A stretch of 64,000 bases of DNA, taken from the NCBI GenBank assembly GCA_017537745.1, contig JAFYKF010000011.1, forward strand, positions 100,779 to 164,778. The letters run 5' to 3'. The translations under genes and the position numbers were made by a program. Shown one piece after another: positions 1 through 64,000 of the stretch (position 1 is its first letter; each line of letters starts with the position of its first letter). The stretch is from Candidatus Saccharimonadota bacterium (GTDB lineage Bacteria; Patescibacteriota; Saccharimonadia; Saccharimonadales; Saccharimonadaceae). The notes below the pieces were generated by a model, which had not been told where the DNA came from, searched no databases, and was given only the letters and a program-made list of their open reading frames with translations.

Positions 1-2
1 AT

Positions 3-911
3 AACGCCACTCTCATCTCAACCGCTTCCGAAGGCATCGTGATAGAGGGTTCCAATAGCGTCACTATCAGATCTTCCACAATTACCGACACCAATAATCA
101 ACTCAATGGCAACTCCGAAACCTACAAAAACATTTTCATCTATCAATCCATGAGTGGCGACGCCGAAACCGGCACTGGCACTTTCACCGCCAAAAATAGC
201 GCTTTCGTTACAATCCAGGGTGATCATTTTTTCATCACCAACACCACCGCTGTTATCTCTCTAACCAGCAATAAATTCATCAACAATGATTCTACCGGTG
301 TATTTCTCCGAGCCGCAAGTGGCAAATGGGGCACAGCCGGCTCTAACGGCGGCAAGGTCACACTTAATGCCGTCACCCAAGAGATCATCGGCGATCTAGT
401 TATCGACGAATCATCTTCGTTAAACTTAAAGCTAGTTGAAAGCTATTTCAAAGGCACTGTCAAGAATAGTGGCACCACCAATCTCACGCTCGACGCAAAC
501 TCGATTATAGTCTTAACTGGTGATTCATATTTATCTTCCCTTACCAACGCCGCGACAGACAATTTCAATATCTATGCCAACGGCCACAAACTTTATGTCG
601 CCGGCAACGAAGTCTCAATTAATCAAGACACGGCCCCAGAATCCTTCTTAAAAGATGCTCTTGATGCAATCATTGGCAATATCCAAGACGTTTCCAACAC
701 CGAACCAACCCCTGACATCAACATACCAGTGTTAGCTAGCTGCATCATTGGTGGGTTATTAGTTCTAGTAGCTATAACCACGTTAATAATCAAACGCAAA
801 CGCCGCCGCGAACGAACCCCACAACCAACCATCATCATCGATACCGACCAAAGCAACGCGCGTGGCTCAGCTAGCAAAAACAATCATAATCCATATCAAA
901 CAGGAGTATAA
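3..911 (+). CDS. 5'-truncated surface protein with a beta-helix-like repeat region and a C-terminal membrane anchor
   Basis: The frame is open from position 3 (NATLISTASEGIVIEG...), so it starts before the window. It has T/S/N/G-rich beta-solenoid-like sequence, then a hydrophobic segment (CIIGGLLVLVAITTLII) followed by KRKRRRER. Confidence 0.7.
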   Translation, partial: NATLISTASEGIVIEGSNSVTIRSSTITDTNNQLNGNSETYKNIFIYQSMSGDAETGTGTFTAKNSAFVTIQGDHFFITNTTAVISLTSNKFINNDSTGVFLRAASGKWGTAGSNGGKVTLNAVTQEIIGDLVIDESSSLNLKLVESYFKGTVKNSGTTNLTLDANSIIVLTGDSYLSSLTNAATDNFNIYANGHKLYVAGNEVSINQDTAPESFLKDALDAIIGNIQDVSNTEPTPDINIPVLASCIIGGLLVLVAITTLIIKRKRRRERTPQPTIIIDTDQSNARGSASKNNHNPYQTGV

Positions 912-913
912 AA

Positions 914-1207
914 ATGGCAAGCACCAAAGAGTTTCGCGATTTCATTCTGGAACAATTATCAGAAGTCCCAGACGTCACTTGTCGCCCAATGATGGGTGAA
1001 TTCTTGTTGTATTCAAACGGCATATTATTTGGCGGCACCTACGATGATCGTCTCCTTGTTAAAATATTCCCCGAAAATGAAAAATTCGGCATGTCCACAG
1101 CAATCCCCTATCCAAAAGGCAAACCAATGTACTACGTCGAGGATGTCGACGACAAAGAAAAACTCGCCCAAATCGTAGCGGCAACTTTATCACACAATCA
1201 TCAATAA
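914..1207 (+). CDS. TfoX/Sxy N-terminal domain family protein
   Basis: Motifs RPMMGEFLLY..GILFGGTYDDRLLVK and PYPKGKPM are typical of TfoX_N proteins. Confidence 0.8.
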   Translation: MASTKEFRDFILEQLSEVPDVTCRPMMGEFLLYSNGILFGGTYDDRLLVKIFPENEKFGMSTAIPYPKGKPMYYVEDVDDKEKLAQIVAATLSHNHQ

Positions 1208-1258
1208 AATGATAAAATAAAACTGTGATAGCAACCATTAAAAAAGACGAGGCAAAAC

Positions 1259-2002
1259 ATGGGTAGTGAAGAAACTCCACCAATCAATAATACAGAAGTT
1301 AATCCTGCAGTTGACAATGAAGGGCCATGGCAAAAAATGGCCAAAGAAGCCCGACATGCGGCAATTCGCGATCCAAATTACTTTAGCCAAGAAGAAATGG
1401 GTGCAATATTAAAATCAGCAGTTGCACAAGCCGAACAACAAGTCGAACAGACAATGGCTGATGGATATTTTGGCGAAGATGGTTTTATTCACAAAGCCCC
1501 CAACGGAGAAAAAATACCAACCCTAGCTACTGAAGAAGCTGAAGCTAATTTGAAGTATGCAAAACAAGATGCTGAAACTTTTGATTTGCTCATGAATGAT
1601 TACCAAGCTAAACTGGAGCATACAGTTCCACATGCTATCAAAAAAGAAGACTTTGCGCCAACTATAGATGATTTTATCAACAACCACACGGCTCAAATCA
1701 ATCAACTATTAGCTGAGTCCAGAGCTCTAGCAAAAGGTACTCCTGAATATGCACAAAAAGATGCAAAGCGCAAAAAGTTAGCTAATGAACGTAGTGCTGC
1801 TAAACGATTGGCAACCAGATATTTTAACGTTCCAATAGCAGAGCGAAAGCCATCAGCTACTCCAGAGCCCGACACCGATGACGGTATGAATATGGAACAA
1901 ATGCCAGCTGGCAAAACCAAAGAGCAAATTGAAGCTGAAGAATCCAAAAAGCAACAAGAACAAGAAATCGAAGACGAACAAGAAGAAGAAATGTCAATGT
2001 AA
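1259..2002 (+). CDS. hypothetical acidic, helical protein
   Basis: 247-aa ORF with an upstream GAGG and an acidic low-complexity tail; no recognisable family. Confidence 0.7.
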   Translation: MGSEETPPINNTEVNPAVDNEGPWQKMAKEARHAAIRDPNYFSQEEMGAILKSAVAQAEQQVEQTMADGYFGEDGFIHKAPNGEKIPTLATEEAEANLKYAKQDAETFDLLMNDYQAKLEHTVPHAIKKEDFAPTIDDFINNHTAQINQLLAESRALAKGTPEYAQKDAKRKKLANERSAAKRLATRYFNVPIAERKPSATPEPDTDDGMNMEQMPAGKTKEQIEAEESKKQQEQEIEDEQEEEMSM

Positions 2003-2054
2003 AGGAATTACTTAATATTCTCAAACTTGATTAACAAAAAACTTCAAGAAATAA

Positions 2055-2081
2055 TAAACCCTATTTTTTCAATAGGGTTTA
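2055..2081. terminator. bidirectional intrinsic terminator-like hairpin
   Basis: TAAACCCTATT-ttttc-AATAGGGTTTA between convergent transcription units. Confidence 0.7.
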
Positions 2082-2378
2082 AATCCTTCTTCATTTGGTG
2101 AGGGGCGACCAGAAATACTTATTCGGCTTTGCATGGTTGTGGACTGGTGTATTGACCACCCCGAATACACTACTAAGATTAAGGTTATACCTAAAAAGGA
2201 CTACCCTATTCTGATACCGTGCGAGTTCTGAGGTATACATATACAGGCAAAGAGATTCGAACTTTTAAGGATTTCTAGCTTAGCTGGAGCCGGAGAGGCT
2301 TAAAACAATGACAATGGATAAAATAAATGAAATGTAATGTCAACAGATTATGGCTTTGCTATTAATTAAAAAGTTCCT

Positions 2379-3611
2379 TTAAAAAAGTTTACCGTTTTTA
2401 TGTTCTAAAAACCTATACCTACTATTACTGTAATATCCGTTACTAAAATTTTCATCTAATCTAGCTCCGCTTTCCGACAACTTGTGGATAATAGATTCTT
2501 CATTCTTAAGATTCTTTTCAAGAATAAATATCGAATCTCTATCTATACGATTAAGCATCATCCCAGCATGAGTGCATACAATAAGCCCAGGAGCAAACGT
2601 ATTACTTTTATATGAATCAATTATTCTTTGGACTAATCCATAGTGCAAATAAGCTCCAAATTCATCAATGAAAAGGATTTTATTGTCTTTTATAGATTGA
2701 ATAATAGGAACAATAACCCCAAGCAGAGCTCTAGTTCCAATCGATTCTTCCCCAATATTAATTCCTACATACGTTTCCATGCCATTTGTTTTTATTGGAT
2801 TATAAAAGTCATCCTTTAAAAGATGGCCAGTACTTACCATCGTTCCAGGGTTAGAACGCATTATGGCTTTTGTCTCTTCAGGAATATTAAGTTTATCAAG
2901 CAGTTCGTTGGGCATCATAACATCGTCAAAGCGTATACTCTGTATAGTGAAATCCGCTTTTTTCAATATTTCGATAGTTTCATTTACTAGTTCCGGATGC
3001 TTTTTAAGCGTCATTATTGCTTCACCTTCAAGTTGCCCATTAGCGCAAGAAAGGACATGGAAACTATTAATTGCGGTGTAGACGGCTATAGCATAACTAT
3101 TGTTATTTTCGATTGCCTTCGTAATTAATAAAGTATTTGGGCGAGTCCTAGACATAAGAGCACGATTAAAACCAAAATTAATAGCGCCTGGATTAACGAC
3201 ATTGTGATCTCTCTCAAAAATAGTTCTTTGGCGATAGGAGTCTATTCTCTTTTCTTTCAATGATTCGAATAAAACCAGTTCTGAATTATACCTGATAGTA
3301 TATGAGAAAAACGAATCTCCTACCCGAAATTGCAATTCAAACCCAGTAGGTTTTTCGTCGTATCCTTTAGTAAAACGAAAATAGTCGTAAGGCAAAACAA
3401 AATCTGCATTAGCAGAAGATTTTATCATATTTTGTAGCGTAAGAAGTGCCCTAAAAATATTAGATTTCCCCGTAGCGTTTAGGCCCACTATGGCAGTTAT
3501 TTTTCTAGTCTTCTTCCCATCATCACTGAATAATATTTCTTGCTCATGACCAAAGGAACGAAAATTTTCTATTTTAAATCGTAATAATTGAGCCTTCTCA
3601 TTGGTATCCAT
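2379..3611 (-). CDS. AAA_21 / AbiEii-RloA-like ABC-type ATPase
   Basis: Walker A GLNATGKS, signature-like ESIGTRAL and Walker B LFIDEF. The likely start is the ATG at 3611, 7 nt after TGCTACTAT. Confidence 0.8.
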   Translation of the reverse strand: MDTNEKAQLLRFKIENFRSFGHEQEILFSDDGKKTRKITAIVGLNATGKSNIFRALLTLQNMIKSSANADFVLPYDYFRFTKGYDEKPTGFELQFRVGDSFFSYTIRYNSELVLFESLKEKRIDSYRQRTIFERDHNVVNPGAINFGFNRALMSRTRPNTLLITKAIENNNSYAIAVYTAINSFHVLSCANGQLEGEAIMTLKKHPELVNETIEILKKADFTIQSIRFDDVMMPNELLDKLNIPEETKAIMRSNPGTMVSTGHLLKDDFYNPIKTNGMETYVGINIGEESIGTRALLGVIVPIIQSIKDNKILFIDEFGAYLHYGLVQRIIDSYKSNTFAPGLIVCTHAGMMLNRIDRDSIFILEKNLKNEESIIHKLSESGARLDENFSNGYYSNSRYRFLEHKNGKLF

Positions 3612-3698
3612 ATAGCATATAGTAGCATAGTACCATTGTGAAATCAAGGCTTTTGTAGGAATTTTTGCAAAAAGGCGTTAAAAATTCGTTTTAAATAC

Positions 3699-3727
3699 TT
3701 GATTGAAAATCGGAACCGTGCTATTAT
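3699..3727 (+). promoter_or_regulatory. sigma70-type promoter for the HNH gene and its long leader
   Basis: TTGATT-17 nt-TATTAT, with TG at the extended -10 position. Confidence 0.6.
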
Positions 3728-3912
3728 GGGGTTAGCGGTTCAAAGAATCGCACGGAACTTTGAAAAGTTAAAGTAAAAAAATCGCTCCTGGCGGAGCCAA
3801 AAGCGATGATTTTGACAAATACGCTTAACTATTGTCAATTATATTTTAACTTATTTTACTGTTCTTGTCAACCATAACGTGCTCCGCCAGGCGAAAGAAA
3901 GGAAACTCCAGT

Positions 3913-4233
3913 ATGCATGACAGCGATTTTACACCGGCTGAGTTAGACTTAATCTGGCTAAAAGCGCAAAAAATTAGTGATGGTTATGACGCAAATGGCT
4001 ATCGCAAGGACAGCGCAGGTGCATGGATTAAGCGTTCGATGCGTGGCGACAGAAGTTCGGAAACTAATTTCGGATGGGAAGTTGACCACATCAAGCCAAA
4101 ATCGGATGGCGGGACCAATGATATTTCCAATTTAAGGCCGCTACACTGGATGAATAATCTCTCTAAGAGCGATAATTATCCAGACTGGAAGCCTTCAGTA
4201 ACGTCTGAAGGTGACCACAATGTCAAAATTTAA
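3913..4233 (+). CDS. small HNH endonuclease
   Basis: Motif GWEVDHIKPKSDGGTNDISNLRPLHWMNN; AGGAAA lies upstream of the ATG at 3913. Confidence 0.85.
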   Translation: MHDSDFTPAELDLIWLKAQKISDGYDANGYRKDSAGAWIKRSMRGDRSSETNFGWEVDHIKPKSDGGTNDISNLRPLHWMNNLSKSDNYPDWKPSVTSEGDHNVKI

Positions 4234-4264
4234 AAATGTAATTAATTCATTTTTAGCATGACCT

Positions 4265-4294
4265 AGAACCACCGGCTCAGTTGGTGGTTCTTTT
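4265..4294 (+). terminator. intrinsic terminator after the HNH gene
   Basis: AGAACCACC...GGTGGTTCT followed by TTT. Confidence 0.7.
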
Positions 4295-4394
4295 ACTAGA
4301 ATTAATAACTAGTTAGTTTTATAACAAAAAATCATCAAGCAGATACGAATCACTAATTACACATAACGCTTCGAACCTAAAGGAAGAGATTGTT

Positions 4395-4859
4395 ATGGCA
4401 AAACGCCACCCATTCAAGAAAGCTAAACCCGGCGAGCCAATACCGGTTACCGCCCGGCAACTTGAAAGTTTCATACTCGAACATAACGGCAAATTCAATT
4501 CACGCGATTACGACAAGTTCGAGCGCATGGAGCTAATGGAATCGCCCGCCCGTGACGCGATCCACGAACTAAAGACTTATTCCCTAGAAACGCTAGCACA
4601 GCGCTTTGATGTACGCCTTTTTGGGCGCGGTAAGCGCATTTTTGCGAGGTTAGATGCCGAAGACGACAAATGGTACTACTTTTCCCTCGCATACATTCCA
4701 CGCGCGCTAAATAACCGCGACGTGAATGACGCGATAGTTCAGATGTTCTTCATTGGCAAGTGGCGCGTCCACAAGCTTTCGCTTTGGGCTGAGCCAGAAG
4801 ATATTAACCATTATGGCAACGATTCTAACAAAACATTCTATCATTTAGTCAATAGATAG
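4395..4859 (+). CDS. hypothetical protein
   Basis: 154-aa ORF with an upstream AAGGAAGAG; no recognised family. Confidence 0.65.
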   Translation: MAKRHPFKKAKPGEPIPVTARQLESFILEHNGKFNSRDYDKFERMELMESPARDAIHELKTYSLETLAQRFDVRLFGRGKRIFARLDAEDDKWYYFSLAYIPRALNNRDVNDAIVQMFFIGKWRVHKLSLWAEPEDINHYGNDSNKTFYHLVNR

Positions 4860-4966
4860 CATCCACTTGGACACAATCGGGTTTTGAAAGTTATTGTGCA
4901 GAAAATAGGGGTGGGATTTTTTATTGACACGAGACGGTGAAAAATGTTTTAAGATAAGCATTTTCA

Positions 4967-4998
4967 GATCTAGTATTATTCTAGATTTGGAATATAAT
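4967..4998 (+). promoter_or_regulatory. putative operator/promoter of the methylase gene
   Basis: ATCTAG-N7-CTAGAT inverted repeat overlapping a GATC (4967-4970) and the expected -35 region of TATAAT (4993-4998). Confidence 0.4.
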
Positions 4999-5022
4999 AG
5001 TAAGTGGAACAAGTGAGGTAAA

Positions 5023-6087
5023 ATGAATTATATTTCAGCAAAAGAAACTGCTACAAAATGGGATATCTCTCAACGAAGAGTAGCTACTTTATGCTCTGAG
5101 GGACGCATTATTGGTGCTATGTTCGTCGGAAATTCATGGGTAATTCCATGCGATGCCGTAAAGCCAATGGATGCACGAACAAAAGCCGCATCCTTAATTA
5201 ATAACGAAGCAAAGCCATTTCTAAAGTGGGCCGGCGGTAAAGGGCAGTTGCTTAAAGAGATTGAGCAATATTACCCTTTTACCAAAGATACTACTATAAC
5301 AAAATACGCAGAACCGTTTGTTGGTGGCGGCGCAGTTCTATTCGACATCTTAAATAAGTACGAACTTCAAGAAGTTTATATTAGTGATATCAACGCAGAA
5401 CTAATAAATACATATACGATAATCCGAGACGATATCGACGCACTACTAGACGTTTTAAGGCGATTTGAGAGCGATTACCTAGCATTAGATAATGATGGGC
5501 GCAAAGAAGCCTATCTCGCCAAACGTGCGCGATTCAACGAGCTTAAGAGCAAGAAAGAAAATGAAGTCGAGCTAGCCGCCCTGATGATATTCCTTAACAA
5601 GACTTGCTTTAACGGGCTATACCGCGTAAATCGCAAAGGCGAATATAACGTACCAATGGGCGCATACAAAAATCCGCTTATCTGCAACGAACATAACTTA
5701 AAGGCAGTATCCAAGAAATTGCAGAATGTAAAGATAGTATGTGGCGACTACAAAAAATCCGCCGACTTTATCGATGAAAAAACTTTCGTATATTTTGATC
5801 CACCGTATCGTCCCCTCACTCCAACTGCAAATTTCACCTCCTACACAGAGCAATTATTTGATGATGCAAAACAGCTTGAGCTTGCAAAATTTGTGCGACT
5901 ACTAGATAATAAGGGGGTGAAGATGGTGGTAAGCAATTCTGATCCTAAAAATACAAATAAAAATGATAACTTTTTCGATGATGCCTACGCAGGGCAGAAT
6001 ATCAAACGTGTATCCGCAGCGCGCATGATAAATCGAAATAGTGACAAACGCGGAAAAATAAATGAATTACTAATATCAAATTTTTAA
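5023..6087 (+). CDS. Dam/D12-class N6-adenine DNA methyltransferase with an N-terminal HTH domain
   Basis: KPFLKWAGGKGQLL, EPFVGGGA, FLNKTCFNGLYRVN and FDPPY. The N-terminal ~55 aa are HTH-like (ISAKETATKWDISQRRVATLC). Confidence 0.92.
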   Translation: MNYISAKETATKWDISQRRVATLCSEGRIIGAMFVGNSWVIPCDAVKPMDARTKAASLINNEAKPFLKWAGGKGQLLKEIEQYYPFTKDTTITKYAEPFVGGGAVLFDILNKYELQEVYISDINAELINTYTIIRDDIDALLDVLRRFESDYLALDNDGRKEAYLAKRARFNELKSKKENEVELAALMIFLNKTCFNGLYRVNRKGEYNVPMGAYKNPLICNEHNLKAVSKKLQNVKIVCGDYKKSADFIDEKTFVYFDPPYRPLTPTANFTSYTEQLFDDAKQLELAKFVRLLDNKGVKMVVSNSDPKNTNKNDNFFDDAYAGQNIKRVSAARMINRNSDKRGKINELLISNF

Positions 6088-6101
6088 AGAAAGGATAAGA
6101 A

Positions 6102-6884
6102 ATGGTTGCTAATCAATCAGAAGCGTGGGCGGAAATATTTAAGAAGCTAAAAATCGATGAGCATAATTTCGATAATGGCTCCTTTGAATTATCAGCAGTA
6201 GATATAAAAAGAGTAACAAGTACATTTGGAATTACAAGCAATAGTCTAACAGAACCTAGATGTCTATGTAAACAAGATAGACGAGAAGATAGACCAGAAA
6301 TCTTTAGGAACAATGGCCTTTTTATCTTGCCAACTAAAAACGGATACTATGAAATTCTCAGAGGCGAGGGTTATGTAGACATTCCTTCCATCGAAACTGA
6401 ACCAATCGAGTATAAAACCAAACTTTCTTTTTCCCTCGAAACATCCACTGTTGGTGATTCGGAAATGCAGTATTTAGATAAAGCTTACGCTTCAAGCATA
6501 ATTAGAACATTCATGAACGATCCATCACTAGTGCTAACAATTCGAGGAAGAAAATATACTCCAAGCATTGACTTTCAAGTTGGAAAGCAAAAAATACATG
6601 CGGAAAGCGTGCAAACTGAAGTTGATGCTGGATATGAGGGCGAAAAAGAAGTTGTACTAATTGAGGCAAAGAACTCCAATGCAAATAACACAATTATTCG
6701 ACAACTTTATTATCCGTATAAGCAGTGGCAGCACTTCACCCAAAAGCCAGTTAAGACCTTATTCTTTGAGCATGACAAATATACTGGCCTATATAATATT
6801 TGGGAATTTGAATTCCAAAATCCAGACGATTATACATCTATTAAACTAAAACGTTCAGCAAGATTTAAATTTGCATCGGAGTAA
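6102..6884 (+). CDS. putative type II restriction endonuclease (PD-(D/E)XK fold)
   Basis: Motif QTEVDAGYEG...VLIEAK; it sits between two methyltransferases. Confidence 0.65.
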   Translation: MVANQSEAWAEIFKKLKIDEHNFDNGSFELSAVDIKRVTSTFGITSNSLTEPRCLCKQDRREDRPEIFRNNGLFILPTKNGYYEILRGEGYVDIPSIETEPIEYKTKLSFSLETSTVGDSEMQYLDKAYASSIIRTFMNDPSLVLTIRGRKYTPSIDFQVGKQKIHAESVQTEVDAGYEGEKEVVLIEAKNSNANNTIIRQLYYPYKQWQHFTQKPVKTLFFEHDKYTGLYNIWEFEFQNPDDYTSIKLKRSARFKFASE

Positions 6885-6889
6885 TACAT

Positions 6890-7651
6890 ATGCCCGATAA
6901 AAAGAAAGAAATAAAGAAATGGGGGCCAGACGATTTTGAGCTAGAAATGACTAGTGTCTGGAGTTTCCCTAATCGTGGCAATTGGGCTACCCACGATGCG
7001 AAATGGCGCGGAAACTGGTCACCATATATTCCGAGAAACATTCTACTTCGCTATTCAAAAGAGGGTGATTGGGTATTAGACCAGTTTGCCGGTGGTGGTA
7101 CCACACTAGTAGAAGCAAAGCTACTAAACCGCAACATAATTGGAATGGACGTTAATCCGATCGCACTTAAAAGATGTCGCGAAAAGGTTAAGTTTAAATA
7201 TGAGGGTGCAAATGGCATAGTCAAATTGTCAAAATGCGATGCGCGTAATCTAAAGCCGATTCCGGACGAAAGTATAGACCTGATATGCACGCATCCGCCT
7301 TATGCCGATATAATCCATTACAGTGAGGGCCAAGATATCCCTCGAGACTTGTCGAATTTCAAAGTCGACGAATTCCTAGAACAAATGAAGTCAGTTGCAT
7401 CCGAAAGCTATCGCGTACTTAAAAACGATAAATTTTGCGCAATCCTAATGGGCGATATGCGAAAGAAAGGCCATGTTATTCCCCTTAGCTTTAAGACTAT
7501 GCAGGTATTCGAGAATGCTGGATTTAAGCTAAAAGAAATCATACTTAAAGAACAACATAATTGCCGCGCTACCGGCTATTGGAAAACTAGTAGCATTAAG
7601 TATAATTTCTTTTTACTGGCTCACGAATTTTTATTCATCTTCAAGAAGTAA
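6890..7651 (+). CDS. second amino-methyltransferase (N6A/N4C; TRM11-like SAM-dependent)
   Basis: Motif I LDQFAGGGTT precedes motif IV LICTHPPY. Confidence 0.8.
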   Translation: MPDKKKEIKKWGPDDFELEMTSVWSFPNRGNWATHDAKWRGNWSPYIPRNILLRYSKEGDWVLDQFAGGGTTLVEAKLLNRNIIGMDVNPIALKRCREKVKFKYEGANGIVKLSKCDARNLKPIPDESIDLICTHPPYADIIHYSEGQDIPRDLSNFKVDEFLEQMKSVASESYRVLKNDKFCAILMGDMRKKGHVIPLSFKTMQVFENAGFKLKEIILKEQHNCRATGYWKTSSIKYNFFLLAHEFLFIFKK

Positions 7652-7775
7652 ACTACCAGCACTGCCTCTTTTCATACGGGCATTTTTATGCTATAATATA
7701 AAAAGTAATATTGCGGTAAAGAATGATTACTCACACCGAAAATAATTTAGTCGAGTTTCTTCTCAGGAGATCAAG

Positions 7776-9914
7776 ATGAGTCTCAGGGATTTATCAATAG
7801 TGTCTACGTATTCTTCTGACGACAACTCCGATTTACTTAATGATTTCTACAACCCAGTACTTGCCGAAGCAAAGTCATACGACAGGATTACTGGGTTTTT
7901 CTCACCAAAGGTATTTGCCATCGCTTCGAGAGGCTTTAGGGAATGTATTAAGAATAATTGTAAAATTCGCCTGATAACAAGTATCGTTGTCGATAATGAA
8001 ACCTATGAGGCTATTAACGAAACTACGCGATTGTCAGAGGTAACCGATTCACTCAAATCATTTAATCCAGACTCCTTACAAAGTGATTTGGACTATGATT
8101 ATATACAATTATTCATGGCATTATATAAATCAGGATTGCTAGAACTAAAAGTAGCTGCTACAACCCAGGGTAATGGCATAATGCACGAAAAAATTGGAAT
8201 TGTGGTTGATGAGTTCGAAAATGCAATTTCTTTTAGCGGTTCCAATAATGAAACTGCCAGCGGCTGGATTAATAATGTCGAAGAGTTTAAAGTATTCAAA
8301 AACTGGGAATCTCCTCAAATAGAATACTACGAATCTGACAAAGCTAAGTTTGAAAAATACTGGGATAACAAAAGCGCAAGCTTAAAAGTAATGACCTTAG
8401 ACGAGGCCGAATCAGAAGAGTTAATACGCAAAACCAACTCATCCGACCTCAGTATTGAAGAGATAGCCAAAAAAATCAAGGAGCGCGAAGAGGCTGGACA
8501 ACCGGGCGGCGATAATCCACCAGCCGGCCATAAACCACCGCGAGAATTGAGAGAATACCAAAAAGAAGCAATAAAACATTGGAAAGATAGCAGATATATT
8601 ACGGTCTTTGAAATGGCTACCGGAACAGGCAAGACATTTACCACGGTAAATGCCCTACAAGATTTTAAAGACACTAACGGATATCTTCGATGCGTAGTGG
8701 GTGTTCCGTTGATATCACTTCTTGTTCAATGGAAAGACGAGTTAAGGGCTAAGTTTGGTGATGATATTCGGTTAATTGTTGCAAGTAGTGCCGTCGATCC
8801 GAACTGGAGAGAAAAAATAAGAGAGTTAAAAAACCGAGCCAAATTAGGACTGAAACAAGACTTCATTATTCTCTCTCTATATGTTGCGCTATCCGACCAG
8901 TCATTCATTGATGAGCTAAAGAAGATGGACTTAGAAGGTGCAATTTTACTGGCAGATGAAATGCATAACCTCGTAACAGAACGCTGTATCAATCTCTTAT
9001 CTAGTAATATTTTTGAGTATCGCCTAGGACTAAGTGCTACCCCAGTACGACTATGGAAACCGGAAGAAAGCAGTGTGATTATGGAGTATTTTGGCAATGA
9101 TCCATATGTATTCGAACTAGAACGCGCAATCAAAGAAGGCTTTCTTGTCCCATACAATTACAATATCGTTCCGGCATATTTGACTCTCGAGGAGTTTGAG
9201 GAATACATGGACTTAAGTCATAAAGTTGGAAAATATTATGCGATGGATGATAGTAAAAATCCAGCATGCATAAGTCTAATGTTGAAACGAGCAAGAATTA
9301 AAAAGAATGCCGAGAATAAAAAGTTTGCTTTAGCGAATACGATTGAAGAATTACGAGTCAAAGATGCTTTTCATCATGCTCTCATATACGTCGATAATAA
9401 TTCTTATATTAATGAGGTCCAAAGCTTGTTAGATGCAAAAAATATTCCAACATCTAAGTTCACCGGTGAAGAGCCGCTAGATGTCCGCCAAAGCATTATT
9501 AAAACACTTCGAGAGAGGACAATAGATTCTATAATTGCGATAAGATGTCTTGATGAAGGCGTCGACATACCTTCAGCACGTAATGCATTTTTCGTGTCGA
9601 GTAATACCGATCCTAGAGAATATGTCCAAAGATTAGGGCGCGTACTCAGATTAGATAAAGAAAGCAACAAACAATTTGCTAATATTTACGACTACATCGT
9701 TCTGCCGCCAAAAAACTACGAATATAAGGATGAGTCCGAAAGAGTAACTGCGAGAAATCTAATTAAAAATGAGCTGATACGTATTAATTTCTTTTGCAAT
9801 CTGGCATTAAATGCTGAATCAGCCAAAGATGCAATTAATAGACTAATCGACGAACTAAATATGACATTTAGCGAGGATGAATTAATAATTAAACAAGAAA
9901 GCGAGGATTTCTAA
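7776..9914 (+). CDS. PLD(HKD)-nuclease fused to an SF2 DEAD/DEAH helicase (PbeA / dnd-associated restriction enzyme-like)
   Basis: HEKIG...SFSGSNNET (HKD-type nuclease), ATGTGKT, ADEMH, LSATP, LDEGVDIP and QRLGRVLR. Confidence 0.85.
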   Translation: MSLRDLSIVSTYSSDDNSDLLNDFYNPVLAEAKSYDRITGFFSPKVFAIASRGFRECIKNNCKIRLITSIVVDNETYEAINETTRLSEVTDSLKSFNPDSLQSDLDYDYIQLFMALYKSGLLELKVAATTQGNGIMHEKIGIVVDEFENAISFSGSNNETASGWINNVEEFKVFKNWESPQIEYYESDKAKFEKYWDNKSASLKVMTLDEAESEELIRKTNSSDLSIEEIAKKIKEREEAGQPGGDNPPAGHKPPRELREYQKEAIKHWKDSRYITVFEMATGTGKTFTTVNALQDFKDTNGYLRCVVGVPLISLLVQWKDELRAKFGDDIRLIVASSAVDPNWREKIRELKNRAKLGLKQDFIILSLYVALSDQSFIDELKKMDLEGAILLADEMHNLVTERCINLLSSNIFEYRLGLSATPVRLWKPEESSVIMEYFGNDPYVFELERAIKEGFLVPYNYNIVPAYLTLEEFEEYMDLSHKVGKYYAMDDSKNPACISLMLKRARIKKNAENKKFALANTIEELRVKDAFHHALIYVDNNSYINEVQSLLDAKNIPTSKFTGEEPLDVRQSIIKTLRERTIDSIIAIRCLDEGVDIPSARNAFFVSSNTDPREYVQRLGRVLRLDKESNKQFANIYDYIVLPPKNYEYKDESERVTARNLIKNELIRINFFCNLALNAESAKDAINRLIDELNMTFSEDELIIKQESEDF

Positions 9915-9915
9915 T

Positions 9916-10110
9916 ATGGCTAGTACCATCAATAAAAACATCGAGATAGCACTAGAGAATATAGAAGCGGGCGAAGAAGACAAACAAATTATAAAAAGCA
10001 TTCTTTTCAAAGAGCGCCTAAACAAAGAATATAATTGGGATAGTGACGCTCCAAAGGAGATACAGTCAATTTTGCGAGAAAACGAAACCGATGAGGAGAT
10101 TGAATTATGA
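9916..10110 (+). CDS. small acidic protein, translationally coupled (PbeB / CxC-system small protein-like)
   Basis: 64 aa; starts 1 nt after the helicase stop and overlaps the ATPase start (ATGA). Confidence 0.65.
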   Translation: MASTINKNIEIALENIEAGEEDKQIIKSILFKERLNKEYNWDSDAPKEIQSILRENETDEEIEL

Positions 10111-12047
10111 TATCAATTCGCAGTATTACAATGAAAAACTTCCGAGGGCACAAAGATACATCGGTAGAAATATCTGATGGTGAAGGTGTGTTCTTTATAT
10201 CCGGTAATAACGGTGGCGGTAAAACGACCTTAATAAACGCAATCAACTGGTGTCTTTTTGGCGATATTGCATTCAATACCATATATGACACTGGCATTAG
10301 AACAAAAGGAATCGATAATAGCGAGCCAGTCGAAGTGAGAGTTGTTCTAGAAGGGCTAGGCCATAAATACCAGCTCAAACGAGTTGCTACTGATTATGAC
10401 GAACAAGGAAAATTATCAACCTTGGAAATTGATTCTGGCAATTCGCGCGAATTAAGCGATAATGAGGCGGAAGCCCTAATCAAAAAAATATTGCCAAAAA
10501 ACATACGCGGCCTATTCTTCCTGAATGGTGATAATTTCTCCACAGAAATTTTTAATCGCAACAGTACAAACGGCCTCAAATCAAATATCTATAAGGTTTC
10601 CGAATTAGATACAATCAGTAATGCTATCAGACATTTAGGTTTAGCTGAAAATCTTTATCTAAAAAGCATAGACAAAACAACTCGTGATTACAATAAAATT
10701 CAGGAGCTAACCGAAAGTAAAGAGTTTTCGACTAAAAAAATCGAAGAGATAGAAGATGATATTAAACACGCAAACGATAAGATTCGCGAACATGAACAAG
10801 AGCTGGAAGATTTTGATAAGCTTCTCGCAAGCGTTGCTGAAATCCAAGATATCATAAAAGACCGCGATCGATTGCAGGACGACTTAAAAGATGCCGAAAG
10901 TCGACTAGCTAATGACAAAGCGGATATTACCGAATGCATACAAAAATCATATCATAAGGTTTTATTATTAGATGAAGTTGAAGAATATAGAAAAGCATTA
11001 AATAAAGCAGAAGATGACGGTAAGATTCCCTCCCCGGTAGATCCAAAAGTTACAAACAATATTCTCGAAACCGGCGTTTGTCTTTGTGGCAGATGTATAG
11101 GAGAAGACGAGCGTGCCTTTATAGAAAAACAACATGAAAGATATGAGGCCATTAATAAGCTTAAGTTTCTTACTGATGGCATTTTAATTTTTGCTGATAT
11201 AAAAGACAGGATCAAGGATAGTTATTACGTCCTAGCCGACGCAATAAATGATAAGGACAAACTCGACAGTAAGATAAGTGGATTAAAGGACCGCCTTGAT
11301 GAAGTCCTTGCAAAACTTAATGGCGTAAATGTTGCAACGATTCCGAACAACCCGGCTTTGAAGAGGCAGCACATCAAAGAGGATATTGAAAAATGGAAAA
11401 TACGCGTTAGAGGTTACGCACAGGCAAAAATTGAACACGAAAATGAGATAGTCCGCTGCAATAAGGAATTGCAACGCCTGCTTGGACAAAGTGGCGATAA
11501 GGATACGCAGAAACTCATGAAGGAACTCGAGCATATTCGCGAACTTCAACAAATTCTCAAAACCCTTCTCGATGAAGCAGAGACAACTATACGAAATCGT
11601 ATTCAAGATGGAGTCTGGAATATTTATTCAAAAATATTACCAGATACTCAATTCTCTGGTATTTCAATCGACGAAAACTACAGATTTACAATTGAATCAA
11701 AACAAGGGCAGCAATATGATGTTGGCGCGATGGCCGTAGGCGAGTTAAAAACCTTGGCTCTATCTCTTATTTGCACCCTTTCGAATGATATTGGCTATTC
11801 AGACACGCCGCTATTTATCGATAACCTATTTGGTGGCATAGAGAAATCGCACTTCGCTGAAATAGCAAGGTCAGTAGAGCAACTATCAGAAAAGAAACAA
11901 ATATTTATTACCTATCTATACTATAAAGAAAAAAGTGATTCTAGCGAAAAAATCGCGAAGTACTTCAGCCCTACTTTTGTAAAACAAGAATTCAGCGCAG
12001 TTAAAAACAGCGAAACTGGAATCTGTAATCTAATTGAGGAGAAATAA
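10107..12047 (+). CDS. SMC/Rad50-like ABC ATPase with coiled coils and a CxC hook (DndD/PbeC-like)
   Basis: Walker A GNNGGGKTT, long coiled coils with a central CLCGR, signature-like AVGE and Walker B PLFIDNLFG. Confidence 0.85.
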   Translation: MISIRSITMKNFRGHKDTSVEISDGEGVFFISGNNGGGKTTLINAINWCLFGDIAFNTIYDTGIRTKGIDNSEPVEVRVVLEGLGHKYQLKRVATDYDEQGKLSTLEIDSGNSRELSDNEAEALIKKILPKNIRGLFFLNGDNFSTEIFNRNSTNGLKSNIYKVSELDTISNAIRHLGLAENLYLKSIDKTTRDYNKIQELTESKEFSTKKIEEIEDDIKHANDKIREHEQELEDFDKLLASVAEIQDIIKDRDRLQDDLKDAESRLANDKADITECIQKSYHKVLLLDEVEEYRKALNKAEDDGKIPSPVDPKVTNNILETGVCLCGRCIGEDERAFIEKQHERYEAINKLKFLTDGILIFADIKDRIKDSYYVLADAINDKDKLDSKISGLKDRLDEVLAKLNGVNVATIPNNPALKRQHIKEDIEKWKIRVRGYAQAKIEHENEIVRCNKELQRLLGQSGDKDTQKLMKELEHIRELQQILKTLLDEAETTIRNRIQDGVWNIYSKILPDTQFSGISIDENYRFTIESKQGQQYDVGAMAVGELKTLALSLICTLSNDIGYSDTPLFIDNLFGGIEKSHFAEIARSVEQLSEKKQIFITYLYYKEKSDSSEKIAKYFSPTFVKQEFSAVKNSETGICNLIEEK

Positions 12048-12048
12048 A

Positions 12049-12501
12049 ATGGATAAAAATACTCGTTGGCCATCTGTGTTTACGACAAGTACCGATAAAG
12101 GTATAATTCGTGCGATAGCAGAGCAGGATGGCTATTTACAAAAAATTGAAACCAAAGACTTGCTATTAATCGCTGCCGCAATAGCTGTCAAAAACGAAAT
12201 ACCACGAGACAGCGGAATTGACATAAAAAGATCTGAAATGTCAGAAGCCATTAGCTATGCTAACCTAAATTCAGTATCATACAACGAATACAGGCAATAT
12301 ATTTCAGCCATCTATTACATAACCAAAGCCGACAAAAATGTCGACAACATGAAAGATGTCGGCGAAATGGTTAAAAATTTCGAAGATTATGCACATAGAG
12401 GGATAATATACCTCAAAGAAAATTATCTAAACAACAAAGATGGCAACAAAGAGCTATTCGACGATTATGTAGATTACTTGAGCCGTTCAATAAAAAAATA
12501 G
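12049..12501 (+). CDS. hypothetical protein closing the operon (PbeD / DndE-like position)
   Basis: GAGGAG RBS, 1 nt after the ATPase stop; motifs KDLLLIAAAIA and FEDYAHRG. The family call rests on position and size. Confidence 0.6.
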   Translation: MDKNTRWPSVFTTSTDKGIIRAIAEQDGYLQKIETKDLLLIAAAIAVKNEIPRDSGIDIKRSEMSEAISYANLNSVSYNEYRQYISAIYYITKADKNVDNMKDVGEMVKNFEDYAHRGIIYLKENYLNNKDGNKELFDDYVDYLSRSIKK

Positions 12502-12662
12502 TTTGCACATAAAAATACTTCTTTGATCCCACATTCCGGACAAACCTTAGTTTTATTATCCTCACGCGATAGCGCAGGATAGCCAGTATAATAAGCGCCA
12601 CATTTTGGGCATTTGTGGCACTTTTTGGCGGCTTCAAGACGCTTATTAGATAACTTGCTCAT
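12474..12662 (-). CDS. small zinc-ribbon protein
   Basis: CPKC...ALSREDNKTKVCPEC; AAGGAG RBS upstream. Confidence 0.65.
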   Translation of the reverse strand: MSKLSNKRLEAAKKCHKCPKCGAYYTGYPALSREDNKTKVCPECGIKEVFLCANYFFIERLK

Positions 12663-13007
12663 AATTACTCCTTATCCCCTGCAAGGCCTTGTTTAGTACC
12701 TCCAAAGAGCAACACCCTTTTAAGTTTAATGATCAATTGCAGCAACCTCGCAGGGTTGTCGCATTTTAACTTGGTTCGAACTTTATTGCAACTAGTCCAA
12801 ATCGCTTAAGCTTGCAGTTTGAACCGCTGACATATAATAGTAGCTAACGAAAAGATTGCGAATGTTCACCCTACGACTGTAAACGTTGGGCGAAAACGGC
12901 CTCCTGAAAAAACACAGGATTTTTCTAATTATTATCAATGTAAAATAATTGGAGCGGCCAATGATTTTAGATGCTTTTGATTGGTCTCCACAGAAATGGA
13001 GACTTTT

Positions 13008-13163
13008 ATGGAATTCAGTCCTTCGGATATCGATGATCATGACGCGGTTCAAAATCTCATCGCGATTTTGCGCGTCTGCGAGCAAATTGAAGCAAGTAAA
13101 GAAAACGTCAAAAAGAACTCGAATTGCGGCGAGTGCGACGACGGAATTATCGTCACATTCTAA
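13008..13163 (+). CDS. possible small protein
   Basis: GGAGA RBS 5 nt before the ATG; 51 aa with a CxxC near the C-terminus. Confidence 0.3.
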   Translation: MEFSPSDIDDHDAVQNLIAILRVCEQIEASKENVKKNSNCGECDDGIIVTF

Positions 13164-13195
13164 AAGCTATAATATAATTACCAATCATAAAATGA

Positions 13196-13801
13196 CTATT
13201 CTTTATCCGGAATTTTAGTCAAACGCTCACCCTTAAAAGTCCAATATGCCGCACCTTGATAAGCCCCTGAAGTGTTGAGCTCTCCCCTATCTTCATATAT
13301 CTTATATGTAAGTGGCGAAAGCTTCCACGTTTGACCACCATACAGAACATCACGCTCACCACACACAGTAGCAATTATAGTTGGATCATCAATAAAAGCA
13401 ATTTCATCTCCATTCTTTAATCCTTTCCTATAAAAGTTGAAAAGGGCGCCTTGTTTTCTGATTTTTGTAACTTCATCAAATTGTTTTTCTTGGTCAATAT
13501 TGTCTGGAAAAACAACTTTACCAGAAAAAGAAAGCAACAATTGTTTTACTAAATCTTTATCCAAAGCAAATAATTCACTCTCACCAACTTGATGTTTATT
13601 AAAGATTTCATGAATCAATTTTTCCTTATCTTCATAGTCATCAAGTTCAATAGCGAAGAATTTTTTCAAACCAGAAACATTATAATAACCATTTGCTTCT
13701 AAAAATCGCATTCTCTCTAAAAAATTATCCGTCCCAGCTCGACCTATTTTTATCAAACCAGAGACGGCGGTCGTCATTACGTATACTATACCTCTATTCA
13801 T
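13196..13801 (-). CDS. T5orf172 / GIY-YIG-like domain protein
   Basis: N-terminal GIVYVMT...LIKIG...R and E..IH.IF...QVGESELF. Confidence 0.8.
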   Translation of the reverse strand: MNRGIVYVMTTAVSGLIKIGRAGTDNFLERMRFLEANGYYNVSGLKKFFAIELDDYEDKEKLIHEIFNKHQVGESELFALDKDLVKQLLLSFSGKVVFPDNIDQEKQFDEVTKIRKQGALFNFYRKGLKNGDEIAFIDDPTIIATVCGERDVLYGGQTWKLSPLTYKIYEDRGELNTSGAYQGAAYWTFKGERLTKIPDKE

Positions 13802-13821
13802 TTGCACCTTTCTTTAAAAAA

Positions 13822-13898
13822 TGGTGAGCCGGGAGGGACTCGAACCCTCGACACCAAGCTTAAGAGGCTCGTGCTCTAACCAGCTGAGCTACCGGCCC
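13822..13898 (-). tRNA. tRNA-Lys(CTT)
   Basis: GGGCCGGTAGCTCAGCTGGTTAGAGC...CGAGC-CTCTTAA-GCTTG...GGTTCGAGTCC...CTCACCA forms a cloverleaf with encoded CCA. Confidence 0.97.
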
Positions 13899-13969
13899 AC
13901 ATTTGCACATTTGTGGTACATATTATTATATCACAAAACCCCAAAAACCACAATCCCTAGATAATACCC

Positions 13970-14869
13970 TTATCCCAAACTCTTAATCTTCTTAAAATCA
14001 ACTCTTTCTACCGCCGCTCTAAGCTTAGCTTCACTACCATAATACGTCTTCTGCCCTGGGCTATCACTCAGCATATGCTGTGCATACGGAAAACTCACTG
14101 CCCGTTCTAATACTCCACCAAGCTTCCCCGTTCCACAAAGCACATCGGCCACCCGCACTTTATCTAATGGCACATCTAAAGCCCGCTTCATTTCCTCCGG
14201 GAAGAATGTCAACGAGAACAAATCGCCATCAGCTTCTCCAGCCAGTCGCCCATAAGCAATCGATGTATTCCCCTCTATCCAAAGACGCGAATTAAGAGCG
14301 CGCATCTTCGTTCCCTCCAAATTCATCTCACATCGCACATACTTATCTTCACCCGCCGACATCTCGCACACAAAATCACCTTCACAAGTCGTAGTCATCA
14401 CCGCCCCATGAGCATCCGGCGATTTCAACCCATGCTTCTCATCATAAGAAATCGTATCACTAATATAATCACAAATAATCCAAGAAAGCAAACCGGTTTT
14501 TGAGTTTTCTGCCACCAAATAAAACTCCGTCCTCGCACCCCAAAACACACTTGAATGTACCCGAAACATCGTCACAATTCCATAATATTTTTCTGGACCG
14601 CCCTCAAACACTGCAGTTTTGGCCGGAACAAATCCCTCCGGCAAAAATTGCTGCATCCTCTCAGGCTCAGTTATTTCATAAAACAAAAATGAACAATACG
14701 GTTCCACGACAAACGGCATTTTTGATGCTTTTTTCGCCGCACTGGTAATTATTTTTCTTTGCAAGAAAACCGGTAAATGTTTCAATTTTGTCTGCATATA
14801 ATGCACCTTGCCCACTTCCACTGGGTCCACTAATTTCTCCACACCTTTTGCATATTCCAAAATGTTCAT
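13970..14869 (-). CDS. hypothetical protein (weakly acetoacetate-decarboxylase-like fold)
   Basis: 299-aa ORF with AGGA RBS; the fold call is only a pattern impression. Confidence 0.6.
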   Translation of the reverse strand: MNILEYAKGVEKLVDPVEVGKVHYMQTKLKHLPVFLQRKIITSAAKKASKMPFVVEPYCSFLFYEITEPERMQQFLPEGFVPAKTAVFEGGPEKYYGIVTMFRVHSSVFWGARTEFYLVAENSKTGLLSWIICDYISDTISYDEKHGLKSPDAHGAVMTTTCEGDFVCEMSAGEDKYVRCEMNLEGTKMRALNSRLWIEGNTSIAYGRLAGEADGDLFSLTFFPEEMKRALDVPLDKVRVADVLCGTGKLGGVLERAVSFPYAQHMLSDSPGQKTYYGSEAKLRAAVERVDFKKIKSLG

Positions 14870-14930
14870 TGTTTCATCCTTCCTATTTTTAATAACAAAA
14901 TCTCCAAACCTACATTTTAATACTACCAGA

Positions 14931-15614
14931 CTAACTATACCACCAACCCCAGTTTTCGTATAAATTCATCGCTGTCGGCAAACCCAAATTCTTCAACGTC
15001 AAATTCGTAATATCGTCCACCATCACCACAGTAAACAACATTATCGCAAACGTCAAAAACGCCCGTTTCTTCATCCGCACAGACAAATACACACAAAACG
15101 GCAACAACAGATACATAAAAGCAAGCGCCCCAATCCCGAATGTTATTACACTTGCCGGGCAAATAAAACCATTTATATTCCCTACTCCCCACCAGCTCAA
15201 ACTATAGTCCCAATATCTCGCCCCATCATAAAAAGTATAAGCCCACCATCCACCAATATATTCCACTACACCAGCCACCAACATAGACGCCACAAACACC
15301 GCCCATGGATGACGCCGAATTTTATAAGACACAACCAAAATCGCCACCGCCCCATAAGCATAAATGTTCATCCACGGTAATAAATTCCCACCATTTACAT
15401 ATAGATGTTGAAAACCACCGCTAACTTCTTGCAGCAAACATTCCCACATCCAACCCAAAAACCCAGAAAAAACAATGATCAGCAAAATTATTCCCACCTT
15501 CTGATAAGTAAGAAGCTTCAGTTCTCCATTCAAATACTTCCGAAAAACTTCACGGTAAGATTGCTTTTTGCGAACTCGGTTCTTAACTCCACCGGTCTTA
15601 CTTTTCATTGCCAT
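14931..15614 (-). CDS. putative ABC transporter permease (CmpB-like membrane protein)
   Basis: GFLGWMWE, LPWMNIYAYG, EYIGG, RYWDYS and INGFICP; several TM segments. Confidence 0.8.
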   Translation of the reverse strand: MAMKSKTGGVKNRVRKKQSYREVFRKYLNGELKLLTYQKVGIILLIIVFSGFLGWMWECLLQEVSGGFQHLYVNGGNLLPWMNIYAYGAVAILVVSYKIRRHPWAVFVASMLVAGVVEYIGGWWAYTFYDGARYWDYSLSWWGVGNINGFICPASVITFGIGALAFMYLLLPFCVYLSVRMKKRAFLTFAIMLFTVVMVDDITNLTLKNLGLPTAMNLYENWGWWYS

Positions 15615-15617
15615 ATA

Positions 15618-16265
15618 CTAAAACTCTTGATATTTTGCGCCAAGCGACCGGTAAAAGTCCATCGCCGTCGGTTCATTCAAGTTCTTCAAAGTCAAATTGG
15701 TCAACTCATCAATCATCACTATCGTAAATAGAGAAATCGCCAGGACAAGAAACGCTCGCTTAGACATTTTCAGTGCCAAATAGTTCAAAAACGGCATGAT
15801 TATATATATTAGTGCCAATATTCCTAACCCAAAAATCGTCACGGACAGTGGGCACACAAACCCATTAATGCTTCCCCACGCCCACAAACCATGATCATAA
15901 TTCCAATATCTAGTTCCGTTTCCAATCGTATAAACCAGCCATCCACCAAGAAGCTCTACTACACCAGTCACCAAGACTCCAATCAAAAATACTGCCCATG
16001 GGTATTTTTTAAACTTGTAAACTACCGGCAAAACCGCTATCGCACCAAACGCATAAATATTAATCCACGGCAACAAATCTCCACCGACCATATATGGCTC
16101 GCCTTTTTCAATCAAACCCACAAAAAACTCATACACCCATCCGATAAATCCAGCAATCACCCAAACCAGCATCAAAATCCCAATCAACTGATACTTTTGG
16201 AGTTTAATTTTGTTATTCAGATAGTCATGATATATTTGTTTGAATTTTTTCTTTTTTGCCACCAT
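15618..16265 (-). CDS. putative ABC transporter permease (CmpB-like), tandem paralog
   Basis: GFIGWVYE, LPWINIYAFG, RYWNY and INGFVCP. The start ATG at 16265 lies 6 nt after TGTTATAAT. Confidence 0.8.
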   Translation of the reverse strand: MVAKKKKFKQIYHDYLNNKIKLQKYQLIGILMLVWVIAGFIGWVYEFFVGLIEKGEPYMVGGDLLPWINIYAFGAIAVLPVVYKFKKYPWAVFLIGVLVTGVVELLGGWLVYTIGNGTRYWNYDHGLWAWGSINGFVCPLSVTIFGLGILALIYIIMPFLNYLALKMSKRAFLVLAISLFTIVMIDELTNLTLKNLNEPTAMDFYRSLGAKYQEF

Positions 16266-16300
16266 AAGCCAATTATAACACAAAGGTTATAAAGTTCATT

Positions 16301-18187
16301 TTAGTTTTTCTTTTTAGACATCTTTTTTATATATTCACCCAGTTCTTTATCGGTACAAAAAACATAACACCCCTTCATGCCCCTAGTCATCAATACTTTA
16401 TATGTATTTTTTATAATTCGATCTGCTAACTCCTTAGCCCCCTCTGGATCCTTCGCCATCAATCCTTTCATCCCCTTAATAGATTGATCTGTGCTCGCAC
16501 GTTTTGAAACATCAGTAATTATTTTACCATCACGATATATCAAATCATCACCGATAATTACTCCAATATAGTCAAATTCAAGCCCCTGACAAGTGTGTAT
16601 ACATCCAGCCTCATTTATAGAATCCTTATTCACGGCCCAAGTTTGCGAGCTATCACCTAGATTCCAACTCATCCCAAATTGATATTCTGGAATCATGATA
16701 TCATAAAAGTTCGTATCATTTTTCCCATCCCTATCCCAATTCCAGCAATATCCAGCTACAATTCTCGACTTATTGTTGATTTTATTTTTTTCAATTATTG
16801 CCTCACGCATTTTATTTGGATCATCAAATACTCTAAAATCATATTCAAAATCCATATCATCGTAATTAGCTGTCTTTTTAATATCTAGTAAACTGTTTAA
16901 CCACGCTAAGTAACCGTCTGAACCATTACATCTAAACTGACTCTCAAGCTCAATCTTTTCATAATCTGCGCCAAGTTCTTCTGCATACCTTTTTATAGAA
17001 TCTATTGTACCTATATCTTTGACAGTTACACGCTGATCTTCATCAATCAAAAACACTGCACATTTAGCCGCATTGATTATCTCTTTAATTTGGTTTTCGC
17101 CCAGATTGCTCATAAAACCAGATTTTTCTGTCAGCCTATGGGCTTCATCCACAATCAAAGAATCAATCGCGTTTGTTTCAACATCGTAAAAATTTCCAGA
17201 GTTTTGAAAGCACGAGTCAATATATTCTTTTTTAAAATCCTCTCCCTGCAACTTCTTCTTGAAAACAGCTCTCGGAGTACCATTCCTCGTTACATAAAAA
17301 CTAGCTATATTACACTTTGTTAATTCCACAAACAAATTAATAGCAAGAACGGATTTTCCAGTTCCCGGTCCGCCTTCAATTACTAAAACTTTTTTCTTAC
17401 CAAATGCTACCGCATTTTTTGTCATACTCATAGCCGTTTCAAATGCGACTTTTTGATCATCAATCAGCACGAATTCTTGATTACCTTTCAACATTGGGCC
17501 CAGACAATCTTGCAAACTCTTTGACGGACGAAATCTCCCATGCTCAATTTCATAAATAGTTTTTCCATTATCACCTTTTTTAATATGTTTTGTAATAAAA
17601 TCTCGAAGCTTAGGAAAATCTTCTGCGCCAAACATCGGTGCTGCCTCGATATAATCTCTGTATTGTTCTGCTCGAATAGGATCATCTTCCTTAAAATGAT
17701 AATTATGTAAGAATGCGCATGGAACTAAATCCATTTTGCCATTCTGTGCAGCCTCATTATAGTGATCAATATAAACCGCATAGCTCATCGCTTGATAAGA
17801 AGGGTGTGCAGTCCGTCGCATTCCGCCACCAACATAAGTCTCAACTACAACACCATCTTCTGTATCTACCGATGAACAATCGCTCCACTGTTTAAGCTCA
17901 ATAATTACCACTGTTTTAGTATTATTATTATTCGAACCAGTTAGAATAAAATCAATTCGTTTTGATGTCGTCGGAATATTATATTCAATTGCAACACCAC
18001 AATCATCAGGTATATCATTAGAGTCTAAAATATTCCGCATATATTGCATAGAGTTTTGCCACGACTTCATTTGTGCTTCATTTGTTCTTCCAAAATACTT
18101 TTTATACTGTTCGTAAATCTTATTACAAATTAAGTTATCACGCACATCATTCATGAAATCAGTCTTCACGCCATCATATACAATCAT
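16301..18187 (-). CDS. DUF2075 (Schlafen group 3-type) SF1 helicase with an N-terminal PD-(D/E)XK nuclease-like domain
   Basis: RIDFIL...IIELKQW, GGPGTGKS, IVDEAHRL, QFRC, CIHTCQGLEFDY and LMTRGMKG. Confidence 0.88.
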   Translation of the reverse strand: MIVYDGVKTDFMNDVRDNLICNKIYEQYKKYFGRTNEAQMKSWQNSMQYMRNILDSNDIPDDCGVAIEYNIPTTSKRIDFILTGSNNNNTKTVVIIELKQWSDCSSVDTEDGVVVETYVGGGMRRTAHPSYQAMSYAVYIDHYNEAAQNGKMDLVPCAFLHNYHFKEDDPIRAEQYRDYIEAAPMFGAEDFPKLRDFITKHIKKGDNGKTIYEIEHGRFRPSKSLQDCLGPMLKGNQEFVLIDDQKVAFETAMSMTKNAVAFGKKKVLVIEGGPGTGKSVLAINLFVELTKCNIASFYVTRNGTPRAVFKKKLQGEDFKKEYIDSCFQNSGNFYDVETNAIDSLIVDEAHRLTEKSGFMSNLGENQIKEIINAAKCAVFLIDEDQRVTVKDIGTIDSIKRYAEELGADYEKIELESQFRCNGSDGYLAWLNSLLDIKKTANYDDMDFEYDFRVFDDPNKMREAIIEKNKINNKSRIVAGYCWNWDRDGKNDTNFYDIMIPEYQFGMSWNLGDSSQTWAVNKDSINEAGCIHTCQGLEFDYIGVIIGDDLIYRDGKIITDVSKRASTDQSIKGMKGLMAKDPEGAKELADRIIKNTYKVLMTRGMKGCYVFCTDKELGEYIKKMSKKKN

Positions 18188-18195
18188 ATTCCTCC

Positions 18196-18510
18196 TTACA
18201 ACTTATTATATTTTGTGCTTACACCTTTTGCTTTTTCTATTGGATATTTCTTTTTATTTTTTTCCAGTTTTTTTAATACTATTTCTTCCGGATCAACACC
18301 CAGTTTATCCGCCATCTGAAAACAATAGTTAAAAACATCCGCAAGCTCTTCACACACATCATCCATATTAAAATCATTATTCCACTGGAAGCATTCTAGC
18401 AGCTCACCAGCTTCTATCGAAATTGATTTAGCCAAATTTTCTGGACTATGAAATTGATCCCAATCCCGTTCCTCGTTAAACTTTTTTATCGCCTCTTGTA
18501 CTCTTTCCAT
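18196..18510 (-). CDS. MazG-like nucleotide pyrophosphohydrolase
   Basis: ERDWDQFHSPENLAKSISIEAGELLECFQW...EELADV...KKYP. Confidence 0.9.
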   Translation of the reverse strand: MERVQEAIKKFNEERDWDQFHSPENLAKSISIEAGELLECFQWNNDFNMDDVCEELADVFNYCFQMADKLGVDPEEIVLKKLEKNKKKYPIEKAKGVSTKYNKL

Positions 18511-18682
18511 ACCTATTATTATATATCGTCTTGTACCATTTGTCGAACTCATCCCAGTATTCTTTACTGTAAACTATATCCGAATAAAATAGCCCTCGTT
18601 CTTCAGAAAAAACATCAATCGCATTAATCCTATCTCTGCCAATGTACTTAACATGATTCTCATATTCCTGTAAAATGCTCAT
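18476..18682 (-). CDS. hypothetical small protein
   Basis: 68 aa with AGGAG RBS and a predicted promoter; overlaps the MazG start region. Confidence 0.55.
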   Translation of the reverse strand: MSILQEYENHVKYIGRDRINAIDVFSEERGLFYSDIVYSKEYWDEFDKWYKTIYNNRYGKSTRGDKKV

Positions 18683-18729
18683 GATACTCCTATTTTAATT
18701 TTGGATTATTTTAGGCACAACGTTACAAA

Positions 18730-18807
18730 AAATTCAACCCCCCACTATATATTTATAGTTAAAACAATTGGCTCAATCACGTCATTATATAGTGGGGGGT
18801 TGAATTT
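18730..18807. repeat. perfect 22-bp inverted repeat with a 34-bp spacer, carrying divergent -35 elements
   Basis: AAATTCAACCCCCCACTATATA (18730-18751) and TATATAGTGGGGGGTTGAATTT (18786-18807). Confidence 0.95.
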
Positions 18808-18835
18808 CTAACAGAGATATGCTAGATTAAAACCT

Positions 18836-19249
18836 ATGAAAATTACAGAGCTATCCCAAGTGTCTATAACCAAAATCGGTCACCTATACAAAAACGGCGT
18901 AAAAATTGAACCGCACGAAGAATCTACCGCTCGTTTTTTATTAAAATACGGGTTCATTATCGATGTAATAAAACCACAGAATACACCGAAGATACATAAT
19001 CCAGATTTTTTAATCAATGGCGTCATATGGGAAACAAAATCTCCAGAAGGAAAAAGCAGAAACACGATTGAACGAAAATTTCACGAAGCAAGTAGCCAAG
19101 CAGCTAATCTTATATTAGATCTACGAAGGATAAAACGCCCACCGATGATCGCCGAAAAAGAAGCAATAAAGGAATTTGAAAAATCTTCACGTATAAAGCA
19201 TATGATGCTTATCACAAAAAATAAAAAACTCCTTGACTATCATAAATAG
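18836..19249 (+). CDS. free-standing CdiA-C-terminal-like (tRNase-type) PD-(D/E)XK nuclease
   Basis: HE..TA..L, NPDFLING.IWETKSP, ASSQAANLILD and ...LLDY. The TPD/NPD...WExKSP pattern matches the CdiA_C-like family. Confidence 0.7.
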   Translation: MKITELSQVSITKIGHLYKNGVKIEPHEESTARFLLKYGFIIDVIKPQNTPKIHNPDFLINGVIWETKSPEGKSRNTIERKFHEASSQAANLILDLRRIKRPPMIAEKEAIKEFEKSSRIKHMMLITKNKKLLDYHK

Positions 19250-19261
19250 ATATAGTAAAAT
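19233..19261 (+). promoter_or_regulatory. sigma70 promoter embedded in the nuclease 3' end
   Basis: TTGACT (19233-19238), 17 nt, TAAAAT (19256-19261). Confidence 0.65.
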
Positions 19262-19267
19262 AGAACC

Positions 19268-19320
19268 AATGAGGGCGACCTACTGGTGGAATACAGATGG
19301 GCCAAGCCCTTATTTTTTAT
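19268..19320 (+). ncRNA. candidate ~50-nt small RNA (long irregular hairpin plus U-tract)
   Basis: AAUGAGGGC/GCCCUUAUU outer stem, CCUA-CUG/CAG-A-UGGG inner stem, GUGGAAUA loop, then UUUUUU; it starts about 7 nt after the promoter. Confidence 0.5.
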
Positions 19321-20030
19321 TTTCTCATTTTTCTTAAAATATCCTTTACCCCCGCCTCCACTCTATACGAATCACAAATTTTCGAAATCGTTTTATTAAA
19401 TGTCCAAACTGGCAGCCGCGAAGCCCGCAAATACCCAAGAGTCTCATCCGGATATTTAATAAAACACTCAGACAAAAGCCACGCAATCGCCATTCGCACA
19501 TAATATTCCTCACACTCACCCAAATTCTCCACCCTATCAAAAATCAACGCGAGATAATCTGGTTTCACATATGCACATTTTAGCATCACCAACCCTACTC
19601 GCACCGTATACTCTTCCCGAGCCCACAGCAATCCTTCCACTTTCAAATCCAAAAACTCATCCAAATGCTTCTGTATCACACGCCTTACCCCAGAACAAAA
19701 AACGTCACAATTCGCCCAATCGTCAATATAATCAATCTGAGAATCAAACCACTTGAGCATCTCGTCATATGGCAACTTGCAAATAATCATTCCCCGCGCC
19801 AAGACTTCTTCAAACGCCACCGGTGGAGTATTCAAAAACACATCATAATACTTACTTGGTATCAGATTCACCACAGACCTTACCGTAGGAATTTTCACCC
19901 CCACAAATGGCCTCTCACTTGGTATCCCCTTTTTCGCAAACACGAGATAATCGTCATCCGCATAAAAAGCTAACCGTTCCCTCAGCTCACCATAACTAGT
20001 AATCTCACCACCCCCTACATGCTTCACCAA
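19317..20030 (-). CDS. DNA alkylation repair protein (AlkD-like HEAT repeat)
   Basis: GVKIP.VR, IDDWANCD, EEYYVRMAIAWLLSECFIKYP and FNKTISKICDS. Confidence 0.85.
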   Translation of the reverse strand: MVKHVGGGEITSYGELRERLAFYADDDYLVFAKKGIPSERPFVGVKIPTVRSVVNLIPSKYYDVFLNTPPVAFEEVLARGMIICKLPYDEMLKWFDSQIDYIDDWANCDVFCSGVRRVIQKHLDEFLDLKVEGLLWAREEYTVRVGLVMLKCAYVKPDYLALIFDRVENLGECEEYYVRMAIAWLLSECFIKYPDETLGYLRASRLPVWTFNKTISKICDSYRVEAGVKDILRKMRK

Positions 20031-20032
20031 TC

Positions 20033-20485
20033 CTAATCCTTTTTCTTCTTTTTAAACAAGCTACCAATATGCGCCGCGTAGCTCGCTTTTTGTCCCAAAT
20101 CGACCGCATCGCCCAGAACCGGCACACCACGCACCGAATCCATCGCCTTCTGATTTACTGCCGCTCGTGTTGGCACCACACTGCCGAGCGCATTCCTCGC
20201 CACCCCCTCAATCGCTCCCGTAGCCATACTTTTTGCCACAGAGCCAGCCGCTTGCTTGCCCGCCGACTCAGTCGCTATTTCTGTAAACAAATCCAAATAT
20301 TGCTGGTTCAAAGGACTCGCCGCCAATTTCGATTCAAACTCACCTACATCCTTACATGAAGCTCCCAACTTTTCCATCTCAGAAAACAGCTTCTCAACCT
20401 TTTTTAAAGCATCGCCCTTTACATCATAAGCCGCAAAAATCGCATTTTTTCGTGCTTCGATGCCTTGTTTTACATATTCGTCCAT
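20033..20485 (-). CDS. hypothetical protein
   Basis: 150-aa ORF with GGAG RBS inside an operon. Confidence 0.7.
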   Translation of the reverse strand: MDEYVKQGIEARKNAIFAAYDVKGDALKKVEKLFSEMEKLGASCKDVGEFESKLAASPLNQQYLDLFTEIATESAGKQAAGSVAKSMATGAIEGVARNALGSVVPTRAAVNQKAMDSVRGVPVLGDAVDLGQKASYAAHIGSLFKKKKKD

Positions 20486-20493
20486 ATCAGCTC

Positions 20494-21000
20494 CTACAAT
20501 TTTATCCGCGTGTACACGTATTCGTCATCCTCGCGCACAATATAAGCCCCATTTTTAAGCATCACCTTCAACGAAGCCGGGTTACTTTTTAACGCCGCAA
20601 GATAAGCCTCATCCGTATCAATCGGCAATTTACGTGCCTCTTCGAGCACAAGCCTCAGCCCCTCCGTAGCGTATCCCTTATTACGGCATCCTTTTTTAAT
20701 AGAATAACCAATGTGCCCCGGCCCATTCCGCAAAAAATCATTCAAACAATGCCGCAAACTAAAATATCCAACTATTTCATCATCCGCCCACAAGAAATAA
20801 TGCGTATCTGGCACATAACCAGGCTTCATATTGAGCCCTTTCTCGTAATCCTTCCATCCCGGAAGCACCTCGTTCACGAATTCCTCATACGAGACTCCGT
20901 GCCATTCATTTTTCAGCCCATTTTCATCCTCGGGCATCTCGCGAATCAGCTCCCACTCCGCTTTCGCGTCTTTTAAGGTTGGTTTTTTCAAAGTTATCAT
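20494..21000 (-). CDS. GNAT family N-acetyltransferase
   Basis: GHIGYSI...RNKGYAT and N.ASLKV..KNG. Confidence 0.88.
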   Translation of the reverse strand: MITLKKPTLKDAKAEWELIREMPEDENGLKNEWHGVSYEEFVNEVLPGWKDYEKGLNMKPGYVPDTHYFLWADDEIVGYFSLRHCLNDFLRNGPGHIGYSIKKGCRNKGYATEGLRLVLEEARKLPIDTDEAYLAALKSNPASLKVMLKNGAYIVREDDEYVYTRIKL

Positions 21001-21044
21001 ATCTATATGATATCATAAAAGTATAGATTGGAAAAAGGAGCAAC

Positions 21045-21536
21045 ATGAACAAAGCAATAATAATCTACTACTCAGCCCAAGGCCACACCAAAACCATCGC
21101 TGAAAAAATCGCGGCGAATCTCGGCGCTGACACTTTCGAAATCGAACCAAAAGAAAAATACACCGAAGAAGATTTGGATTGGACCAACGACAACTCTCGC
21201 TCTACGCGTGAGCACGCAGATCCCACCTTGCGCAACATCGAACTCGCCGCCACCAAAATCCCAAATCTAGCAGACTATGATACAGTTATAATTGGCTATC
21301 CAATTTGGTGGGGCATCGCCGCCTGGCCAACCAATGCTTTCATCAAGAAAATTGACTTAAATGGCAAAACAATCATCCCCTTCTGCGTTTCCCATTCTTC
21401 CGGCGTAGGTGAAAGCGACAAACTCCTCCAAGCCGACGCGAACGGTGGCAACTGGACCGAATGCCATCGCTTCTATCAAGACGCTAGAGACGAAGACATC
21501 AAAGCCTGGTCCGACCAACTTAAGTCTAAATCTTAA
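21045..21536 (+). CDS. flavodoxin (Flavodoxin_4-like)
   Basis: YYSAQGHT..IAEKIA, IGYPIWWG and PFC.SHSSG. Confidence 0.88.
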   Translation: MNKAIIIYYSAQGHTKTIAEKIAANLGADTFEIEPKEKYTEEDLDWTNDNSRSTREHADPTLRNIELAATKIPNLADYDTVIIGYPIWWGIAAWPTNAFIKKIDLNGKTIIPFCVSHSSGVGESDKLLQADANGGNWTECHRFYQDARDEDIKAWSDQLKSKS

Positions 21537-21987
21537 TCTCAGGCTCTCTCTTCTCATATTTTAGCCAATGTTGCAACTTGCTCGGAATCCTCGTCCGTAT
21601 ATCATTTTGCGAAAACACTGTTTGATTAATTTCCCTCGCAAGCCTTAGAGCCATCGTCGCATTTTTGCGTGGCTTCCGCCCGTAATCTAAAATATTGAAC
21701 CCACAAAAACTATTGCTCCGCTTCCCATCCGAAAAAACAAATGAATACATTTCACCATCCAACACATCGTTTGGTTCTAAAGACTCCGAAACTTCAAATA
21801 CACCAGGTGTTTCCCGAATGATTCTTTTAATAAACTCTATATCGTCCTGCGAAATTGTGTAGATATATTCTTTCTCCCGAAACCGTGTTACCACATTATT
21901 CCTCAAATCATCCGTCACCGTCACACAAAAAGTTACATCATCAATCACTCCCCACGCCGGACTAACCTTGTACTCAAAAATCACCAT
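21526..21987 (-). CDS. hypothetical protein
   Basis: Likely start MVIFEYK at 21987; no recognised family. Confidence 0.6.
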   Translation of the reverse strand: MVIFEYKVSPAWGVIDDVTFCVTVTDDLRNNVVTRFREKEYIYTISQDDIEFIKRIIRETPGVFEVSESLEPNDVLDGEMYSFVFSDGKRSNSFCGFNILDYGRKPRKNATMALRLAREINQTVFSQNDIRTRIPSKLQHWLKYEKREPEIKI

Positions 21988-22051
21988 ATAAAATGTATTA
22001 TATATCTTTTTTCCTACCATAGAGTATAATAGTATCAAAGGAAACAACAAC

Positions 22052-24226
22052 ATGAGAGTTACTCAACCAAATCCAATTGTAGATTTTATCACTTCAGGCG
22101 GTAACGGAAAACTCACCTTCGTTATCCCAGTTTATCAACGTAATTATTCTTGGGACAAAGACGATTGCGATCAACTATTCGAAGATGTCAAAAACAGTAT
22201 TCCAAAAGATGGAGAGCCAGAGAAATTCCATTACTTTGGCAATATCGTCTATGACGAGTCTGAGCGAGACCCCTTCACGGGCTACATTCAATATATCTTA
22301 ATCGACGGTCAACAAAGAATCACTTCCACGATGCTTTTTCTAGCAGCAATACGCGACGAAGAAGAAGACGACGCATTAAAAGACAGTATAGACGTAACAT
22401 ATCTCAAAAATCAAGATGCTCCAGAAGATTCCAAAGTCAAACTCAAACAAATCGAAATGGACCGCGAGACTTATGTCAAAATCATCAATCGTGATTTTGA
22501 AAATGTCAACAAAAGTTCAGCTGTATACAAAAACTATGACAGATTCCGTGCTCTCATTAAAAACGCCAAAGAAAAAGATGGTATCTCATCAAAAGATCTA
22601 ATGCTAGGTCTAAGAGCACTAAACGTCATCGTCATCGATTTGCAATCCAAACTTCCAGGCGCCGAATCAGCACAGGTCATTTTCGAAAGTATCAATGCTA
22701 CCGGTAAACCTCTAAGCGACGCCGACCTCCTCAGGAACTATTTACTATTTGAAATCGGCGTAGCAAAGCAAGAAACCTACTACAACGACTATTGGCTAAA
22801 AATTGAGCAAAACATCGGTAACTCCAATATCTCAGACTTTCTAAGACGATACCTTACACTTCGTTTGCACAGAGATGTTAAAAGCGGAACCGAATACAGA
22901 ACCTTTAAGAGAAATTACGAAAATTTCTTCACCGACGCCGAAAGTGCAATGCACGAACTCACCAAATATTCAGAATTCTACCAGTGGATTAAACAACCTG
23001 AAACCCTAGTAAAAACCGCACCCAAAACCGCAACACTTTTACGCGAAGCCGATTTACTACGCTTAGTCCCAGCTACACCGACCTTAATGTGGTTGCTAGA
23101 AAAAGTCCAAACCAACGAAATCGAATTTACCGAATTTAATAAAGTCTTAAAAGTTATCATGGACTGGTCATTTAGAGCTAGGGTAACCAACATCATTAAC
23201 ACTGGTGAAGTAGGCGAAATCTTAACTACGAAAATTTTGGACCTATTAGAAGATAAGCCCAATAATGACACAAGCTACAGCGATTACTTGAAATTTGAAT
23301 TATCGAATTACAGGGCACACGACATTTACGCTACAGACGAACAATTTATCGATGCATTCGTCAAATACAATTTCTACAAAAACTACGGACGTTATGTTCA
23401 AGAAAAATTGGCACAAGAATCCAGCAACGATAAACATATCATGTTTGAAAGTATTGAGCACATCTTGCCACAAACATTAGATCCATCAAAATGGCCAAAT
23501 GTTACTGTGGCCGACCATGCAATATGGGTCAACACAATTGGTAACCTAGTGCCAATGAACCAAAGCGATAACTCAGACAACTCTAACAATAGCATCGAAG
23601 AAAAAGCCAAAAACCTCACGATATCAGATTGGCTTCTAACTAGAGAAGCGTTGAATTATAAAACTGGTGATGATTGGACAATTGAATCTATCAAAAAACG
23701 TGGCGAAGCAATGGCCAAGAAAGCAATCAAAATTTGGGGCGGCCCACTCGAACGCACGCGTGATATTGAGGCGGTTAACAAAAACAAGCAAAATGAAAAC
23801 ATGGTTAAACTTCTAAACACTGTTAAGAACTTTTCACTTCCAAACATTATCCCATATCAGAATCAGGAACGGAATTCATACTATTTCAATTTTCACACTG
23901 AAGCCCTAAATGATTTGTATGGAATGAACACGGATAATGTCTATTGCTATTCAATAGTACTCGAAGACGGCATTCGCTGGGACCATGTAAACCTAACTTT
24001 GTGTAGCCACAAAAAAGATTCAATGACTAACGAAGCTTTACACACACAGAATACTATTATTGAAATGTCTAATAATAAACCGAAAGAGAATTGGCAATAC
24101 TTTAAGGCAATGCGCTGGGACAATACCGCAGAAGACGAGAGTGATGACGAAGAAAAACTACGCGAAGTATTATCTGAAATAATACCAGAATACGAACGAA
24201 AACTCAAAGAAGTCTTAGACGCCTAG
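22052..24226 (+). CDS. DUF262-DUF1524 (GmrSD-like) modification-dependent restriction protein with a C-terminal extension
   Basis: IPVYQRNYSW, IDGQQRITS, FESINATGKPL, SIEHILPQ and IGNL.PM...N. Confidence 0.9.
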   Translation: MRVTQPNPIVDFITSGGNGKLTFVIPVYQRNYSWDKDDCDQLFEDVKNSIPKDGEPEKFHYFGNIVYDESERDPFTGYIQYILIDGQQRITSTMLFLAAIRDEEEDDALKDSIDVTYLKNQDAPEDSKVKLKQIEMDRETYVKIINRDFENVNKSSAVYKNYDRFRALIKNAKEKDGISSKDLMLGLRALNVIVIDLQSKLPGAESAQVIFESINATGKPLSDADLLRNYLLFEIGVAKQETYYNDYWLKIEQNIGNSNISDFLRRYLTLRLHRDVKSGTEYRTFKRNYENFFTDAESAMHELTKYSEFYQWIKQPETLVKTAPKTATLLREADLLRLVPATPTLMWLLEKVQTNEIEFTEFNKVLKVIMDWSFRARVTNIINTGEVGEILTTKILDLLEDKPNNDTSYSDYLKFELSNYRAHDIYATDEQFIDAFVKYNFYKNYGRYVQEKLAQESSNDKHIMFESIEHILPQTLDPSKWPNVTVADHAIWVNTIGNLVPMNQSDNSDNSNNSIEEKAKNLTISDWLLTREALNYKTGDDWTIESIKKRGEAMAKKAIKIWGGPLERTRDIEAVNKNKQNENMVKLLNTVKNFSLPNIIPYQNQERNSYYFNFHTEALNDLYGMNTDNVYCYSIVLEDGIRWDHVNLTLCSHKKDSMTNEALHTQNTIIEMSNNKPKENWQYFKAMRWDNTAEDESDDEEKLREVLSEIIPEYERKLKEVLDA

Positions 24227-24231
24227 CATCC

Positions 24232-24750
24232 TCATCGAATTCTTCTATACCCAAATCTATCAAGCTCCCCCTCAATATCCGCATACTTTTTTCCGGCTAG
24301 CATCCCACCAGCGATAAACTCTTCCGGCGTTACATCAGCGAGCATACTTTTTGGCATTACAAACTCATCCTTCTCTTTGCCATCTGAGAATTCGAACTCC
24401 ACTAGCACCAATCCGGCCAAATCCCCGCCAAACACATCCACTTCCGCGTCATATCCATCAATCTTCGCATAATATCTTCTCTTTTCCACCCGCTTTTTGC
24501 TGCACGAAGAAAGCGCCTCGTATTCTTGTTTGGTTAGTTCAATCGTTTGTTCCATCTGCTCCGAAACATCCTCAGATAATACAGTCTTCTTCGTGATATA
24601 ATAATCATTTCCTTTCTGCCTCAACCGCAAATCCGCACGACCATCACCATCCGGAATATAAATATCTACGATATCCACAAAATCCGCACCGGTAATTTCT
24701 TCGGGGAGCCTCTTCGCAAGATACGTTCGCTCCAATTCCAAACTATCCAT
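24232..24750 (-). CDS. CYTH-like domain protein
   Basis: ELERTYL, LRLRQKG, VEKRRY and LVEFEF. Confidence 0.75.
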   Translation of the reverse strand: MDSLELERTYLAKRLPEEITGADFVDIVDIYIPDGDGRADLRLRQKGNDYYITKKTVLSEDVSEQMEQTIELTKQEYEALSSCSKKRVEKRRYYAKIDGYDAEVDVFGGDLAGLVLVEFEFSDGKEKDEFVMPKSMLADVTPEEFIAGGMLAGKKYADIEGELDRFGYRRIR

Positions 24751-25312
24751 TTTGCTTCATCACCATCACTTTATCACCAAGCCCCGCTTCACCCGCCAAT
24801 TTCAGAAACTCATCTACCGTCGCAATTTCTGGATACCCACTCACATCCGTCCGATAGTGCATCGGGATAATCCACTTTGGCTGAGCCGCCTCACAAATCT
24901 TCACTACCATCGCGGCATCAATCGTATAATGTCCGCCCACCGGGATTAACAAATAATCCGCACTCGAAATTGCCGCTAGTTGCGAATCGTCAGGAAAATG
25001 TCCCAAATCACCAAGATGTACCAACTTCTCGCCATCATGAGACTTAATCACAAAAATCGTATTTGGCCCCCGCAATGCGCCCTGAGCATCATCATGAAAA
25101 CTCGGCACTTCAGTAATAATAAGTCCGCAATCACCCGGAACAATTTCCACGCACTCTCGCCCACTATGATCTGCGTGTTCATGTGTACAAATCGCTTTTG
25201 CCGCCGACGTCCTCAAGGGCGCCAAACCTGGCACGCTATCATCTTTATATGGATCGATCACCAAACAGTCGTCCAATTTAAAACAACTATGCCCCAAATA
25301 TTCGATTTTCAT
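24743..25312 (-). CDS. MBL-fold metallo-hydrolase
   Basis: LGHSCF, IDPY, THEHADH, HLGDLGH and IPMHY. Confidence 0.9.
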   Translation of the reverse strand: MKIEYLGHSCFKLDDCLVIDPYKDDSVPGLAPLRTSAAKAICTHEHADHSGRECVEIVPGDCGLIITEVPSFHDDAQGALRGPNTIFVIKSHDGEKLVHLGDLGHFPDDSQLAAISSADYLLIPVGGHYTIDAAMVVKICEAAQPKWIIPMHYRTDVSGYPEIATVDEFLKLAGEAGLGDKVMVMKQNG

Positions 25313-25830
25313 ATTTCTCCTTTCGCTTTCTTAATTAATTCTCTCACATATTCACTTTTCAAAGCCTTATACTTTTTCCTATCATACCCCGCTTCGCGCG
25401 CAAACACCGATTTCATCCGCTCATATTCCAAAGCTTCTTCTTGGTTCTCCCGCAAGAAATCACGCAATAAAATCATATTCGTATATTCATCAGATCCTTG
25501 CACGCAAATATGCACATGGCAGTCCCCTTCCCCAGTTTCCCTATCAACGCCATCGTCATCTTTTCGCCACGCCATAAAAATCCGTTCCGGATGCGTATCA
25601 TGCCCTTCACGATAGCCAAGGCCAGTTAGCAAATCCCGCACCCTAGCCATTTCATCAACATCAGCCACCCCCACCAAAATATCTACAATATTCTTCCCGC
25701 CAATCGGCACCGCCGAGCTCCCCACATGCTCAATTACCACCTCGTCACCAAGCGCACTACGAATTCTCTTCGCTTCCTCCTCGAATCTCTCCCGAAGTGT
25801 TTCGTTATAAGGTTTTATTTCTACGCTCAT
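25309..25830 (-). CDS. GrpB family nucleotidyltransferase-like protein
   Basis: IEHVGSSAV..GGKNIVDI, FLR and Y...K. Confidence 0.85.
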   Translation of the reverse strand: MSVEIKPYNETLRERFEEEAKRIRSALGDEVVIEHVGSSAVPIGGKNIVDILVGVADVDEMARVRDLLTGLGYREGHDTHPERIFMAWRKDDDGVDRETGEGDCHVHICVQGSDEYTNMILLRDFLRENQEEALEYERMKSVFAREAGYDRKKYKALKSEYVRELIKKAKGEI

Positions 25831-25858
25831 CTAATACTATTATATCACCACCAAAATC

Positions 25859-26065
25859 TTAGACATTCTCCGACTTCCCACCCGTTAAATGCCAATGATC
25901 ACCATACTCGCATTTGTAAACAGACAGCCCAGAAATACCGTGGTCATATTCCGCCACCTTTGCTGCCATCTCCGCCTCTTCGCGCGTATCAAAACAAATC
26001 TTCTGGCTTTCTCCCACCCAACACTTCTTCGGCTCGTAAACACCGCTAGCAATTTTATTTGGCAT
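25859..26065 (-). CDS. hypothetical small protein
   Basis: 68 aa with KICFDT.EEA and YKCEYGDHWHLT; coupled to rny. Confidence 0.6.
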   Translation of the reverse strand: MPNKIASGVYEPKKCWVGESQKICFDTREEAEMAAKVAEYDHGISGLSVYKCEYGDHWHLTGGKSENV

Positions 26066-27572
26066 ATTCCACGGCTCGCGTCTCGCGAATCACATTCACC
26101 TTAATTACACCCGGATAGCTCATTGTTGCTTCAATCTTATTTGCGATATCGCGTGCCAGCTTCAACGCCGACAAATCATCAATGGTCTTTGGCTCCACAA
26201 TCACTCTGATTTCACGTCCAGCTGAAATTGCATAGGCCTTGTCGATACCAGGAAATGAAGTTGCAATGTTTTCCAAATCGCGCATTCTTTCTGCAAAGTT
26301 CTCTGCCGAGATATTTCTAGCACCCGGTCGTGCCGCGCTCATCGCATCACAAATCTTCACGATGATTGCTTCTGGCGTAGTTGGCTCGATATCATCATGA
26401 TGTGCCGCCATCGCATGTACTACTTCATCCGGCATACCATATTTCTTCGCCAACTCTGCGCCAATTTCAGCGTGCTTACCTTCAATTTTATGTGTTACAG
26501 CCTTGCCTACATCGTGGAGTAATGCCGCTGTTTTTGCAACTCTTTTATCAGCACCAATTTCCTCCGCAATCATACCGGCAACGTGCGCCATCTCAATCGA
26601 GTGCAAAAGCACATTCTGCCCATAAGAAGTACGGAATTTAAGTTCGCCCAATAAGTGTACCAATTCGCGCGGAATTCCCACCAAACCCACCTCGCGTACT
26701 GCGTCTTCACCAGCTCGCACCACTTCTTTCTCGATTTCCTTCTCGCCCTTTGCTACAGCTTCTTCAATCGATGCAGGATTAATTCTTCCATCCTTCATCA
26801 AACGTTCCAAAGCATATCTTGCCACTTGTCGGCGAATTGGATCAAATGAGCTAAGTACCACCATTCCTGGCGTATCGTCCACCATAATATCCACGCCAGT
26901 TGCTCGTTGTAAAGCTTGAATGTTGCGGCCTTCCTTACCGATAATTCGGCCCTTCATATCATCATCCGGCAATTTCAATGCGGTCACAGTTCTATCGGCC
27001 GTCACTTCAGATGACATTCTTTCCATAGCCGTAAGTAACAATGCTTGTGCCGCTTCATCCACATCGTGTTTGATTTCTTTTTGCTCTTTCGTAACCAATC
27101 CAACCAAATCTTGTTTGATGTCATTTTCGGTCATTTTCATGAGTTTTTCGCGCGCTTCCGTCTTTGAGAGACCAGCAATTTTTTCCAACTTCTCATGCTG
27201 TTTCTCACGAATCTCACGAATTTCACCCTTCAAAGACTCGATTTCTTTTTCTTCACGATTCAGCTTCTCGGTCTTTTTCTCAAGCTGATCCAACTTAGAA
27301 TCGAGTATTGTTTCGCGTTCTGCTAGACGATTCTCAGTCTTCTTCCACTCCTTGCGACGTTCATTTTCCTCGGCTTGGTTTCTATCCGCCACATCGGCCG
27401 CTTCCTTCCTCGCCGCCGATACAATATCTTGCGCCTCACGCTTAGCTTTTCTCACTAAATCATCGGCTTTATTTTTCCCACCGTTCTCTTTGCTCTTGTT
27501 GTAAGCAAAAATTCCGCCCGCGCCAACACCAACGCCAACGATGGCGGCAATAATTGGGATTATTATTTCCAT
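26055..27572 (-). CDS. rny: ribonuclease Y
   Basis: N-terminal TM, coiled coil, KH domain (KGRIIGKEGRNI), HD domain (LLHDVGK) and C-terminal YAISAGREIRV. Confidence 0.97.
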   Translation of the reverse strand: MEIIIPIIAAIVGVGVGAGGIFAYNKSKENGGKNKADDLVRKAKREAQDIVSAARKEAADVADRNQAEENERRKEWKKTENRLAERETILDSKLDQLEKKTEKLNREEKEIESLKGEIREIREKQHEKLEKIAGLSKTEAREKLMKMTENDIKQDLVGLVTKEQKEIKHDVDEAAQALLLTAMERMSSEVTADRTVTALKLPDDDMKGRIIGKEGRNIQALQRATGVDIMVDDTPGMVVLSSFDPIRRQVARYALERLMKDGRINPASIEEAVAKGEKEIEKEVVRAGEDAVREVGLVGIPRELVHLLGELKFRTSYGQNVLLHSIEMAHVAGMIAEEIGADKRVAKTAALLHDVGKAVTHKIEGKHAEIGAELAKKYGMPDEVVHAMAAHHDDIEPTTPEAIIVKICDAMSAARPGARNISAENFAERMRDLENIATSFPGIDKAYAISAGREIRVIVEPKTIDDLSALKLARDIANKIEATMSYPGVIKVNVIRETRAVEYAK

Positions 27573-27724
27573 ATTTCCCTTTCTACTTGTTTTTGTCGAT
27601 ATTTTTCTTATACCAACGGATTAACAAATAACTATCAAATTAATAAATTTTAAACTTTACCTATCAATTATACCACAAAAACGCCGAAAAATCCCCGCCA
27701 TTTTATGGTATAATCATAAGCAAG

Positions 27725-29290
27725 ATGGGCATTGCGGTAAAACACTTAAATAAGTTGATTACTGGTAATGCTTTTGATTCTCCAAAAATTCTCAAAAAAT
27801 ATTCCAAAGACGCTTCTTCACTTACTATCCCCCCTGTTCTTGTTGTCTTTCCAGAATCCGTCAATGATATTAAAAGAATTCTCAATTTCGCCATTGCTAA
27901 AAATGACCAAAGAAAATCTATTCCTGTAACAGTTCGTGGTTCCGGCCAAAGTACCACCGGTGCCGCTCTCAGCGAAGGTATCGTTATTTCCACCGCCAAA
28001 CTCGACAAACTTCTCGATATCGACGCCCGCGAACGCCTAGTTCGTGTTCAACCAGGCCTCACCATTAGAGAGCTCAATAAGATTCTCTCCGTAAATGGCC
28101 TCTGCATACCAGTTTACGGCCACGATGACGATACTATCGGTGGTCTCATTTCCACCGCTCCCGTAGACCCATATTCCAGTAAATATCGCGGCATTACTAA
28201 ATACATCAGAAAACTCGAAATCATTTTGCCAGACGGTAGCACCATCAAAACTCACCGCGTCCGCCGTCGTGCCGTCGATCGCAAAATCACTTCCAAATCC
28301 ACCGAAGGCATTCTCTATCGCGATATCAGAAGTCTTCTCTCCGCTTACAGTGATACTATTGACAAAATTTCTCGTGACCATATAGGCATGGCCGGATACC
28401 CCAACATCACCAAAGTCGCCAACAAGCATAGCCTCAACCTCACACCGCTTTTCTTTGGCGCCGAAGGTACTCTAGGCATCATTGCTGAAATCACTCTTAA
28501 AGCCGTCCCGAAACAAAAGAAACGCAGTCGCGTTGTTGCTATTTTCCACGAACTCCACACTGCTAGGCACTTCTTAGACACTCTCTCTTCGCTCCGCCCT
28601 CGCCGCCTCGAAATCTACGATAATAAATTCATCCACACCGCCGAATCTACCGGCAAAAAAACTTCCGGTATTATAAATACTGTTCAAAAAGGTTACGTCG
28701 TCTACGCCGAGTTCGACGAGCACCGCCGCATCAAACTTCAAAAAGTCCGCAAATTATCTCCCAAACTCCCCAGCACCGCCCGTCTTTTTATCGAATCACC
28801 CAGTACTAAATCCTGCCTAGATGACATCGAGCAGCTCATCAATAGTAACCTAGTTTCCATGTCAAATACTACCACCATACCGCCTATTAAAGATATCTTC
28901 ATTCCCGCTTGGAATCTCTCTAGCTTTATTAACGATATTAGCCTCATCGAAGAAGCCCTCAAACTTGATCTAATTTTCTATGGTTCTTATTCCACCTCTA
29001 ACTACCACATCATTCCAAATTTCGACGACGCATCCACCATTACACCGCAAGCCATCAAAAAGTTTTATAAAGCTCTCTTGCTATTTATCGAGCGCGAAGG
29101 TGGCTCTATCGCCGGCGGCACACCCGAAGGCCGCACCAAGGCACCTATCACCAATGCCAACCTATCAACTACCGAGCGCGACTTATACCTCGCCATTAAA
29201 CACGCCTTTGATCCAAAAGACGTTCTCAACCCCAGCGCCAAACTCGGCGCCTCTCCAGATTTCGCTATCGACAAATTATTAAAAAATTGA
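27725..29290 (+). CDS. FAD-binding oxidoreductase (GlcD / D-lactate dehydrogenase-like)
   Basis: RGSGQSTTG, VQPG, GAEGTLGII and FDPKDVLNP. Confidence 0.8.
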   Translation: MGIAVKHLNKLITGNAFDSPKILKKYSKDASSLTIPPVLVVFPESVNDIKRILNFAIAKNDQRKSIPVTVRGSGQSTTGAALSEGIVISTAKLDKLLDIDARERLVRVQPGLTIRELNKILSVNGLCIPVYGHDDDTIGGLISTAPVDPYSSKYRGITKYIRKLEIILPDGSTIKTHRVRRRAVDRKITSKSTEGILYRDIRSLLSAYSDTIDKISRDHIGMAGYPNITKVANKHSLNLTPLFFGAEGTLGIIAEITLKAVPKQKKRSRVVAIFHELHTARHFLDTLSSLRPRRLEIYDNKFIHTAESTGKKTSGIINTVQKGYVVYAEFDEHRRIKLQKVRKLSPKLPSTARLFIESPSTKSCLDDIEQLINSNLVSMSNTTTIPPIKDIFIPAWNLSSFINDISLIEEALKLDLIFYGSYSTSNYHIIPNFDDASTITPQAIKKFYKALLLFIEREGGSIAGGTPEGRTKAPITNANLSTTERDLYLAIKHAFDPKDVLNPSAKLGASPDFAIDKLLKN

Positions 29291-29509
29291 CGAAGCAGCA
29301 ATTCTCATTTCTACGCAACCCGTAGAAACATTTCTCACCACCAAGTCTACACCATTACATGCTCTCTCCACTCGATGTGTCACCCAACCGGATGAATTCC
29401 TTACTACGAGCGAGTTAGATACTAAACTTCCTTCAATGTACGATGAGCTCCCATCGGGAGCACGATAAATTACTCCATTTCTTACTAGCATCTCTTCGAG
29501 ATACCCCAT
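29279..29509 (-). CDS. small hypothetical protein with internal LVVRN repeats
   Basis: Strong AAGGAGGTG RBS and an upstream TTGCAT-17-TATATT promoter. Confidence 0.55.
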   Translation of the reverse strand: MGYLEEMLVRNGVIYRAPDGSSSYIEGSLVSNSLVVRNSSGWVTHRVERACNGVDLVVRNVSTGCVEMRIAASSIF

Positions 29510-29620
29510 TTCACCTCCTTTTTAATCTACTTTTTTAAACACATTTTTTCAAATATATCGCAACTCACATCAAAATGCAAGCTCTAGCGATTAATTTTTT
29601 AATTTTAATAATAATATAAA

Positions 29621-30541
29621 CTATCCGAATATTCCACGTTTCTTTGAATTGCGAAATTCTTCCAATAACTCTTTTTGTTTTCTAGACAAATTCTTTGGCG
29701 TTTCCACGATCACTGTCACAATATGTGGGCCTCTATCCCCATCTGCTCTAAATGGTACCCCATGTCCAGATAATTTAAATGGCGTACCACTTTGCGTACC
29801 GGCCGGAACTTTCATTCGCACTGTGCCATCTACGGTCTGTACATCAATTTCACAGCCAAGCGCGGCATCCACCATGCTAATAACCTCTTCAGAAAGAATA
29901 ATCGCACCTTCTCGTGTCAAATTCTTATGTGGTCGCACCCTTACTCTTACATACAAATCACCCGGCTCACCGCCTTCAGCTGGAGCTGGACCACCTTTAC
30001 CAGACAACCTCACCGCTTGCCCATCATCAATACCAGCTGGAATTTTAACTTTCAAATCCTTATCTTCTACCGTCACGCTTTTCGTTGTACCAAATACTGC
30101 TTCTTCAAACGTCAACGTCACCGACGTTTGATAATCAGCTCCCCTTCGCGTTCTTCTAGAAGCTCCGCCAAACCCAAACATGTTTCCTAGTATATCATCA
30201 AATATACCACCCCCTCCATTACCACCAAAATCAAATTTAAATGATTGCCCACCAAAGTTAAATGCCCCACCTTGCGCAAATGGATTACCAGAAAATCCTC
30301 CACCACTAGCTCCACCCACACCAGCGTGACCAAACTGATCGTAGCGTGCCCGTTTTTGTTTGTCGCTCAAAACTTCATGCGCTTCCGAGATTTCCTTGAA
30401 TTTCGCTTCGGCCTCTTTATCGCCAGGATTCTTATCCGGATGATATTTAACAGCCAACTTACGATAGGCTTTCTTGATCTCATCATCAGACGCATTTTTG
30501 CTTACGCCCAAAACCTCATAATAATCTCGTTTCTCTGCCAT
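29621..30541 (-). CDS. dnaJ: DnaJ-class chaperone lacking the zinc finger
   Basis: J domain with HPD, a G/F-rich region and the C-terminal domain; no CxxCxGxG repeats. Confidence 0.92.
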
Positions 30542-30588
30542 TTATCTTATCCTAACCATATATATAATATATAGTATATTATATACAA

Positions 30589-30615
30589 TTGGCACTTTAG
30601 AGTCAAGAGTGCTAA
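30589..30615. promoter_or_regulatory. CIRCE (HrcA operator) upstream of dnaJ
   Basis: TTGGCACTT-N9-GAGTGCTAA, against the consensus TTAGCACTC-N9-GAGTGCTAA. Confidence 0.85.
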
Positions 30616-30625
30616 TCGTCCCCTT

Positions 30626-31531
30626 TTATTCGACTACAACGCTCAAAGAACGCGTCTCAATCGATAATTGCTCATCACCCGATAAACCAACTAGCCATTC
30701 AGATAAGCTCACCATCGGATCGCCACTTTCCGTCAAGACAAACCCTTTTTTAACCCCATTCCCACTTATATAAATCGCCACATAATCCCTTCCATAAAAG
30801 TCATCCATTCTCACGGTCACGCTAAATCTTTCTTCCTCATTTAATACTATTTTGAAGAAATAAGTTAGGTCTGGTTGTTCATATTCTCTTTTTAATGAAG
30901 CCTCATCAATTACAACATTATACACACCACTATCCGGATATTCTGCCACCAAGAAGTCAGATAAGGCATCCACTACCACCAAAGATGGTTTAGCCCCAAA
31001 AGTATAATCTAGCTGATAAGAGTTCTCCCATTCAGGCTCAGAACCAAATAGACTCTTACAAGCCCAGCTATCATACAACTGAAGGTTCTTTGGCAAACAA
31101 GTTACCACTACCGTATAACCACCGAGATAAGGGTTATTCTCGTTTGAAGACCACTCAAACCATACGTTATATGATTGTTTAATACTTGCTATATCAACAA
31201 TAAAACTGCCGGTATTGATATTTGTTTTCTTGTCATACTCCTGCTCAGCCGTTCCATTTCTTACAACGGCACCAGAATCCGGAATCTCATATCCTTCCGG
31301 TACATTAAGCTTCACTACTTCATAAAGTCCATTAAAAATCCTATCCTTCTGGTTTTGCGGCATATCCGCATACACAGATGACAGATTATCAATCCTTATT
31401 TCCTTGCCGTATGGATTACCTCTCAAAAGCCCAGCTAACACGAAGGCCAAAACAACTATTATGATACCACCAACCACACCAATAGCCACCATCGGCCTCT
31501 CTTTGATTCTAGCAATAATATTGTCCATCAT
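30626..31531 (-). CDS. membrane-anchored hypothetical protein in the T4SS operon
   Basis: N-terminal TM helix; located downstream of the cell-wall hydrolase gene. Confidence 0.7.
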   Translation of the reverse strand: MMDNIIARIKERPMVAIGVVGGIIIVVLAFVLAGLLRGNPYGKEIRIDNLSSVYADMPQNQKDRIFNGLYEVVKLNVPEGYEIPDSGAVVRNGTAEQEYDKKTNINTGSFIVDIASIKQSYNVWFEWSSNENNPYLGGYTVVVTCLPKNLQLYDSWACKSLFGSEPEWENSYQLDYTFGAKPSLVVVDALSDFLVAEYPDSGVYNVVIDEASLKREYEQPDLTYFFKIVLNEEERFSVTVRMDDFYGRDYVAIYISGNGVKKGFVLTESGDPMVSLSEWLVGLSGDEQLSIETRSLSVVVE

Positions 31532-31537
31532 ACTCCT

Positions 31538-33364
31538 TTAATCCCCTACTATCTCAGCTAATTTATTTAAATCCACTAATGCATCATAATATACAATAGC
31601 CCCTCCAAACAGTGTGTTCCGGAAATAGCCACTGCTAATTTTCACATGACTGACTTGCGCATTTCGCCCACCCGTATCTCTATTATATGCAGCATCAACT
31701 ATCGTAACATCATCACCGTTAACTGCAACGATTATTCCAGTATGCCCGTATGTACTGCCCGGAGAATAAATAGAAAACAGCGTAAAGGGCCTCGGATCAT
31801 CGCCACGCTCCAAACTATGCGCCACAGAAAGTGCGCGGCCAACGTAACCACCATCACCACTTACCCACGACAAACCAGTAAAGAATACCGTAAACCACTG
31901 CGAAAACGACACACAATTGTTTTTTATCCCCAATGCAAGCCATGATGCATCCACATCAGGCCCATTGTAATAATCTGCCAATCTTTGCGCCTGCTCATCG
32001 GTTAACCCGCCATCCACAATGCCGGCCGCACAAACCGAGATAATACTTTCAGCTCCACTTGCGGCATTAGTTATAATTCTTGCAAAAGTTTCTTGGCCCT
32101 TTGAATTCGGGTGAACTCCATCAACACTCAAATACTCACTTGGGTGAGATTGTACCATAGCTTTCCAATCAGCAATCGAAACGTTTGAATTGGAATTCTT
32201 AGCTTTGGTGTAATTATTATTATTACCAAGATAGTCATTTGCAGTTGAATAGTTGGTAACGAAAATTACTTTTCTCGACCCCCCAGCAGTCTTAACTACC
32301 TCATCAACTTGAGATGCTGTCACAGTACTGTTGGTGCCCAAAGCATAGATTACTGTCCCCCTCAAACTATCACTCTCGGCTAATTCTTGTAAAATAGTAA
32401 AACCACCAGGATTATCTGAATCACCAGTATAGAACTGCTTGCTTACTTGTGCATGAATATCCGCCTGCGGCATCAATTCCAGTATTTCTTCTTGGCTCCC
32501 AACCGTTATAGAATCACCGATAATAGTCACGTCGCTTCCATCAATCGAGCTAGCAGTAGTCGCACTAATGGAATTCCCAAGTATTGAGTCTACGTAATCA
32601 TACCAATACGATGCATGCTCACTGCGCTCTTCAGCAGCCTCGCTTTTATCACCAGGTCTCTCCATAATCCAAACAAATATCCGCGTTGCATCCTCCGGCG
32701 TCTTCGCCGCATCCATGGCCTCGTGAGGCGTCATACTATCAGAAATGTAATCAAGCCCCATCGTTCCACCCTTATTACGATATGAACCAACATTAATAGT
32801 TTCAAACTCACTAGTTGGACCAAAGAAATAATCGAGCTGTACCGCCAACCAAGCATTTAGTACATCATTGGGAACCTCTTTCAATGGAAAACCAGTTTCC
32901 GGATCATATTCTGTATATTTTATATCAAAATACTCATTAAAAAGGCTTGAGGTTCTCGAATCGGAACGCAGTGGCCCAAGTATCGGTGAATTATTGATAC
33001 CATCTCCAGTAAACTGCGCTATACCGTATCCAGGGCCAGATTTTTTATCTCCTTCAAATCGAAAAGGGTTAAAACCAGATTCACCCTCAAAATTAGCCAA
33101 AATGCCAGCAATACCATTTTCAGAAAGAACAAATCCTCTTTCATTATTACCAGAAAGATAGTTTGTTACCTTAGCCATCACGGTATCACCGCTCAGGTTC
33201 ATAGACGAATAGCAACCGCGTTCCTTCCCGGGTTCAAAGAAAAAGATATTATTAAGACCATAAAAATGCAGAGTCTCTTCGTCAATTGCAAATACCGAAG
33301 CCGGAAATGCAACCACTAACACCAGAGATATTATCGCCGCCAATAATCTCTTTGCAAATCTCAT
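31538..33364 (-). CDS. secreted peptidoglycan-active protein: tail-tip-lysozyme-like + SGNH + CHAP domains (VirB1-like role)
   Basis: Signal peptide; GIAGILANFEGESGFNP (lysozyme-like); IGDSI...LGTN...DGVHP (SGNH); NNCVSF...GHTGII (CHAP). Confidence 0.82.
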   Translation of the reverse strand: MRFAKRLLAAIISLVLVVAFPASVFAIDEETLHFYGLNNIFFFEPGKERGCYSSMNLSGDTVMAKVTNYLSGNNERGFVLSENGIAGILANFEGESGFNPFRFEGDKKSGPGYGIAQFTGDGINNSPILGPLRSDSRTSSLFNEYFDIKYTEYDPETGFPLKEVPNDVLNAWLAVQLDYFFGPTSEFETINVGSYRNKGGTMGLDYISDSMTPHEAMDAAKTPEDATRIFVWIMERPGDKSEAAEERSEHASYWYDYVDSILGNSISATTASSIDGSDVTIIGDSITVGSQEEILELMPQADIHAQVSKQFYTGDSDNPGGFTILQELAESDSLRGTVIYALGTNSTVTASQVDEVVKTAGGSRKVIFVTNYSTANDYLGNNNNYTKAKNSNSNVSIADWKAMVQSHPSEYLSVDGVHPNSKGQETFARIITNAASGAESIISVCAAGIVDGGLTDEQAQRLADYYNGPDVDASWLALGIKNNCVSFSQWFTVFFTGLSWVSGDGGYVGRALSVAHSLERGDDPRPFTLFSIYSPGSTYGHTGIIVAVNGDDVTIVDAAYNRDTGGRNAQVSHVKISSGYFRNTLFGGAIVYYDALVDLNKLAEIVGD

Positions 33365-33381
33365 ACTATTATTATATCACA

Positions 33382-35217
33382 TTAAACTTTACTTTTATCA
33401 GCTGGGTTAGTCGTAATCAAACCTTCCTCAGTCTCCGAAGCAATAATCTGAATATGCACATGGTTCGGCCCCGCGAAGAATAATCCCTGCCCCACCGGGA
33501 AGTTCGCCAATCTTCGTTTCTCTTCTTCTGTCAATTTAAACACATCAGACAGCACATCCACCGCCGACGAAGATTGTTTCAGTAGCAGCTGCATCGACGA
33601 GTTCGCCACAATTGCGCGCCCTAACTTTTGCCCCATAAAGTCTTCCACGTCCTGCGTAATTGTTGTAAGGCCTAGGTAATACTTACGTGCACGCTTCGCA
33701 AGTGAGAACAAGAAGTTTGCCGAATCTTCATACTGCATCAACTGCCACGCCTCATCTACAATTAGAATTCGCTTCTTCTTCTGTGCCCTTACAATATTCC
33801 AAATGTGCGACAATACAATATACATTGCCACCGGACGAAGCTCATCTTCAAGGTCACGAATATTAAATACTACCATTTGGTTATTAATATCTACGTTGGA
33901 TTGTTGCGAGAAAATACCTGCAAACGTACCACTGGTGTACTTGCGAAGCCTTTGCGCCAAAGCCGGCCCCGTCCCTTCCATATGAAGTAAAGTATCGTAC
34001 AAATTCATAATTGTCGGTGGTGTCGACTGATGCGTTAATGGATCCGAAGTGATACCTGCTCTTGCATAAGTGTCAATCAGAGCCTGATCGAGATCTGCTT
34101 CTTCGTTAGCTGTCAAAACTGGCGCCGCTTGCGCACCACCGCTAGCAGACTGAGATACGCCACCAAGCATCAACCTAAACAAACCATGCAAAGTAACCAA
34201 ATTGGCCCGCAAGGCGTCATTTGCATCTTCCGAATCCACCACCTTCGGTAAATCAAATGGATTAATTCTTACATCCGAGTTCAATGAAAGACGTATATAA
34301 GCACCACCTACCGCATCGCACAATCTCTGATACTCATTTTCTGGGTCAATAATCAAAATCTCTGAACCAACCATCATCGAACGCAAAGCCTCAAGTTTCA
34401 CCGTGAAAGATTTACCAGCACCAGACTTTGCAAACACCACCATGTTGGCATTCTCAAGTGAGAACCTATCGAAAATCACCAACCCATTGTTGTGCATATT
34501 AATACCATATAATATACCTTTATCCTGGGTCAAATCAGCTGAAGTGAACGGGAATGAGGTCGAAATTGCACCCGTATTCATATTACGCCGAATCTGTAGC
34601 TGGTCCATACATTGTGGCATTACTGAGTTCAGCCCCTGTTCCTGTTGCGACGACGCCACCTTTGAGAATACCATCTGCTGCCCAAAAATCGTCTCGACTT
34701 TTTGCTGCACAAATTTCAGCTCGTCCAAAGAATCCGCCCAAAGCGAAATATATAGTCCAAATCTAAAAAATCTCTCTGCGCCCACCTGCAATTTATCACG
34801 CAATTCCTCAGCATCGGTAATCGCTGCCTCTAGCTCCGGATCACGCACCTTACCTTTTTCTGCATTAAGATTTAACGAAGCTTCAAGTTGCGTCACCTTC
34901 GTACGCAGGTTCTTCATCACTACCGCTGATTCAACAGGATAAATATACATTGACACGTCAATCACTTCGTCCATATTAATAATCGGTGACAACCAACCGG
35001 TATACAAAGTTCGCGGATAACCATAAACGTACAAAGTCCGGCCATACTTAGTTCCAAGCCTAAAATAATCCGAATGAATTTCAATTGCTGACGGAGAAAT
35101 CAAATCGCGTAAAGTATTTGTTCCTTGCTCAAAAATCTTCTGTATCTCCGCCATTTCTGCCGCTTCAGCTTGCGCTGCAATCTCAGCTGGCGTCAATTGT
35201 TTCTTTTTCTTACTCAT
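33382..35217 (-). CDS. VirB4-like type IV secretion ATPase
   Basis: AKSGAGKS, IIDPENEY, INPFD, IVDEAW, RARKY and TQD. Confidence 0.93.
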   Translation of the reverse strand: MSKKKKQLTPAEIAAQAEAAEMAEIQKIFEQGTNTLRDLISPSAIEIHSDYFRLGTKYGRTLYVYGYPRTLYTGWLSPIINMDEVIDVSMYIYPVESAVVMKNLRTKVTQLEASLNLNAEKGKVRDPELEAAITDAEELRDKLQVGAERFFRFGLYISLWADSLDELKFVQQKVETIFGQQMVFSKVASSQQEQGLNSVMPQCMDQLQIRRNMNTGAISTSFPFTSADLTQDKGILYGINMHNNGLVIFDRFSLENANMVVFAKSGAGKSFTVKLEALRSMMVGSEILIIDPENEYQRLCDAVGGAYIRLSLNSDVRINPFDLPKVVDSEDANDALRANLVTLHGLFRLMLGGVSQSASGGAQAAPVLTANEEADLDQALIDTYARAGITSDPLTHQSTPPTIMNLYDTLLHMEGTGPALAQRLRKYTSGTFAGIFSQQSNVDINNQMVVFNIRDLEDELRPVAMYIVLSHIWNIVRAQKKKRILIVDEAWQLMQYEDSANFLFSLAKRARKYYLGLTTITQDVEDFMGQKLGRAIVANSSMQLLLKQSSSAVDVLSDVFKLTEEEKRRLANFPVGQGLFFAGPNHVHIQIIASETEEGLITTNPADKSKV

Positions 35218-36028
35218 CTTCCTTTTCTCCCTTCTTCACATACAATGTCGCCATTTTTGAAAAATCCACCAACGGCTCTCTCACCGCAGTATCTGGATTA
35301 TTGAAATTATAATAAAGCTCTGCAAGCTCCCTTGTTTTTAATCTTACAGACTGTATACCAATCTGGAACAAACCAGACATCACCGAATCTACACGGTTAT
35401 TAATTTCCGTCATTGCTTTATCGTAAGTCGTTCTATCAATTCTTGTCACTTCCACTTCCTTAGCCTTCGAGAAAGATTTAAAAAAGTTCTTTGTTTGCTG
35501 TATTACTTTTTCTGCATCTGGGGAAGTATAATAAGGTATTATTATGAAAAATGATTTATCCATAATATTAGCCTCTTGTGACAGAATATCGATAAAGTTA
35601 ATATAATCATCCATCAAAACGCCAAGCAACATATTATCATTGTTGCGACGTACTTCCATCAATCGCTCAATATATGGTCCGATATCAACTCTCTGCGATC
35701 TAATCAAAATCTGCGTCGTAAATCTAAGTGAATTCAAAAAATTCTGATACGAATATTCCACCGATTCGCGCTCCACGTCACTCATAAGATCGAAGTTAAT
35801 TGATTTACAAGCCACTACCGCACGAAAAGAACCGTCCTTCATAATCACCACATTGTCACGGATTTCAGAAATCAATAACGCAGACTGCGTTGACGTCGGC
35901 AAATCACGATTCGGCGACACCGGCGCTGCTGCCGCTGCACCCATTGCCGCTGCTCCCATATTTTGCATCTGCGGCTGCATCTGCGGATTTTGATTTGGTA
36001 AAATTTGTTGAGGTTGTTGTGGATTCAT
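35210..36028 (-). CDS. T4SS-associated protein (VirB4/TraC N-terminal-like)
   Basis: STQSALLISEIRDNVVIMKDG...SINFDL; overlaps the virB4 start. Confidence 0.7.
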   Translation of the reverse strand: MNPQQPQQILPNQNPQMQPQMQNMGAAAMGAAAAAPVSPNRDLPTSTQSALLISEIRDNVVIMKDGSFRAVVACKSINFDLMSDVERESVEYSYQNFLNSLRFTTQILIRSQRVDIGPYIERLMEVRRNNDNMLLGVLMDDYINFIDILSQEANIMDKSFFIIIPYYTSPDAEKVIQQTKNFFKSFSKAKEVEVTRIDRTTYDKAMTEINNRVDSVMSGLFQIGIQSVRLKTRELAELYYNFNNPDTAVREPLVDFSKMATLYVKKGEKEDE

Positions 36029-36032
36029 AACT

Positions 36033-37091
36033 TTAGTGCAAAGAGACGAACACTTCGCCAGCTTCCTTTCCGTTTATCCTATTAGCTTCTTTCGCGATAG
36101 TCGCAACCGAAAAATCATTATTATTCGCTAATTCCATTATAGCAGGCTTTAGCGGTTTTGTCTCAACATTCTGCGCAGGTTCTTGTGCTGGTTGCTCAGG
36201 CTGTTGCACTGGCTGTTCAGGTTCTTGTACTGGTCGCTCAGGCTGTTGAGACATATTTACGTCTGGCATCACAACAACACTCTCTTCCAATTCCGCCTCA
36301 GCCACCGCACTTGGTACAACCACAGTATTCGCCACTGCCGCCACATCCGCAGTCGGAGTAACATCCGGAACCGACGACACCGCCGGCATTTCCGGAATCA
36401 CGTCTACCACAGACGACTGTTTTTTGCTAGATTCTGGTGCTAAAACCTTACCGTGGCTAAGCTCACGATCATAATCAGCCATATTACCCATATTTGCAGT
36501 TTCACTACGCTTAATCGCCTCACGCATGTTGTCAATCGCCTCTCTCCGTCTTTCTACTGCATCATCATGAATCGCCTGATTCAAATTAGCCGTCTGGTAA
36601 ACATCAAACATATCCTGCGTCGCATTTGCCTCTGCTACCAAGTCCTCTCGCATCGATGATCCAGTCACGCCCTTCACAGAATACCCTTGAGTGTCCACAA
36701 CATTAGCCAAAAACGACAGCCTATGCGTCGCCTCTTCCTCCGACAAATCACGCGTTCTCACATCTTCCACAATCTTAGGCGCCGTAATCAAAATAGTCGA
36801 CTCACGCTGTCCTGGCGTCCATTTTTTAGTCCGAGGTTTCAAATAATAAGAAACAATCGCCGCAAGATACGTTGCCATCGGCTGGTCCTTCTTTATTGGT
36901 AAAGCCAGCACCAAGAACAATAATGCCGGAGGTATTGGCAAAATCGCAAGCAGCGGAAATAATTGAAACAACCCCACCGTCACAGCAATACACCCACCAG
37001 CTATCAAAAGATAAACGAACTGCCGAAAACTAAACGGCCCGATAAGCTTATCTTCCGCCTCAACATCTTGAGGCACCTTATATTGCGCCAT
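36033..37091 (-). CDS. PrgI family (VirB3-like) protein with a long low-complexity tail
   Basis: YKVPQDVEAEDKLIGPFSFRQF and two TM helices; P/Q/E-rich repeats. Confidence 0.88.
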   Translation of the reverse strand: MAQYKVPQDVEAEDKLIGPFSFRQFVYLLIAGGCIAVTVGLFQLFPLLAILPIPPALLFLVLALPIKKDQPMATYLAAIVSYYLKPRTKKWTPGQRESTILITAPKIVEDVRTRDLSEEEATHRLSFLANVVDTQGYSVKGVTGSSMREDLVAEANATQDMFDVYQTANLNQAIHDDAVERRREAIDNMREAIKRSETANMGNMADYDRELSHGKVLAPESSKKQSSVVDVIPEMPAVSSVPDVTPTADVAAVANTVVVPSAVAEAELEESVVVMPDVNMSQQPERPVQEPEQPVQQPEQPAQEPAQNVETKPLKPAIMELANNNDFSVATIAKEANRINGKEAGEVFVSLH

Positions 37092-37170
37092 ATATATATT
37101 ATATCATAATAATACTTTTAGGCATAAACAAAAACCATTAAGCCCACCCTAAATCGTTGCCGATTCTCAA

Positions 37171-40100
37171 TTAATCATTTAGCAAAGACTCAACTAAATC
37201 TATCAAGAATTTATACAACTCGTACATATCACCATCTGGATTATCATTATAGTACTTTTCGTACATCTTTACCACATAGCTCTCACTACCAATAGCCTCT
37301 GCTACATAATCACGTGTTGCTTTAAAGAACTCTTCCTGCCCATCTTCATCATCATTATCTCGCATATCATACCACAAATCATCGATATGTGTTGTAAAAT
37401 CTGCAATATCAGCCGATGTGTAAACCGACAAATTCTGCTTGTCTGGCGTCAAATTCGGATCAGCTTCACGTCGCTGTTGCTCTTTTAGCTCTTTTAGCAT
37501 CTTCTTCAGCTGTTCTCTCTGCTGTTCCCTCTTCACTTGTTGCTCAATGCTATTTTGCTTCTCTCGCTGAGAAGGCGACTTAGGAGTTATTGTTTTTTTT
37601 TGAGAATCCTCGTTATCAATAGTCCGGTTTTCTTCGTTTGGAGCATTTGCTGCCAACATATCGTTCACCTCCGAACCACTACTAGCAGCCTCTCTTCTGT
37701 TACGATCGTTAATCCATTCCCTAAGTCCGCTATTGGTATCTAGCAACAACAGCTCGCGAACCCAGTCTTTAGCATTATTGCCCGCACCAGACCGTTTAGA
37801 TTTATCAATCTGCTCAAGTTTACCCAATCTATACAAAATCTCCAACAATTCTTCACGTGCTTCCCGCACCCTAAGTGCCTCTTTAGTCTTTTTCCTCTTC
37901 TCATCTATCTTATCCGGGTCAACCTCACCAAAATCATCATTTTCAATTTCCAACAATTCCTGCTCGTGCATGCCAAATTTTTCAGGATCCAAATTGCCTT
38001 CCTCATCCAAAAGATACGACGCAGACAAATGTTCCAATATTGGTTCCTTGTAATCCGAACGAAGTCCCAAAATCTGCGCCGGGGTTTGGTCCTTCAAATA
38101 CTTTAAAGTTTGTACACGATAAAACTCTTTCAAGCCTTTCTTTGCTTCAGCTTTTTCTTCATCCGAGTAATTTTTGAAGAGTTTCTCATCCTCCCTCGGA
38201 TCATCCCAAATTGGCACCATGTTATATTTACCAGTCGTCTTATCCTGCACTGCTGCAAAACCAGTTTTTGATTTTACCGCGCTCACGATTTGCTCGCTAC
38301 CAGACAAGTATTTCAGATTTGCCGAGATAAATTGTGGACCAGTCGCCTTATCTATTTCTTTGCGTCTCTCCTCATAAGCCTCTATATCAACTTTTCCCTC
38401 AGAATCCGTATATACCTTTCTAAGACTACTGTCATAGTTATCAAACGCTGTTCGTTCAACACCATCCAACGAGGTACCTTCCATTAATATAACGATATCC
38501 TTTTTCGCATGCATTATTGTACCGTCAGGTTCAACATGGTAACCTCTCACATATTCGTCGTAATCAACAGTTTCTTTTTGTCGCTCATTATGATCAAACC
38601 TTCTTGCCGTCTCCAGATTAATATATTTACCAAACCTTCTAAGATAAGGATCATTATCCTTCACGTCAAACATCAAGAAGCTCGCTATCGCCTGCGAAGC
38701 GTGTGTACCAAGCTCCAAACCACCATACTTCGAATCCCAAATATCGTCTAATATATCTTTTACAAAATCCGTATCGCCACGCTGGTTCAACACTTTCAAA
38801 CCAGAAATAATCGTATCGATATTGTCCACCGCCCTAGTCTTAAACGTACCATCAGGATTCATCTCGGTTAATCTTGAAAGTTCCTCAAGCCTATAACGCA
38901 CATCCCTCGTCGGAGGAACTAGCTCAAAATACTTCTGGAATTTATTCTGAATAATCTTATTCTGCGTATCATAAGCATGTGCCGCATATGCCGCCGCATA
39001 CTGGACATCCGCCGCATTGTCATCCATTACTTTGCTTATATCACTATATCTATTCAAGGCATCTTTAAAATCAGTGGTTTCTTGTGATTCAAAATGTCGC
39101 TCATAATCAAGTTTACCTTCTTTGTTGGTTTTATCCCAGTGCAATTTATCCATATGAGCATTCATTGCAGTCTCCATACGTGTATGGTAGCCTTTGGTAT
39201 TATCCAAATCAATCTTCTCAGCACGCGCCTGCTCTTGCTTCATTCTATCAAATGCCCGGACATTTGCTTTATCAAGTTCACTAATTTCCCTCCATTCATT
39301 TGAACCAGCCTCAAGCGCCCAACCAAAACCTCTGTTCATATTCGCTTTATGGCGAATCAACACATTCTGGTATTCTGCATTTCTCGCCTGATCAGCATAG
39401 GCATTCTTACCATCATCATTCAATATACTCTTATCAAAATTCTTATAATGTTTCCTCGCATCATATGCCAAGCCACGATTCTTCACAGTCTCAGCATTTT
39501 CTTTCATTTCCTCTTCGCGATGGATTTTTCTATCATTCAAATACTGCCTCAAATACAGAGATGGAGTATAAACATTATTGGACGCTAAGTGCTTCATCTT
39601 CGTAGACTCACGACGCGACTCCGCCCAGCCTCTTGTCGATGCAAGTGGTTTCGCTGCAAGGCCACGTAGCTTCGTATTGATAGTCCCAAGCACCGTGCCA
39701 CTCATCTTCATTAAGCTCCAAGCAAAGAATAGCGGGAAAACTTGCACCACAAGACCCACAATCAACATAAATCCATCCGACCTCGCAACCGCTGAAGCGA
39801 TAATCGCAAATCCTGCGAGCGACGACGCGCCGAACAACAACGAAAATACTGGATAAAACACCAGCATCCTAATCAATAATTTCTTCCATTTAGTAAACCA
39901 CTCCTCAGTATTTGGTAGCATATACGCCACAATAGCAAGCGGTGAAACCATTATTAGTAGTGCCACTACTGCCTGACGAAGCGCAATTGTTAGCAAACCA
40001 ACCACCACCGCTATAATTGCACCAATTGCAGCTGGTATCGCCATCCAAATTGCACCAGTCTCAAACGCGACAAACCCTCCACCAACAGCCAACATCGTTC

Positions 40101-40821
40101 CACCAGCAAGCGAAGAATATGCATCAGCCATCGTCACATACATCCCTTGACCACTATCTATCGCCATTGTACCAATTGTTGACTCTTCAACTGCAGTAAA
40201 TACACCTCTAAGGCTCGAACCGATTATATTTGACAAATCCACCGCTAACGAACAGATAATAAAACTAAGATTCATCAAAACTGCCGCCACAATCAACTTC
40301 GGCAACACCTTCTTTATGCCATAGTTGGTTATACCAAGACCAGTAATCTGAGAATAGACCACCACCAACAAGAATATAATAAATACTATATTCGTAACCC
40401 CCCGCATATATTTCCAAATCTCATAAATCGGCGAGCCGTCTTTGATTTCAACAGGATTAATAATCAAAAACTCTTCAATTTTGTCATATAACCAATCCAC
40501 TGCCTCTGCAAGTTTGCCAGTTGTTGGACATACTAACCATCCAATTGCACCCAAACTGTTTTCGCACGAAGCTTGTGGCCTAGTAGAAGTTTTTCTCTCC
40601 TCCTTTGCAGGCTCTTCACTCTCTTCCTCACCCTCCTCCGTCTCTTCTGGCTGCTCATCCGACTCCACCTGCTCCTCTTGAACAGTTGCATCATCTTCTC
40701 CGATCGCAGAAACCGGCGTCGAGAATATAGTCGTCATCCCAGCAAACAACATTATAATACCAAAAAGACAACCAAAAATGGTTTTTCCTATCTTATTTTT
40801 TGAAAATCTTTTTACCATCAT
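37171..40821 (-). CDS. giant VirB6/TrbL-like polytopic membrane protein with a ~800-aa C-terminal extension
   Basis: GAIGWLVCP, W...R...N, YGIKK.LPKLIVAAVL.NLS and SPLAIVAY.LP.TE.WF.KW. The likely start is MMVKRF at 40821 (the ORF track starts at 40917). Confidence 0.8.
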   Translation of the reverse strand: MMVKRFSKNKIGKTIFGCLFGIIMLFAGMTTIFSTPVSAIGEDDATVQEEQVESDEQPEETEEGEEESEEPAKEERKTSTRPQASCENSLGAIGWLVCPTTGKLAEAVDWLYDKIEEFLIINPVEIKDGSPIYEIWKYMRGVTNIVFIIFLLVVVYSQITGLGITNYGIKKVLPKLIVAAVLMNLSFIICSLAVDLSNIIGSSLRGVFTAVEESTIGTMAIDSGQGMYVTMADAYSSLAGGTMLAVGGGFVAFETGAIWMAIPAAIGAIIAVVVGLLTIALRQAVVALLIMVSPLAIVAYMLPNTEEWFTKWKKLLIRMLVFYPVFSLLFGASSLAGFAIIASAVARSDGFMLIVGLVVQVFPLFFAWSLMKMSGTVLGTINTKLRGLAAKPLASTRGWAESRRESTKMKHLASNNVYTPSLYLRQYLNDRKIHREEEMKENAETVKNRGLAYDARKHYKNFDKSILNDDGKNAYADQARNAEYQNVLIRHKANMNRGFGWALEAGSNEWREISELDKANVRAFDRMKQEQARAEKIDLDNTKGYHTRMETAMNAHMDKLHWDKTNKEGKLDYERHFESQETTDFKDALNRYSDISKVMDDNAADVQYAAAYAAHAYDTQNKIIQNKFQKYFELVPPTRDVRYRLEELSRLTEMNPDGTFKTRAVDNIDTIISGLKVLNQRGDTDFVKDILDDIWDSKYGGLELGTHASQAIASFLMFDVKDNDPYLRRFGKYINLETARRFDHNERQKETVDYDEYVRGYHVEPDGTIMHAKKDIVILMEGTSLDGVERTAFDNYDSSLRKVYTDSEGKVDIEAYEERRKEIDKATGPQFISANLKYLSGSEQIVSAVKSKTGFAAVQDKTTGKYNMVPIWDDPREDEKLFKNYSDEEKAEAKKGLKEFYRVQTLKYLKDQTPAQILGLRSDYKEPILEHLSASYLLDEEGNLDPEKFGMHEQELLEIENDDFGEVDPDKIDEKRKKTKEALRVREAREELLEILYRLGKLEQIDKSKRSGAGNNAKDWVRELLLLDTNSGLREWINDRNRREAASSGSEVNDMLAANAPNEENRTIDNEDSQKKTITPKSPSQREKQNSIEQQVKREQQREQLKKMLKELKEQQRREADPNLTPDKQNLSVYTSADIADFTTHIDDLWYDMRDNDDEDGQEEFFKATRDYVAEAIGSESYVVKMYEKYYNDNPDGDMYELYKFLIDLVESLLND

Positions 40822-40966
40822 AACATTAGCGTTATAATAAATATTAAAAATTGCCTCCCTTACAAGGCATAATTCGATTATATCACGCATAAGCGGTTTT
40901 GTCAAGAGTAACTTCACTTTTTTTTATATCTATGCTATTATTAAACAAATAACCAATGGAATTATT

Positions 40967-41707
40967 ATGAAAAACAATTTTAAAAAAATAATTGCTACTC
41001 TAATAGTCATCTTGTCGATTGCAGTTGTTATCAATACAACTATTAGCCTTCCAACCAACGCCACGGAAAATGAACTAGGTTCTTGCCGCACTTTTCTCAA
41101 TATCAAATCGTGGGACTGCGAAATTATCCCAAACCCTACTAACCAAGATCAACTTACATCCAACATAGTTATTATTGTCTCCAATATTTTCGAAGGCATT
41201 ACTACTGTCGCCATCTATCTAGTTCTAGGTTTTGTTGTTTATGGGGGCTACCTATATATGTTCTCCTCTGGCGACAGTGGCAAGGCTCTCAATAGCCGCA
41301 AAGTCTTACTCCGTGCCTTCATCGGCTTCGCAATCGTTATGCTTTCTAATATTATCCTAAACTCTATCCGTTTTGCCCTTATCCAGAATGGCTCATTTGC
41401 AGACTTTAGAAATTACGATGCTGAAACCGTTTTCTTCAATGGCATCAATTGGGCCGTTGGTATTTCGGGCGTCGTTTGTGTAATATTCATAATCATCGGA
41501 GCAATCGGTTATATTACGTCCTCCGGTGATTCCCAAAAACTTCAAAAAGCCAAAAATACCCTCCTCTATGCACTCATCGGCCTCGCCATCGTCGCGCTAT
41601 CAGCTGTTATTACCAATTTTGTCTCCAACTTAGTTCAAAATGCCAAAAACGAAGCGGGTTACACCAAACAAATCACCATAGCAAAGGAGCTCCCCTATGA
41701 AAAATAA
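40967..41707 (+). CDS. pilin-like protein with two TrbC/VirB2-type repeats
   Basis: Two copies of GG/GA..Y..S.GD..K....K..LL.A.IG. Confidence 0.8.
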   Translation: MKNNFKKIIATLIVILSIAVVINTTISLPTNATENELGSCRTFLNIKSWDCEIIPNPTNQDQLTSNIVIIVSNIFEGITTVAIYLVLGFVVYGGYLYMFSSGDSGKALNSRKVLLRAFIGFAIVMLSNIILNSIRFALIQNGSFADFRNYDAETVFFNGINWAVGISGVVCVIFIIIGAIGYITSSGDSQKLQKAKNTLLYALIGLAIVALSAVITNFVSNLVQNAKNEAGYTKQITIAKELPYEK

Positions 41708-42083
41708 AATCATCAAACTCACCGCCACAATCATCACCTTAGTCGGCCTTACTGGTATATCCACCCCAGCTTTCGCCGATTGCACAGACCCATGTAATTG
41801 TCCAGGTATTCCAGAAGAAGTCAAAATTGCCTCCGGTTGCAACCCAGGAGAATCCGGCGGCACTATTGATACGGTAATTATTAGTATTCTTAACGGGATC
41901 ATTGGTATTTTAGCTATTGTAGCAGTAGTTGTCATCATTATCGGTGGTGTACAATTAATGACTTCTGCAGGCGATGCAGGAAAGGTTAAAAGAGGCAAGG
42001 ACGCCATCCTTTACGCCTGTATCGGCCTCGTCATCTGCGCCCTCGCCGCTACTATCGTAAATTTTGTCATCAGCAAATTATAA
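41697..42083 (+). CDS. TrbC/VirB2-family pilin
   Basis: Signal peptide, a Cys-containing N-region, and GGVQLMTSAGDAGKVKRGKDAILYACIG. Confidence 0.85.
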   Translation: MKNKIIKLTATIITLVGLTGISTPAFADCTDPCNCPGIPEEVKIASGCNPGESGGTIDTVIISILNGIIGILAIVAVVVIIIGGVQLMTSAGDAGKVKRGKDAILYACIGLVICALAATIVNFVISKL

Positions 42084-42107
42084 TACAACAATCCCTATAT
42101 TTCCCTA

Positions 42108-42136
42108 TTGCATTTTATTTTAAACTGTTATACAAT
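42108..42136 (+). promoter_or_regulatory. dedicated promoter for the third pilin
   Basis: TTGCAT-17 nt-TACAAT. Confidence 0.55.
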
Positions 42137-42166
42137 GTAATCAAATAATACAAAAGGAATAAACGA

Positions 42167-42487
42167 ATGAAAGATATTATTAGAATATTTGCAGACAACG
42201 CCACCAATACTAACAACAAAAACATTGGCAAGCCAGGCAACGTCGGCGGCGGAACTGGCGACATTGAAGGAAGCATTATCGGTATATTAAACGGTGTAAT
42301 TGGCGTCATCTCAGTCGTCTGCGTTGTCGTAATCGTAATTGGTGGCATTCAATACATGACCTCAGCTGGTGATGCCGGCAAAGTTAAAAAAGCTAAAGAC
42401 ACCATTCTCTACGCAGTTATCGGCCTCGTAGTTTGTGCCCTCGCAGCAACCATTGTCAACTTTGTTGTTTCTAAGATTATTGCTTAA
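42167..42487 (+). CDS. TrbC/VirB2-family pilin
   Basis: GGIQYMTSAGDAGKVKKAKDTILYAVIG. Confidence 0.85.
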   Translation: MKDIIRIFADNATNTNNKNIGKPGNVGGGTGDIEGSIIGILNGVIGVISVVCVVVIVIGGIQYMTSAGDAGKVKKAKDTILYAVIGLVVCALAATIVNFVVSKIIA

Positions 42488-42501
42488 AACTGACAAACTT
42501 C

Positions 42502-42526
42502 AAAAGCCCCGCAAAGGGGCTTTTTT
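42502..42526 (+). terminator. intrinsic terminator after the pilin genes
   Basis: AAAAGCCCC-gcaaa-GGGGCTTTTTT. Confidence 0.85.
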
Positions 42527-42613
42527 GTGTAGCCTCGTTAATACCAGAAATTAAAAAGACTACTTCCAACCAAGAAGTAGCCTTCCTCGACCTGAAAAAC
42601 CCCACCCGTAGAT

Positions 42614-43114
42614 TTACTGAATTGCAATTCTCTTCGGTGCTTCTGTTTTTTCTTTTTCAAAGGTAATAGTTAGCACACCATCCTTAAGCTCCGCCTTCAC
42701 GCTATTCTCGTCCTCGCGCACTTGCACAGGAAGAGCAATAGTACGTGAAAACTCACCCCAGTAGCACTCTTGGATATGCCATCTAGTAGTCTGTTCGTCC
42801 TCACCACCAGAGAGCACGCCCGAAATCGTCAAAATATTGTCCGAAATACTTACATCAAGGTCAGACTTTGAGATTCCAGCCGTCCTTGCCTTTACAACTA
42901 ATTTGTCGGCGGTTTCGTAGACATCTACAGCGAGTTGTCCAGGAAAATCGTCGGTTTCACTTGCCCACTCATCTTCTGTCGATTCAGCTGGTTCAGGAAC
43001 AGGCTCTTCCTCTGCAATCACTTCCTTAGGAGTCTCTGTTGCATCAGACTCGTTAAGGAATGCAGCGGCGAGATCATCCTCCATCAGCAAATCGTCACTG
43101 TTTGTACGTGCCAT
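42614..43114 (-). CDS. Hsp20/alpha-crystallin small heat-shock protein
   Basis: LAVDVYET, DLDVSI, ECYWGEFSRTI.LP and LKDGVLTI. Confidence 0.93.
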   Translation of the reverse strand: MARTNSDDLLMEDDLAAAFLNESDATETPKEVIAEEEPVPEPAESTEDEWASETDDFPGQLAVDVYETADKLVVKARTAGISKSDLDVSISDNILTISGVLSGGEDEQTTRWHIQECYWGEFSRTIALPVQVREDENSVKAELKDGVLTITFEKEKTEAPKRIAIQ

Positions 43115-43177
43115 ATTTCCTCCACTTATATTGTTATGCTTTATTATATACCACTTCTATAGTAAAATCAAGAGAAT

Positions 43178-43843
43178 ATGTCTAAAAAAATAAAAAGCAC
43201 AACATTCCCAGGCCTTTTAGACCTCATTGCGCCACATTCCTGTAGGGGTTGTGGCAGGCTTGGAGACGTATTATGTAGTTGTTGTAAAAATTACATTGTA
43301 AACAGTAATATTTACAACAATCATCCGAATAGCAAAAATCTTCCACCTTTTTATACTATAGGCAACCGCGATAGCCTTCTAGCCAAACTCATCTACGATT
43401 ATAAGTATAATTCGACTCGCGCCATCGGCATCAAACTGGCCGAGCTCATCAATGAAAAACTCCCCAAAAATCTCCCGTCGAACACTTGTATCGTTCCGCT
43501 CCCAACATCCACCAAGCACATTCGCGAACGCGGTTTTGATCATACTCTTTTTGTGGCTCGTCACCTTGCAAAATTAAACCATAATTTTAAAGTTAACCAA
43601 CTTTTAATTCGAGAAAAAAATACCGTCCAAGTTGGCTCCAACCGAAAAACCCGCCTTCTCCAAGCAGAACAAGCCTTCAAGGTTAAGGAAAGCGCGCAAA
43701 TTAATAAAAATGCAACCTATCTTCTTCTAGATGACGTCTGGACCACAGGAGCTAGCATGCTCACCGCCGTAAAAAAACTTCGCGCTGTTGGCGCGAAGCA
43801 TATTATAATTGCTGAACTAAGTGTAAGTACACTAGACAACTAA
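43178..43843 (+). CDS. comF: ComF family phosphoribosyltransferase-like protein
   Basis: CRGC..C zinc finger, RGFDH and LLDDVWTTGAS. Confidence 0.85.
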   Translation: MSKKIKSTTFPGLLDLIAPHSCRGCGRLGDVLCSCCKNYIVNSNIYNNHPNSKNLPPFYTIGNRDSLLAKLIYDYKYNSTRAIGIKLAELINEKLPKNLPSNTCIVPLPTSTKHIRERGFDHTLFVARHLAKLNHNFKVNQLLIREKNTVQVGSNRKTRLLQAEQAFKVKESAQINKNATYLLLDDVWTTGASMLTAVKKLRAVGAKHIIIAELSVSTLDN

Positions 43844-44232
43844 GCCGTATTTTGCGAGCTCGGTAACGCCGCAATCACGAAATTGACAATCGCATAAGCG
43901 AGGAAACAAATAATTAAACCAATAATCGCATAAAGAATCGTGTTCTTTGCATCTGTCACCTTCTTAGAGTCACCACCAGAAACCACATACCTGATACCAC
44001 CGATGATCAGCATTATCACTGCAAGAACGCCCACGATATAAAGCACTGTGTTTGTTATCGTCTTAAACACCCCACGGTCACCAAAGAGATCCTCAGGACA
44101 GCCATCACATTGAACCGCCTCTAAATCAGGACGATAAGCAACTGCCGCAACATTTGCAGTGCTAACAATTCCCGCAACTATTACTATTCCACACACCAAA
44201 ACTGGCAAAATCAATCTAATAATATTTTTCAT
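43840..44232 (-). CDS. TrbC/VirB2-family pilin (fourth locus)
   Basis: IIGGIRYVVSGGDSKKVTDAKNTILYAIIG; the ATG at 44232 lies 6 nt after TGCTATAAT. Confidence 0.85.
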   Translation of the reverse strand: MKNIIRLILPVLVCGIVIVAGIVSTANVAAVAYRPDLEAVQCDGCPEDLFGDRGVFKTITNTVLYIVGVLAVIMLIIGGIRYVVSGGDSKKVTDAKNTILYAIIGLIICFLAYAIVNFVIAALPSSQNTA

Positions 44233-44300
44233 ACCCACATTATAGCACACTCCCCGAAAATAATAAAGCACTTGCTTTATAAATAAGCATCGCTCCACTT

Positions 44301-45710
44301 TTATTGGTGTTCTTTACTGGCATTCACATTCCAAATATTATCTTTTTCCGCACTACCAGACAAAATATTTTTTACCGCCTCAATAGCTGCCATCATCGAA
44401 TGATCCATATTGTTATAACGATGTTGACCATTTCTACCCACCAAAAAGAGGTTTGGTATTTTGTCTAAATAACGCCTCAATTCATCAATCTGAGGATATG
44501 AACCAAAATATGCAGGATACGCCTTCTTCTCTCTCTCAATATGGAAATCTAAAATCTTTTCATTATCATCAATCAATTTGATTTTCTTTAGCTCAAGAAT
44601 CGCCATTTCTGCAAACTTTTTATCATTCATCCTCCACAACTCATCCCCCTCATTGCAAAAATATTCTAATCCCAACCAAACAGTGTGTTCTGCATCTCTC
44701 ACGAGAGAAGGCGACCAATTGTTATAAATCTGCACTCTTCCCATTTTTACATTTTTATCATGAATATAAATCCAATCATCTGGCACCGCATTCACCAGCT
44801 TCGACACCAAAACACCGATTATCATATAATCACGATAAGGCAATTCTTTAGCAATTTTAAGATATTTTCGTGGCACATCATCCATTGCCATCACTAAATC
44901 TTTCATCGGCATCGAAGAAAGCACATAATCACTTTTTAGCAAGCACTTCTTTTCGCCTAACATGTATACAACGCTCTTTACTTCATTCTTTTTACCGCGT
45001 TTTATTCCGACAACCTCAGCTCCTAAAACTATCTTCCCACCCATATCTCTAACTTTATTAGCCACAGTCTCCCACATTTGGCCAGGACCCAACTCTGGAT
45101 ACAAAAATACATCTTTTTTCTTATCTTCCACCGCTGAGTCACCAATAATCATATCCTTTAATAAACCTATTACAGAAATCTTATCATTCACCCTCTGCAT
45201 TCCATACTCCGGCGAAATATCTCTCGGATGTCTCCCCCATAAATTTTCAGTGTAATTCTCAAAAAACATCTGATACATTTTTTTACCAAACTGTTTTATA
45301 TAATAATCTTCCAGGGATTCCACTCGGCGTTTTAAAATCTTACTTTTTAAAAAACTACCGCATACGACAAATGTAGTGCCAATACCCATATTTTTGATAG
45401 TTTCCATTCTTAGCTTTACCGGATAATCGTAAAACTTTTGATTAAAATAAATCCGCGACAACCTTTCTTGCTCCAACACCGTTGGTAACATCTCTTTCCA
45501 CCAATTATTAATCTCAGGCACATCCGTCAAAAACCTATGGCCACCCACATCCATTATATTTCCATTGCAATCAACACTACGCGCAATCCCACCGACCTTT
45601 TTGGCTTTCTCTAGAATCACCACCTCGTAATCATCTGATCGGCTTAATAGTTCATAAGCCGCCGTTAGCCCTGCTGGGCCCGCACCAATTATTACTACTC
45701 TTTTAGCCAT
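44301..45710 (-). CDS. FAD-dependent oxidoreductase (HemY / UDP-galactopyranose-mutase-like, glycan-associated family)
   Basis: GAGPAGLTAA, DVGGHRF, YPELGPGQMWE and GRNGQHRYNNMDHSM. Confidence 0.85.
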   Translation of the reverse strand: MAKRVVIIGAGPAGLTAAYELLSRSDDYEVVILEKAKKVGGIARSVDCNGNIMDVGGHRFLTDVPEINNWWKEMLPTVLEQERLSRIYFNQKFYDYPVKLRMETIKNMGIGTTFVVCGSFLKSKILKRRVESLEDYYIKQFGKKMYQMFFENYTENLWGRHPRDISPEYGMQRVNDKISVIGLLKDMIIGDSAVEDKKKDVFLYPELGPGQMWETVANKVRDMGGKIVLGAEVVGIKRGKKNEVKSVVYMLGEKKCLLKSDYVLSSMPMKDLVMAMDDVPRKYLKIAKELPYRDYMIIGVLVSKLVNAVPDDWIYIHDKNVKMGRVQIYNNWSPSLVRDAEHTVWLGLEYFCNEGDELWRMNDKKFAEMAILELKKIKLIDDNEKILDFHIEREKKAYPAYFGSYPQIDELRRYLDKIPNLFLVGRNGQHRYNNMDHSMMAAIEAVKNILSGSAEKDNIWNVNASKEHQ

Positions 45711-47193
45711 TCAGTACCCGCTTATATAGTTTTACGCAAGCTTCACTATCGCTAAAAATCTCCGTATATTTATCATCCGTTAGGCTATAAAACGGATCGT
45801 CTTCCCCCTCCACCAACAAATAATCAAAACCATACTTATCCAAAAATTCTTTTTTGTCTATTTTACCGTTCGAAAAATCAATCCATTCATATAAAATATC
45901 TTCTTTTCCATTATTTGCCTTCAGGAACACTTCGCCCCTCGCATCCAAATAGGTCCTGTAGCCTCTAAGCTCAGCATATCCACCATAATTATACCCCGAA
46001 TAAACCTTTAAGCTTTTCTTATCCACCCCTTCTTCAAGACTAGCATCCATGCTGTCCACTGCAAGAATCAACGCTTCATCGTCTGGATAATTCTTTATCC
46101 TAGACATCGCCAAAACAAACACAGCAAAGAAACAACAAGTTGCAATTATTCCAGTCCAAAGCAAAAACACGTTCCGTATCTTTTTTGCTTCTATAACCCT
46201 ACTTAAATCAACATTACTATACATCGCTACAAGCGGCAAAAACATCACAAGAATATACTGACTCATTCCCTTTACCGAATTAAGCCCTAAAGCCAGAAAA
46301 CCAAAGGACATCAGAATATACCTCATTTTTACACCCCTTTTATTACCAAAAATTTGCAAAACAATCGTAACCACAATTGCGCCATAAAGTAAGACATTAC
46401 TCAAATTTCTCAAGTCAAACGGATGTAACTCAGATACCAACTCCATAAATCTACTATCGCCATAACTTGAAAGCATCAAAAACATCATCTTTATTCCATA
46501 CGGATTTATCAAGCCCGCAACCAACATTAAAACCCCCATGATTATGATTGGCTTGATCTTATACCCCTGCAAATGTAACCTCGGCGCATTAATTCCATCA
46601 ATTATATAAATCAACGTCACAACTATCAGCATCGGCCATAACGAAGCATGCAAGTTCACTTGCAATAATGATAGTACCGGTAACCACCATAGGTATTTCT
46701 TTTTATCAGTTTTTGTATACAATTCCAAAACATATATTAGCCCAAGAAACAATACATAACTTACCATTTGGGCCCTTGTCACTACAAACAATAAAGCCAA
46801 TACCACATCAGTCGCCAACGCAATAATAAGCGATAGATTCACATTTTTATTACTTATGGTCATGCATATTTTATATAATAAGAAACAAACCAGCATATTC
46901 AGAATCAACATAATAATATAAATACCAGACGCCCCAAAAATACTAAAAATCCAATAAAAAATTACCGCAAAACCATAGTTTTGCACAGTAACATTCAGCC
47001 CTTCATGCATCGATAATTGGTCGGTATAATATATTCCGTTCTCTGAAATTTCTTTTCCTTCAGCCAACACATACCAAGAATCTGAATCAAGCTGATTGGT
47101 CATAATCATCACAAAAACTAATGGCACCAAAAAAACAATCAAATATTTCAAATTCGTCATCTTAAAAATCTTTTTCATACGACTCAAAATCAT
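45703..47193 (-). CDS. polytopic membrane protein, GT-C glycosyltransferase-like
   Basis: D.WY.LA.G, NLHAS, NPYG and a C-terminal ..D.RGEVF; about 12 TM segments. Confidence 0.65.
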   Translation of the reverse strand: MILSRMKKIFKMTNLKYLIVFLVPLVFVMIMTNQLDSDSWYVLAEGKEISENGIYYTDQLSMHEGLNVTVQNYGFAVIFYWIFSIFGASGIYIIMLILNMLVCFLLYKICMTISNKNVNLSLIIALATDVVLALLFVVTRAQMVSYVLFLGLIYVLELYTKTDKKKYLWWLPVLSLLQVNLHASLWPMLIVVTLIYIIDGINAPRLHLQGYKIKPIIIMGVLMLVAGLINPYGIKMMFLMLSSYGDSRFMELVSELHPFDLRNLSNVLLYGAIVVTIVLQIFGNKRGVKMRYILMSFGFLALGLNSVKGMSQYILVMFLPLVAMYSNVDLSRVIEAKKIRNVFLLWTGIIATCCFFAVFVLAMSRIKNYPDDEALILAVDSMDASLEEGVDKKSLKVYSGYNYGGYAELRGYRTYLDARGEVFLKANNGKEDILYEWIDFSNGKIDKKEFLDKYGFDYLLVEGEDDPFYSLTDDKYTEIFSDSEACVKLYKRVLNG

Positions 47194-47211
47194 TGTAAAA
47201 ACAAATCAAAA

Positions 47212-47373
47212 GCATGGCGGAGAGAGGGAGATTCGCACCGAAGGTCCGATGTCTCGCTTTTTAATGTGCTTTTATATAAAGCATGGCGGAGGGAGGGAGA
47301 TTCGCATCGCAAGATCCGATATCTCGCTTTTTGTCCGCATTATTAAAATGCATGGCGGAGGGAGGGAGATTCG
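47212..47373 (-). repeat. 69-bp-period tandem repeats containing the tRNA-Ser 3' end
   Basis: GCATGGCGGAG(A/G)GAGGGAGATTCG at 47212, 47281 and 47350; the last copy is the tRNA itself. Confidence 0.95.
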
Positions 47374-47445
47374 AACTCCCGCTCCAGGTTGCCCCAGACT
47401 AACGATTTAGCAAACCGTCCCCTTCAGCCACTTGGGTATCCCTCC
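47353..47445 (-). tRNA. tRNA-Ser(GCT)
   Basis: GGAGGGA acceptor stem, ACGGT-TTGCTAA-ATCGT anticodon arm, long variable arm, GTTCGAATC and G73-CCA. Confidence 0.97.
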
Positions 47446-47514
47446 AATAAACTAATTTTATCATATTTTCCTCTAAAATTATACTATTTTTCCAAAAAAT
47501 GTTATAATAAGGTT

Positions 47515-47985
47515 ATGACTAAGACACAACTCCAGCCAGTCTCCTGGCAAGCACAAGAATATATTATTAGAGATCACAATACAGTTTGGTACATCGGCCT
47601 TGCCATTGTTGCATTAGCTCTTAGCGCTTTAGCTATCTGGTTGCAAGGTTGGACTTTTCTTGCTCTCATCATTCTCAGCGTAATCACCATCATCATCTAC
47701 ATCAACCGTCCACCACGCACCATAAAGTACCATATTGACAATAAGGGAATCAAAGAAGGCAATACCTTCCATCCATATGGTAATTTCCGCGCCTTTGGCA
47801 TTTTAAAAGAGGGGGAACATTACTCAGCTGTTCTCATCCCCAAAAAACGTTTCGGCCTTCAAGTAAAAATCTATTTCCCAGAGGGAAGCGGTGAGCCAAT
47901 TGTCGACCAACTTGGCAATCATCTCCCCATGGAAGAAGTAAAACCAGATCTGCTCGACAAACTCGTAAACCTATTGCGCATTTAA
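47515..47985 (+). CDS. conserved membrane protein with two TM helices (DUF5673-like)
   Basis: W.A.EY, two TM segments and PKKRF; the ATG at 47515 lies 6 nt after TGTTATAAT. Confidence 0.7.
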   Translation: MTKTQLQPVSWQAQEYIIRDHNTVWYIGLAIVALALSALAIWLQGWTFLALIILSVITIIIYINRPPRTIKYHIDNKGIKEGNTFHPYGNFRAFGILKEGEHYSAVLIPKKRFGLQVKIYFPEGSGEPIVDQLGNHLPMEEVKPDLLDKLVNLLRI

Positions 47986-48043
47986 AAAGACTGTGCTACA
48001 ATAGAAGAAACCATAATAATTTTAAAAACTAGGTGGGCAAAAA

Positions 48044-48559
48044 ATGAATCCAAATCCAACAACTGATGATGATTTGCAAAAAGCAATCGATGATATAACT
48101 AATAATACCAACAACGATCCCGTTTTTGATGATACTATTGCAATTCCAGAACCAGCTCCAGCTCCAAAGCCAACCCCAGCGCCCAAGCCAGTAGCCTCCT
48201 TCCCAGAAGTAGGTATGCCACCTGCGCCAAAACCACCAAAGGCTCCTTCATTTAGACCAGCCCCAAAGCCACAGGCTCCAAAGCCAGCCCCCGCTCCAAT
48301 GCCCCAACCAGAAGAAGCCGAACCTAGCCCAGCGCAAGGAGAATTCCACGATGTACGTGAATCCGTACTACGTGATTTGGCTCCAATGGTAAACGGACTC
48401 GACATCGACGCCAAAAAGAAATTTGACATCTACAAGAATATTCGCGAAGAACTGCATGATGATTCAGTTATTGCCTCTGCCTACGAAGTGTCAAAGGAAA
48501 TCACAGACGACGGTGAACGTGCCGACGCTCTCCTCTACCTATATGATTCATTAAAGTAA
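48044..48559 (+). CDS. proline-rich hypothetical protein
   Basis: DDDLQKAID N-terminus, PAPK repeats and a helical C-terminus. Confidence 0.75.
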   Translation: MNPNPTTDDDLQKAIDDITNNTNNDPVFDDTIAIPEPAPAPKPTPAPKPVASFPEVGMPPAPKPPKAPSFRPAPKPQAPKPAPAPMPQPEEAEPSPAQGEFHDVRESVLRDLAPMVNGLDIDAKKKFDIYKNIREELHDDSVIASAYEVSKEITDDGERADALLYLYDSLK

Positions 48560-48564
48560 TCACA

Positions 48565-48594
48565 AAAAAATAGCCCCTCACGGGGCTATTTTTT
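48565..48594. terminator. bidirectional terminator (groEL / proline-rich gene)
   Basis: AAAAAATAGCCCC-tcac-GGGGCTATTTTTT. Confidence 0.9.
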
Positions 48595-50209
48595 AATACA
48601 TCCCGCCCATGTCCGGAGTAGCGGGTTTTTCCTCCGGAATTTCGCAAATCAGCGCACCCATCGTGATAGCCGTCGCTGCAATAGAAACTGCGTTTTTTAC
48701 CGCCTCCATTGTCACTTTAGCTGGATCTACCACACCAGATTTCTTCAAGTCAATCAATCCTTTCTCTGGCGCCATTACGTTAATACCGTACCCAGTCTTA
48801 GAAGATGCTTCAACCTTTGCAAGAAGAGCTTGTGAATTGAGTCCAGCATTCTCCATAATATGGATAAACGGAGTCTTAAGTGCCTCACGCACAATGCGCA
48901 CACCCGCATCATTACCAGACAATTTAGCTGCAGCATTCACTAGCGTCACACCACCACCGGCCACGATACCTTCGGCCAACGCCGCCTTAGTTGCTGCCAC
49001 TGCATCATCCACGCGGAATTTCTTTTCATCGATTTCGGTCTCAGTTGCACCACCGACCTTAATTACTGCCACCTTGCCAGAGAGCGCCGCCGCTCGCTTC
49101 TCGAATTCTCCACGCTCATAATCGGACTTTGCATTCTCCGCTAAAGCATTGATCAATTTAATCCTCTGAGATACTGCCTTTGCATCACCAGCGCCCTTTA
49201 TAATCGTAGTAGAATCTTTTTCTGCAATTACTTTTGCCGCCGAACCAAGCACCTCCATCCCGACTTCCTCAAGTTTCAAACCCTTGTCAGAAGATACCAC
49301 CGTAGCGTCGGTCAAAATAGCAATATCCTCCATGATTTCCTTGCGCCTATCACCAAATGATGGAGCCTTAAGAACAAGGGAATTAAACACACCCTTCAGC
49401 TTATTGAGTACAAGCAAGGAAAGAGCTTCACCCTCAACTTCTTCAGCAATAATCACAAGATCTTTCCGCCCAGCTTGTGCACATTTTTCCAAAAGTGGCA
49501 AAATATCTGCTGCTGCCGAAATCTTCCGATCAGTCACAAGTACTAATGGTTTCTCAAATACAGCCTCTTGGCGATTTACGTCCGTAACAAAGAAGGCAGA
49601 CGCATAGCCTTTGTCGTAAGAAAAACCTTCCACAATATCAGACTCCATCTCGAGTCCTTGGCCAGCTTCCACTGTCACCACGCCATCTTTGCCAATCTTT
49701 GAAATCACTTCAGCAATCAATTTACCAATTTCAGCATCACCCGCCGAAATGGTTGCCACCTCTGCAACTTTCTTAGAATCACCTTCAATTTTTTCTGCAG
49801 ATTTTTCAATCTCTTTCACAATCTCAGCCCCAGCTTTTTCAATTCCACGACGAAGCTCCATTGGATTCACACCAGCCGCAATCAGCTTGTTTGCTTCAGC
49901 CAAAATATTATAAGTCAAAACCGTTACAGTTGTAGTACCATCACCTGCCACCTTGTTTAACTTTTGCGCAGCAGTCTTAATCAACTTTGCACCCACCGCT
50001 TCACCGAGTGATTCATCTTTAGAAGGTAGTTCAACCGCCTCCGCCACCGTCACGCCATCATGCGTAATTACTGGTGCACCGTACTCTTTTTCGATAATTA
50101 CATTTTTACCCTTTGGCCCGAAAGTGACTTTTACTGCATCGTATAGTTGCTTTGCGCCAGATAAAACCTTTTCTCGCGCTTCCGCTTCATAATAAATCTT
50201 TTTTGCCAT
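48593..50209 (-). CDS. groEL: chaperonin GroEL
   Basis: GPKGKNV, AGDGTTT, KAPSFGDRRK, GIVAGGG and a GGM tail. Confidence 0.99.
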   Translation of the reverse strand: MAKKIYYEAEAREKVLSGAKQLYDAVKVTFGPKGKNVIIEKEYGAPVITHDGVTVAEAVELPSKDESLGEAVGAKLIKTAAQKLNKVAGDGTTTVTVLTYNILAEANKLIAAGVNPMELRRGIEKAGAEIVKEIEKSAEKIEGDSKKVAEVATISAGDAEIGKLIAEVISKIGKDGVVTVEAGQGLEMESDIVEGFSYDKGYASAFFVTDVNRQEAVFEKPLVLVTDRKISAAADILPLLEKCAQAGRKDLVIIAEEVEGEALSLLVLNKLKGVFNSLVLKAPSFGDRRKEIMEDIAILTDATVVSSDKGLKLEEVGMEVLGSAAKVIAEKDSTTIIKGAGDAKAVSQRIKLINALAENAKSDYERGEFEKRAAALSGKVAVIKVGGATETEIDEKKFRVDDAVAATKAALAEGIVAGGGVTLVNAAAKLSGNDAGVRIVREALKTPFIHIMENAGLNSQALLAKVEASSKTGYGINVMAPEKGLIDLKKSGVVDPAKVTMEAVKNAVSIAATAITMGALICEIPEEKPATPDMGGMY

Positions 50210-50232
50210 TTTTTACTCCTATAATTTAAAAG

Positions 50233-50252
50233 TTTTCCACAAGTTTTCCACA
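50233..50252. promoter_or_regulatory. two tandem DnaA-box-like 9-mers
   Basis: TTTTCCACA at 50233 and 50244 (11-bp period), matching TTWTNCACA. Confidence 0.5.
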
Positions 50253-50264
50253 AGTAGGTATAGA

Positions 50265-50519
50265 CTACATTGTAGCTAATACATCCTCTTCTTTTAAAAT
50301 AATGTATTCTTTCCCATCCATCTTAATCTCAGTTGTAGAATACTCTTTATAAACTATTTTATTCCCTTTTTTTACCTCTTTCACCTCTGGTCCTACCGAT
50401 TCCACTACTGCATATGCTGGCTTTTCTTTTGCCTCCCCTAGCAAAATCCCTGAAGCAGTCTTCTCTAGTGGTTTTTCCACCACTGCCACAATTCTATCTT
50501 TCAATGGTTTCAATGCCAT
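50265..50519 (-). CDS. groES: co-chaperonin GroES
   Basis: LKPLKDR, KTASGILL, VGP and EDVLA; start at 50519. Confidence 0.97.
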   Translation of the reverse strand: MALKPLKDRIVAVVEKPLEKTASGILLGEAKEKPAYAVVESVGPEVKEVKKGNKIVYKEYSTTEIKMDGKEYIILKEEDVLATM

Positions 50520-50557
50520 ATTTATTTTAACTCCTTTTCTGCCCCCATTATAGCAAA

Positions 50558-50584
50558 TTAGCACTCATAATGCAAGAGTGCTAA
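50558..50584. promoter_or_regulatory. CIRCE (HrcA operator) upstream of groES
   Basis: Perfect TTAGCACTC-ataatgcaa-GAGTGCTAA. Confidence 0.95.
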
Positions 50585-50609
50585 TCGCTATTTTTTATCT
50601 AACACTAAA

Positions 50610-51809
50610 TTATGCCAAACTATCGACCAACTCGCTAGCCTTCTTAATCATATAGGCTGCTTCATTAGTTGGAATAATATAAATCGGTTTTGAACCTTCT
50701 TCAGCCACATTAGTGAATCCAGCGCCCTTCTGCATTGGCGCTTCAGCCTTAATCTTAAAGCCCATAAATTCTAAATGAGACATAATGGAAGTACGTACTG
50801 GTATCGAACGTTCACCAATGGTAGCAGTAAATACAATCGCATCCACACCACCCATCTTTGCTGCAAATTCACCAATTTTCCCCACTACACCATCAATAAA
50901 CATATTGTAGGCGAGTACTGCATCTTCATGCCCTTCCTCTGCACCAGCAATAATCTCACGCATATCATTTGAACCGGCCAAAGCCATCAGACCAGATTCC
51001 TTGTTCATCACCTTAATAGCTTCTGCCGCACCTAGTTTTTCGCCGAGCAACGCCCCAATCGTTGGATCAATTGAACCAGTTCGCGTAGAAGACATCAAGC
51101 CCTCAAGTGGTGTTTCGCCCATCGAAGTATAGGCTGGTTCCCCATCCATAAACCCAGTCACCGAACACCCAGACCCAAGATGGCAAACCACCATTTTCTT
51201 TTCCAAAATTCCTAGCTCTTTAATCTTGCTAATAATATAACCGTATGACGAACCATGCGCCCCCCAACGCCCAAGGTTAAATTCTTCTACTAATTCCTTT
51301 GGCAAGGCGTATTCTGTATCCTTACGACTATCTCTTGTCAACGCTTCCGCGTCAGACATCACAAGTACCGGCACGCCCTTAAACGTTTCTCTAGCATTCT
51401 TAATTCCCCGCTCAGTCCCAGGCACGTGCAAAGGATTCGTCACTTGAACTTTTTCAAGCTCTTCCATTGTCTTTTCGTCTACAATATGATGTTGTGAGAA
51501 ATACTTCCCTGCCGCCACCACGCGCACCAATATACCATCCAGTGGATGTGCCTCATTGATGAAACCTTCCTTTTCAAATATCACTTTAGCTTCCCTGAAA
51601 GCATCATTCAAATTATCCCACTTCTTATCTACTTGGTATTCCGAACCATCTGCCTTTGTTACAGTACAGATAAACTTCTTTTTACCATTTATCTCTACAC
51701 CTTCAAAATATAGCGAGCACACCTCATCTTCGCCCTCATAAAGCGAAAACTTTTCACTCGACGACCCAGAATTTAGAACTAAAAATATTTTTGTGATGTT
51801 TGTTGACAT
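50610..51809 (-). CDS. ackA: acetate kinase
   Basis: LVLNSGSSS.K, NPLH, GAHGSSY, CHLGSGCS, TPLEG and PTNE. Confidence 0.9.
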   Translation of the reverse strand: MSTNITKIFLVLNSGSSSEKFSLYEGEDEVCSLYFEGVEINGKKKFICTVTKADGSEYQVDKKWDNLNDAFREAKVIFEKEGFINEAHPLDGILVRVVAAGKYFSQHHIVDEKTMEELEKVQVTNPLHVPGTERGIKNARETFKGVPVLVMSDAEALTRDSRKDTEYALPKELVEEFNLGRWGAHGSSYGYIISKIKELGILEKKMVVCHLGSGCSVTGFMDGEPAYTSMGETPLEGLMSSTRTGSIDPTIGALLGEKLGAAEAIKVMNKESGLMALAGSNDMREIIAGAEEGHEDAVLAYNMFIDGVVGKIGEFAAKMGGVDAIVFTATIGERSIPVRTSIMSHLEFMGFKIKAEAPMQKGAGFTNVAEEGSKPIYIIPTNEAAYMIKKASELVDSLA

Positions 51810-51841
51810 AAAAAACTCCTTTACAGTATTATATCATACTA

Positions 51842-54800
51842 TCATCTAGGCACATCAAAACTGCCACTCATGCCATCGCCACCACGTCTTTTTTCAACTC
51901 GCTCTTTCAACTGCTCTTTATAGCTATTAAACTCACTTTCGGTCATATTGCCACTAATCTGTATATTAGGATCATGCGATGCCTCACCGAAAGACATGCC
52001 TCTTATTGCATGGTATGTTCTCAAATCATCCAAAGCATCCTTTGCATCTTGTAATCTTTTCACATAATCATTATAACCTGTTTCACTACCAGAAACACTA
52101 GCAAGCAACGGAATTCCAGCAGCTTTCGCAGCGCTATAAGACTTATCACCTATTTTTGGAAGTTCTCTATAAGCCGCTGCACCATCCAAATAAGTCTTAT
52201 AATCTTGCGCATTCTCAATATAACTTGGAAAATCACTTCTAGAACGTGCTTCCTCATACTCCCCATGAATAGGAACTGGGATATCAGCAGGTGAATTGCC
52301 CGCAATCCTAACTGCCCTATCCGCTGTTATATCTTCTATAAATTCATTCATAGAAGAATACTGAGCATGTTCATCACTATCAACGCGAGGAGCAGGTGCT
52401 GGACCCCCACCAGCATCAGGAGCCAAAGTTGCAGACGCATCACCGCTCTCCATACTAGGTCGGACCCTTACCCTTACAACTTTCTTTTCACCCCCACCAT
52501 CCGGAACAACAGGAGCCTTAGGTCGAACCTTTACAGTTCTCTTTTCAACAGGAGAAGTCGTTGCCGAACCTCCGCCACTAGCACCACTACCGCTGCCGGT
52601 ACCACTACCGCTGCCACTACCCGAACCAGAACCTCCCCCCGCCGACATCACATCCCTATGATTATCTTTCCTCAATTTATCTACACCTTTCCTCACTTCG
52701 CTATCCATATTGTTAATGAGCTGTCGGTTATTCTTAACGATGTCATCAGATGCGCTCAAGACGGCATCTGGAGCATGCTTCTCCAACACATCGTACGTAG
52801 ATTTATTAATCTTTGCTAACTGACTACCGGTTACAGACACATCATCCCTCTCCGCAATCATATTATTAACCTCATTAATCGCATCTTGGCTCTTCATAGT
52901 TGATGCTGCGTCCATCAGCAACCCAGTATTCATAATCTTATTACCAGCATAGTCACCGGTGCTGAACCTTCTGATTTGAGAAAGCGACTTATCATCCAAG
53001 CCTTCCAAAAAGTCCTTACCCTTCTCATTCACATACTGTGCCATCATGCTTGTAGCAACAGCACCAGTGCCAGGAGCAGCCTTAGTCGCATCTGTAGTAT
53101 ATTTTCCTGATGCATCTTTATAGACAGCTTTAGTCATAAAATCAGTGTAACTCATACCGGCACCTTTTTTCCCATACGCCCGTAGTACTTTGTCTCTTGA
53201 ATTAGCCAATGACTGCATCACACTTGATTTATTCCCTATCGAAGGATTTTTCTCGAGCATCTTATAAATATCAGCCTGCATACCATTAGCCTCCATAGCG
53301 CCAATAAGTGCACTCATCCTTTGCTCTCCGTTAGAATCACCTAGCCATCCATCAGCGCCCTCCGCCACTTCTCTCAACTTATCTTGATTATAACCAGCAA
53401 ACTCTTCTTGTGAAGCTTTGAACTCCTGAGCTTTAAGAGCAGACACCGCACGTTGCTCAGCCGCCTCATCACTTAAAGCATATACCCCAGCTTTTGCCCT
53501 AGACTCACGCAACTTTTCCGCATTAATAAAATCTTGTGCCTTAGCCAACCTATCTTCTTGACGCTTAGTTAAATTGGTCCGCTTCTTACCATCTTTATCA
53601 GTAAATCTATTCCTCGTTCTTTGAGCCCTCTTCAATGCAGCCTGATTACTTCGATACTGCTGAAAATCCTTAAATCTATTTGAACTCTTTATGCCACTTT
53701 GCGCCGTTCCAGACAATCTCCTTCCAACGCCCTTTCCAGCCCGTGAAATTTTCTCGCCAATATTCCCTATCATAGACAACGAATTCTTGAGTAACTTTGG
53801 GATAAAGAAGAACGGCAAAATCTGCGCTATCATTGCCGCTATCATCAATCCAGCTCTACCACCATCAGATAAAACTGCCACTATTTTACCACTTAGATTA
53901 ACCAAATCCCCAGAATTAATTGATGACATAACAGACGCCACGCTATCCCCACCTATTGAAGCCAAGACCGCGCTAGCCAATCTACCTGCACCCAAAGCCG
54001 CGCCACATATTGGATAAACCACCAACAAAGCCTTAAATATACCATACCACCTCTTTGCAAGTTTCTCCGTATTTGGCAGAGCATAGCATACAATCGCCAC
54101 CGGCGACAACACTATTGCCAATATTATCGCCGATTCACGCATAATTAAAATAATAAACATCGTCACAACTCCAGACAACACGCTTATCAACACTCCAAGC
54201 ACAGCCAAGCCCAAAGCAGCGGCACCAACGATTAATGATCCACCTCCACTCAAAAGAGCAAATAAGAAACCAGCACCAGCCCCAAAGACGATATCTCCAA
54301 AGCCGCCCACTATTGTCATCCCGGTATCAGCCACCGGTGTTGCGATTCCCTCCGCAAAACCAGTCAACATACCACTTATCCCAGACCCTACAATGTTGGA
54401 TACATCAGCCATTAACTCACATATAATCCAGCTAAGGTTTACCAGAATTGCCACCATAATCAGCCGAGGTAAAATTTTCTTAATACCATAATTATCTATC
54501 CCTACGCCAGTCAATTGTGAGAAAATCACAACCAAGAATAATACTATAAACAACACATTAGCAATATTACGAATCACATCCCAAGCTTGCCATATTCCAC
54601 CGCCATCAGTAAAAAACTCCGTCGGAATTATCATGAAAGACTGCTCAATATAGTCCCAAGCCCACTCACCTATGCCAGCAATCATCTTCACAATTGGACA
54701 AATCAACCATCCAATTGGACCAGACCCAGTATAGCACGCATTAGACTTAGTTACAGAACCCGAATGCTGATCCTCAGGAATAGTATAATCAAATGTACCA

Positions 54801-56344
54801 GTTTCATCATTATTCTCCAACGTCGCAATTGGTAAAGCCCTCAAAGTATCAATAACAATGTCCAAATCAACCTTGTATTTAAAATGCTTGTCCGTCAATA
54901 CATATACATCACTACTCTCAAGTTTTTTAGGCGCAGCCACACCATAAACATTACCAGGATTTCTTATGACGCCAGAATCACCTACAGATGCCCAGCACTC
55001 CTTATTAAATGCCCAATTAATCATCACTGAACCACCAAGATTCTTTATGTAATCGAATGAAGGATCACCTTCACAAGCAACCGGAACTTTATATACTTCC
55101 CTCACGTAATATTTATATAAATCATAGACTTCTTGATCCGTAAGTGCCAATTTATTATAGCCATAGTCACCCAAACCGGGTATCATATTCCCATTTTTGT
55201 CACTCAATGTTTTTATGGGAACTATATCACCATACTCAGTTGTATTGATAAAACTAAAACTAACCTTCGAGAAATCGTTCTCAGGATTATCTATTTTGCC
55301 CTCCGAAATTACTACATCCGCCAAACCATAATATTGCGCAGGCTTACTATGTAATTCCGGCATTAACTCGGAGCCAGACGCCAACGGCAGAAGTGTAATA
55401 CTTCGCTGAGCTGTACTAAAATCACCGTGCGCAGACGTGTTTGGATAACCCCAAAAAGTCAGAGAACCATCTTCGGAATCGTCTACTTTTATCTTACCAA
55501 AAGAAGAGCCGTAATACATTGCACAGCCATCCCGCGCACATTCATATTGCATATCCCAAACCTCAATATCATCAAAACACCGATTAACATCTGGAATACA
55601 CACCCTATATGTATATGTTTTCTCGCTTCCTGGCGCCGGGACATTAAAGCCCATACTACCTACAATCATCAAAGCGCCATCATTGTCTCTTGTGACTGCC
55701 GGAAACACCAAGTCGGGATACTCCTTCTCTTCTATTGCATCACCATCTGCGTCAATTAATTCAAAACCAGAAGATTTAGGATAAACCCATTTCTCTTCCC
55801 CAATTTGTATACCCCACTGTATACTATTCAATATTAACTGCTTATACCCCACATTAGCATCTGCACTAAATTGCTGGTCTATGCTAGCCTTATAATTCAA
55901 CGTACCACTACCGCCCTTACCATCTTCACCTGCAAAGAAATCTCTTACAGCTGGAATATTAGCGGCAACCTCATTACCCCAAGGATTCTTTATTTGTTCT
56001 GGCAACAAACCGCCACCATAATTAAACAAGACCTCTGAACAGTTTAAATTATTGTCACTTGCATTAGTCAACCCAAAAGGCAACTTAACGGCTTCATCAC
56101 CACCGTCATCCCTCACAAAAGCTTTCTTCAAAGCCCCGTCCTGACTGTTCTCAGTACCAAATTCCCAGTTTGCATTATAGGCTTTAATCACATAAAAACA
56201 TTGGTAAACACCCTCCAGCGTTGCTTTAGACTTAGTCAACGAGAAGTCAACAGCAGAAGCCGAACCAGAAACGCATAAACTAAACACCCCCCAAAAAATC
56301 ATCAAGAAAAAAACAGCTAAAACTTTCTTACTCATCCGTCTCAT
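51842..56344 (-). CDS. second giant VirB6/TrbL-like protein (1500 aa) with long N- and C-terminal extensions
   Basis: Signal peptide, ~520-aa exported N-region, GPIGWLICP, W..IRNIAN, YGIKKILPRLIMVAILVNLS, SPVAIVCYALPNTE and a GS linker. Confidence 0.8.
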   Translation of the reverse strand: MRRMSKKVLAVFFLMIFWGVFSLCVSGSASAVDFSLTKSKATLEGVYQCFYVIKAYNANWEFGTENSQDGALKKAFVRDDGGDEAVKLPFGLTNASDNNLNCSEVLFNYGGGLLPEQIKNPWGNEVAANIPAVRDFFAGEDGKGGSGTLNYKASIDQQFSADANVGYKQLILNSIQWGIQIGEEKWVYPKSSGFELIDADGDAIEEKEYPDLVFPAVTRDNDGALMIVGSMGFNVPAPGSEKTYTYRVCIPDVNRCFDDIEVWDMQYECARDGCAMYYGSSFGKIKVDDSEDGSLTFWGYPNTSAHGDFSTAQRSITLLPLASGSELMPELHSKPAQYYGLADVVISEGKIDNPENDFSKVSFSFINTTEYGDIVPIKTLSDKNGNMIPGLGDYGYNKLALTDQEVYDLYKYYVREVYKVPVACEGDPSFDYIKNLGGSVMINWAFNKECWASVGDSGVIRNPGNVYGVAAPKKLESSDVYVLTDKHFKYKVDLDIVIDTLRALPIATLENNDETGTFDYTIPEDQHSGSVTKSNACYTGSGPIGWLICPIVKMIAGIGEWAWDYIEQSFMIIPTEFFTDGGGIWQAWDVIRNIANVLFIVLFLVVIFSQLTGVGIDNYGIKKILPRLIMVAILVNLSWIICELMADVSNIVGSGISGMLTGFAEGIATPVADTGMTIVGGFGDIVFGAGAGFLFALLSGGGSLIVGAAALGLAVLGVLISVLSGVVTMFIILIMRESAIILAIVLSPVAIVCYALPNTEKLAKRWYGIFKALLVVYPICGAALGAGRLASAVLASIGGDSVASVMSSINSGDLVNLSGKIVAVLSDGGRAGLMIAAMIAQILPFFFIPKLLKNSLSMIGNIGEKISRAGKGVGRRLSGTAQSGIKSSNRFKDFQQYRSNQAALKRAQRTRNRFTDKDGKKRTNLTKRQEDRLAKAQDFINAEKLRESRAKAGVYALSDEAAEQRAVSALKAQEFKASQEEFAGYNQDKLREVAEGADGWLGDSNGEQRMSALIGAMEANGMQADIYKMLEKNPSIGNKSSVMQSLANSRDKVLRAYGKKGAGMSYTDFMTKAVYKDASGKYTTDATKAAPGTGAVATSMMAQYVNEKGKDFLEGLDDKSLSQIRRFSTGDYAGNKIMNTGLLMDAASTMKSQDAINEVNNMIAERDDVSVTGSQLAKINKSTYDVLEKHAPDAVLSASDDIVKNNRQLINNMDSEVRKGVDKLRKDNHRDVMSAGGGSGSGSGSGSGTGSGSGASGGGSATTSPVEKRTVKVRPKAPVVPDGGGEKKVVRVRVRPSMESGDASATLAPDAGGGPAPAPRVDSDEHAQYSSMNEFIEDITADRAVRIAGNSPADIPVPIHGEYEEARSRSDFPSYIENAQDYKTYLDGAAAYRELPKIGDKSYSAAKAAGIPLLASVSGSETGYNDYVKRLQDAKDALDDLRTYHAIRGMSFGEASHDPNIQISGNMTESEFNSYKEQLKERVEKRRGGDGMSGSFDVPR

Positions 56345-57290
56345 TATTATTTTCCTCCGTTGTATTATCCGACATCAATTCCGCATCGTTTACTACTTTA
56401 TTGATACTAAAAACATTCTCAATGTAATTTTCAACAGCATACTGAGATTGTATAACTTTTCTATGAGCCGCTCTAATATCGCCTTCCAAAGTTCTAAGTA
56501 TCTTTTGCTCATCATCCGTCTCAGCTTCAAACAAACACCTCTCGTTCAACAAATCATCAATAATACAACCCTTGCTATCATAAAAATCAAGATAGTCTAA
56601 TTCCAATCCCAACCAAGTCTTATAATCATCAATGAATTCTTGCAAATAAGCATTATCACTATTAATGTCTCCATAATAACTTTCAAATTTTTCTTTTGTT
56701 TTAGCGCGACCTTCCCCTACATAAACAGGCACAAGATCATCCAATTCAACATCACCTTTTAGCATAACTTGTCTTATGTATCCCAAATAGTCCTTCTGCT
56801 CTTTCAACAAAACATTTAAATCACCTTCTTCTTCACTCTTAACATTTGCACCAAAAGTATTTTGGTACTTCGCCACCAACTCCAATTTTTCATTATCCAT
56901 ATCTTTCACTATCTTCTTGAAAAAATAATCATACCTGCCATCATATTTACCCACCGGCTCTTCCCTAGACTCACCATAAAGAACATAGTCTGCATATTTA
57001 TCAAAACTTTCTACTAAACCGCCACCATAATCACCACCAAACGAAGACGAACTCGAGATCCACGCTAACACTCCAACCGCAACCAACATAACAAATAATA
57101 TAACCATCGCTATTATCAGAGGGCGACGTTTCCCGCCATTTCCACCCCCACTATTAGATGAAGACAAAATAATATCGCTCCTTGAATTACCCGGTGTAGC
57201 AGGAGCAACCCCGCCAGCGTCACCGCTAGAAATTATACCAGTGCCACCAGAATCACCTTGCCCAAAAGAATCATTGTATGACGGTTCCAT
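56328..57290 (-). CDS. single-pass membrane hypothetical protein
   Basis: G/S-rich N-terminus, then KRR and a TM helix; overlaps the VirB6-like start. Confidence 0.7.
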   Translation of the reverse strand: MEPSYNDSFGQGDSGGTGIISSGDAGGVAPATPGNSRSDIILSSSNSGGGNGGKRRPLIIAMVILFVMLVAVGVLAWISSSSSFGGDYGGGLVESFDKYADYVLYGESREEPVGKYDGRYDYFFKKIVKDMDNEKLELVAKYQNTFGANVKSEEEGDLNVLLKEQKDYLGYIRQVMLKGDVELDDLVPVYVGEGRAKTKEKFESYYGDINSDNAYLQEFIDDYKTWLGLELDYLDFYDSKGCIIDDLLNERCLFEAETDDEQKILRTLEGDIRAAHRKVIQSQYAVENYIENVFSINKVVNDAELMSDNTTEENNNETDE

Positions 57291-57344
57291 ATAAAACCAT
57301 TATACCACAACCATTTTAATAAAGCGCAATATTTTTATATAAAA

Positions 57345-57899
57345 TTATAATAAAAATATCCTGAACTTTCGCCCACTAACCCCCCACTCATCCACCGCTC
57401 TTTGCACCCCCGGCAAAGCCGCATTATTATAATCGTGCACAATCAAAATCCCACCATCCACCATTTTTGATTCCACCAATTTCAAAGAATCCTTAATCGA
57501 TTCATAAAAATCACCGTCCAAAAAAGCCAACGCAATTCGCTCTGGCAAATCACCCGACTCTAAATCAGAAAACCACGCTTTTTTAATCACTGGTACAGCT
57601 AATCCTGCCCTCAAAAATCTTTCTTTCACTTCTCGTTTTGTCGCATACAATTCCCCAGCCCGAAAATCCTGGCCCAACACCGATTCATCAAAAGCACTTT
57701 TTTCTGGCAATCCTTCAAACGAATCATAAATCCACAATCGTTTCGAAGACCCTTGTAAAACTTCCGCGATGAGTAGCGACGTATCTCCTTTATAACACCC
57801 AAATTCAACAAAATCACCGTCTACATTCAATGCATCTTTTGCCAAATTAATTATTTTGTCAGTTTCTTCTTTTGTAACTTGATCGTTTTTCCAACTCAT
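57345..57899 (-). CDS. TylF/MycF family O-methyltransferase
   Basis: GDFVEFGCYKG, DSFEGLP, LDGDFYES and HDY. Confidence 0.9.
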   Translation of the reverse strand: MSWKNDQVTKEETDKIINLAKDALNVDGDFVEFGCYKGDTSLLIAEVLQGSSKRLWIYDSFEGLPEKSAFDESVLGQDFRAGELYATKREVKERFLRAGLAVPVIKKAWFSDLESGDLPERIALAFLDGDFYESIKDSLKLVESKMVDGGILIVHDYNNAALPGVQRAVDEWGVSGRKFRIFLL

Positions 57900-60796
57900 T
57901 TCAAATACTTTCGCAAATATTCACCAGTTGGCGTTTTTGCTTCACGCGCTAAATCCTCCGGTGTACCAGCAGCACATACCAGACCACCTTTCATCCCACC
58001 CTCTGGGCCCATATCTATCACCCAATCCGCCGACTTAATCACATGCAAATTATGCTCAATTATAATCATCGAATTTCCACCGTCCACCAATTTATTCAAA
58101 ATCGCAAGCAACCTTTTTACATCATCCGTGTGAAGCCCAGTCGTTGGCTCATCCAAAATATACAGAGTCTTACCGGTCGAACGCCGTGCTAATTCCGTCG
58201 CCAATTTAATCCTCTGTGCTTCCCCACCTGAAAAAGTCGTCGCCGGCTGACCAAGTTTAATATAACCAAGTCCCACTTCTTGAATCGTCTTCAATTTCGT
58301 AGCAATCGACGGTATATTCTTAAAGAATTCCACCGCCTCATCAATCGTCATATCCAAAACCTGCGAAATGTCACGACCTTTATATTTTACTTCCAAAGCT
58401 TCCGCATTATAACGTCGCCCATGACAGGCTGGACAAGTTACATACACATCCGGCAAGAAATGCATCTCAATTTTATTCACACCATCACCTTGGCAATGTT
58501 CGCAGCGTCCACCCTTTACGTTAAAAGAGAACCTTCCTGCTTTATAACCGCGTACTTGTGCTTCCGGCTGCGAAGCAAATAATTCCCTAATTGCATTAAA
58601 CACTCCAGTGTAAGTTGCCGGATTACTTCGCGGCGTTCTACCAATTGGCGACTGATCAATCACGATTGCCTTATTAATAAGTTCAATTCCTTCAATTTTC
58701 TCATGTGTGCCAGATACCGTCTGCGCCCGATGCAACCTCGCCAACAATTCATTTGCTAAAATTGAATTCACTAATGTAGACTTACCAGAACCAGACACAC
58801 CAGACACCACCGTCATCACGCCAAGCGGAAAACTAACATCAATATTTTTTAAATTGTTTTCGCGCGCACCACGCACCACCAATTCATAACCTTTGCGAAT
58901 CTTGCGTCGCTTCTTTGGTACCGCAATCGACATCTTTCCAGATAAATATTGTCCGGTAATCGAATCTGGGTTTGCCGCAATTTCTTCAGGCGTACCACAT
59001 GCCACTAGCCGCCCACCTTCCACACCGGCACCTGGGCCTATGTCAATAATGTAATCAGACGACCACATCGTATCTTCATCATGTTCCACTACCAAAACCG
59101 TGTTCTTTAAATCACGCAAATGTTTCAAGGTTGCAATTAATTTATCATTATCTCTCTGGTGTAATCCAATCGACGGTTCATCCAAAACATACAACACGCC
59201 CTGCAAACCCGACCCAATTTGCGTTGCTAACCGAATTCTTTGCGCTTCACCACCACTCAAAGTATTCGCCGCTCGTCCAAGTTCCAAGTATCCCAACCCC
59301 ACGTCCTGCATAAAACTCACTCGCTCACGAATTTCCTTCAAAATCGGCTTCGCAATTAACTCTTCCGCTTCCGTAAAACCTAAATCTTGTGACAAAACTT
59401 CAATCGTCGCATCTACATCCAAATTACAAATATCTACAATATTTAAATCATGCACCGTCACCGCTAGCACTGCCGGCTTAAGTCGTGCACCATGACAAGT
59501 CTGACATTCATGCACCCGCATAAATCTTTCAATATCATGCTTCATAAATTCCGAAATTTTCGGATCGTTATAACGTCGTTCTAAAGTTGGAATCACGCCC
59601 TCATAAGTTGTTTCATATTTTGTGCCATCCGCAAATCGTCCAGAACCACTAATTCGCATTTCAAATTTTTCATCCCCAGCACCATAAAGAATCAAATGCT
59701 GATTTTCTTCAGACAACTCACCAATTGGCGTATAAATATTAAACCCATGCTTCGCACCCACAGACGCTAATCTTTTCAACCACCAAGAATCAACCTGCAC
59801 TCGATTAAACGGCCGAATCCCACCTTCTGCTATCGTCAAATTCTTATTAAACACTAGTTCCGGGTCCACTTCCATCTTTGAACCAAGCCCAGTACAATCC
59901 GGACAAGCCCCCTCCGGCGCATTGAATGAAAACAAGCGCGGCGTTAGTTCCGGTATCAACTCATCTGGATGATCCGGACAGGCATATCTTTGCGAATAAG
60001 TAATTTCTTCTGTATTGTTCGCCGTAATTCTCGATTCCCCCACCGCCACCGACGAATCATTAATCTTCAAAATCTTCATTATGCCCTGCCCTAGTTCCAA
60101 AGCCTGCTCCACCGAACCAGAGATTCGTGAATACAAATCTGGCGACAACACAAACCTATCCACCACGATTTCAATATCGTGTCGTTCATTTTTATTTAAC
60201 TCCGGAAATTCATCCAAAGCATAGATTATCCCATCCACCCGCACCCGTGAGAATCCCTTAGCCGTATATTGCTCAGAAATATGTTGGAACTCACCCTTCT
60301 TCGCCGCCACAATTGGCGCAAGACACATACACTTAGAGCCTAGTGGCAATTTCATCACTTCATTTACTATATCTTCCACTGAGCGTTTCGATACTCTTTT
60401 ATGACAAATTGGGCAATGCGGCACCCCTACTCGCGCAAACAATAATCTTAAATAATCATACACTTCTGTCACTGTTGCCACCGTCGAACGCGGATTTCGT
60501 GATGTTGATTTTTGGTCAATCGAAATCGCCGGGCTAAGTCCCGTAATCGAATCCACATCCGGCTTGTCCATCACACCTAGAAACATTCTCGCGTATGAGC
60601 TAAGAGACTCCACATACCTGCGCTGCCCTTCCGCGTAAATCGTATCAAAAGCTAAACTAGATTTACCAGACCCAGAAAGCCCAGTAATAATCACCAGTTT
60701 ATCCCGCGGAATATCTACATCAAGGTCGTGCAAATTATTCTGCCGTGCTCCTCTCACGCGGATACAATTATCATTCCCAAAAATCTCTTCACTCAT
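57896..60796 (-). CDS. uvrA: excinuclease ABC subunit A
   Basis: [10 protein letters not shown], two ABC domains, zinc fingers and LSGGEAQRI. Confidence 0.99.
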
Positions 60797-60884
60797 GCTT
60801 TAATCCCTTAAAGTTAGCATCTTTAAACTGAAATATTATATCAAAAAACCCTCGTTTTGTCCAGGCTACAGCCACCACCAACAG

Positions 60885-63800
60885 TTATTTTAACACACAC
60901 CTGATCGAACGACCTTCATAACGATACCCTGAATACTGCGAAAGAACTCTCGCTGAATAAAGGGTCATGTAATACATAGAGCTATTGCTGTTCCTCGTGG
61001 ACGACCAGAAATCACCTGTTAAACCTTGACTATACGCAACAGCTCTACTATACCCAGAAATCGGAGTAGATAATACGTACTGAAGACTATTAGTATCAGT
61101 ATACGTCATTGAAACATCAGTCGAACAAGTAGTTCCAGTAATTGCACTACACAAACTTCTATACTCGCCACTACCACCACCAGTTGGCAATCTCCACCCT
61201 AACGGACACACATCTTCTGTTGCATTTCCAGACGGAGAACCGGAGCTTGTCCCATTACCATAGCAATAAGATCCAGCCGTAGCAGCACAATAGTTGTAAT
61301 AAACACCAATTTTTCCACTGCCATTACCAGAAACCATCTCTGTACCATTATACTTTGGAGTGCTATTTTTATTCCATTGCCCAGCCTCTGGATCATTAGC
61401 ACAATAACCACCGCCAGTGCCACTATTACCAGTATCACAATTACCACCAGCAGAAATCAGCGGACGTGAATAGCTATAGTTTATACCACTGCCAGACCAT
61501 TCCACCACGCCGTTTATAGCATATTTGTCACTCGTAGTCCCACCACCATTTTTAAGATAATTAATAGATGCGGCACTCGCGTTGGTATTCTTCCCAGAAA
61601 GATTTGCAAACACCGTCTCGTCCGTCAGGTCAAGCCTCAAATTATCTAGTAACCACAACTTACCATCCGCAAGCTTAGATACACAATAAGGCTCATTATC
61701 ACGCGCATCTCTCAAATAGTATGGTGTGTTTACTGTCAAATCATTTAACAAAGCAGTTTTTACACTCGCCCTAATGTCTTGCATGTATGTATAATTCGGC
61801 ACCGGCGTATCACACGTAGCTGGAGCTTCAAGCCCAACCAACTGTTTACTAATAAGCGTCAAAGTCGCATTACCATCAATCATATAGGTAGTCGTCGGCA
61901 AAGCAGCGTTAGTAATAGTTCCTTCTTCACTTGAAGCCCAATTATCAATTCCATATCCGCTTGCGTAGTCAGCCATGATAGTGTAATAAACACCCTGCTT
62001 CAACATTATAGTATCGCCATCCACCATATTTGTCGCATTATCAAACGGGTCAATAATAGTTACACTATTCACATTTTCATCCATATGTACAATCAACTCA
62101 TATGACGAAGATTCTAATACGCACCGTACGGAAACGCCATAGCTACGTGAACTTGTATCCAAAGTATTAATCGTGGACGCGCTAAAGTTTACATTAAACA
62201 TACTACTGTTATCATTTCTTGTAGCTGAACCGATTAACCCACTTGTGCCTTGGTTATAAGCCAGGCCATCGTTAAAGTAACCAGTTAGCGACAAAGAAAG
62301 AACCGCTCTATATTTATTGTCATCATTGTTATACAAAGAACGCAAGGTATTATATTCGCCAGTATTTCCGCTAGTTGGCATTCTCCACCCACTCGGACAA
62401 ATGTCTTGCGAAGCATCATCAACACTCGTCCCATAGCCTGTATTACCATCACCATAACAATACGAACCAGCAGACGCCGCACAATAGTTGTAATAAGCTC
62501 CAACCTTACCGGACCCCCGGCCATAAGAAGATGCTAGTGGCACAACATCATCCTTAGTCCATTGTCCATCAGCCGCTTCGTTCGTACACGAAGCACTATC
62601 GCTACATGAACCGCTCATTGCAATCAAAGGATCAGAATAGCTATGACTATTGGTATATGTCGCATCATCACCCCATTCAGCCACACCATTTACAGCATAT
62701 TGATCACTAGTTGTACCGCCACCATTTTTGAGGTATCCCAAACTCGTCGCATCGGCATTAGTATTATTTTCATCGACATTTGCAAGCACTGTTGCATCCG
62801 CCAAATTCAGTCTTAAGTTATCAATCATCCACAAATTACCGTCCGCTAATCTAGATACGCAATAGCGTTCCTCGTCACGAGCATCCAAAATATAATATGC
62901 TGCTTCCGGCATCATACCCGCCATCACCGAATTCTTGTTATTAAGCGTAATATCCTGCATATATGTCACATCTGGCACTGGAGCGTCGCACATTACTTGC
63001 CCACTAATCGTCAAAATGTTTTCTCCAGTTACTACATAAGTGGTTGGATTCGAAGTCACCGAGCCAAGTGTACCATTCTCCGTCGTGCTCCAACCAACAA
63101 ACTCACTACCAGTCTTAGGAGTAGCAGTAATATTGTATGTTATTCCATATGTCAGATAAACCGTAGAGTTATTATGATTCGCAACCTGAGTTTCATTTCC
63201 CGCTACAAAAGTAATCTTTTCGATATTCGAATCCATTGATACCTCAGTTGGCAAAGTCAACTCCTTGACGCAACGAACAAACATACCATAATATCGAGAC
63301 CACGCCTCATATCCAAAATTATAATAGCTACTACTCCACATGGTATAACGTGTATAGTAATTATACACAGAAGAAGACCACCAATACCCATAACCGTAAT
63401 TATTTATTTTACCATCATAAAGATAACCTCCTTTTATAGTGTTAAAAGAAGAATGATCTGCTGAGTTAATCATACTATTTATTGAGCCAGTCCTACCATC
63501 AGTATTATAAACAGGTATATGCCAACCAATTGGACAAATATCCTCAGTCGCTACATTGCTATTAGAGCTACCTGTTATTTTGCCCGCCGTAACAGCAGTA
63601 TAATTATACCAAACACCCAGTTGTTTGGTATCGGTATTAGTAGCACGCACTTCTAAGACATCTGCTGCATGACTGCAAATATTGTTATAACTATTAGAAC
63701 TATTACAATTCGTCCGAGCCTTTTTGAAATCATTCGCCGATACATTTACATCATCACCGGTAAAATTCGAATCTTCTGCTGAAATAGTGCCAACTATCCT

Positions 63801-64000
63801 TAAATTCTGCGTCATCCAAATCGCATTGGCAATCCTAGAAACACAATACGGAGTGTTATCGCGGCGATCTCTTAAATAATACTGTGCTCCAGCCTCCATA
63901 CTATTCACTACGCTAGCCATATTTGCATCATTTAATTCCTGCATATAGGTTATTCCAGGAACTGGGGTCTCACAAGTCGACAATGGCTGCTTTATTTGGC
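60885..64000 (-). CDS. 5'-truncated surface protein with at least three FISUMP (Fibrobacter succinogenes major paralog) domains
   Basis: Repeated D.RD...Y.....ADG..W...NL, YN..AA, DICP.GW..P and G..VRCV; the frame is open to the window edge. Confidence 0.85.
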   Translation of the reverse strand, partial: QIKQPLSTCETPVPGITYMQELNDANMASVVNSMEAGAQYYLRDRRDNTPYCVSRIANAIWMTQNLRIVGTISAEDSNFTGDDVNVSANDFKKARTNCNSSNSYNNICSHAADVLEVRATNTDTKQLGVWYNYTAVTAGKITGSSNSNVATEDICPIGWHIPVYNTDGRTGSINSMINSADHSSFNTIKGGYLYDGKINNYGYGYWWSSSVYNYYTRYTMWSSSYYNFGYEAWSRYYGMFVRCVKELTLPTEVSMDSNIEKITFVAGNETQVANHNNSTVYLTYGITYNITATPKTGSEFVGWSTTENGTLGSVTSNPTTYVVTGENILTISGQVMCDAPVPDVTYMQDITLNNKNSVMAGMMPEAAYYILDARDEERYCVSRLADGNLWMIDNLRLNLADATVLANVDENNTNADATSLGYLKNGGGTTSDQYAVNGVAEWGDDATYTNSHSYSDPLIAMSGSCSDSASCTNEAADGQWTKDDVVPLASSYGRGSGKVGAYYNYCAASAGSYCYGDGNTGYGTSVDDASQDICPSGWRMPTSGNTGEYNTLRSLYNNDDNKYRAVLSLSLTGYFNDGLAYNQGTSGLIGSATRNDNSSMFNVNFSASTINTLDTSSRSYGVSVRCVLESSSYELIVHMDENVNSVTIIDPFDNATNMVDGDTIMLKQGVYYTIMADYASGYGIDNWASSEEGTITNAALPTTTYMIDGNATLTLISKQLVGLEAPATCDTPVPNYTYMQDIRASVKTALLNDLTVNTPYYLRDARDNEPYCVSKLADGKLWLLDNLRLDLTDETVFANLSGKNTNASAASINYLKNGGGTTSDKYAINGVVEWSGSGINYSYSRPLISAGGNCDTGNSGTGGGYCANDPEAGQWNKNSTPKYNGTEMVSGNGSGKIGVYYNYCAATAGSYCYGNGTSSGSPSGNATEDVCPLGWRLPTGGGSGEYRSLCSAITGTTCSTDVSMTYTDTNSLQYVLSTPISGYSRAVAYSQGLTGDFWSSTRNSNSSMYYMTLYSARVLSQYSGYRYEGRSIRCVLK

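Follow-up and report, generated by a model that had tools for sequence, protein, structure and literature searches.

In the genome of a Candidatus Saccharimonadota bacterium, we identified a gene for a free-standing nuclease of the CdiA-CT type that is followed by a predicted gene for a hairpin RNA of about 50 nt, with a promoter for the RNA placed in the last codons of the nuclease gene. We lean towards the view that the two form a type III-like module of toxin and RNA antitoxin, in which both the toxin fold and the RNA architecture are new. The window, that is, the whole stretch of DNA that was analysed, has a length of 64,000 nucleotides, and the features concerned are listed in Table 1.

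Table 1. Positions of the nuclease gene, the predicted small RNA and surrounding features in the window.
Feature	Position	Strand	Basis or description
Nuclease gene promoter	18794..18828	+	Read from sequence
G6 of nuclease promoter	18794-18799	+
-35 box of nuclease promoter	18800-18805	+	TTGAAT; 17-nt spacer to -10 box
-10 box of nuclease promoter	18823-18828	+	TAGATT
Nuclease gene	18836..19249	+	137-aa ORF containing NPDF...WETKSP; putative toxin
Small-RNA promoter	19233..19261	+	17-nt spacer
-35 box of small-RNA promoter	19233-19238	+	TTGACT
-10 box of small-RNA promoter	19256-19261	+	TAAAAT
Small RNA, ~50 nt (predicted)	19268..19318	+	Folding and covariance model
Hairpin	19268-19314
P1	19271-19276 with 19306-19311
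Extension of P1	19268-19270 with 19312-19314
Internal loop	19277-19278 facing 19302-19305		GA facing CCAA
P2	19279-19285 with 19294-19301		A19297 bulged
Hairpin loop	19286-19293		GUGGAAUA
U-run	19313-19318		T6
AlkD-like DNA-alkylation-repair gene	19317..20030	-	Pfam PF08713, E 5.8e-11; convergent neighbour

A free-standing nuclease with a predicted CdiA-CT fold

The nuclease ORF encodes a stand-alone member of the CdiA-CT(Bp1026b) PD-(D/E)xK tRNase family. Residues 55-131 matched Pfam CdiA_C (PF18451; E 1.3e-15, 57.7 bits against a cut-off of 26.6), and neither another Pfam family nor any of the NCBIfam and PADLOC models matched the protein. The N-terminus, MKITELSQVSITKIGHLYKNG, has no hydrophobic signal-like stretch. 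The initial annotation had described a stand-alone 137-aa nuclease without a signal peptide, and the ORF, the N-terminus and the Pfam match all agree with this description. The best Foldseek match of an AF2 model of the protein (pLDDT 90.6) was 4g6v_A (E 9.5e-6, probability 1.00, TM 0.68/0.70), in an alignment of 136 columns that spans the whole chain; the second-best match had an E of 7e-3. Catalytic-type residues are E28, D57, E66 and K68, plus Q88. Among 30 diverse relatives, D57, E66, K68 and Q88 are invariant and E28 is nearly so, and in the alignment with 4G6V, D57 and E66 fall on its PD and D residues. We propose that the gene encodes a cytoplasmic RNase toxin that shares its fold with the tRNase CdiA-CT(Bp1026b).

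CdiA-CT(II) from Burkholderia pseudomallei 1026b (PDB 4G6V, PF18451) and the window protein share family, fold and a PD-(D/E)xK-type site (E...PD...E/D). The window protein differs in being free-standing, with 137 aa and no CdiA delivery region, and in possessing the classical E-x-K lysine. Unlike a CDI toxin, the domain is not the C-terminus of a large CdiA exoprotein, the fold match filling the whole 137-aa ORF. CdiA-CT 1026b binds tRNA 1:1, and its active site is plugged by its immunity protein (PMC9086364). Relatives of the window nuclease form 3105 clusters at 50% identity and are almost always 120-145 aa in length. A tblastn search of phage and plasmid collections with the nuclease gave no match; PHROG 13257 includes the nuclease domain.

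Genomic neighbourhood

Only 67 nt separate the stop codon of the nuclease gene from that of the AlkD-like gene, leaving no room for an immunity ORF downstream. The earlier claim that no immunity ORF is adjacent thus holds, as the gap is followed by a convergent, unrelated gene. Unlike in CDI, there is no CdiI-like gene, and the usual position of the immunity gene is taken by the promoter-driven hairpin RNA. The AlkD-like gene is not conserved beside homologues of the nuclease and is outside the nuclease/RNA module; the genes downstream of relatives are unrelated to one another. When ORFs within 1.5 kb of 48 loci were clustered, no conserved protein partner was found, the best cluster being present at 10 of the 48. 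The window also contains an Nhi/AbiO-like helicase and a GmrSD/HEC-06-like enzyme, and is a defence island.

In Actinomyces and Schaalia prophages, the nuclease domain is the C-terminus of a MuF-like head protein encoded between the portal and scaffold genes. What lies behind these MuF toxin genes is a 168-nt gap containing a hairpin, and not an immunity ORF. MuF toxin domains of temperate phages include the 1026b-type tRNase domain (Jamet et al. 2017, PMC5576092). The window protein carries the same nuclease domain, but has no MuF part and lies outside a prophage head module.

Promoters and hairpin in the window

The ATG of the nuclease gene lies 7 nt past its -10 box, and the mRNA is therefore probably leaderless. 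Consistent arrangements were seen among relatives: a -10-like box 5-9 nt before the start codon was present in 23 of 43 nuclease genes compared to 26 of 159 control ORFs, and an SD-like motif in 2 of 43 compared to 34 of 159. A GGGGG-TTGA element also occurs upstream of several relatives (L002, L005, L010, L016, L017, L041, L021 and L027). The promoter of the nuclease gene is predicted to be modest and that of the small RNA near-consensus.

The nuclease gene ends with the codons CTT GAC TAT CAT AAA TAG (L-D-Y-H-K-stop), and the -35 box of the small-RNA promoter sits within the codons for L-D-Y. The initial annotation had pointed to TTGACT, 17 nt and TAAAAT in these terminal codons and to a long irregular hairpin with a U-run about 7 nt past the -10 box. 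Both were found in the present analysis. With a predicted start at A19268, the hairpin has a minimum free energy of -19.8 to -25 kcal/mol (z = -3.9), and none of 200 shuffled sequences folded equally well. Covariance model R1 matched positions 19267-19317 (55.8 bits, E 1e-14). The hairpin was not among the terminators flagged by a scan, its loop being longer than the scan allows.

None of the 4227 covariance models in Rfam matched at 19260-19320, even at E<=1, and the RNAs of 15 other loci gave no Rfam match at the gathering score. Weak sub-threshold Rfam matches at 18704-18871 correspond to an upstream palindrome and not to the small RNA. We considered whether the GA/CCAA internal loop is a K-turn; the K-turn consensus has a second GA on the 3' strand, which is missing here, and this reading was dropped. 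A likeness to the T-arm of tRNA (GG-UUAAGU-CC) is non-canonical and is found in only a subset of class-1 RNAs.

Conservation of the promoter and hairpin among relatives

In 2.5 kb of window sequence, 10 promoter-like sites were found where 7.1 were expected, so that the small-RNA promoter match, taken in the window alone, is not beyond chance. The significance of promoter and hairpin comes from the comparison with relatives and not from the single site. The combination was present behind 32 of 46 relatives and 4 of 311 control ORFs and, in an independent set, behind 88 of 111 relatives and 87 of 1545 control ORFs, the filter being one that 70-80% of relatives pass and 20-30% fail. One of the searches for relatives was made with a hand-written back-translated pattern. 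All five paralogues in the 838-kb Saccharibacteria genome to which the window belongs, plus one truncated copy, have promoter and hairpin, and the RNA was present at nearly every intact nuclease gene examined. A search from the side of the RNA gave the same picture: 40 of the 61 class-1 matches in low-GC genomes came immediately after a nuclease ORF, at a typical distance of 22 nt, whereas the 62 matches in high-GC genomes, which are attributed to chance, included no such case. Carriers span at least four bacterial phyla and include, outside Saccharibacteria, Lachnospiraceae, Elusimicrobiota and Actinomycetota. Among them are the cultured Pseudobutyrivibrio xylanivorans DSM 14809, Lachnospiraceae XBB2008 and AC2028, and Schaalia sp. 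ORNL0103.

The promoters of relatives mostly match the consensus at 10-12 of 12 positions. Their -35 box is always located at -11, -14, -17 or -20 from the stop codon, which corresponds to a single codon phase. The codon pair that supplies TTGA at the C-terminus, proposed earlier to be a conserved feature, is [LIV][DE] in homologues, and the LD pair is lost at loci where the RNA is inverted. The initial annotation had let its proposal depend on the conservation of promoter and hairpin behind homologues; this is what we find, across phyla and with compensatory base changes.

Taking into account the position of the hairpin, we examined whether it might do no more than terminate transcription in both directions, as an intrinsic terminator for the nuclease gene and the AlkD-like gene alike, the promoter match being due to chance. 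The U-run after the hairpin, the A-rich stretch before it and the convergent genes on either side are all features of such an element, promoter-like sites are common in AT-rich DNA, as counted above, and the hairpin probably does also end the AlkD-like transcript, whose gene has its stop codon overlapping the U-run. As the sole function, however, this is extremely improbable. Relatives with unrelated genes downstream still have the conserved hairpin sequence and promoter behind them, and a separate terminator lies beyond the hairpin at L001, L014, L017, L025, L021 and L027. At L002, L004, L007 and the distant subfamilies L176-L185, the RNA gene is inverted and is served by a promoter of its own that lies in non-coding sequence. 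Two copies of the RNA occur only occasionally, as tandem duplicates (L029, L111 and L114) or at L023, and true orphan RNA genes were identified at L099, L113, L117, L125 and, in the genome of the window itself, L172.

Base pairing points in the same direction. Among 47 class-1 RNAs, 95.7% of cells are paired compared to 30-60% after sliding the partner, and in 10 of 13 pairs both partners vary. Even between loci whose proteins share only 45-60% identity, P1 and the internal loop remain nearly unchanged; P2 is the variable part and is kept base-paired by compensatory changes. Conserved sequence, covariation, separate terminators and inverted copies with their own promoter together argue that the hairpin belongs to a predicted RNA gene and does not simply serve as a terminator for the nuclease and AlkD-like genes.

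Another possibility is that the hairpin acts as DNA: a selfish nuclease cassette would use it as its site of recognition or recombination, nuclease and hairpin would travel as a unit, and the promoter-like boxes would be incidental. We consider this very unlikely. It would accommodate the many loci that adjoin tRNA genes or sit in variable islands, the number of nuclease gene copies, which ranges from 0 to 9 per genome, and the fact that PD-(D/E)xK enzymes are often DNases. However, the covariation includes many G-U pairs, which are valid only on the sense strand of an RNA, and the near-consensus boxes maintain a 17-nt spacing and a fixed 7 nt to the conserved A in either orientation. In addition, the closest solved relative of the nuclease is a tRNase.

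Possible roles of the RNA

The initial annotation had raised the possibilities of an antitoxin, a decoy or a guide, and we infer a role of this kind for the hairpin RNA. As the variable part, P2, is a base-paired stem, the RNA is not a free guide, and the results favour an antitoxin over a guide. The seven RNAs in the genome of the window are all different and each matches its protein subfamily, which fits cognate nuclease/RNA pairs. Moreover, intact RNA genes are found where the nuclease gene has decayed or been deleted (L005, L013, L165, L141, L124 and L059, and a fragment upstream in L017), and in these as well as in the orphans the consensus promoters are intact. RNA that persists without nuclease, together with nuclease that nearly always occurs with RNA, is the asymmetry expected of an antidote.

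The same asymmetry is also compatible with an RNA that the nuclease requires as a cofactor, activator or specificity subunit, the nuclease and RNA then constituting a small ribonucleoprotein enzyme. The tight linkage of the two, the parallel diversification of RNA class and protein subfamily, and a strong RNA promoter that would suit a stoichiometric partner also agree with a cofactor. We nevertheless regard such an enzyme as unlikely. P2 is held in a paired state and would not serve as a free guide, and RNA genes that outlast their nuclease, or are orphans, with consensus promoters would be unexpected for the cofactor of a lost enzyme. Furthermore, characterised relatives of the CdiA-CT 1026b type do not need an RNA cofactor (PMC9086364).

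We also examined whether the RNA might regulate the nuclease mRNA, either by antisense pairing in the manner of type I systems or by acting at the 3' end on mRNA stability or translation. In the convergent variants (the inverted loci given above), there is overlap between the 3' end of the toxin gene and either the RNA or its U-tract, and an antisense effect on this end of the mRNA may occur there. The arrangement resembles the type I toxin-antitoxin pairs txpA/RatA and bsrG/SR4, which overlap at their 3' ends. In the tandem layout, which predominates, the RNA is on the other hand sense to the mRNA. Complementarity specific to cognate pairs was not found in the duplex calculations: energies for the 5' region were -19.65 kcal/mol for cognate and -18.69 kcal/mol for non-cognate pairs, those for the whole coding sequence were -28.25 and -27.85 kcal/mol, respectively, and the median rank of the cognate was 16-17 of 35. 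The mRNAs appear leaderless and would thus offer no 5' UTR or Shine-Dalgarno sequence as a target, and the occurrence of nearly identical RNAs in both orientations speaks for an action in trans that does not depend on orientation. Regulation of the mRNA is therefore quite improbable as the general function.

Returning to the RNA as an antitoxin, we infer that the RNA is transcribed, that the nuclease is toxic, and that the RNA binds and neutralises the nuclease until a trigger intervenes. The nuclease gene would be transcribed from its modest promoter, probably as a leaderless mRNA, to give a cytoplasmic RNase toxin, while the near-consensus promoter in its last codons would supply the ~50-nt RNA in excess. 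The RNA is predicted to consist of two stacked helices, P1 and P2, with the conserved asymmetric internal loop (GA/CCAA) between them. It would bind and block the cognate nuclease in place of a CdiI immunity protein, and may imitate a structured RNA substrate without being cleavable itself, a speculative idea for which the likeness to the T-arm was retained solely as the basis. In the tandem layout the toxin mRNA would end in the same hairpin, so that each toxin transcript would carry one copy. Transcription shut-off or degradation of the RNA, for example on phage infection, would release the nuclease and lead to cell arrest.

Relation to known toxin-antitoxin systems

As in the type III systems ToxIN, CptIN and TenpIN, a putative nuclease toxin gene adjoins a gene for a structured non-coding RNA. 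The defence-island context is shared as well, as would be the features proposed here of RNA in excess, neutralisation by direct binding and cognate specificity. The window toxin differs in its PD-(D/E)xK fold, which is not ToxN/AbiQ-like: in the comparison with ToxN/AbiQ, CptN and TenpN, the only Pfam match was CdiA_C, the fold was that of 4G6V and no PADLOC model matched. The RNA differs in being usually a single hairpin, located downstream, in either orientation, with its own promoter in the last codons of the toxin gene. Known type III antitoxins are tandem direct repeats upstream of the toxin gene, with a terminator between the two; they are co-transcribed with it and processed by the toxin.

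MicL and DapZ are sRNAs whose promoters lie within the 3' part of a coding gene. The present RNA gene resembles these and the 3'-overlapping type I antitoxins in being situated at the 3' end of a coding gene with its promoter in coding sequence. In contrast to type I systems, the toxin here is a 137-aa soluble nuclease and not a small membrane peptide, and the layout is usually sense. The pairing was not described in the literature surveyed on toxin-antitoxin systems or small RNAs of Saccharibacteria/Patescibacteria, on CdiA with RNA antitoxins, or on PF18451.

Implications

The current view is that only cognate immunity proteins neutralise the nuclease domains of polymorphic toxins and CDI, and, to our knowledge, three related type III families are the only ones in which an RNA antitoxin targets the toxin protein. 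We regard as evenly balanced the broader proposition that there is a widespread, previously unrecognised class of toxin immunity in which a single hairpin RNA of ~45-50 nt is the immunity factor for CdiA-CT 1026b-type nucleases, both free-standing and in MuF proteins. As part of this proposition, the free-standing modules would amount to up to nine nuclease copies per Saccharibacteria genome and would also be found in Lachnospiraceae, Elusimicrobiota and Actinomycetota. As cultured carriers exist, the module is directly testable.

If these readings are correct, a second, unrelated toxin fold would be under RNA control, with a minimal single-hairpin partner, thousands of members and a promoter written into the last codons of the toxin gene itself. 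The definition of an immunity gene would become broader, and many 'orphan' toxin domains would be explained. The modules would also provide compact, naturally orthogonal protein-RNA pairs, several of them distinct within one genome. Saccharibacteria, with their very small genomes, would be credited with a likely abortive-infection module.

A stand-alone nuclease of the CdiA_C family

The initial annotation had read the 137-aa ORF as a stand-alone nuclease without a signal peptide. The ORF is present, its N-terminus is not signal-like, and its 137 aa include no delivery domain. It matched the Pfam family CdiA_C (PF18451) with an E-value of 1.3e-15 and 57.7 bits (cut-off 26.6) and showed a weak sequence match to chain A of PDB entry 4G6V, the CdiA-CT toxin of Burkholderia pseudomallei 1026b. 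An AlphaFold2 model based on 18 homologues was confident (pLDDT 90.6, pTM 0.85). Its sole significant structural neighbour was 4g6v_A (E 9.5e-6, TM 0.68/0.70, whole chain); the runner-up had an E-value of 7e-3. Among 30 diverse relatives, D57, E66, K68 and Q88 were invariant and E28 nearly so. Judged by sequence, modelled fold and putative active-site residues, the nuclease belongs to the CdiA_C family. The 1026b toxin is a PD-(D/E)xK tRNase that cuts the acceptor stem of tRNA-Ala and binds tRNA 1:1, and its active site is contacted by the immunity protein CdiI (PMC9086364).

Features of the nuclease module and its surroundings (window coordinates)
Feature	Position	Strand	Remarks
Schlafen group 3 / DUF2075 helicase (Nhi/AbiO-like)	16301-18187	-	628 aa; PADLOC: PDC-S41, AbiO, Nhi
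MazG-like pyrophosphohydrolase	18196-18552	-	
Inverted repeat, left arm	18730-18751		AAATTCAACCCCCCACTATATA
Inverted repeat, right arm	18786-18807		TATATAGTGGGGGGTTGAATTT
Nuclease ORF	18836-19249	+	137 aa
TTGACT (-35 box)	19233-19238		within final nuclease codons CTT GAC TAT CAT AAA TAG
TAAAAT (-10 box)	19256-19261		17 nt beyond TTGACT
Hairpin start	A19268		7 nt past TAAAAT
Helix P1	19271-19276 with 19306-19311		
Internal loop between P1 and P2			GA opposite CCAA
Helix P2	19279-19285 with 19294-19301		
Apical loop	19286-19293		GUGGAAUA
AlkD-like gene, convergent	19317-20030	-	stop codon overlaps the hairpin's U-run
GmrSD/HEC-06-type (DUF262-like) enzyme	22052-24226	+	724 aa

A promoter and hairpin conserved behind the nuclease

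The promoter proposed in the last nuclease codons, with its 17-nt spacer, and the hairpin and U-run following about 7 nt on were all seen. The hairpin's MFE is between -19.8 and -25 kcal/mol (z = -3.9), and a U6 run lies on its 3' side. As the AT-rich DNA around the nuclease contained 10 promoter-like sites against 7.1 expected, the single site in the window is not significant alone.

The source genome, an 838-kb Saccharibacteria assembly, harbours five intact nuclease paralogues (31-50% identical) and a truncated one. Each has the full arrangement at its 3' end: the last codons contain a -35 box, and 17 nt further on come a -10 box and then a hairpin. The truncated copy (C8:128722-128877, the upstream part of locus L017) encodes a 71-aa fragment, and its promoter and RNA are intact. 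A seventh RNA gene (L172, C8:44538-44589; TTGAAT-17-TATATT, hairpin, T6) is an orphan with no nuclease remnant. The protein occurs in 78 of 401 Saccharimonadia genomes, in up to nine copies per genome and almost always as an ORF of 125-145 aa. Downstream DNA was taken from 48 non-redundant relatives. Counted from the stop codon, the -35 box lay at -11, -14, -17, -20 or -23, and its codon phase never varied (xTT GAy, encoding [LIV][DE]); most promoters had 10-12 of 12 consensus matches, with a stable hairpin a few nucleotides further on. With promoter and hairpin thresholds that were arbitrary but identical for nuclease ORFs and controls, 32 of 46 nuclease ORFs passed compared with 4 of 311 other ORFs at the same loci. 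In an independent set found by a back-translated protein pattern, 88/111 nuclease ORFs passed (78 with the hairpin on the same strand, 10 convergent) vs 87/1545 controls. The codon pair, spacing and covarying hairpin suspected from the single locus are thus kept among its relatives.

The hairpin as a predicted RNA gene

The hairpin is more than a terminator. Among 47 distinct RNAs of class 1, one of the RNA types among the relatives, 95.7% of cells were paired vs 30-60% with the 3' partner slid, and two-sided changes occurred in 10 of 13 pairs, matched by 0/500 shuffles. A second class gave 87.9% vs 29-59%, with double changes in 9/13 pairs. P1 invariance in the RNA alignment A3 is imposed in part by the search pattern; P2, on which the pattern placed no constraint, has as many as six pair types at a position. 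The elements GAGGGCGAC...GCCAAGCCCUC are near-invariant while the proteins are only 45-60% identical, and the distance from the -10 box to a conserved A is exactly 7 nt. A separate terminator follows the hairpin at six loci (L001, L014, L017, L025, L021, L027), and tandem RNA duplicates occur at three (L029, L111, L114). At L002, L004 and L007 the RNA gene faces the other way; a TTGNNN-17-TATAAT of its own lies in non-coding DNA, and the proteins end in EY or YY rather than LD. Convergent RNA genes also occur in distant subfamilies from other Patescibacteria classes. With covariation, separate terminators and inverted copies, a mere terminator, shared with the AlkD-like gene, is scarcely credible. 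The numerous G-U pairs of class-1 RNAs are compatible with the promoter-sense strand only, and we consider it very improbable that the hairpin serves a selfish cassette as a site at the DNA level.

A search of Rfam returned no family for the window RNA or for those of 15 other loci; E-values of our covariance model R1 are rough. An apical loop UGGAU(U/A) or UGNAYU, closed by C-G, recurs across otherwise dissimilar RNA classes (the window, L012, L017, L041, L011, L047, L172), which may point to shared ancestry or to a shared protein contact. In class 3 RNAs, T20, G21, A23 and T25 are invariant.

A search with the class-1 RNA pattern covered 185,579 genomes. Of 61 matches in low-GC (Saccharibacteria-type) contigs, 40 lay directly behind a nuclease ORF, typically at 22 nt; none of 62 chance matches in high-GC genomes did. 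The 21 unlinked matches were contig ends, sites with only remnants of the nuclease gene (L165, L141, L124, L059) and true orphans with intact promoters (L099, L113, L117, L125). The RNA therefore outlives the nuclease, and intact nuclease genes essentially always have the RNA. That the RNA is a cofactor or specificity subunit of the nuclease we regard as unlikely.

The nuclease mRNA

Upstream sequences were compared for the window (18823-18838) and for L001-L049: 23/43 nuclease genes, vs 26/159 controls, had a -10-like box ending 5-9 nt ahead of the start codon, and an SD-like motif was found in only 2/43 vs 34/159. From these sequences nuclease mRNAs appear leaderless, which would leave no 5' UTR as a target, and cognate RNA-mRNA duplexes were no more stable than non-cognate ones. 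Control of the nuclease by the RNA at the mRNA level thus seems a rather poor explanation.

A perfect 22-bp inverted repeat with a 34-bp spacer precedes the window nuclease. Its right arm comprises G6 and the nuclease promoter's -35 box (TTGAAT), its left arm the mirror-image -35 box of a divergent operon (a 68-aa ORF and the MazG-like gene). As GGGGG-TTGA is also present ahead of other nuclease genes (L002, L005, L010, L016, L017, L041, L021, L027), it may serve the module as an operator or a promoter element.

Genomic context and distribution

ORF clustering of the 48 loci revealed no consistent protein neighbour. The best cluster, Fib_succ-type (Fibrobacter-type paralogous domain) surface proteins ending in ...WSS...(V/I)RC(V/L), was present at 10/48 (L004, L005, L007, L008, L010, L011, L017, L021, L027, L039). 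Reverse-transcriptase-like genes lie near the module at 4/48 (L002, L003, L010, L024). Together these neighbours suggest that diversity-generating retroelements occupy the same variable islands as the nuclease modules. The window module itself sits in a defence island, beside the helicase, MazG-like and GmrSD/HEC-06-type genes listed in the table. tRNA genes adjoin several modules (L012, L016, L019), and on the Saccharibacteria contig of L043 a LOOT RNA (Rfam RF03000, 82.6 bits; 2968-3084, minus strand) lies ~1.2 kb from the module.

A profile from 30 relatives matched 3105 clusters (50% identity) at E<=1e-3; tightening the cut-off to E<=1e-10 left 1186. Almost every one was 120-140 aa long. 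The module occurs in Lachnospiraceae (including isolates XBB2008, AC2028 and Pseudobutyrivibrio xylanivorans DSM 14809), Clostridiales, Elusimicrobiota/Endomicrobia, Nomurabacteria, Kaiserbacteria and Actinomycetota (Schaalia, Actinomyces, Promicromonospora). RNA classes follow protein subfamilies across phyla: L017-type RNA is common to Saccharibacteria and Lachnospiraceae, and GGCAG...CAGCCCA-type RNA to Patescibacteria and Actinomycetota.

In Actinomyces sp. HMSC035G02 (L233 4872-6239) and Schaalia sp. ORNL0103 (L192), a MuF-like minor head protein (phrog_1522) ends in a CdiA_C nuclease domain within a prophage head module (terminase, portal, MuF-nuclease, scaffold, capsid). In the 168-nt gap behind this gene lies a GC-rich hairpin rather than an immunity ORF. 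MuF polymorphic toxins bearing a CdiA_C-type (1026b) domain are already known (PMC5576092). In Saccharibacteria genome G041 (L179, contig C1, ~155 kb), a CdiA_C-like domain stands at the N-terminus of an ORF at least 650 aa long and is fused to a MuF/SPP1 gp7-type domain (motif MHPNCRS), the reverse of the order in the Actinomyces protein.

A proposed type III-like pair

A CDI system has a delivery region and CdiI; the window module has neither and is therefore not one. Known type III families have a different toxin fold and upstream tandem repeats, so that the module, which differs in both, is not a member. We found no paper describing the pairing of nuclease and hairpin RNA. The near-identical RNAs in both orientations point to structure-based action in trans, of which protein binding is the simplest version that we propose. 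The explanation we favour, with somewhat better than even confidence, is a toxin/RNA-antitoxin pair that is type III-like in its proposed working, outside type III membership. The promoter within the toxin's last codons would supply hairpin RNA in excess, and a tRNase-type toxin would be neutralised through direct binding by its cognate RNA.
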